Shown here: positions 1 to 62,845 of the stretch, one piece after another
Layout of the letters: every line of letters begins with the position of its first letter
Numbering within the stretch: position 1 is the stretch's first letter
Source of the DNA: Octopus bimaculoides
Lineage: Eukaryota
Length of the DNA stretch: 62,845 nt
Reading direction: 5' to 3'
NCBI RefSeq assembly: GCF_001194135.2
Contig: NC_068981.1
Location: 70,665,386 to 70,728,230, forward strand
Program-made: the position numbers and the translations under genes
The notes under the pieces: model-generated
Database searches by the model: none
The model's input: only the letters and a program-made list of their open reading frames with translations
What the model was told of the DNA's origin: nothing

Positions 1-146
1 ATGAGGACAGCCTCCAAGTATTGATGGTCTACCCTATCGAAAGCTTTCGATTGATCTAAATTGATCAGGGCCCCACCCATGCCAGGTTCCTTAACTACCC
101 TCTCTATGATGTAGCGCATCAGATGGAGGTTGTCATGGATGCTCCT
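1..146 (-). mobile_element. Tx1/L1-clade LINE reverse transcriptase fragment (runs off the window start)
   Basis: Minus strand translates RSIHDNLHLMRYIIERVVKEPGMGGALINLDQSKAFDRVDHQYLEAVL, containing the non-LTR RT motif D-x-x-KAFD-R-V; similar to 54300-54660. Confidence 0.9.
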
Positions 147-228
147 GTATGTATGTATGTATGTATGTATATAGATAGATAGATAGATAGATGGATAGAT
201 AGAGAGATAGATAGAGAGATAGATAGAG

Positions 229-301
<73 letters not shown>
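147..301. repeat. (GTAT)n-(ATAG)n compound microsatellite ending at an N gap
   Basis: Read directly from the sequence. Confidence 0.95.
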
Positions 302-400
302 NNNNNNNNNNNNNNNNNNNNNNNNNNNNNNNNNNNNNNNNNNNNNNNNNNNNNNNNNNNNNNNNNNNNNNNNNNNNNNNNNNNNNNNNNNNNNNNNNNN

Positions 401-452
<52 letters not shown>

Positions 453-669
453 TGTATACATACATATATGTACATACTTACATATATATGTATATACATA
501 TGCATATATGCATACAGGACATCATAAAACGTAAAGAACATGAAATACAAAATACGAAAACATGGGATACAAACAACGAAAGACACTAATGGAAAACAAG
601 ACATAAAGAATGGCCCTTTATCAGTTGGTGGCTGTTCATCTACTCCACATTTCTAGCAATTACAACAAC

Positions 670-774
670 ATGTGTTTTCGAGAAAACAGTTGAAAAGCAA
701 CATTTGTGATTTGCGGAGGGTCAAAGTTTATAAGAAAACAGGACAGGTCAGCAACTGTTTTCTCGAAGACACAT
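670..774. repeat. Short inverted repeat (23-bp arms, 59-nt spacer), MITE-like
   Basis: atgtgttttcgagaaaacagttg (670-692) versus caactgttttctcgaagacacat (752-774), 1 mismatch. Confidence 0.7.
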
Positions 775-843
775 TATTTATATTATATATATATATATAT
801 ATACGTAAAATATATAGGGTAGCGAATCTTTTTAGAAATTTCA

Positions 844-2300
844 CTACCAGTGGCCTAGCGTGTACAAAAAGTCAATAGACAACAGATTCTCAATATAAAA
901 TAGTGTACAATGAACCTTGAAGGACATATGACAACCCATTTTCTTGAAGTTTTCAATAAGCTTTGCTAACAGCTGTTTGTAATTTGGATCCTTGTCATTT
1001 CCTAGGAATCCACGAACTACGAAATGCACGCCAAGCTTCTTTCTCAACTTTTGTCATCGCTCTTTCCAGTTTATTCGACTTTAGCATTGCATTTACTTGG
1101 GGCCCAACAAATATGCCACCCTTGATCTTAGCCTCAAATAGCTTTGGAAACATAAGACAAATTTCTTGAAAAGCTTCTCCTCAAAAATCTAAGGCTTTCA
1201 CAAATTGTTTTGCCAATCCGAGTTTGATATGAAGTGGGGGTAATAAGATTTTGCTGGAATCTACTAGAAGCTGTTTGACATCATTTAACATTCCTGGTTG
1301 CAGTTTCACTCGTGGGGGCCAATGTACTACTCTCTTGTAATGATCATCATCAGCTCTGCTGTCCCATAAGCAAAGGAAACATGAATACTTTGTTTATCCC
1401 CCTTGAACCCAAGAAAGAAGGCAAGCATCTTGAAATCACCACAAACATCCCACTTGAATTCAGCGTAATTTATGTTGTCGAGAAGATCTTTGACTTTATC
1501 GTAATTTTCTTTCTTCTGTATGGAGTGTGCAAGAGGCACAGAAGGATATTTATTTCCATTGTGGAGCAACACTGCTTTGAGACTTCGTGCTGAGCTATCT
1601 ATGAACAGTCACCATTCTGCAGAATCATGCTTGAGTCCAAAAGCACTAATAGATACAAATCACATCTTTACAATAACACAGATCATTAACATTTTCATAG
1701 TAAATTTCAAATTCTTCATGGCGTTTCCGATACGCAGATGTCTTGCAGTCTTCCCCCTGTAGATTCCATTCCTTCAACCTTAATGAAAGAAGTTCAGCTT
1801 CTGACTTAGTAAGACCCAGATCCCTGATTAAATCATCTAGGTCACTCTGATTTGGAAAGTGAGACCCCGAAGTCGTTTTTGGTACGAAATCTTCCTCCAT
1901 TTCTTGGCTTCTGCTACTTGTTGATTCTTCAGGTGAAATATTTTCTGGTGGTAGTAGGACTCGTAAACAGTCATCATGTGGGACAGGTGCTCTACATGGT
2001 GTTATGTGTGGATACTGAAGAGCTTCCTTTCATTTTTCTGTACTTTGTCAAATCAGTCATATAAAAGTAACAGTCATCATGATGATACTTTGGCTCTCTC
2101 CATACCCTTGGAATGGCAAAAGGCATTGACCTTCCTGTAACTCTTAACCATCCTTCTAGAATAGATCGACAGCATCCACATATCACATGTGGGGCCCATG
2201 GTTTGTCCTGGTCAACCATGGGCATTCTGAAATAGAGTCTGTACGCTATCCACAATTTGGCACCTTTCTCGCCTGAGTATAGAAAGTTCCGAATGACCCG
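844..2300 (-). mobile_element. Degenerate CMC/Chapaev3-like DNA transposase (frameshifted, C-terminus deleted)
   Basis: Successive frames give DQDKPWAPH..C..C, MPFAIPRVWREP..HHDDCYF, NQSDLDDLIRDLGLTKSEAELLSLRLKEWNL, LLHNGNKYPSVPLAHS, CGDFKMLAFFLG, KILLPPLHIKLGLAKQFVKAL and VVRGFLGN..MGCHMSFKVH. These are motifs I recognise from Chapaev3 transposases. Confidence 0.8.
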
Positions 2301-3239
2301 TCCTTGTTTTATCCTGTCCCTTTTTGTATTGTCTAACTGTCCCGATGTTTTGTTGTCACCTGTTATGCTCTTGTTCCATTTTTTGTTTTCTTTTTTATAT
2401 ATACATATTTATTTTTATTATTTTGAGAAATACAATATTTCCCCCTTCACACAAGAGGGAGGAAATTAACAAAGGAATGCCACAAACAGAAAATAGGTGT
2501 TTAAGAAACACTCAACAAAAGTTCAACAACGTAATAATTCAACAGTGCAAATTCAAATAATTAACCATAAATTATCCACAAATCATATGCCAAACATTTT
2601 GAACAACGTACAAACAAAATTCACGATCAACTCGGTTAGAGATGATTGTAGCATTTTCTTTATTCGCCATAAAGGCTTAACACAGAAGGTACAGAACAAA
2701 GACAGACAAAACAACACAAGTGGGGATATAACATACAAAATGATGAAAGAAATGAAAACATAACAAATGAGGATCAACGTCTTACCTGAGCCCCCATTTT
2801 CAGGCGGTCACGTACTACAGTTCATTATATGTAAAATTAATGAAATTATTAAACGTTACAAAAAATTAACTCAGTCCTTTTTTTTCTTTTACCATACAAA
2901 ATATTGCGTAAGTTCACTATACTCCATCACCGAGAGGTGGGAGCAAAATCTCACCCCGAACCCCAGTGGATCTATTCTATACCGGATTTGAATATTTGTT
3001 TTAATGTTGCCTGACTTTTTATCTATTAAGATGCATTTTATGTCTGCTGTGATGTCTTTGGGTAGTTTGACTCTAATAATGTTGTTTAATTTTGTAATTT
3101 TTATTTTTTTCTATGGATGTACTTTTTCTGTATGTCATTAGGTAGGCTATGTGTTTTGGCGGGGTTTGTGTGTGTTGTGTGTCTGCATGTGAATGCTTAG
3201 TGGGAGATTATGGGCAGTATTTTGATGGCATAATACAGT

Positions 3240-4220
3240 GATGTGTGCTGTGTGGGTGCGTTGTTCACTAGGGTTTTCTGTATTTCGTTTGTCTGGCGTG
3301 TCTTGTTTTTGCGTGCAACTCTTTTTTTCTCCATTGTTGTGTGCTTTTTGGTGGTGTATTCGTTCGTTCCTTTTTCCTTGTTACTTCAATGTAATTCTCT
3401 TTGGAATCTTTTTGGTATGTTCGTTTTAACTCCGTCGTTTTTTGGGTCCGTTCCATTACCTTGGCGGTACTCTCAGGCTCGCTTTGGCTCTCGGCTGCGT
3501 TCCTTTGTTCTTCTTGTACATTTTTTGGACACCTTTTTTAGATGTGCCCCCTCTTGGCCGCAACAATAGCAGATGGGAGGTTTCTCTTCCACTGTCACCG
3601 TCAGTTTTATATCGTCTGGGAACTCGATAATTTCGGGGACCTGGATAATTTATTCTAGGCCGTAACCCCAATAATTCAACTGTTGTGTTCGAGTTGCCTG
3701 AACAACGTTTGCCTCTTCCTTTGTACCAGTGAGTATAGCTGCCGCTGTCTATATCTCCTTTACCTCAGGCGAGATCCTGCCAATCCTCACTCTAGAGATA
3801 CGTTTCCCTAGGTAGGTTGGCAGGAATAGCCATTCTTCCGTTCCTTTTGGTACAGTGGAGTGCTTAAATGTCACCTGTTTGGAGGCAAATCTTACCTTCA
3901 GTGTACCGTATCTCCTACCTCTGGTGTAGAAAGACATGTCGCCTCTTATTGTGTCCAAGCATGTTTCTATGGCATCTCCCGGTTCCATCTTGATTTTTCT
4001 ATCGGCAAATGCTGTGTCCTCTACATCACCGTTCTTTTCATTTTCCGGTTGTTTCCTCCGGAGGGGTTAGTTTTACGCTCAACCCCTCCATTTATATAAA
4101 TTCCACGCAGTCACATAATGCTTTCCGGTCAATGATAACCTCTTGCATTTCCAACAGTCTCACTGTTTCCATTTCCAGCTCCCGCTCCATCACGCTCGAC
4201 GTCCATTTCAGACATTTTGT
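3240..4220 (-). mobile_element. L1/Tx1-type ORF1 (gag-like) pseudogene fragment with CCHC zinc knuckle
   Basis: WLFLPTYLGKRISRVRIGRI (3749-3988) followed by PEIIEFPDDIKLTVTVEEKPPICYCCGQEG/HI*KRCP (Cx2Cx4Hx4C, with a 1-nt frameshift and a stop). Confidence 0.7.
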
Positions 4221-5188
4221 TTCAACCCCAAATGGGGGTAAAATATACAACAAAAAAACACAAGCCTAATGAACAAGCTATGTGGTTTTAACAAACATCA
4301 ACAAATTAAATAATAAATTCCAACAATTTCAACAGTTCACAATAGTGGGAAGAAGCCTTCAAACAAAATCACACAAAGAAGGTTAGGGGATGAGTGTAAC
4401 AACGGTAAAAAAATTATGAATGTTAATTTATTGATGCATTTCGGTAAGTCTATGTCTGTATTATCAGACAATTGCAAAAGAATGTTTAAAAAAATTCGAA
4501 ACTCTGTAAAAATTTGGTACAAATTCTTCATGGTTCAAAATGTTGCTTACTTTTTACTCAACCTGATATTATTTTTATATCAACATATTGTTGTGTGACA
4601 TTTTTCTCTTCTTTGAATGTTCAAGTTAAAGACTGCGATAATACTAATGCAAAACTTTATTGGCATTGAGTTCAATTCGGACAGCGTCTCTGGTGTACCA
4701 TTAAGACACCTACAATTCGTGGCCAGCTGGTAGTTTTCGTGAAAACAACTTTCCACAAGTCTACACATTACAGGCAACCTTTTCTATACGCCAAAATCAG
4801 ATCGTCCACTACAGCAGACGACAAAAACAATTGGTATTTAGTTTTATTATTTTCTGTGTCTGCCAATATCCATGACTCATAAATTATTTAAAGCTATTCT
4901 GAAAGTTGGACAGCACCTGCATTTTGTCACAAAAGTTTAGTAACGTAAATGCCACGGCAATATTGATGACTATATTGTAAGGCCACATTTGCATGCCCTA
5001 TTATGCTTTGCAAAGTCTACTGCCAACTTTTGTACATTAACCTTTCTCAGTACATTGTCCGCCGTGTATATATCATTGCTTTCGTTTACATTTTCCTATT
5101 TTCGTCCATATTCTTTGTTGTTTTGCTCATTAATCAGTTATGCGCTTATTCCGAAATCCTGAACGGGAACACTTATACACTACACGAA

Positions 5189-5237
<49 letters not shown>

Positions 5238-5347
5238 TACACGTGCAAGTACAAACACATACATGTACACACAGACGTATAGCTGCACACAAGCACGCAT
5301 TAGCACACTGAGACACACACACACAAATGTATACCTATATATATATA

Positions 5348-6130
5348 AACAGAGATATCCGGCGTTGCTCAAGATTGAAATGGCATAATTTGTATATATA
5401 TTACTGTTATGTTGAAACAGATGATACGGGAAAGTGCAGCATTGACGACAAATACTTTGTGGAGTTAATGGTGGGTTAATTCGATTAAATGAAAGGTCAT
5501 GCGTGCATTTGGAAGATCCCAGGCCCTAACCTGTCATAGAAAATTAGAGGTGGGGGTAATGTGATGTTTAAACGCACCGAATAGATGTCAGTGGATACAA
5601 TCTCCTTTGCAGCAGTCGGCGCTGCGTCATGAAATACAACCCACAGTATGAAGTTTCGATATCTCCTTCGGGTCTTTTGTCCTACCTCACACATAAAGTA
5701 AATTTCTAGGAACTTTGGTTGATCATTTGTGAGTAACAGGGAACCAATCAGGTGACATATTTGCCCTTCAACTTTGAACGTCGGCATAAATCTATGTTCA
5801 ACTGTCTCCTTAGATGCTACAAACGATGTCATTTGAAATGCAGAGTTGTATCGTCTGATATTGTTCAGACAATCCTTTGACTGAAGATCCAGAAGATCCA
5901 TAAGAGGTTGAGGAGGAGCTGGTAGTGCTGGCAAATCGTACCTTACCGCCTGAGTAGCACATGCCATTAGTTTCATTTTGAAATTTCAAGTCTTTGCAGA
6001 AACGACAATAGAATTATCATTTTTATAAGAATAGGATGGAATATACCTGTAAGCAGCTCCAGGAGTGGTGAAGAACGAAGTTGCACGTGTTCTGTTTCTG
6101 AGAGCTATTCTACTGGAACTCTGTTTAATC
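5348..6130 (-). mobile_element. Internally deleted Helitron: N-terminal Rep region joined to a putative 3' terminus
   Basis: CKDLKFQNETNGMCYSGGKV then LPALPAPPQPL..IRRYNSAFQMTSF..FMPTFKVEGQICHLIGSLL..PKFLEIYFM (Helitron Rep/Hel N-terminal signature). The minus-strand end gagcaacgccggatatctctgttt (5348-5370) resembles a degraded Helitron 3' hairpin/CTAG end. Confidence 0.85.
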
Positions 6131-7244
6131 ATTAAAACGTTTTAATGTTTCAGTATCAAGTGCTACAGTATGCCTTTGCCTGCTTGTTTTAACCATTCAG
6201 TTTTCTAATTTGTATGGTCCTATATTCACTAGATCAAGCAGGTTTGAGGAAACCGCACTTCAGTGAAGCAGTTCTACTAAAACCAAAACTTTTTCCTAGT
6301 TTTATGTTTAATCTGACTGCTAAAATAAATCTGTAATTTGACCCAAATTAAGTAAATATAATTTTCAGTGAAATTAAGTATTTCAAATATATTTTATTTT
6401 TCATATTGTATTATTTATTCTCTTTATTTCTGCAATACACAAAGAACTGGTGATAGGTTTTCTTCAGACATTAACTATATATATATATCTATACAGGGGG
6501 TGCGAATGCTTGGGGCAGTCGATATCCAGTCATAAATCTACACGGGGGTTTCATTTACTATCACTGGCTGGAAGAGTCTGCAGTTCCTACGGTGCGCATG
6601 TGTATGTTTGTGGGAATACTAGAGTAGGAAATCAGCCGGGTATTTATGAGCAGGGACTGATGAGGGATGAACATATGTATTGGCGTATATAGACTTTTAT
6701 ATGTATATATCTTTACCCCATAAAATACTACAGTCGCTAAATGTCTACTTAAATCCTCGATTGCGTCCTTACGCTTTATCTCTTCGCATCATATATGGTT
6801 GTCTCTTCATTTTATTACTTTATTTAATTCATTTCGTTATCAACGCAAGCATAGTATCTGATTGCCCTGCTAATTGTTTACTTATTTTAGTTTTATTTTT
6901 GATTATCATGTATTTTATTTATGATTAATTATAAAGAGGTTCAATACCTATAAAAGAACTATACTTCATTCTACATTTTAGGTCATTCTAAATCTTGGTC
7001 TCTCCAGTACACCACCGCTACAGGCAAATAATGAAATACATTATAATCGAAATAAGCAAAACAAACTTTAATGAACAGGGTATATATTGAAACGTCACCT
7101 GACGCGGCAAATCTACACTGAATGATGCACCACAAATACTTGTAGAGAACCTCACCTGGAAGGGGCCGACGCATGATAGGTCGAAATGACTGTTGTGATC
7201 AATAAAATGTCTGGTGAGTTCCATAATCTTCTACTGTCGTATGC

Positions 7245-7278
<34 letters not shown>

Positions 7279-7989
7279 ACTCTGCCCCCTGAGTCACTAT
7301 TAGTTACAACTGAATTTCTCCTTTTTGGTTTTATATTACGTCTAACGACATTCGCTAGTTTATAATTTTCACAATACTATTTTGCTGAACCATCCATTGA
7401 TTCATGTGGTAAATATTATATATTGACAAGTAGGATTTAGCTTAACCATCGGCGATGGAGCAGTATATAGACATGTGTTGTTTGTGACTATAAAGGTCTT
7501 TGACTTTTGTTTCTAGCAATGTAGGTGCAAACTTGCATCCTGAGTCTCTNNNNNNNNNNNNNNNNNNNNNNNNNNNNNNNNNNNNNNNNNNNNNNNNNNN
7601 NNNNNNNNNNNNNNNNNNNNNNNNNNNNNNNNNNNNNNNNNNNNNNNNNNNNNATATATATATATATATATATATATATACATGCATATGCATGTAAACA
7701 TTCTAGCTCCACATTCTAAGTTCGCACCGCACACTAGCACAGGACACAAATTGTTGTGCACACATATACCCTAATACTACACAGACACACACACAAGAAC
7801 ATTCGCAAATCACGTATCATTTACTAACTCTTTTCTTCTCTTTGTTTTCTATATATGAAATCTCATTATTCTGTATCGCCTCCGTTCATCTGACTTCCGC
7901 CAACATTAGTGTACATGAATAATCTATCTGGCAAAACCTGAAATCCTAGTAGTGCAAAATTTATTTTCAATGATCTCTTGTGCGTGAAC

Positions 7990-8040
7990 TAGATAGATCG
8001 ATAGAAAGATTTACAGATAGATAGATAGATAGATAGGCAG

Positions 8041-8079
<39 letters not shown>

Positions 8080-8083
8080 GCAG

Positions 8084-8123
<40 letters not shown>

Positions 8124-8138
8124 GAGAGAGATAGGCAG

Positions 8139-8193
<55 letters not shown>

Positions 8194-8197
8194 GCAG

Positions 8198-8228
<31 letters not shown>

Positions 8229-8270
8229 GCAGTAGATAGATAGAAAGATAGATATATAGACAGACAGAAA
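7990..8270. repeat. (AGAT)n array punctuated by five GGCAGT units
   Basis: GGCAGT at 8036, 8079, 8134, 8193 and 8228. Confidence 0.9.
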
Positions 8271-8328
8271 GGCGGTGAGCTAGCAAAAACGTTAGCACGC
8301 CGGCGAAATGCTTAGCGGTATTTTGTCT
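8271..8328 (+). mobile_element. 5' head of a tRNA-derived SINE, interrupted by the LINE insertion
   Basis: ggcggtgagctagcaaaaacgttagcacgccggcgaaatgcttagcggtattttgtct matches the heads of the full copies at 32596 and 34042. Confidence 0.85.
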
Positions 8329-11300
8329 TTGTGAGTCGGAAGTATTATTGCTGAAGTGCGTCTGTATAGTAAGTGTAGTTTCTGTTTCCGTGTTGCTGCT
8401 TGTTATATTTGCTGTACCTGTATTAAATTTGTACAATAGTTTATATTCGAAAAACTATTGTGTATTTTCCCCTGTAGAGGGAAACATTAATTGCTGGCAA
8501 GATGCCAAAAAAGTCTGTCTTCGTCTGCCGAGGAATCGACAGATTTAGATGCTAAAAAAGTTGAAAAAATGTTATTGAAAGATGTGTCAGATTCGTCTAA
8601 AAATGAGTTCCCATTATTGCCAAGGGCTCCCGTTGCAAGGAGGAACATCGAGGTGAATAGCCTTCAAACGGAGGAAGGCAAACAGAAAAGAAGTTTTGTC
8701 TCTGCAGCTGGAGATAGAACCCGCCAACTGTCGACAAATAAAAGTGAATTGTTGATGTAGAAGGACATTGATTACAGTTCAAGACGGCGTTGTCAAGGTT
8801 CAACCCTCAGAGGAGTTTTTATTGTCAGAGATTTTAACCAATCTATTTTCCAAGACCTGCCATCTTCGACCCTGTATCAAGAAAAGGTGGAAGGTCCCTC
8901 TCCACCAGACAGCCCTGATTAACAGATTAACAGATAAGTGATATCTATTCACATTCGGTGTATAAATGTTCGTGGCCTGTCTAGCTGGAAGCAAATGACA
9001 TCAGGTCAAGACATCAGGTCAAGAAAATTGTATGTGATTGTTGCAACGGAAACCCGGGTAAAGGGGCCAAGAGATCTGTGCCTCCTCCTGAATGGCTATG
9101 AGAAATACGTTTCCCCGAGTCGGGCGGGAGCTGGGGGTNNNNNNNNNNNNNNNNNNNNNNNNNNNNNNNNNNNNNNNNATCTTACTAAAAAGAAACTAGG
9201 TAGCCGAGAAAAAATTGACTTTTTTGCTGATCCAGAAAGCAAGTTGGTCGTTTTCGACCTGACATTCAGTTGTGGCAAAATAATCAGGCTAGTCGCTATT
9301 TATGCACCCAACATTATGGGCCCGCAAAGTGAATATTTTTGTGACCTGGACAAGTTTGTGGCCACGTTACATTCGCTAGTATTGTTAGGAGACTTTAACA
9401 CAATATGTGACGCACACACAGACTGTGTTGACTCGAACATGAACACAAAATGTAACCCAGGCTTACGGGATCTGCTAAGTCACTTTCAGCTAGCAGGCTC
9501 ATATAGGTTGGAACACCCGAACACTCCACAGTGGACGTGGTCAAACAGTGACGGGTCTTCCAGAACATATCTAGATAGGATTTTAATTAGAGAAACAGAT
9601 AAATTCATAGGTAAGTGTCCACAGTTTTTTTCTTATCAGCTACAGTGACCACAAGATGTTTATCTGTAAACTGACAATAGATTAGTTACATAGTCAGGGA
9701 TCTGGCTACTGGAAACTCAATACGTCCCTTTTGGCGATTGAGGAATACAGAAAGCAGATCAAGATGTTAATACAGGGGGCATTGACAGGTACCTCATTAA
9801 TAACAAATGGTGGTACGCCCTAAAAAGAGCCATCAAATATGAGTCTATTAGGTTTAGCATACGTTTAGCTAAGAAAGGACGTAGAATAGGAGATGGTTTA
9901 TTTAAAGAACTAGAAGAAGCCTGGAGGACTGGTAATGCGGACCAAGCGAGGGGGAAAATACTGGAGTTAAACCAGCATCTTGAAACCCAACATACGGGAA
10001 GTATTGCCAGATAGGAAGTGAAGGAATCAAGGCAGCTGGATGAGCCCGAGTGGTGGAAGCTCGGCAAGGAAATAGTTCCACTATACGGTTTTTGACGAAT
10101 CATAATGGCGTCTTGGTAAACGAACACGAGAAAATGTGTGAGGCCAGCTGTTCGGGGTGACGGCGCTCCTGGTGGTCGGAGAGCCCTCGAGGACTTTCTT
10201 GCCGGGATGCCGTGTCTCTCGGGGTCGGATGCGGAGTCTTGCGAAGGGCCAATCACGCCTGTGGAGGTGATGGAGGCTTTGGCCGACTGTAAAGCGGGTA
10301 AGTCGCCGGGACTTGATAGTCTTACGTACGAGCTGTATAAATGTATGTCAGACTTGTTCGAGCATCTACTGGCTGACGTTTACGTGAACTGGCAACAGAA
10401 TGGGTTTATCCCCAGATTTGTGCGTCGGGGAGTAGTGACGTTGGTCAGAAAGGACCCAGACAAGGGGAATGTTATAGAGAATTTCAGGCCGATCACTCTG
10501 TTAAATACAGAAGTGAAGATTTTGGCCAAGGTCTTAGCGAAAAGGTTGAAGCGTGTCGCGAATGGTATAGTCGCGGAGGCACTGAATATGTGCCATCCGA
10601 GGCAGAATCATTCAGGATACACTCCATGTACCAACCTAAAGCTTTTGATAGGATTGACCGCTTGCGCGGTTCGGCCTGGGCCTTGGCTTCCTTAGGTGGT
10701 TTATCGCTTTGTACCACAACATTGACTCGATAGTTCGGGTGAATGGTTTCCTTTCGAAGCCGCTCTGCATCAGACGTTCGGTTCGTCAAGGATGTCCGCT
10801 CTCACCGCTTTTGTATGCGGTGGCTCTCGAGCCCCTACTGCGAAGGTTGGGTGGAATTCTGAGAGAACTAGGTCTAGAGGAGTTTGTTACGGCTTACGTG
10901 GATGATATGACTATCAGCGTAACATCAGTAGCACGCATACGTGAAGTAAGTGTGACTATTGAGGCTTACGAGGAGGTGGCAGGAGCAAAGATTAACCGGG
11001 AAAAGTCGGTCGGCTTGCATCTCGGCACCTGGTTTGGCAAATCGATGCCTTCAGACAGCGTTGTTGGGCGCTGGACGGAGGGACGTGTTAAGCTGCTGGG
11101 ACTTTGTTTTGGACCAGGCCTTCAGATATAGAAGAACTAGACGGAGGTATTGAACAGGGTGGCTGCAGTAGTCAAGACATGGTCTTTGCGGTGGCTATCC
11201 CTGATAGGGGGGAGGTGGCTAATGTGTTTATCGCATCGGTCATTACCTACTGCTTGACCGTTGTGCCCTGTCCGGATTCGTGGTTGATCAGATTGGAGAG

Positions 11301-12450
11301 ACAGCTCTTTCGCTGTTTGTGGAAGGGCAGGTCGCTACTTGTGAAACGCTTTGTCTGTTGTTAAAAGCCTTTAAAGGGAGGTTTAAGGATGCCTTGGTTA
11401 ATGATGCGCAGGCATGCGTTGAGATTGAGGCTCCTCTGAATTCTCCTGTATAGTGAACGGGTGTGGTCTCCGCTGGCCAGACAAATGTACCTCCCCACAC
11501 CCGAGTTCAAAAGTTTTTGCGAACAGGAAGCTTGGTGTTCTCGTAGACCGAGGTCAAGTGAATGGCATAAAGAGTGCCCTAAGGCCCTCTTGCTATTCCG
11601 TCGCTCGGGTAACGCCAGCGGTGGGGGTTCCACACGGATTACATATACTGGGTTGGTAGAGTCTGAATGCGACGATGGCCTGGGGAAGACTCTAGGTCTC
11701 GGCTTTATTCAACTGGACAGCCTGTTTCACCGTACATTCGGGTTGAGAACGTTGGACAACTTCTAAAAGTCCTTAACCTGACAATGCTGCAGAGGTGCCT
11801 TGCCCGTTTGGGATAAGCTCACAAGACACGGTAAACGTCAGTCGCTGACCTGTCCAAAATGCGGGGTAGACAGGGAAACCGTCCCTCACGCTATTGTTCA
11901 GTGTCCGGCGAAGGAAGAATACAGCTGTCTACTGAGTCAATTATAAAAAATTGACCCACCGAGTGTTTTAACAAATGATGGTAAGAATTGTTTTCACACG
12001 GTTGTAGCAATAGGGAAAGGGGCAGTAGGGAAGACTAGGATAAAAGGAATTAAGACAGGCAGCTTTATCTCTGGCCAGAATTTACGATCATATCTTACTC
12101 TTCATTTGAAAAGGAAGATGTGGCTGGAGAAGAGATGTCTGTCGGAGTGTACATTCCAAAAGAGATGGATGCATGGTGCACGAGTGTTGTGCGTGCAAGG
12201 AACCGTGTGAATAGACGGAAAAAAGAACAAAAAATGTACCAGCAATAGATCGGGGCTTGTGGGATCGGAGTGTGGCCTGATCATCGCTTCATTTGTATTG
12301 TCACTGCATTGTTAATTTCATTCGATTTTTTTATATATTTTATTTAAATCTTAAATGTCATATTTTTATGTAAAATCATACCGATTCACTGATCCTATCA
12401 GTTGTTCTGTCCGTTTCTATGTTTAGCCCCCGGTGGGCAATAAAGAAATT
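8329..12450 (+). mobile_element. Near-complete, decayed Tx1/L1-clade LINE (5' UTR, deleted ORF1, EN-RT-Zn-finger ORF2, 3' tail) with 12-bp TSD
   Basis: APE endonuclease, RT and CxxC..H..C motifs in the expected order; the 3' end ...tttagcccccggtgggcaataaagaaatt; flanked by ggtattttgtct (8317-8328) and ggtatttcgtct (12451-12462). Confidence 0.9.
8938..12130 (+). pseudogene. LINE ORF2 pseudogene (APE endonuclease + reverse transcriptase + C-terminal zinc finger)
   Basis: CINVRGL, ATETRV, VAIYAPN, LLGDFN, TWSNSDG..YLDRIL; KSPGLD, NFRPITLLNTEVKILAKVLAKRL, QPKAFDRID, RQGCPLSPLLY, AYVDDM; CPKCGVDRETVPHAIVQCP near 11850-11910. Multiple frameshifts and stops. Confidence 0.92.
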
Positions 12451-12634
12451 GGTATTTCGTCTGCCGCTACCTTCTGAGTTGAAATTCCACCGAGGTCGAC
12501 TTTGTCTTTCATCGTTTCGGCGTCGATTAAATAAGTACCAGTTACGCACTGGGGTTGATATAATCGACTTAATCCGTTTGTCTGTCCTTGTTTGTCCCCT
12601 CTGTATGTAGCCCCTTGTGGGTAGTAAAGAAATA
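12451..12634 (+). mobile_element. 3' body of the tRNA-SINE (continuation of 8271-8328) ending in a LINE-like tail
   Basis: ggtatttcgtctgccgctaccttctgagttgaaattccaccgaggtcgactttgtctttcatc..gtcgattaaataagtaccagt..; tail tgtcccctctgtatgtagccccttgtgggtagtaaagaaata. The central domain resembles the MetaSINE/Sauria-type core (inference). Confidence 0.85.
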
Positions 12635-13329
12635 AGATAAATTGATTGAATGATTGATAAACAGGCACAGATAATGTGTAGGTGCTTATGTACGTGTGTA
12701 CACATGTGCATATACCATCAGCGGTAAACGCTTCCTTTAGAAGCTTCAAATATATGGCTTATACCCTTAATAAAATCTCAAAACGGAACGATGTCTAAAG
12801 CCTTGTCACTTCGGACAGAAAAATAGAAAAGTAATGTCCTAACCTCAGTTAAAATAGTAGCATACATCCAATATTCAGGTGGAAAGGTTCAAAGAAACAT
12901 TATAAATGTCAGCGAGCGCACCAAATTTTATATAGATTTTTAACCAGGTATCTGAAGGTGTTTAATTTTGAAATCAAGTGAATGGGGGAAATATTGATCA
13001 GAGTTGGTGAAGTTAAAAAGAATATTGAATGTTTGTTATAAGCCAATATAGAGATATTGGTTGCATAAATCCAGTAAACCTAAAAAATAGACGTAAATCA
13101 AACAGGTTATAGATTTACATTGCATAAAAATTCTTCAAAGAATTCGGCTTCAACATCAATATAACAGGAAATATGTACACAGTGAACTTCCTTTCATCAA
13201 CTTCGATCTGTTCTCTTGCTTATACCAACTTCAAATTAATATAAGGCTAGTGCTTTTGTTTTGTCGGTCACTGTGATTGTCTTGGGATGACGATATTTAA
13301 GTGTTCAGAAGAGAGTTGAGGTATTGTGT

Positions 13330-15050
13330 GACGCCTGAATGTAGTGGTCAGGCATGTAAAGCAGAAGTTTAGGCCTGGGGATTAGTTGGTTAGTTATCTT
13401 GCTCAGATATATGGGCTAACGACAATAAGTGTATTTAGTTATGTATCTGTAGTATCAGGTCTTTGTTACTGCTAATTAATTTTTGCTATTTTATTTGTTA
13501 CACACAATGATGTTTCCATTATAATGTTATTAGGGGAGTGTGCAGGAGATATTGGTGATATGTAATCGGTGGATGTTTGCTACAGTCGATAGAGATTTGC
13601 ATATATTTATTAAATCAATTCGATTCGTACCGCTGATTATATTGTCAATGTGTTTTTCCAATGTGTTGTCCTTCTCTATAAATGATTATTTGTCTTTCAC
13701 AATATGTAAGTGCTGCCCTTATAAGTTTTTGTACGTTATTAACACACAACCACCATGGATTGACAGTTCAGTCATATTAACAAGGCATTTTGAATTTTAG
13801 ACATCTTAAGATATATTTGTTAAACGCTATGAAATTCGTAGGTTACTATTTTATGCGTGATGATAACGTTTTTCTTTCTTAAAAATCTTTTCTTATGGCG
13901 TTAGTGCAAATATGTAATATTTTAAATTTCTTTGGTGTACGATTATATGATTTACTTTATGTGTATAATCCTAGAAATTGCTGTATGTACTCGGTGTAGA
14001 ACAATGATTTTGAGAGCTAATAGCAACAGTTCTTATGGTTAATGTTATTGCTACACTTCAGTTTTATATGAAGATTTGTCACATGACAATGTTTGATTAG
14101 ATGTGTATGTGTTTCGACAACAAAGATTTAATCTTTTGGAGATTCTAATGTCCATTTCATGCAATATCGTCATTTTCAGATTGTTATTCATACAGGTTCC
14201 GACCACGTGTTATTGTCTTCCGTATATTCATCGTACAACCTTTCGCAAAAATCCTTTGTTGTACAGCATGTTTTATACGTCCAGCCTCTGTTTCTTAATT
14301 TTTTAGACGCATTGTCTTAAGTTTCTAATTGAGAGAAGGACTATGTAGAATCTATTTTAACGTTGTTAATAACCTTAGCAACAGAAATTTGATAGCATAA
14401 TGGCTTGTACAGTCTTTCATATATTTCTAATTCATATTGTGAAAATTCTTGACCGTTCAAAATAGTGTTTCTGTGAAAATATATTTTCTAGGTATGAAAA
14501 TTCAACTAAACTTTGAGAAATATTTCATTTCAAGTTATAAAGAACTCCATTAATTTGCATCTCCCTGGAACATGGTTTCAAATTCATTGGTATTTTTCAC
14601 ACATATATAGATTTTGTTTTACATAATGTTCGGTGTTGCACTTGTTTGGCAAGTGAAGTGTTATTTCTGTGAACATATACATGAATGCATGTATTTATAC
14701 ACACTCACAGACAGGAAGCAATATTGGGGAGTATAAAATTGGAAGAGAGAAATAAATAAAGACTACTAGCTTTTTATATTAAACATTATTCAAGCAACAC
14801 TAATTTCACATATGTATATCCGTTCGTGACTGTCGCTTGAACATAGTTTTCTCTTCAATACGGCAGATTAAATCTTGTCTCAGTTTCATAGTTTATATTT
14901 ACAATGCTTTATTATAGGCAATAATTCCTTCTGTATGGACATGTCAGCAACTACAAAAAGCACAGTATTATTATCAGACCCCATGAAATATAATGTCATG
15001 TGAAATAAATAATTTACGAACGTTTCACTTCATTTGTTTATTTTTGTGAC
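13330..15050 (-). mobile_element. Highly degenerate Penelope-like element (Neptune-like RT/GIY-YIG remnants)
   Basis: Weak by-eye matches only: FMGSD (RT MGS motif), LSCDKSSY, KNITYLH, CQSMVVVC..KTYKGST, LCV..KIAKI. Many stops. Confidence 0.4.
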
Positions 15051-16824
15051 GTTTTAAAACTATTCCTAGCTATCTAGTTACAAGATACCTTAACAATTTA
15101 CCCCATATATTTACGCTGGTTAAGGAAATATTCAATATTTATTTCTTCGCATCAAAAAAAAAAGTTTTAAGAGAACGTTGTTTCAGTGTGAAAAACAAAA
15201 TATTCCCATTTATTAATTCCTTGTATCAGAGATTTTACATTCTCTCTTAAAAGTTTTTTTGTTAAACTTAAAATGCTGCTGCAATCATAAACAAAGTAGA
15301 GTAATTTAAAATAGGAATAAATTACAGTATTTGTTTTCAATTTAGTAGTTTAATTTATAACATTAATGGTTGATTCTTTGTATCCTTGAAGTCGCATTGA
15401 CATGCAGTATAAATTTCATCATTGAAACAAATACACCCAACGGTCCACTCATATTTTATGACGTCTGACCGGCTCCTCTAATTGTCTCTTTAACCGTCCC
15501 TTCCTCACTTTTATGAGTTTCATATTAGTAGCATAGTTCCAAGAGTCGTTTGCAATTTTTTCATAATTTATTGAAGTTTCTCCCACGTGATTCCAAACCA
15601 AAATGATAATCAGTCCCTTATTAATTTAGTCTGCATGACATAAATAAGATATTCCATTAGGAGAATTCTGATGGCTGATATTTACATGTCCCAGAGTTTT
15701 CTACGACAGAATATTAATTCTAAACTAATACCATTTATTTTCGCTTAAATTAACTTTTGTGTAACAATTTATATTAAACTTTTAAGTTATAACGGATGTT
15801 TTTTAAAAGGTTAAGCGACACTGTAGTTTGAGGAATCTAGAAACCAATTTTGTAAAGAATTTGTTCCATTTTTCCAACTATCCTTTGGGCCATATGCAAC
15901 TGGCAACCGGCTGTACAGCATTTTACAGCTGTTGGGATAGCCACTGTAATGTTTTGCAATGGTTACACTAATGCGGAATGCAGTCAACGACCGAAAGGGG
16001 GAAAAATAAAAACGGATTGAAAGCAGCATTGAAGACGTTTCGAAACTGGGTTAAGAACGAGAACAGGATTACATCAAAGTGACGAAACTTCATCTCACTT
16101 GAGAATTAGACTTCTTTAACAGACACACAAAAACTGCTTTTCAGAAGACAATGTATTTAATGGTAATATTTTCTTTCCTTTCTCTATATCATGGTGACTT
16201 TTCGAGAGGAAGTAAAAACTGCTCCAAGTGGAAAAGAATTTATTCACAAAATTGAATTTCAGAAATGTATATATTTTATCTTCTTCAGCTATTGACCTGC
16301 AGATATTTGAATTCAAATATGTGAAAGTAACAATAAATTCACATAACTAATTGCTGCAAGCTAATTTGATACGTTCATTTTATCCGCTTTTCTAATGATT
16401 CAGTTAATATGATGTCTTCTGCTTTAATTATTCTTTTTGTTCAAGACACAAGGCAATAATACATTTTGGAGGAGTTGACAGCTAATGATATAAACGTCAA
16501 TGCTTGTGTGGAAATTTTTTTTATCTCTCCCAGAAAACTCAATTAAAATACATTTTAGCGAAATTCGAAACCAAAATGTCATGTTCTCCCACTCTACCGG
16601 TTTAATCATTCCCGGCCTACTATTGACTTGATTAATGAATAAATTAGAAGTAATGGTGGGTTATATATTGAATAGAGAGCTATCTTCTATATCGTAGGGA
16701 TTAAAGATAGCTCCAAACGAAACAATAATTGAATTTGAGACTGAGCATAAAATATGTTGCTAAAAGCTATGCAAATTATAAAAATTATAAAGATTATAAA
16801 GTATTTATGATATGAATGTATATA

Positions 16825-16864
<40 letters not shown>

Positions 16865-16874
16865 NNNNNNNNNN

Positions 16875-16917
<43 letters not shown>

Positions 16918-17158
16918 ATACTAAATTTTATGGTTAGATAGATAATACAGATATAATTATGTTTATTAAGGGATTAATACAGTATTATGAAAATAAAAAT
17001 AGTTGTTATAATTATGCGTCTATAAAAATGTGGTGTTACTGAACAATATGGGATGGGCATGGTTGTATAGGTGCTAATTGATCCGCATACATATAAAAAC
17101 ACACACATATATACTGGATAATGTTATTTGGAAGCAATAATTTTTACCAACTATCTCA

Positions 17159-17476
17159 GATTCCCTCCGGTCACGAATTACTATGGGATTGCACCTAGAA
17201 AGTTACCTTCTGAGGCACGAGCCGGGCAAGGTTGTTTATGGAAGATCAGCAGTCGCCCATGCATACCAGCCACCCTTCTCCACGCCAGCCAAAGGAAAGG
17301 CCGATACAGCTTGGCACCAGTGACGTCGCAGCTCATTTCCACAGCTGAGTGAACTGGGACAACGTAAAATAAAGTGTTAAGCTCAAGAACACAACACGCA
17401 GCCCGGCTCGTGATTCGAACTCTCAACCTCACGGTCGTAAGTTCAACGCTCTGACCACTGAGCCATGAGCCTTCAC
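17159..17476 (-). mobile_element. tRNA-derived SINE (second family, CORE-like middle)
   Basis: Head gtgaaggctcatggctcagtggtcagagcgttgaac..gagagttcgaatc with A and B boxes; gtgttcttgagcttaacactttattttacgttg middle, shared with the 38195 copy. Confidence 0.8.
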
Positions 17477-17596
17477 TACCAACATTTACCAATTATAAAG
17501 GTTATAAATATATACAACAGTAATATGGTGTTGTAACAATACTAAATTCCGTTTCATTCTATATAATGTAGGGAAATAAAAGTTGCAAAACATATA

Positions 17597-17630
<34 letters not shown>

Positions 17631-17819
17631 NNNNNNNNNNNNNNNNNNNNNNNNNNNNNNNNNNNNNNNNNNNNNNNNNNNNNNNNNNNNNNNNNNNNNN
17701 NNNNNNNNNNNNNNNNNNNNNNNNNNNNNNTTACTTGCCTATAGTTGGATGTTAATCAGCTGAACATTTTCTTTCTTTGCTTTTTCATTATGCATAGACA
17801 TACATGTATGTATAGTCTA

Positions 17820-18480
17820 TTCATCATTTCAAGCACACCTCGTCAGTTGATCATTCATTGTCAAAATTTTACATTAGGCAAACATAACATTTTTGTTTAC
17901 TTTAATGGAAACAATAAAATATTTTTCAAAAATTAATCTCGATTCATTGACCAATTCTTGTGTAACTGGACCCTCAATTCAATTCATTTGAATTGATTGA
18001 AGTGTTTGCATGAAATGTCAACCATATAATTGTTTAAAATAAATTTTCTTTGATGCATTCACAGTAAAGAAAAGCAAGAGTCCGTTTGGTCTTCAATCTG
18101 GTATAGAATTCTGAGGTATTCTATACCAGACTGTGTCATCAGTATTTAGTAAAATGTTTTCAATGGTAAATATATGGATTCATGTGGATGTCTATGAGCA
18201 TTACTATTAGATAATTGGTATAGAATTGAAAGATCTCGTTTCGTCGAATATCACTTCTAAGTTTATAGGTGACTACAAATGGTATATTTATGTTCGTCTC
18301 GTCCCTCTCATCGTAAAAAAATCTCCGGGAGTTAAGGCTTTGGATTTTTGCTTTGGTTATACCACGGTTTATAACATCGAGTACGTTTGGTTCAGTGAAA
18401 TATTTTTATGTTTACCACTCATCTCTAGCCTTCTTGCATCCGTGGCTAGTGCACACCTATTTTTCGCTATACTAAATATA
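17820..18480 (-). mobile_element. Old PLE fragment (RT thumb/linker to GIY-YIG region) of a different family
   Basis: DVINRGITKAKIQSLNSRR..NIPFVVTYK..IFQF resembles the PLE thumb/linker; about 370 bp of it recurs at 22712-23052. Confidence 0.55.
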
Positions 18481-18579
18481 TTTCTTCTAACATTAATGTA
18501 TATATTATGTATGTATTTACAGATAGATAGATAGATAGACAGAGAGAGAGAGGGAGAGAGAGAATACATATAAACAAGT

Positions 18580-21500
18580 ATATAGTGAAAATTTACAAAA
18601 AAACAAAAGACGAAGACGGGTGTGTAAACGACAAACAGATGTATTACTTTAACGTTCGGGAAGTGAGAAAGTCTTTTCGACAGAAAGGAACAGAGAAAGA
18701 AACAGGGAGAGAAAATAGAAAAGGTTTAGTGGCTAGTGATCTATCATGGCGAATGCCGGACAGAGGGGTCACACGGGAGAGCTAGGAAATAATAAAGTAG
18801 TGGTAATTCCAAAATGAAGGTGCGCGTGCGTGTGTATTTGAGAGCGTATATGTGCGTGTGGGAGGGGGCTGGTGACATTGAAGTGTGCGTGTGTGCATGC
18901 GTATGTATGTGGATGATGATGCAGGTGCTGGGAAGTTGTTAGTGCTTGTGCGTGCGCTAGTGTGGGTGATGGGAAGTGGTCAGTGCTAGTGTGTGCGGGG
19001 TGGTGCGATGTGGTGTGCGGTGGTATGCAGGTGTGTGGTGTGATGGTGTGCGGTGGTGGTGTGATGGTGTGCGGTGGTGGTGTGGTGGTGTGTTAGTGCT
19101 GGGGCATGAGGGAGGCGAGAGTGGGGAAAGCAAGTGTGGGATATAAGGGATGGGAGGGGTGGGATGAGATGTATAGGGACGGTGGCGTCGGAATGTGTAG
19201 GTGTGGGTTAACGAGGGAGGGTGACGATGAAGGGAGGGGGTGGAAGGAAGAAGATGGGTAGGAGTGAAGAAAGGAGGTTGGTGTCAGAGCAAGAGAGGAG
19301 AGGTAGGTGGGAGGAAGTAGGTGTGAGAGGAATAGAGGAGGAGGATGGTTAGATGAAGAGGGGAGGGGAGTTGACCCCATGTAGCGCAAAGGAGCGAAGA
19401 GAGAAGATTCATCTCTGCTCTTGGCGAAAACTGGAGTCCGGATGGACCCTGTGCAAGGAAACTCCGAACACAGACAGTTGTTGTAAATAATGAACGGTAG
19501 AGCGGAATTGGCACGAGATCGCGGTGTCATTGCCGAGTCTAATGTGTCGGAGGTTTTCTGCGAACCGGTCAGCCAAGCGCCGCCCCGTTTGACCGATTTA
19601 AAGAGCAGAATACAGAGAGCAGGAGATTCAGTAGATGACGTTGGTAGAAGTGAAGGTGAAGGAGTCAGTGATATGATAGAGTCAATAATGGGTGCCTGTG
19701 AGGATGGTGGTGTTGGAGAAGTAAGGGTCAGTACGGCAGCTTGGGCTGCAGGGGAACGAGTCGTGTTGGGAGGTTGGTTTAGGGAAGAAGCTGTAGACCA
19801 AGAGTTCTCGTAGGTTGTGGGCTCGTTTGAAGGAGGGGAGGGGTCAGTTAGGGAAAATGTGGAGGGTTAGGACTGGAGGGTTCGGACTGGAGTCACCAGA
19901 AGGCTTGGAGAATGGTGCGCTGGAGAGGTAGCTTGGTGGAATGGTAGGTGAGGGGAAACGGAAAAGGGAGAAGCTGAGGTGCATGCGGGGGGGAGCAAAT
20001 GCACGGTCCATGGAACGTGCTCTGACAAGGGCGGTGTGAATAGTGGTGAATGGATATCCACGTAGGATGAATTGGCGAATTATGAGTCTCAATTTCATGG
20101 TTGTCACTGCACAGTCTGCGTAGACGTAGGAATTTGGAATAGGCGATGGAGAGCTTGGTGTGTTTAGGAGAAGTTGAGGTATGACCGTGAGTGTGTGTTT
20201 GTAGTTGATGGAGGTGGTGAGAGTGGAGTAATGAATGCTGACCGAAATGTCGAGAAAGGCGACTCAGATGTCGTAAATAGTGCAGGAGAAGTGGAGAACA
20301 GGATGGAAAGATTTGATAAAAGAGTGGAAGGAGTTTAGATGATCACGGGAGAGCGAGTTCGCGCTGATACAGTCGGCAATATAACGACCATATAGTTCGT
20401 GAGTGAGACCAGTGAAATTTGAGAATATCTGGGCCTCAACGTAGCCGACGAAAAGGTTTGCATAGTTGGGGACCATTCTCGTTCCCATGTCCACTCCTGA
20501 GAAATGCAGGTAAAAATCACCTTCGAACAAGAAGCAGTTAAGTAAGAGGACAATTTCGGCCAGGCGAAGGAGTATGGATGTGTCAGGTTGGCGGTCGGGT
20601 CGAAGGTCAAGGAAATGTTGGAGTGCACGCAGCTCTTCGTGGCTAGGGATCTCTGTGTATAGGCTCTAGATGTCAAGAGTAAGAGAAGTTTAAAGGGGCC
20701 AGAAGGGAAGAAGGACTTGAACAAACGAAGAGCATGGTTGGTGTCATGGATGTGAGAGGCAAGAGAAGCCACTATGAGGGCAAGTACGCGGTCAAGATAT
20801 CTGGAGATGAGTTCGGCAGTTGCAGGCGGAGACGATGGGGCGGCCAGGGTTGTTAGGTTTGTGGGTTTTGGAGAGGAAGTAAATTGTGGGGATGCAAGGG
20901 GTGCGGAAAATGAGGTTAGAGGCGGTGGGGGACACGGGAGGAGGAGATGAGGTCATGCATAGTGGAGGACACAGTCTGTTGGTAGATGGGCGTGGGGTTG
21001 GAGGCCAGAGAGCAATGGAAGGAGGTGTCTTGAAGTTGGCGGAGAGCTTCCACTTTGTAGACGTCTGCGCGCCACACCACCACGGCCCCACCCTTGTTGG
21101 CCGGTTTTATGTTGATGTCCGTGTGGTGTCGGAGACATCGAAGGGCTGAGAGTTCGGCTGAGGAGATGTTCAGATGTCAGGGACGCTTGGAAAAGTCAAA
21201 TCGGTCCACAGCGCGCTGGCAGGCGCTTGCAAAAAGGATCGACTGCTTAGAACTGGCCAGGAGCTGGCATCCACTGGGTTGGTCGGCGGCCCAGGTCGGT
21301 GAAGCAATCCTCCTCATTTGATGCAGGTGGAGTGTTGCGGAAAAGCGCACACAACCTAACGTGGCGCACAAAGCTGTGGATTTCGGCACGAACCCGATAT
21401 TCATTGCAGGATGGAGTGAGGGGGTAGTAGCGCAGACCCCTACTGAGGAGGGAGCGCTCCGCCTCAGAGAGGAGAAAATCTGGAGGAATGGTGACAACAG

Positions 21501-22632
21501 ACTGAAGTGGAGAAGTGTTGGATGATACCGAAATAGGAGGGGTGGTGGAAGGCTAGGAGGGGGGAGGAGCGTATCAGGGAGGGAGAGAGGTAAGGGAGGA
21601 GTTGGGGTAGTGGCATCGGGTGTGATGGAATGGTGGAGTGAGTGGAGTTTCCCTTGGTTGGTGTGAGCTAGAAATTGAAGAAAGAGATGATTTAAATGAA
21701 TTATGTAACGTAAAGTAGTGCTGGCGTGGGAGGGCAACTGAGAGGAGAAGAAGATGGAAAAAGCAAGAGGGAGAAGGCGGTCGATGGTGTGTATTTTGAA
21801 GAGATTAGAACGAATGGTGGCGCGCATAAGGTGGTAGGATACAGTACGGAGTGTAGTTAGGATGGTTGAAGCAGAGTGGAGAGTGGGGTGGAAATGGAGG
21901 CTGAAACTTTAGGGATGAGGCGGCGATGAAGGAAGCGACTGAGAAAGGAAACGTGGCTAGAGAAGCGTGTTTTTTGAAAAAAAGGAGGGTAAGTTTAATA
22001 GAAGGTTCAGAGCAGCGGAAAGAAAGTGTGGAAAGGTGTTTTTTTTTTTAGGCGGTGGTGAAGGTAGAGAAGGAAAGGTTTGTAATCAGGCATGATTGAA
22101 AAACGAGAAGAGAGAGAAAGGAGAAAAAAGAAAAAAAGCGAGAGATAAAGGTAAATAAAGACGTGAGGAGCAAAATTCAAAAGTTATGGGGAGAAAAAAT
22201 GCGAAAGACGCGAGGAGAAAAATGCAAAATGCGTGAGGAGAAAAAATACAAAAAGCCTGAGGAGGAAAAAATACAAGAAGTGGGAGGAGAAAAAAAAATA
22301 AAAACAAGGAGAGAAAGAAGGAGGAAGAAGGAAGAAACATAGAGAAAGGGGAAGAAAGGGAGAATAGAAGACAAAAGGGAAAAAGAAGGGAGGGAGAGAG
22401 AGGCATGGTAACAAGTCCGGATTGAGAGAGACGACAATAGAAAAAAACAGAAAGTACAAACAAGTTTAGAAAAGTTCAAAAGGTTCAAACGTCGTGGTGT
22501 ATTGGAGCGATTTCTCATCAAAGGAAAAGTCCACAGTGTAATCCATGGGTAGGAGAGGTGCAGCCGAAGTGTAGGAGACCGAGTGTAGGAGAGTAGAAAG
22601 ACAAGGTAGAGAATCCAGGTAGAATAGTCCAA
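18580..22632 (-). mobile_element. Near-full-length decayed Penelope-like retroelement (RT + GIY-YIG endonuclease + 3' pseudo-LTR)
   Basis: SHIHDTNHAL, TLDI*SLYTEIP, GVDMGTRMVPNYANLFVGYVE, LYGRYIADCI, RGYP, and NVIY*ISCSL..IGQTGRRLADRFAE (GIY-YIG); (CAC/ACC)-rich 3' UTR; terminal repeat matching 51600-51890. Confidence 0.93.
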
Positions 22633-22634
22633 TA

Positions 22635-22686
<52 letters not shown>

Positions 22687-22711
22687 CACTAACAGAGCGT
22701 TATTTCCAAAC

Positions 22712-23052
22712 ACTTCATTTCACGCAGCCCTCGTCAACCACCAATCATTGTAAAAAATTGATATATTCAAGGCAAAAATAACATTTTCGTTTACTTTAAT
22801 GCAAACAATAAAACAATAAAATATTTTTCCAAAATTAATCTCGAATCACTGGACAATTTTTATGTAACTGGACCCTGAATTAAATTCCTTTGAATTTTTT
22901 GAAGTGTTTGCATGAAATGTCAAGATATAGTTGTTTAAAATAGTTTTCTTTAGTCTTAAATCTTGTATAGAATTCTGAAGTATTTTAATGTGATGTGTCA
23001 TCAGTATTTAGTAATATGTTTTAAATGTTAAATATATGGATTCATGTGGGTG
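22712..23052 (-). repeat. Second copy of the 17820-18190 segment (direct repeat flanking the Penelope element)
   Basis: Shared runs such as gtttactttaatg.aaacaataaaatatttt, gtaactggaccct, gaagtgtttgcatgaaatgtcaa, gtgtcatcagtatttagtaa and aaatatatggattcatgtgg. Confidence 0.85.
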
Positions 23053-23759
23053 TGCATCAGTTCCATTGTTTTTAAGAAAGTGAAGACAAAAATGCGGAAA
23101 AATATATCGATATTACTACAGATTTTATAGGTATGAGAACTGACATCAGCGCTGCATCATCTGAAAACTTTCTATGAATACATAAGCCAGTGGCTGGCCA
23201 TCGTGTCTGAGTCAACATCACGCGGTGAAATAAATATCAGTTTCTAAGCACAGTTCTTGAAAATGTGAGGAAAGGAAATGTGAATCGTGGGCTGTGTTCG
23301 TCTGAATTGCTTTGTATTGGAAATTTAATCTATGAAAAAATTGATAGACGAAGATTATTTTTTTATGTGGAACTAAGTCCTTCTGCTGAAACAAAGTTGA
23401 TTTAGATTTTTATTAATGAACGCAATGTCCATCTCTTTTGATAAGGATTTCGCGATGGTGGAGGAGTTTTGAAGGAATCCTCAAACACGTGACATGGCAT
23501 GAATGCTTGCATCAGAAAAGATTCTCAAGGTACACAAGGGGCTACATTTACCACTAGGTAAACGAGTAACCTTACAAATCCAAGTGTGGAGTGATTTCAC
23601 TTTACAATATAAAGGAAGATATCTTAATTATGTAAGACATTTATTACTCGTTCTAATATTTGTGCTGATCCTCTGCGTTATGAAATCGTAATACCAACTT
23701 CACCAGCTGATGACTAACTTATTTTCATTTCTTTTTGGATTCACCCATTAGAAATAATG

Positions 23760-24804
23760 CAATGAATCAGACTAAGCTTTGAACAAAGCAAAGCTGTAAA
23801 GAAGGACTACTGGGAGTTTGGAAATGCAGCTTAAGTCAATGGCAGTCTAGGAAGGCGTTACAAACGCATCCACCAACGCGATTTACCATAACTCGAATTT
23901 AAGGTAACATTAAAGTTGATGAAACTATTCAGAATATCCCAATTAAAATTTTCGGAAAATCGTGTCAACGATCACCACTGAAAACGAGAGGTCACTAGAA
24001 ACGTGCTAAAAGAGTTCAATAAAATCTGTATAGCAAGCAAGTAGTGAGCTATGAATTTCCCAATCAAGCGTCCATCACATTTTGAAGCATTATCAGTTGA
24101 AAATTCACACTCCAAAAATAGCCCGTATTCTCAGTTGAGAAGATATGTGCAGAGGTGTGAAGTTTTGTGAGTTGTACGTGGTAAGATGTGTATAAGATGC
24201 ACAATTTACAACGATGATTGTTTGGAGTGGAGAGACTACATTTAAATTAAATGGCTCAACTAGCTTCATCAATTGCATCAACTGGACTTGAGTATCCACA
24301 GTATTGCAGAGGAACATCATTTTAATTTACTTGAAGTTACAGTATGGTACGGCTTATCATAAAAAAAGAATGAATTAGACCATTCACTAAGAGCACTAAG
24401 TCAATGAACATTCATAAGAGATTCTAAAGTGCGGAGTTTTATTTCCAACAAGGTGGAGCAACCCTAGATTCGCTCAATAATTTAATGACCTACTTAAATG
24501 AGATTGCTTTTAACAGGTGGAAGGGGTGAAGAGATTCCGACCTCACACGATGAAAGAATTTTTTCATTGGAATACTTAAAAGATCATATTTACGGTACAA
24601 AACTAGCAACAGTCTAACTGTTAATGGCAGCCTTTGAACCAGAGTGAGCACAAAAAACAAACGAAAGATTTCTTGATATTCGCAATTCGATTGATTTGCA
24701 TTGCCTGCAGTGCTTGGACCAGAACGGTCAGAGGTGATTTAGAATACGTTCATAAAAAAATTAAATTCTGACAGATACTTTCAAATTTTGAAAATGACAT
24801 GTAT
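23760..24804 (+). mobile_element. Degenerate Tc1/mariner-superfamily transposase (DUF4817-type N-terminus, DD37D/maT-like)
   Basis: LSFEQSKAVKKDYWEFGN, HPPTRFTITRI, KFCELY..IVWSGETTFKLNG, FQQGGA, PDLT..FF; 3' end ...gaaaatgacatgta. No left TIR found. Confidence 0.75.
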
Positions 24805-24825
24805 TTAATATATTATCATAAACAC

Positions 24826-52975: not shown

Positions 52976-53166
52976 ATCATTGAAGGCACAAGGACTGAAA
53001 TTTGGGGATGGGGAGAATAGTCGATTACATCGATCCCAGCACTCAACTGGAACTTAATTTATTGACCCCGAAAGGATGAAAGGCAAAGTCGATTTGGCGG
53101 AATTTGAACTCAGACACTAGCGGTAGACTTCGCCTGGCGTGTTAATGATTTTGCCAGATCACCGCC
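52976..53166 (-). mobile_element. Full-length main-family SINE
   Basis: ggcggtgatctggcaaaatcatt..ctgagttcaaattccgccaaatcgactttgcctttcatcctttcggggtcaataaattaagttccag. Confidence 0.85.
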
Positions 53167-53179
53167 TCAGTAATAATCA

Positions 53180-53330
53180 TAATCCTTTCTACTATAGGCA
53201 CGAGGCCTAAAATTTAGCGGGAGGGGGCTGGTCGATTGTATCGACCTCAATGCTCGACTGGTACTCATTTTATCGACTCCGACAGGATGAAAGGCATAGT
53301 CCACTTCGATGGAATTTGAACTCAGAACGT
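53180..53330 (-). mobile_element. Headless main-family SINE body just downstream of the LINE 3' end
   Basis: Starts acgttctgagttcaaattcc; separated from the LINE tail (53401) by about 70 nt of simple repeat. Confidence 0.85.
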
Positions 53331-53400
53331 TAATAATGATAACATTGATGATGATGATGATGATGATGATCCAGAGGAGGAGGAGAAGAAGAAGTATAAG

Positions 53401-54391
53401 CTTTTCTTTATTGAACACAAGGACTAAACACAAAACATAAAGGGACAATAGAAAATAAGGGATGAATGGAGCTAAGCACAAAACTTCGTATATACAATTA
53501 AGACAATGACAATTGACAACAAAATTTACACATTAATATTCCCTTAATGTAGCGAGTTCGAACCGGGACCGACCAACCTTATCACCTAGAGATCCAAGTA
53601 CACCTCAGTTAGTTACCTCTCTCCTGCTCACCTCTCCTGCTTAGATGCGTATGTTCAGAATAGGCCCATTCACACAGGCCATCGTCGCCGCAAATTACAT
53701 ATACCCGCCTTTGAACAAAACTACTGGGTGGAGTGAGCACTTCTTTCTCCACCCTCACTTTTCTTTTAAAGTGGAAGTTGAAAAAGTCAATGGGGTTTTG
53801 ATAGAAGCGGAAAATATGTTTTCTCTCCTTTCATCCTTGTCCATCTCACTAACTCTCTTGCCATAGTCCCCAAACTGAGGAAAACTGCCTGCTGATGCTG
53901 GCCAATAGAAGACGACGCGGCGATACTTTGATAACCTGATCCACAGTTGATCGATAAAGCTCCACAAATCAGCAATGCCGAGACACGGGACGAATGCATG
54001 CGGAGCGGTTTAATCTCCCTGCATACGTCTCGAACAAGTTCGTCTGACAGCATGCCTGTGCTTGCACAGATTATTTAGAAACGGCAGAGACCGTCGGTAA
54101 TAATGCCAAGCCAGAGATCTCTGGAAATTATCCATAGACTGCGGCACGAAAGTCCTCTGGACACTACCAGCTAATTCATATTTCCCGACGCCTAGAGTTT
54201 CCCCGAGGACATTGTCGCTATTGCCCGTCACTAATTCCCTAAATAACTCCAATGTGGAACTTCCACCAACCAGAAGGCAGAACCGAACCTGACCGCCGTA
54301 AGGACAACCTCCAAGTATTGAACCTCGGCCCTATCAAAAACTTATGATTAATCAAAATTCATCAGAGACCCACTCACGTCAGGTTCCTTAG

Positions 54392-54453
<62 letters not shown>

Positions 54454-54985
54454 GTAACGCGTACGTTGGAGGTTGTTGTAGATGATCTATTTGAGGCAGA
54501 GCATGACCGCGCATCACCGACTAGTTTATCGAAAACAAGTGCCAGACTCGTGGCTAACACATTGGCAAAAATACTGTAATCTGCGTTCGGCAGAGTTACG
54601 GGCCTAAATTTGTTTGATTGGTTCCCATGTTTCGGGTCCTTTCTCAACAGCACCACCACACCGCGGCTCGCAGCACTAGGATTTCTCTCATTATTCTTCC
54701 CGTGTGATGGACATCACCTTGCATGTCTAGCATATGAAAATAAAGTCCAAAGGACAAGCATCTTGTCCCAAAGACTTTTCCTTTGTTCAGCTGGTCATCG
54801 CGTCCCGTATGTCTTCGGCTGTTATCGGCATATCACAGTACTCATCATCTCTGCCGAAAGGTGCGGCAAGCCTTAAAGTAGGAGGGGAAACTTCCCTCAT
54901 CTCTGACTCAGCGCGTGCTACGCACAGTTCGGCAAAGTGTCGCTGACATTCTGCACACATTTGCTTGGATTCGAGTAGCATGCCC
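53401..54985 (-). mobile_element. Tx1/L1-clade LINE, 5'-truncated and internally deleted (RT start fused to C-terminal zinc-finger region and 3' tail)
   Basis: EMPITAEDIRDAM, VVLLRKDPKHGNQSNKFRPVTLPNADYSIFANVLA, KEPDVSGSLMNFD; LGETLG..DNFQRSLAW..RRSLP..RTC; tail tgtttagtccttgtgttcaataaagaaa. Confidence 0.88.
54395..54450. repeat. (CT)28 microsatellite inside the LINE RT coding sequence
   Basis: Read directly from the sequence; RT sequence continues on both sides. Confidence 0.95.
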
Positions 54986-55479
54986 GTCAGAGACTGAATT
55001 GTAGCTCTGTAATCATTAGAGATTAGGACCTTGCATTGAAACTAAATTATTTTATCAATGTATAAGCCTACATGGGTGCTTCATAGATTATTCACTTCGC
55101 AATTAGGAAATCATGGAATCAATCACACTGAATATAGAACAATACTTTTGTGAAGTTTTCCTAGTGTCAGCAAGTCTTAGTTGCCGAAATAATATTTTCT
55201 AGCTCCGAACAGAAGGTATTATGATTAGAACGCACTCGTGGCTATGTTATGAATCTGCTTTCACCAGGAGAGACCTCAGTCATCTCGCATTTCGATCGAT
55301 GGTCAGGAGTCAATTTGGTGTTCCTGTGTCCATGAAGCCTCCAATTGTATATTTCTGGAGCTCTTCAACGAATAAGAAACAATTAATAAAGGAAATGCTT
55401 TCTTATATCTATTATCGTTTACCTTATATTTGTTTCAGTCATTAGATTGCGACCGAATCAACTCCAGTTCTTTTTATAA

Positions 55480-55748
55480 ACCTTATTTTCTGAACTGCTC
55501 TCTTTTCCTGAACCGTTAAGTTACAGGGACATAGACACACCAACACCGATTGTCAAGTGTTGGTTGGGAAGGTGGTGTTGGTGGAGACAAACAAACACAC
55601 ACACACACACACACATACACATACGACGGGTTTCTGTCTACCAAATTCCCCCACGAACTAAGGAAATAGAAAACATTTGACCAAGGTGTTGTCCATGGGG
55701 ACTGAACCTGAAACCACGTGATTGTAAATTAAGCTTTTTAACCACACA
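55480..55748 (-). mobile_element. tRNA/CORE-type SINE with internal (GT)n; tail fragments of the same family at ~44205-44295 and ~51955-52035
   Basis: tgtgtggttaaaaagc..ggtttcaggttcagtccc..ccttggtcaaatgttttcta; tail cttgacaatcggtgttggtgtgtctatgtccctgtaacttaacggttc. Confidence 0.75.
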
Positions 55749-56338
55749 ACGAACTTATTTGTCGCTATAACACTATAAAATCAATAATAGTGTTACAGCA
55801 ATGGTCTCATTTTCTTAATGGCGTTGTATAAACATATTTTTGGCTAATGAAATTATCTGTTTGAATTTTGGGGTTTTTGATACTGGTTCAGGAAACAATG
55901 CTAAAACGTCTGAATTCAAACCATCTAAAACTTATTTCATACAATATTCATCTAGTGTTACATTATCAAATACACTATTATGTGCTTTGGTGGAAGGAAA
56001 TTTGGCTGGCATTTCTAGCAGGTTAATGGAAAGTCATTATTTTGATACAGTTGGTGCACCAAGTAGATAAAAATGGTACATTAATTCACAAATACCATTC
56101 CGTGATTAGTTTCCGATAATATATGATCTAACTTCACAAATATCATATGATCAACTTTGCTATTCTCCCTCTGGGGCGATAAAATTAAAACATATAAGCA
56201 ATGACATATACTTAAATAAGCATAAACCTCCTACATTCACTAATCTTTGGTCTCTGCTAACGTACTATATCTGCGTAAAGTAGGCGACGCGCATGACAAA
56301 ACCATATCACCAGACCAAATATAAGCGTAGAGTTATAT

Positions 56339-56374
<36 letters not shown>

Positions 56375-57020
56375 TATATATATATNNNNNNNNNNNNNNN
56401 NNNNNNNNNNNNNNNNNNNNNNNNNNNNNNNNNNNNNNNNNNNNNNNNNNNNNNNNNNNNNNNNNNNNNNNNNNNNNNNNNNATATATATTCTTGAAAAA
56501 CAAAAGAGAATTCAACAAAATGCTCTGTTTATTGAAAAAATATCAACCAATATTGAACTTTAAAAAGAAACAAGTAGGTATTTCTTTTTTAAAAAATACT
56601 AATTTTTCTTAAAAGTATTTCTTAAAACAAATTACTAAAACGCATTTTGTTGCACTTTTTTAAAATTAGTCACTTTTAGTTTACAATGTATCTACATACT
56701 ATGCTACACACTACTATATTCCTTAAAATTAAAGAGACTGAATTTGGTCAAGAAATTGCCAGTAGATTGATGGCATTGCTAATAGTCAATCGCTAATATC
56801 AAATCACATCGAATATAATGAAAAACGTTTGCGGAATAGTTATATAGTATACAGGTAGAATTCGTCTAAGTTTAGCCACTTAAATAGTCATTTCAGCTGT
56901 CATCATTTATTATTACTTTTCTTTGAATAATTTAGTTTTACTGTTTTTATTTATTTTAAATTATGGAAATTCTACTGTTTAATTCAAAATTAGATAAACC
57001 TTTTTTTATAATAATTCTGA

Positions 57021-57084
57021 TTATAAATGTATATTTTTGTAATTATAAATGTATGTTTTTGTAAATATAAATGTATATTTTGAA
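57021..57084. repeat. 22-bp tandem repeat, about 3 copies
   Basis: ttataaatgtatatttttgtaa / ttataaatgtatgtttttgtaa / atataaatgtatattttgaa. Confidence 0.8.
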
Positions 57085-57339
57085 ATACGGATCAGAAGAG
57101 TGAAGTGAGTTCATATAAAGACTTGCACTATTCACCTTTGAGTGGGCTGCTTCATTTTCAAACTGATTTGATCTACATATATATGCATACAAAAAATAGC
57201 AATATGTACACCTATTGTTTATGCAATTAAATTATACAAGCTTATTTTATTTTAGTAATTTTAGTTTACTTTATGTAATATATACATTATGTACATTATT
57301 TAAAATTGACGAATATTTGTCCTCATCTTGATTGTTGTT

Positions 57340-57385
57340 AACACAACGTTTCGGCTGATATGTCCTCCAGCCTTCATCAGGTGCC
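57340..57385 (-). ncRNA. Minimal type I hammerhead ribozyme (left arm)
   Basis: GGCAC-CTGATGA-A-GGCTG(gaggacatat)CAGCC-GAAA-CGT-T/GTGTT; intact core. Confidence 0.85.
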
Positions 57386-57545
57386 ATGGGGAAATTTCGA
57401 ACCTGGGTACTCATTCCTAAGGTATTTTTCGATGTTTCTTATAATTATTATCATTATTATTATTATTCAGGTCACAGCCTGGAACCGAACTCGTCATTTT
57501 GGGGTAAGCAACCCGCGCTCTTAATTACTACGCACACTTGCATAT

Positions 57546-57608
57546 GGCGTAGTGGTTAAGAGCGCGAGCTACTAACCCCAAGATTCCGAGTTTGATTCCA
57601 GGAAGTTT

Positions 57609-57612
<4 letters not shown>
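57546..57612 (+). promoter_or_regulatory. tRNA-derived Pol III internal promoter (SINE head, tRNA-Ser-like; not a functional tRNA)
   Basis: A box tggcgtagtgg and B-box-like gagtttgattcc. The mirror copy on the minus strand (57467-57533) has gagttcggttcc and an anticodon-like loop ttgctta. Confidence 0.7.
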
Positions 57613-57678
<66 letters not shown>

Positions 57679-57727
57679 CATCAAAAAATACCTTAGGAAT
57701 AAGAACCCAGGTTCGAAATTTCCCCAA

Positions 57728-57773
57728 GACACCTGATGAAGGCTGGAGGGTATATCAGCCGAAACGTTGTGTT
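57728..57773 (+). ncRNA. Minimal type I hammerhead ribozyme (right arm); predicted cleavage after 57768
   Basis: GACAC-CTGATGA(57733-57739)-A-GGCTG(gagggtatat)CAGCC-GAAA(57761-57764)-CGT-T/GTGTT; palindromic ACGT forms helix III. Confidence 0.88.
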
Positions 57774-59639
57774 AACATTAAACAAGATGAAGACAAATAT
57801 CCGTCAATTGTACATAATGTAAATAATGTACATAATTTCTCGTCTCTTAAATATAGAACGGCTATGTAATATATGTTATATAAATTTAGCTAAAAATGGA
57901 CAACGCACTCATTTTGGATTAATTTAAGTCATTTTAGACTGTTTAACTTTACCTTTCTGCCCAATTAATTTATGTTGTATGTATATTATTACTGATACTT
58001 TATTACTACTTTCTGATTTTAATTATATTTTTAAACTAATTATTATTTTAATTATAATGATCTAATTTTGGTGATAACAATAATATTGCGCTGCGGCTTT
58101 CAAAATTGAAAAAATAAATTGAAATAGTTACAAAAATTTAAATAAATTAATTATAGTATAAATGAAATAAAAAATGAATATTTTTATCACTGTTAATAAT
58201 TTGAAATTAAAAATCTTTTTCCTGCTTGATAATTTCTATACATTATTGCAATTCTTAATNNNNNNNNNNNNNNNNNNNNNNNNNNNNNNNNNNNNNNNNN
58301 NNNNNNNNNNNNNNNNNNNNNNNNNNCTTAATCTTTGTTTGATCAAGTGTTTTTGTCGTTTTGTTGTAACAGTAGTTAGTTACCATCTTTTTTCTGCCTT
58401 AAAATGTTCATTAGTTTTGTATGTATTTAAAATTTAAATTATAAATGTTTTAAAATTCTTTAAAATGTGCAACAAAATGCGTTTTATTAAATTCTTCTAA
58501 GAAATACTTTTAAGAAATATTAGTGATTTTCTTTACAGAAATACCTACTTGTTTCTTTCTCTTTAAAGTTTAATATTGGTTGATATTTTTTCAATAGAGC
58601 ATTTTGTTGAATCCTTTCTTCGTTTTTCAAGAAATGTTTTTCCCATAAAATTTCTTCCTTATTTAGATTATATTTTTTTAAGCATTAAATTTCTTCTCCT
58701 CCTTTCTTTCCCGCGCCACTTTTTCTAATTTTGACAATTCGGCTCTCCAATTGCCACTTTTTGGTCGCGTCTCTTAATCGATCTATTATTATCAATATAG
58801 AATTGATGAAGGAGACAGAGTGAAGTAATTAAATAAATAAAGTTCAACAGTTTAGTAAACTGTAAAGAATACAGCATATCTTGAATATTCTATGCAATAG
58901 AATAGATATTAGCAAATATCCAAAGCTGCTCGAATAAATAGTCAAAAAGTTGGCTGTTGGGTTTCAATGCAATTAGCCTTTTGTTAAAAAGTCTAAATAG
59001 AGCCCAAACCACAAATCGATAGTAAGGACTCAAATGCAGTAAAAACAAACAGATTCAAATCCACAAAAAGTGAAAAGACTCAAGACAAATTGTTCAAAGA
59101 AAGTGTTATTCAAATGAGCAGAGCTGGTCTATTAATATTTCTGACCAGTGAGTCCTAGCCTTTTTTATGAGCGAAAATAAATAATTTGCCGTAGCAAAAG
59201 GAATCAGTCCAGGCTTTTATTTATAAGCACAGGACAGCACTCAATCGGTGCTAGCTGAACCTCTTTGAGGGACAGCAAGCCTGCCTCGGGTGAACAGACA
59301 CACAAGCCCGTGAGCTGAAGTCAGGCGCCTGTCTCAAGTCAAAAAGATTTTGTCCGTGGACAGAGCACAGACAATGTAGAGAGAGGAGTCAAAAATGCAG
59401 CAGCGTTGAAGCCACTCTGTGCACTCAAGCTTGCAGCTCATTCCAACACCTATAATTCAGCTGCCACTGAAAATATAGGTCAGAAATGATAAGCTGAAAA
59501 ATGCAGTGCACAATGCGGTGCAAATGCAAAAGACAGCTGACAAAAATAGCAAAAAATTAGAAAGTATGGAATGGAGAAAAGACCAATAAAACAATAACAA
59601 AATATATTTCATATAAAAATCAAAGATTAACAAAAAAAA

Positions 59640-60032
59640 GATCATATTTGGTATAACTGAGAGTTTGAAGGCCAAAAAAACTTGTTAAATCGTTGATGAA
59701 AGACAAATAAATAAAACAAAAAAAAGCAATAAAATAAAAAAGAAAAGTCATTTGTAATTTTTTCTTCTTTTTTGCTTTCCTGTTCTTCAAATTTGTCTTC
59801 CACTTGTTCTTCTTCACTGTCTAAAAAAACGACATCCAACTCCACATCATATGAATGCCAATCGGCAAATATGCGCACGGAAATTTTCTTTGATGCGAGT
59901 TCCAAATCCAAAATCTATTGCGGGAGTCCACAGTTTGGAGGAATCTTTAGGGGATCCTGAGAGGCTTGGGAGGTCTATAGAAGACCCGAAAATTCGCTTG
60001 AGGGGCTCCGTTACCGCCTTTGTGGATTAATC
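59640..60032 (-). mobile_element. Possible piggyBac-like left end and acidic transposase N-terminus
   Basis: Minus strand begins ttaatccacaaaggcgg; short ORF ASKKISVRIFADWHSYDVELDVVFLDSEEEQVEDKFEEQES resembles acidic PGBD N-termini. No catalytic domain seen. Confidence 0.35.
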
Positions 60033-60091
60033 CATCATTTTGTATGATAGACCTAAATAATGAATAAATATAGTAATGTAATTCAAACATA

Positions 60092-61037
60092 AAAACATTA
60101 TTACTTGGCACTTATGGAGAAATATTGAGGGATGGAGTATTAGCAAGCTTTCTTTCAAATATCGATCAGCATCGCAAATGTCTTAAATTTGCAAAAAATT
60201 AATATTAATTTTCTAATAATTATAGCAGAGAGTGCAGACCTCCCCCAAGCAGCTTATTTCCACCCATATACACGCTTGATGAAAATCGCCCAATTTCCAA
60301 AAACAACTCCGGCAAAAACCTAAACTTCTTGTCGGGGTGAAAAAAAAGTAACACAGCCACATGATGCATTGCTACCACTGCCTCCTCCTCTGTAGCTGCT
60401 TTTAGCAACCCTTGAATATGTTAGTGTCATTTAATTTCTGAACATTTGAAACAACAACGCTACCGTATGTTACTTGGAAACCATGTGTTTTCAAGGGACA
60501 TAATCAGAGAAAGACTTGGAATGACGTAAAATCGTAGTACTTCATGTAAAGTAAATATAGCAAATGAAAACTCCTTCAATAATACATATAAATTCCCGGA
60601 TCACTACCGAAATTACATCATTTGTTACTTCTGTCATTACCAACTCTTCCTGCAAGTTTCATGAAATATCGTTTACACCTTTTTGAGTTATTTTGCACAC
60701 AGAGGGACAGACAGACCAAGGGCAATGGAAATAGAACCTCTTTCGTTGGCAGAGGTAATAATTTATTATCTTTGCTAGAAAAGAGAGAGGAAAACGAACG
60801 AATGTGAAAATTGAAAAGTTGCTGACGCGTCAGTTTCAGCCTTTCCAAGTTGATGTGAAACGCTCCTGTCTTGATTGGAAAAGGCTGAGTTGACTACGAT
60901 ATGTAGCGGGTCGCTACATGGCTTAAAAAATATGATTACTTGGCACTTATGGAAAAATGTTGTTGGGTGAATTATTGCAAGCATTCTTCCAAATATCGAT
61001 CATCATGGCAAATGTCTTGAATTTGCAAAAATATTTT
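60092..61037. repeat. ~105-bp direct repeat (60092-60200 and 60927-61037)
   Basis: attacttggcacttatgga.aaat.ttg..g..gcaagc.ttc...aaatatcgatca.cat.gcaaatgtctt.aatttgcaaaaa in both copies. Confidence 0.8.
60235..60760 (+). mobile_element. Helentron-associated (HINE/DINE-like) non-autonomous element
   Basis: caagtttcatgaaatatc..ttttgagttattttgcacacagagggacagacagac and terminal hairpin acctc(tttcgttggca)gaggtaata, typical of HINE ends. Confidence 0.5.
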
Positions 61038-61994
61038 AGTCTTTAAAAAATATGTATCGTTATGTTTGAATGAAATTGCTGTTCATTTGCAAAGATCTAA
61101 AAAAAATTAATGGAAGTAAAAATTTAAATTTCGATTTTCCAAAAATCACCGATTTTTCGCCATCCTATAAAAAAATTTATAAATAAAATAATTTTAAATG
61201 CAAATTATAAAAGAAAAAATATAATTTTGAAAAAAATTCATTTAGAACTATTGAAAGTAAAAATTATCTGATATGTAATCCAATATAATTTTCTTTTTAA
61301 TTTTTTAAATTTGCGCTTAAAAGATATTCCCAAAAATATTATGGTAGTGTCAGGGTTTCTGTGTTAGTTTTTATTATATTAATATTAATTATGACCTGCC
61401 GCGGGCCGGGCCGCAGTAATAACAATGAAAATCGATAAACCTCTCACGTAACACAAAAGAGCGTAATAGGTTTGAGTGGCTGAAAGAAAGTCAGAAAATG
61501 ACGACTCAAAAATGCAAATAACATTTCAATTAATGAATTAAAAATAAAATTTAAAAAATACAAATTATATACATATATTGAATCCTTGTAATACAAGGAA
61601 CATGTAAATATAAGTTTCGTTCCAATGTAATGGACTATTACATGAGTTAATTAATTCATATAAATAAATAATAGGGCTCTGGCGCCCATTATGCATTCAT
61701 AGACGAGCACGTCGTTCGAGACTCTACATTTAGTTGAGAATCGCACTCACCCGTGCTCGCCTAATATATATATATATAGATGAGGAGGTGGTGAAAAGAT
61801 CCTGAATTTGAGTATTAAAAAAATGCAGGTGGATTAGCTAATTATAATTATATTGAACACATTCCCCTCTTAGGTACCCACACTCATTGCAACGATCCTT
61901 CAGGTTTTCTAAGCCCTGTAAAAGAATGTGGACGTCTGGGCCTCCAACCAGGCCTCTCACGATATTCGTAAAGCCAAAGATCTTTCAGCCCTCC

Positions 61995-62057
<63 letters not shown>

Positions 62058-62061
<4 letters not shown>

Positions 62062-62717
62062 CAAAATAAGGTGATTAGAATCAAAATAAGCAACAAAGGC
62101 ATCAAGAGGTAATGCAGTACGATCGATTTACGCAATTCCATTTAATTGAAAAATTCAACCATTACAGCAGTTTAAATTGCAGAGCAATCCTCAGCTGCAC
62201 AAAGACATAGAAGTTAATTAAATTAAAACAAATGAACACATTTGTATAATTTCGCCTAAAGTCTGCAAGAAGTTAAGGAGATACACAAAGAACATTGTTG
62301 CCTTTCTTTCCACTTAGAAGTTACGAAGTTATCAGGAAGAAAGACTTGTTACAGATTTTGGTTGACACTTTTATATGGAGTCAGCTTTAATTTAGAGACT
62401 AGTTTTATCAAATCCTTGTATATCTAAATCCAGGTCTCTTAGAAAAATTTCTTACAAGTTTTTCTTCCTGATAACTTAGTAACTTCAATGTGGAAGGATG
62501 GGCAACAATGTTCTTTTTCTATCTCCTTAACTTCTTGCAGATTTTAGGCAAAATTATACTAATGTGTCCATCGGTGTGCAGTTGAGGATTGCTCTGCATT
62601 TAAACTGATGAAATGGTTGCATTGGTCAATTAAATGGAGTTGCGTGAAACGATCGTACTGCATCACCTCTGGATATACTTGTTGGTTATTTTGATTCTAA
62701 CCACCTTATTTTGAAAT
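62058..62717. mobile_element. Foldback element with long inverted arms (62058-62349 and 62454-62717) and ~104-nt spacer
   Basis: atttcaaaataaggtg.ttagaatcaaaataa..gcagtacgatcg..gcagagcaatcctca.ctgcac..ctgcaagaagttaaggagata..aacattgttgcc..ttatcaggaagaaa is mirrored on the right. Confidence 0.88.
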
Positions 62718-62786
62718 TCTATGGATAATACCGTATTAAATTCTGGTACCTCCACTTAAGTACCATATTCATCTGAATCTATATAT

Positions 62787-62845
<59 letters not shown>

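What the first reader, a model, noticed from the sequence alone, without database searches (positions are those of the whole stretch)
57284..57862. Palindromic tRNA-headed, hammerhead-carrying retroelement inserted as one unit (12-bp TSD)
Seen in the sequence: two inverted units radiate from a ~13-nt centre. Each is a tRNA-like head with A/B boxes, then (AAT)n, a ~55-nt linker, a complete CTGATGA..GAAA hammerhead with palindromic ACGT helix III, and an AT-rich tail. A perfect 12-bp direct repeat (tatgtaatatat) brackets the whole palindrome, and the right arm has no TTTT terminator between the head and the ribozyme. Established: Penelope-like elements and retrozymes carry minimal type I hammerheads that cleave as dimers, and SINE heads are Pol III promoters. 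Inference: this is a SINE-retrozyme hybrid. Pol III would transcribe outward from the centre, the hammerhead would set the 3' end, and the element would be mobilised in trans by GIY-YIG Penelope machinery, which is abundant in this window. I do not know of a described SINE family with this bidirectional tRNA + hammerhead palindrome architecture, but I cannot search the literature.
Basis: partly seen in the sequence, partly recalled or inferred. Interest (0 to 1): 0.9.

Follow-up and report, generated by a model that had tools for sequence, protein, structure and literature searches.

The report
Octopus tRNA-headed SINE with Penelope-type hammerhead
The palindrome is real, but it is one head-to-head double insertion of a dispersed octopus short retroelement (tRNA-like head, AAT repeat, Penelope-type hammerhead tail), a cephalopod counterpart of the known schistosome Sm-alpha elements rather than a new kind of bidirectional element.

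Summary
Positions 57284-57862 are two inverted units, with arms 82-90% alike. A perfect 12-bp direct repeat brackets them (about 0.2% by chance). Each arm carries an intact minimal type I hammerhead (about 0.01 expected per window).

It is not a one-off and not a palindromic family. Translating the tail and searching protein databases found copies mis-annotated as ORFs, one of them in Octopus bimaculoides, plus eight independent loci in short-read assemblies. These show a roughly 260-320-nt unit:
- a tRNA-derived head starting CATATGGCGTAGTGG;
- an A/T microsatellite;
- a linker;
- the hammerhead;
- a tail with a conserved 3' end.

Copies occur as monomers, or as a sense copy preceded by an inverted copy of variable length. 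A 28-nt 3' extension is often present on one side only, and flanking repeats are 7-12 bp. This is the published insertion signature of Penelope-like elements, and the ribozyme has their min-hammerhead features.

Every copy runs 66-94 nt past the predicted cleavage site. The ribozyme therefore does not set the 3' end of the transposition template. No Penelope remnant in the window shares the tail.

The closest precedent is Sm-alpha/Sj-alpha, tRNA-derived SINE-like elements with hammerheads. Verdict: a new member of a known kind, of moderate interest.

The parts
57272..57283 (.). Left copy of the 12-bp target-site duplication TATGTAATATAT
   Evidence: Read. Chance rate about 0.2%.
57284..57338 (-). 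Left unit: AT-rich tail. It ends at the ATAATGT repeat and lacks the last 28 nt of the family's 3' end.
   Evidence: Arm alignment; family alignment A4.
57339..57386 (-). Left unit: minimal type I hammerhead. Helix I UGGCAC/GUGUUA, core CUGAUGA, bulged A, helix II GGCUGG/UCAGCC, then GAAA-CGU-U.
57387..57442 (-). Left unit: linker, containing CCTTAGGAAT and a B-box-like GGTTCGAAAT.
57443..57467 (-). Left unit: internal microsatellite, an interrupted (AAT)n in the sense orientation.
57468..57533 (-). Left unit: tRNA-derived head. It starts at GCGTAG and so lacks the first 6 nt or so. Its A box is degenerate.
   Evidence: nhmmer E=1.5e-15.
57534..57540 (.). 7-nt filler ACACTTG joining the two 5' ends.
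   Evidence: Other copies start at CATATGG, and their junctions to inverted partners also carry 7-16 nt of filler.
57541..57612 (+). Right unit: 5' end CATATG plus tRNA-derived head. A box TGGCGTAGTGG at 57545-57555; degenerate B box AGTTTGATTCC at 57589-57599; hairpin CAGGAA/TTCCTG.
   Evidence: It aligns along its whole length with the head of an unrelated tRNA-SINE at 17.4 kb.
57613..57672 (+). Right unit: (AAT)20 internal microsatellite.
57673..57727 (+). Right unit: linker.
57728..57773 (+). Right unit: minimal type I hammerhead. Helix I GACAC 57728-32 / GUGUU 57769-73; CUGAUGA 57733-39; bulged A 57740; helix II 57741-46 / 57755-60; GAAA 57761-64; ACGU palindrome. Cleavage is predicted after U57768.
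57774..57834 (+). Right unit: AT-rich tail with three copies of the 9-mer GTAMATAAT.
   Evidence: (D7).
57835..57862 (+). Right unit: 28-nt 3' extension ATTTCTCGTCTCTTAAATATAGAACGGC. It is the true 3' end of the family and is absent from the left arm.
   Evidence: Present in P0102 (..SSSLKYRT..), L006 (both arms), L008inv, L009inv, L011, L014 and L016.
57863..57874 (.). Right copy of the 12-bp target-site duplication.

Best explanation
Positions 57284-57862 are a single old insertion of a dispersed, non-coding octopus retroelement family.

The unit is 322 nt here, about 260-320 nt elsewhere. It consists of:
- a tRNA-derived SINE head with A and B boxes;
- an internal A/T microsatellite;
- a roughly 55-nt linker;
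- a Penelope-type minimal type I hammerhead;
- an AT-rich tail ending in ..CTCTTAARTATAGAAC.

Shown: the unit recurs elsewhere with the same module order and the same 5' and 3' ends. Insertions are either monomers or a sense copy joined at its 5' end to an inverted copy of variable length. The two copies are joined through 7-16 nt of filler. The last 28 nt are often present on one side only. Flanking duplications are 7-12 bp. In the window both copies happen to be essentially full length, which produces the palindrome.

Inferred: the family is transcribed from the internal Pol III promoter of the head. It is copied in trans by the reverse transcriptase and GIY-YIG endonuclease of a Penelope-like element that recognises the hammerhead-containing 3' module. 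The two outward-facing 3' ends arise because both ends of the staggered target break prime cDNA synthesis on separate RNA copies. One primes at the RNA's 3' terminus, the other at the internal ATAATGT repeat by microhomology. The two cDNAs are then joined at their 5' ends.

The hammerhead must stay uncleaved in the RNA that is copied, because every insertion contains the 66-94 nt downstream of the cleavage site. This agrees with the poor activity of such ribozymes as monomers. Both arms are now decayed pseudocopies, 77-94% alike by segment.
For: Real feature:
- Inverted repeat.
- 12-bp duplication, about 0.2% by chance.
- Two intact hammerheads against 0.01 expected.

Family:
- A profile of the translated 3' module hit 253 representative 'proteins'.
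- One is UniRef A0A0L8FV75, Octopus bimaculoides, 80% identical and covering the 28-nt extension.
- DNA of eight independent loci was fetched (two of them from two samples each, 11 contigs in all).
- L008 and L016 carry head + microsatellite + linker + hammerhead + tail in the same order, starting CATATGR.
- L009 and L014 have partly deleted heads.
- The consensus of 12 copies keeps an intact hammerhead and the 3' end.

Insertion signature:
- L006/7: two arms cut in the linker.
- L008: a 55-nt inverted tail fragment plus a full copy.
- L009/10: an inverted fragment of about 90 nt plus a copy, with the 10-bp duplication ATAAATAGTA around the pair.
- The extension is one-sided in the window, L008 and L009.
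- This matches the published description of Penelope-like insertions: an inverted 5'-truncated copy at the 5' end and a 30-40-bp extension often at one end only (PMC8557442).

Ribozyme type:
[quoted passage not shown] These are the features listed for Penelope min-hammerheads, which were also seen as pairs 100-700 bp apart on opposite strands (PMC4209133).

Head:
- A perfect A box in the right arm.
- Full-length alignment with another tRNA-SINE head in the window.
Against: - No autonomous Penelope-like element with the same 3' module was found. A profile of the module finds nothing else in the window, including the two Penelope remnants.
- Pfam does not recognise those remnants, and their GIY-YIG frame found no homologue.
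- Rfam calls neither a hammerhead nor a tRNA, and ARAGORN calls no tRNA.
- B boxes are degenerate in both arms.
- Only eight other loci were seen, all from short contigs of one unidentified sequencing project. Copy number and the share of inverted pairs are therefore unknown.
- Transcription, cleavage and the double-priming step are not tested.
- L006 has no clear duplication.
Confidence: 0.68

Rival explanations
1. One-off chimera. A reverse transcriptase switched from a Penelope-derived RNA to an unrelated SINE RNA, and the cDNA snapped back on itself to give a unique palindrome. On this reading there is no family with this composition.
For: No second copy of the head or the hammerhead module exists in the 62.8-kb window. 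The arms meet symmetrically here and in L006.
Against: The same head + microsatellite + linker + hammerhead + tail order, with the same 5' start, is found in L008 and L016, and partly in L009 and L014. In L008 and L009 the inverted partner is much shorter than the sense copy. A snap-back copy cannot produce that.
Confidence: 0.04
2. A SINE mobilised by a LINE (RTE, CR1 or similar, as for classical tRNA-SINEs). On this reading the hammerhead is a passenger fossil, and the inverted pairs arise by twin priming.
For: LINE reverse transcriptase and endonuclease are present in the window. The partner Penelope element is not identified. An internal microsatellite such as (AAT)n is typical of LINE-dependent SINE tails.
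Against: Twin priming by LINEs inverts the 5' part of one template. It does not give two copies that both carry the 3' end. The one-sided 28-nt extension, the inverted 5'-truncated partner and the min-hammerhead are all traits described for Penelope-like elements. The microsatellite is internal, not terminal.
Confidence: 0.12
3. A foldback or miniature inverted-repeat DNA transposon whose arms happen to contain SINE and ribozyme fragments.
For: Long inverted arms flanked by a direct repeat.
Against: Flanking repeats differ in length: 12, 10 and 7 bp. The arms are unequal at the outer end by 28 nt. Monomeric copies have the same ends (L013, L014, L016). Inverted partners vary in length. The 5' ends lie in the centre, joined by filler.
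Confidence: 0.03
4. A non-LTR retrozyme. On this reading the unit is excised by hammerhead cleavage, circularised, and copied by rolling-circle reverse transcription.
For: More distant relatives of the 3' module occur as tandem arrays of about 130 nt, with two or three hammerhead-containing repeats in one translated ORF (P0103-P0106, P0109, P0119). Retrozymes are proposed Penelope derivatives (10.64898/2026.07.22.740005).
Against: None of the nine loci of this family (the window plus eight others) shows tandem units or a permuted tail-to-head junction. Ends are fixed at the head 5' end and the tail 3' end. The two hammerheads here lie on opposite strands, so no single transcript carries two sense copies.
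Confidence: 0.06
5. Assembly artefact: a chimeric foldback read.
For: Palindromes are a known artefact of some library types. The window has 13 gaps.
Against: The arms differ at 6-23% of positions by segment, and by 35 nt of microsatellite. No gap lies within 390 nt. Equivalent inverted pairs occur in independent assemblies, each seen in two samples (L006/L007, L009/L010).
Confidence: 0.01

Closest known systems
Sm-alpha / Sj-alpha SINE-like retroposons of Schistosoma
   Same: Short, non-coding, dispersed, high-copy elements that combine a tRNA-derived head with a type I hammerhead in one unit. Sm-alpha is tRNA-Gln-like (PMC2770079; PMC8490949).
   Different: Different phylum. By my own recollection Sm-alpha carries a canonical, fast-cleaving hammerhead with loop-loop contacts, whereas this one is the minimal Penelope type with a bulged base and an ACGU helix III. 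This family also has an internal (AAT)n and shows inverted-pair insertions.
Minimal hammerheads in pseudo-LTRs of Penelope-like elements
   Same: The same ribozyme architecture: short helix I, bulged nucleotide after A9, G10.1-C11.1, a palindromic stand-in for helix III. It occurs as solitary copies and as pairs on opposite strands 100-700 bp apart (PMC4209133). Three unrelated metagenome contigs carry the identical core CUGAUGAAGGCUG..CAGCCGAAACGU.
   Different: Here the motif sits behind a tRNA-derived head in a roughly 300-nt non-coding unit, not next to an RT-EN reading frame.
Insertion structure of Penelope-like elements (Penelope, Neptune, Naiad, Chlamys)
   Same: An inverted 5'-truncated copy abutting the 5' end, a 30-40-bp extension often at one end only, and a high rate of 5' truncation (PMC8557442).
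   Different: No partial tandem (pseudo-LTR) was seen in this family's loci. The element is non-autonomous and Pol III-like.
Animal non-LTR retrozymes
   Same: Small non-coding elements with type I hammerheads that are thought to depend on Penelope-like elements (PMC7229834; 10.64898/2026.07.22.740005). Distant relatives of this 3' module form tandem arrays.
   Different: Retrozymes are defined by tandem units that are cut out at the ribozyme. This family is dispersed as monomers or inverted pairs with fixed ends, and has a tRNA head.
Octopus tRNA-derived SINEs (OK, OR1, OR2 of Ohshima and Okada 1994; the 'unclassified SINEs' of Octopus vulgaris)
   Same: tRNA-derived SINEs are abundant in octopus: 11.6% of the O. 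vulgaris genome, mostly unclassified (PMC13282606).
   Different: I could not obtain their sequences, so identity with a named family is untested. No searchable paper links an octopus SINE to a hammerhead.

Membership tests
Type I hammerhead ribozyme, Penelope min-HHR variant | Catalytic core CUGANGA ... GAAA, with H17 not G | tested here: met
   Both arms have CUGAUGA, GAAA and U17. The consensus of 12 copies keeps them.
Type I hammerhead ribozyme, Penelope min-HHR variant | Helix I (4-5 bp, open) and helix II closed by a loop, with a G10.1-C11.1 pair | tested here: met
   Helix I GACAC/GUGUU; the left arm's GGCAC keeps pairing through a G-U. Helix II GGCUGG/UCAGCC. This three-way structure is within 0.6 kcal/mol of the minimum free energy.
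Type I hammerhead ribozyme, Penelope min-HHR variant | Unpaired nucleotide between A9 and G10.1, and a palindromic 15.2-16.2 in place of a stable helix III | tested here: met
   A57740 and ACGU 57764-57767. These features are listed in PMC4209133.
Type I hammerhead ribozyme, Penelope min-HHR variant | Match to the curated Rfam hammerhead models | tested here: not met
   No hammerhead hit at the gathering score or at E<=10. Minimal variants lack the helix III that the models expect, so this lowers confidence only slightly.
Type I hammerhead ribozyme, Penelope min-HHR variant | Self-cleavage, as monomer or as dimer | not testable with these tools
   Needs in vitro transcription of one-copy and two-copy constructs.
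Type I hammerhead ribozyme, Penelope min-HHR variant | Compensatory changes in the helices across relatives | tested here: inconclusive
   As a proxy I used translated relatives and compared W/Q against R/R at one helix II pair. The odds ratio is about 1.3, which CpG decay explains.
tRNA-derived SINE | Internal Pol III promoter: A box TRGCNNAGTGG and B box GGTTCGANNCC at tRNA-like spacing | tested here: inconclusive
   The A box is perfect in the right arm only. Both B boxes have 2 mismatches. Combining the two arms gives 10 of 11. The head aligns with another tRNA-SINE head.
tRNA-derived SINE | Cloverleaf recognisable as a tRNA | tested here: not met
   ARAGORN finds none. Rfam gives no tRNA hit at E<=10. 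Folds are not better than shuffles. This is usual for old SINE heads.
tRNA-derived SINE | Dispersed copies with a constant 5' end, 5' truncations and target-site duplications | tested here: met
   5' end CATATGG in four copies. Truncated copies in L006. Duplications of 12, 10 and 7 bp.
tRNA-derived SINE | 3' end shared with an autonomous partner | tested here: not met
   Nothing else in the window matches the 3' module. A genome-wide test is not possible with these tools.
Element integrated by Penelope-like machinery | Inverted 5'-truncated copy at the 5' end, a one-sided extension of about 30 nt, and a variable duplication | tested here: met
   Window, L006/7, L008 and L009/10, compared with PMC8557442.
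Element integrated by Penelope-like machinery | Partial tandem (pseudo-LTR) arrangement | tested here: not met
   No tandem units in any of the nine loci, the window plus eight others.
Non-LTR retrozyme | Tandem units delimited by hammerheads, giving unit-length circular RNA | tested here: not met
   There are no tandem copies, and the hammerheads lie on opposite strands. Circular RNA is not testable.
MITE / foldback DNA transposon | Identical termini on both sides and a duplication of fixed length | tested here: not met
   The outer ends differ by 28 nt. Duplications are 12, 10 and 7 bp. Monomers exist.

The most novel reading that the evidence does not exclude
The hammerhead in this family may not serve to cut. 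It may act as an RNA dimerisation and recognition module. Two SINE RNAs would pair through the palindromic ACGU helix III and be delivered together to a staggered break made by a Penelope GIY-YIG endonuclease. Each DNA end would then prime on one RNA. This would explain the head-to-head double insertions with 3' ends outward, and more generally the long-unexplained inverted structures of Penelope-like elements. It would also make this the first clear case of a Pol III SINE that lives on Penelope machinery, and possibly a sizeable part of the 'unclassified SINEs' that fill about a tenth of octopus genomes.
Probability: 0.12. Interest if true: 0.75.

Novelty: new member of a known kind. Interest (0 to 1): 0.45.

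Why it matters
Octopus genomes are about 12% SINEs, most of them unclassified, and they carry active Penelope-like elements. A SINE family whose 3' module is a Penelope-type hammerhead, and whose insertions bear the Penelope signature, would be direct evidence that Penelope enzymes mobilise Pol III transcripts in trans. It would extend the Sm-alpha precedent from flatworms to molluscs.

Because the unit is only about 300 nt, complete double insertions can be read end to end, with both junctions, the filler and the duplication. This gives unusually clean material for working out how Penelope-like elements generate inverted copies and one-sided extensions, which the field still calls unexplained.

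There is also a practical point. Translated hammerhead repeats are present in protein databases as hundreds of 'uncharacterised proteins'.

Tried and rejected
- Rfam at the gathering score and at E<=10: no hammerhead and no tRNA; only chance hits to sca_ncR20, snoZ196, MIR1428 and CrcZ.
- ARAGORN: nothing.
- blastn and nhmmer of the unit against the window: no further copy, only (AAT)n microsatellites.
- Hammerhead-core scan of viral contigs: nothing.
- Hammerhead-core scan of metagenome contigs: three contigs with the same core but unrelated flanks, so not the same family.
- LINE RT as bait for more host DNA: it led to another organism's assembly (ERZ21867824) with no copy of the element.
- The window's GIY-YIG frame as bait: no homologue found.
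- Pfam on ten Penelope-like frames: nothing.
- P0102 (O. bimaculoides): could not be traced to a contig.
- Run accessions SRR118693xx: not traceable to a species in the literature.
- Covariation proxy from translated relatives: no signal beyond CpG decay.
- Homodimer cofold: gives a trivial full duplex and is uninformative.
- Ferbeyre 1998 and Lunse 2017 are not held.
- The 12-bp complementarity between the head (GUUAAGAGCGCGAG) and the 3' extension (CUCGUCUCUUAA), seen, is only partly kept in other copies. I estimate it at about 4-9% by chance, so I do not build on it.
- L015 has a hammerhead fragment about 600 nt upstream of a decayed GIY-YIG frame. The contig ends there, so I rejected it as proof of an autonomous partner.
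Full report
**1. The observation**

The sequence at 57100-58100 contains a large inverted repeat. The arms 57279-57467 / 57646-57834 are 189 nt long and 90% complementary. The arms 57436-57533 / 57547-57644 are 98 nt long and 82% complementary. They surround 13 unpaired bases.

TATGTAATATAT occurs at 57272-57283 and again at 57863-57874. To judge chance, I compared 51-nt windows 590 nt apart along the whole window. An exact match of 12 nt or more occurred at 4 of 1437 places. One of these is this locus and one is a microsatellite. The direct repeat is therefore very unlikely to be accidental.

CTGATGA..GAAAC occurs on the + strand at 57733-57765 and on the - strand at 57380-57348. I wrote a permissive descriptor for minimal hammerheads. 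It allows either a bulge or none, requires helices I and II of at least 4 bp, allows any short helix III, and requires H17 not G. It finds exactly these two sites in the window. First-order Markov simulations of the window give 0.01 sites on average.

The arms are not identical. By segment they are 77% (head), 88% (linker), 93.5% (ribozyme) and about 80-85% (tail) alike. The microsatellites are 60 and 25 nt long. No assembly gap lies within about 390 nt. The palindrome is therefore a genuine old feature of the genome and not an assembly artefact.

**2. Corrections to the description**

- The right end has 28 nt (57835-57862) between the end of the inverted repeat and the duplication, with no counterpart on the left.
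- The A-box consensus is matched perfectly only in the right arm.
- Neither arm's B box comes within one mismatch of GGTTCGANNCC.
- ARAGORN finds no tRNA.
- Rfam finds neither a tRNA nor a hammerhead, even at E<=10 in an 851-nt search.

The head is nevertheless a typical tRNA-SINE head. It aligns over its whole length with the head of an unrelated tRNA-derived SINE at 17.40-17.47 kb, including the 5' end, the A box and the B box.

**3. Finding relatives**

The window holds no second copy, and no eukaryotic genome collection was available. A scan of metagenome contigs for the ribozyme core gave three contigs with the identical core but unrelated flanks. This shows only that the core is a common Penelope-type sequence.

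What worked was to treat the element as if it were coding. The sense frame of linker + ribozyme + tail is open for 64 codons in the right arm and 55 in the left. I aligned the two translations (A1) and searched 1.84 billion representative proteins. This returned 253 hits at E<=0.001.

The best hit, P0102, is UniRef A0A0L8FV75, an 'uncharacterized protein' of Octopus bimaculoides. Its sequence is MRTQVRNFPKTPDDGWRVYQLKSCINNKQDDKYPSNVNNVHNSSSLKYRTI. It follows the window's unit through the ribozyme and the tail and into the 28-nt extension (..FSSLKYRTA..). The extension is therefore part of the family's true 3' end.

Many other hits are two or three tandem 43-residue repeats of a related hammerhead unit. 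These are retrozyme-like arrays in other animals.

**4. DNA of other copies**

Looking up the contigs that encode nine of these spurious ORFs gave eight independent loci. All come from short-read assemblies of runs SRR11869384-94, whose species I could not identify.

- L016 is a complete monomer. It has CATATGGCATAATGGTTAAAAAC.. (head), an A/T-rich microsatellite, linker, ribozyme, tail and extension.
- L008 has the same order, with a 10-nt deletion in the head.
- L009/L010 and L014 have partly deleted heads.
- L011, L012 and L015 begin inside the microsatellite, where the assemblies break.

The unit starts at (G)CATATGG in the window's right arm, L008, L009 and L016. So six of the 13 'central' bases of the palindrome (CATATG, 57541-57546) belong to the right unit, and only ACACTTG is filler.

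A 12-sequence alignment of the 3' module gives a consensus with an intact ribozyme: GACAC-CTGATGA-A-GGCTGG..TCAGCC-GAAACGTT-GTGTT. Its conserved end is ..ATAATTCCTCATCTCTTAAGTATAGAAC. The composite unit is therefore a family, not a unique chimera.

**5. The palindrome is a mode of insertion, not the element's architecture**

| Locus | Arrangement |
|---|---|
| L013, L014, L016 | Monomers |
| L006/L007 | Two inverted arms, both cut in the linker, joined by 7 nt |
| L008 | 55-nt inverted fragment of tail + extension, 7 nt of filler, then a full sense copy without the extension |
| L009/L010 | About 90 nt of inverted tail + extension, 16 nt of filler, then a sense copy without the extension. The pair is bracketed by a 10-bp duplication, ATAAATAGTA |
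| Window | Both copies essentially full length. The right one has the extension; the left one stops at the ATAATGT repeat |

Craig et al. describe exactly this for Penelope-like elements. [quoted passage not shown] The duplications of 12, 10 and perhaps 7 bp, the unequal outer ends and the existence of monomers rule out a DNA transposon.

In L008 and L009 the inverted partner is far shorter than the sense copy. That is incompatible with a simple snap-back of one cDNA. It fits two independently primed cDNAs joined at their 5' ends. This last step is my inference.

**6. The ribozyme**

Its layout is as follows:
- Helix I: GACAC/GUGUU, 5 bp. In the left arm GGCAC keeps the pairing through a G-U.
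- Core: CUGAUGA.
- An unpaired A.
- Helix II: GGCUGG/UCAGCC, with an 8-nt loop.
- GAAA, then the ACGU palindrome, then U17.

The predicted cleavage site is after 57768.

[quoted passage not shown] They report pairs of such motifs 100-700 bp apart on opposite strands. They found little or no cleavage by monomers and weak cleavage by dimers (PMC4209133).

In the window the two ribozymes are on opposite strands. No single transcript contains two sense copies, so cleavage in cis as a dimer is impossible at this locus.

More importantly, all 10 copies in the alignment that include the ribozyme continue 66-94 nt past the cleavage site to the conserved 3' end next to the duplication. The RNA that was reverse-transcribed was therefore uncleaved.

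**7. The partner**

Six-frame reading shows two decayed canonical Penelope-like copies on the - strand. They lie at about 19.1-22.7 kb and 47.7-49.6 kb. The RT motifs include ..MGTRMVPNYANLFVGY.. and ..FLDI... They are followed by a GIY-YIG segment..NVIYCISCSLCPSLYISQMGRRL... This identification is by eye. Pfam did not score the frames, and the GIY-YIG frame found no database homologue.

Neither copy has a recognisable hammerhead or any similarity to the 3' module. The claim that Penelope machinery is present in the window is therefore right, but the specific autonomous partner remains unidentified.

L015 shows a fragment of the family about 600 nt upstream of a decayed GIY-YIG frame in the same orientation. 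The contig ends there, so I treat this only as a lead.

**8. Comparison with what is known**

A tRNA-derived, SINE-like, high-copy element carrying a type I hammerhead is already known. Sm-alpha and Sj-alpha of schistosomes fit this description, and Sm-alpha is derived from tRNA-Gln (PMC2770079; PMC8490949). Non-LTR retrozymes are proposed to be non-autonomous Penelope derivatives (PMC7229834; 10.64898/2026.07.22.740005). This family lacks their defining tandem organisation.

Octopus genomes are rich in SINEs, which make up 11.6% of O. vulgaris and are mostly unclassified. They also carry active Penelope-like elements (PMC13282606). In the searchable literature I found no paper linking an octopus SINE to a hammerhead or to Penelope machinery. 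I could not compare the unit with the OK/OR1/OR2 SINEs of Ohshima and Okada (1994) or with Repbase/Dfam. The family may therefore already have a name without this interpretation.

**9. Verdict**

The finding is real and well observed. It is best described as one double, head-to-head insertion of a cephalopod tRNA-headed SINE whose 3' module is a Penelope-type hammerhead region. It is a new member of a known kind (the Sm-alpha type, with Penelope-type integration), not a categorically new bidirectional architecture.

Confidence by claim:
- About 0.9 that it is a member of a dispersed family with this module order.
- About 0.6-0.7 that Penelope enzymes mobilise it.
- Low (about 0.1) for the speculative idea that the ribozyme's palindromic helix III pairs two template RNAs and thereby causes the double insertions.

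Noticed in passing
window 17150-17472 (- strand): A different tRNA-derived SINE. Its head GGCTCATGGCTCAGTGGTCAGAGCG..GAGAGTTCGAATCACGAGCC has perfect A and B boxes and is followed by a roughly 250-nt body. It is the only other perfect A-box match in the window.
   Followed up: partly
window about 19100-22720 and 47700-49600 (- strand): Two decayed canonical Penelope-like copies, with RT followed by a C-terminal GIY-YIG. Both regions have a strong positive GC skew on the + strand. Pfam calls nothing. No hammerhead, and no similarity to the SINE's 3' module.
   Followed up: partly
window 8938-11131 (+) and about 53170-54713 (-): LINE remnants. Pfam hits to Exo_endo_phos and RVT_1 at 8.9-11.1 kb, and a second RT-like frame near 54 kb. 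The closest database relatives are only 42-56% identical and come from another assembly (ERZ21867824).
   Followed up: partly
protein hits P0103-P0251: Hundreds of predicted 'proteins' in public databases are translations of hammerhead repeats (..TPEEGRRTYRPKRCGNNNKDEDNSPKTLNDKN..). Many are 43-residue tandem repeats, and one is a named UniProt entry of O. bimaculoides. Several (P0112, P0128, P0158, P0217) read through an antisense and then a sense hammerhead, so head-to-head pairs are common in related families too.
   Followed up: partly
L015 34-190 and 780-934: A fragment of the family (microsatellite, linker, decayed hammerhead, tail) lies about 600 nt upstream of, and in the same orientation as, a decayed GIY-YIG coding segment (..CLYVLTCSRCRE*YVG*TKPILRQR..) at the end of the contig. 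This is a possible lead to the autonomous partner.
   Followed up: partly
window 57556-57569 with 57839-57850: Twelve base pairs of complementarity between the head (GUUAAGAG-CGCGAG) and the 3' extension (CUCGU-CUCUUAA) appear in the predicted fold of the right unit. TTAAGAG and CTCTTAA are fairly conserved in other copies, but the match could be chance (about 4-9%).
   Followed up: partly
window 57774-57834 and the duplication 57863-57874: The tail is three copies of a 9-mer (GTAMATAAT). The target site TATGTAATATAT resembles it. The copies that lack the extension (window left arm, L008, L009) all end within this repeat. This suggests priming by microhomology between target and tail.
   Followed up: partly
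window 62605-62650 (+): A third CTGATGA..GAAAC match. It lacks helices I and II and fails the hammerhead descriptor, so it is a chance match.
   Followed up: yes
window 33200-34500 and 51116-51186: Long (AAT)n/(ATT)n microsatellites elsewhere in the window, not attached to any head or hammerhead sequence.
   Followed up: partly
window, 13 runs of N (for example 35315-36106, 46303-46872, 39048-39485): 2991 bases of assembly gaps. ORFs listed across them, such as 35124-36242 on both strands, are artefacts of the Ns.
   Followed up: no
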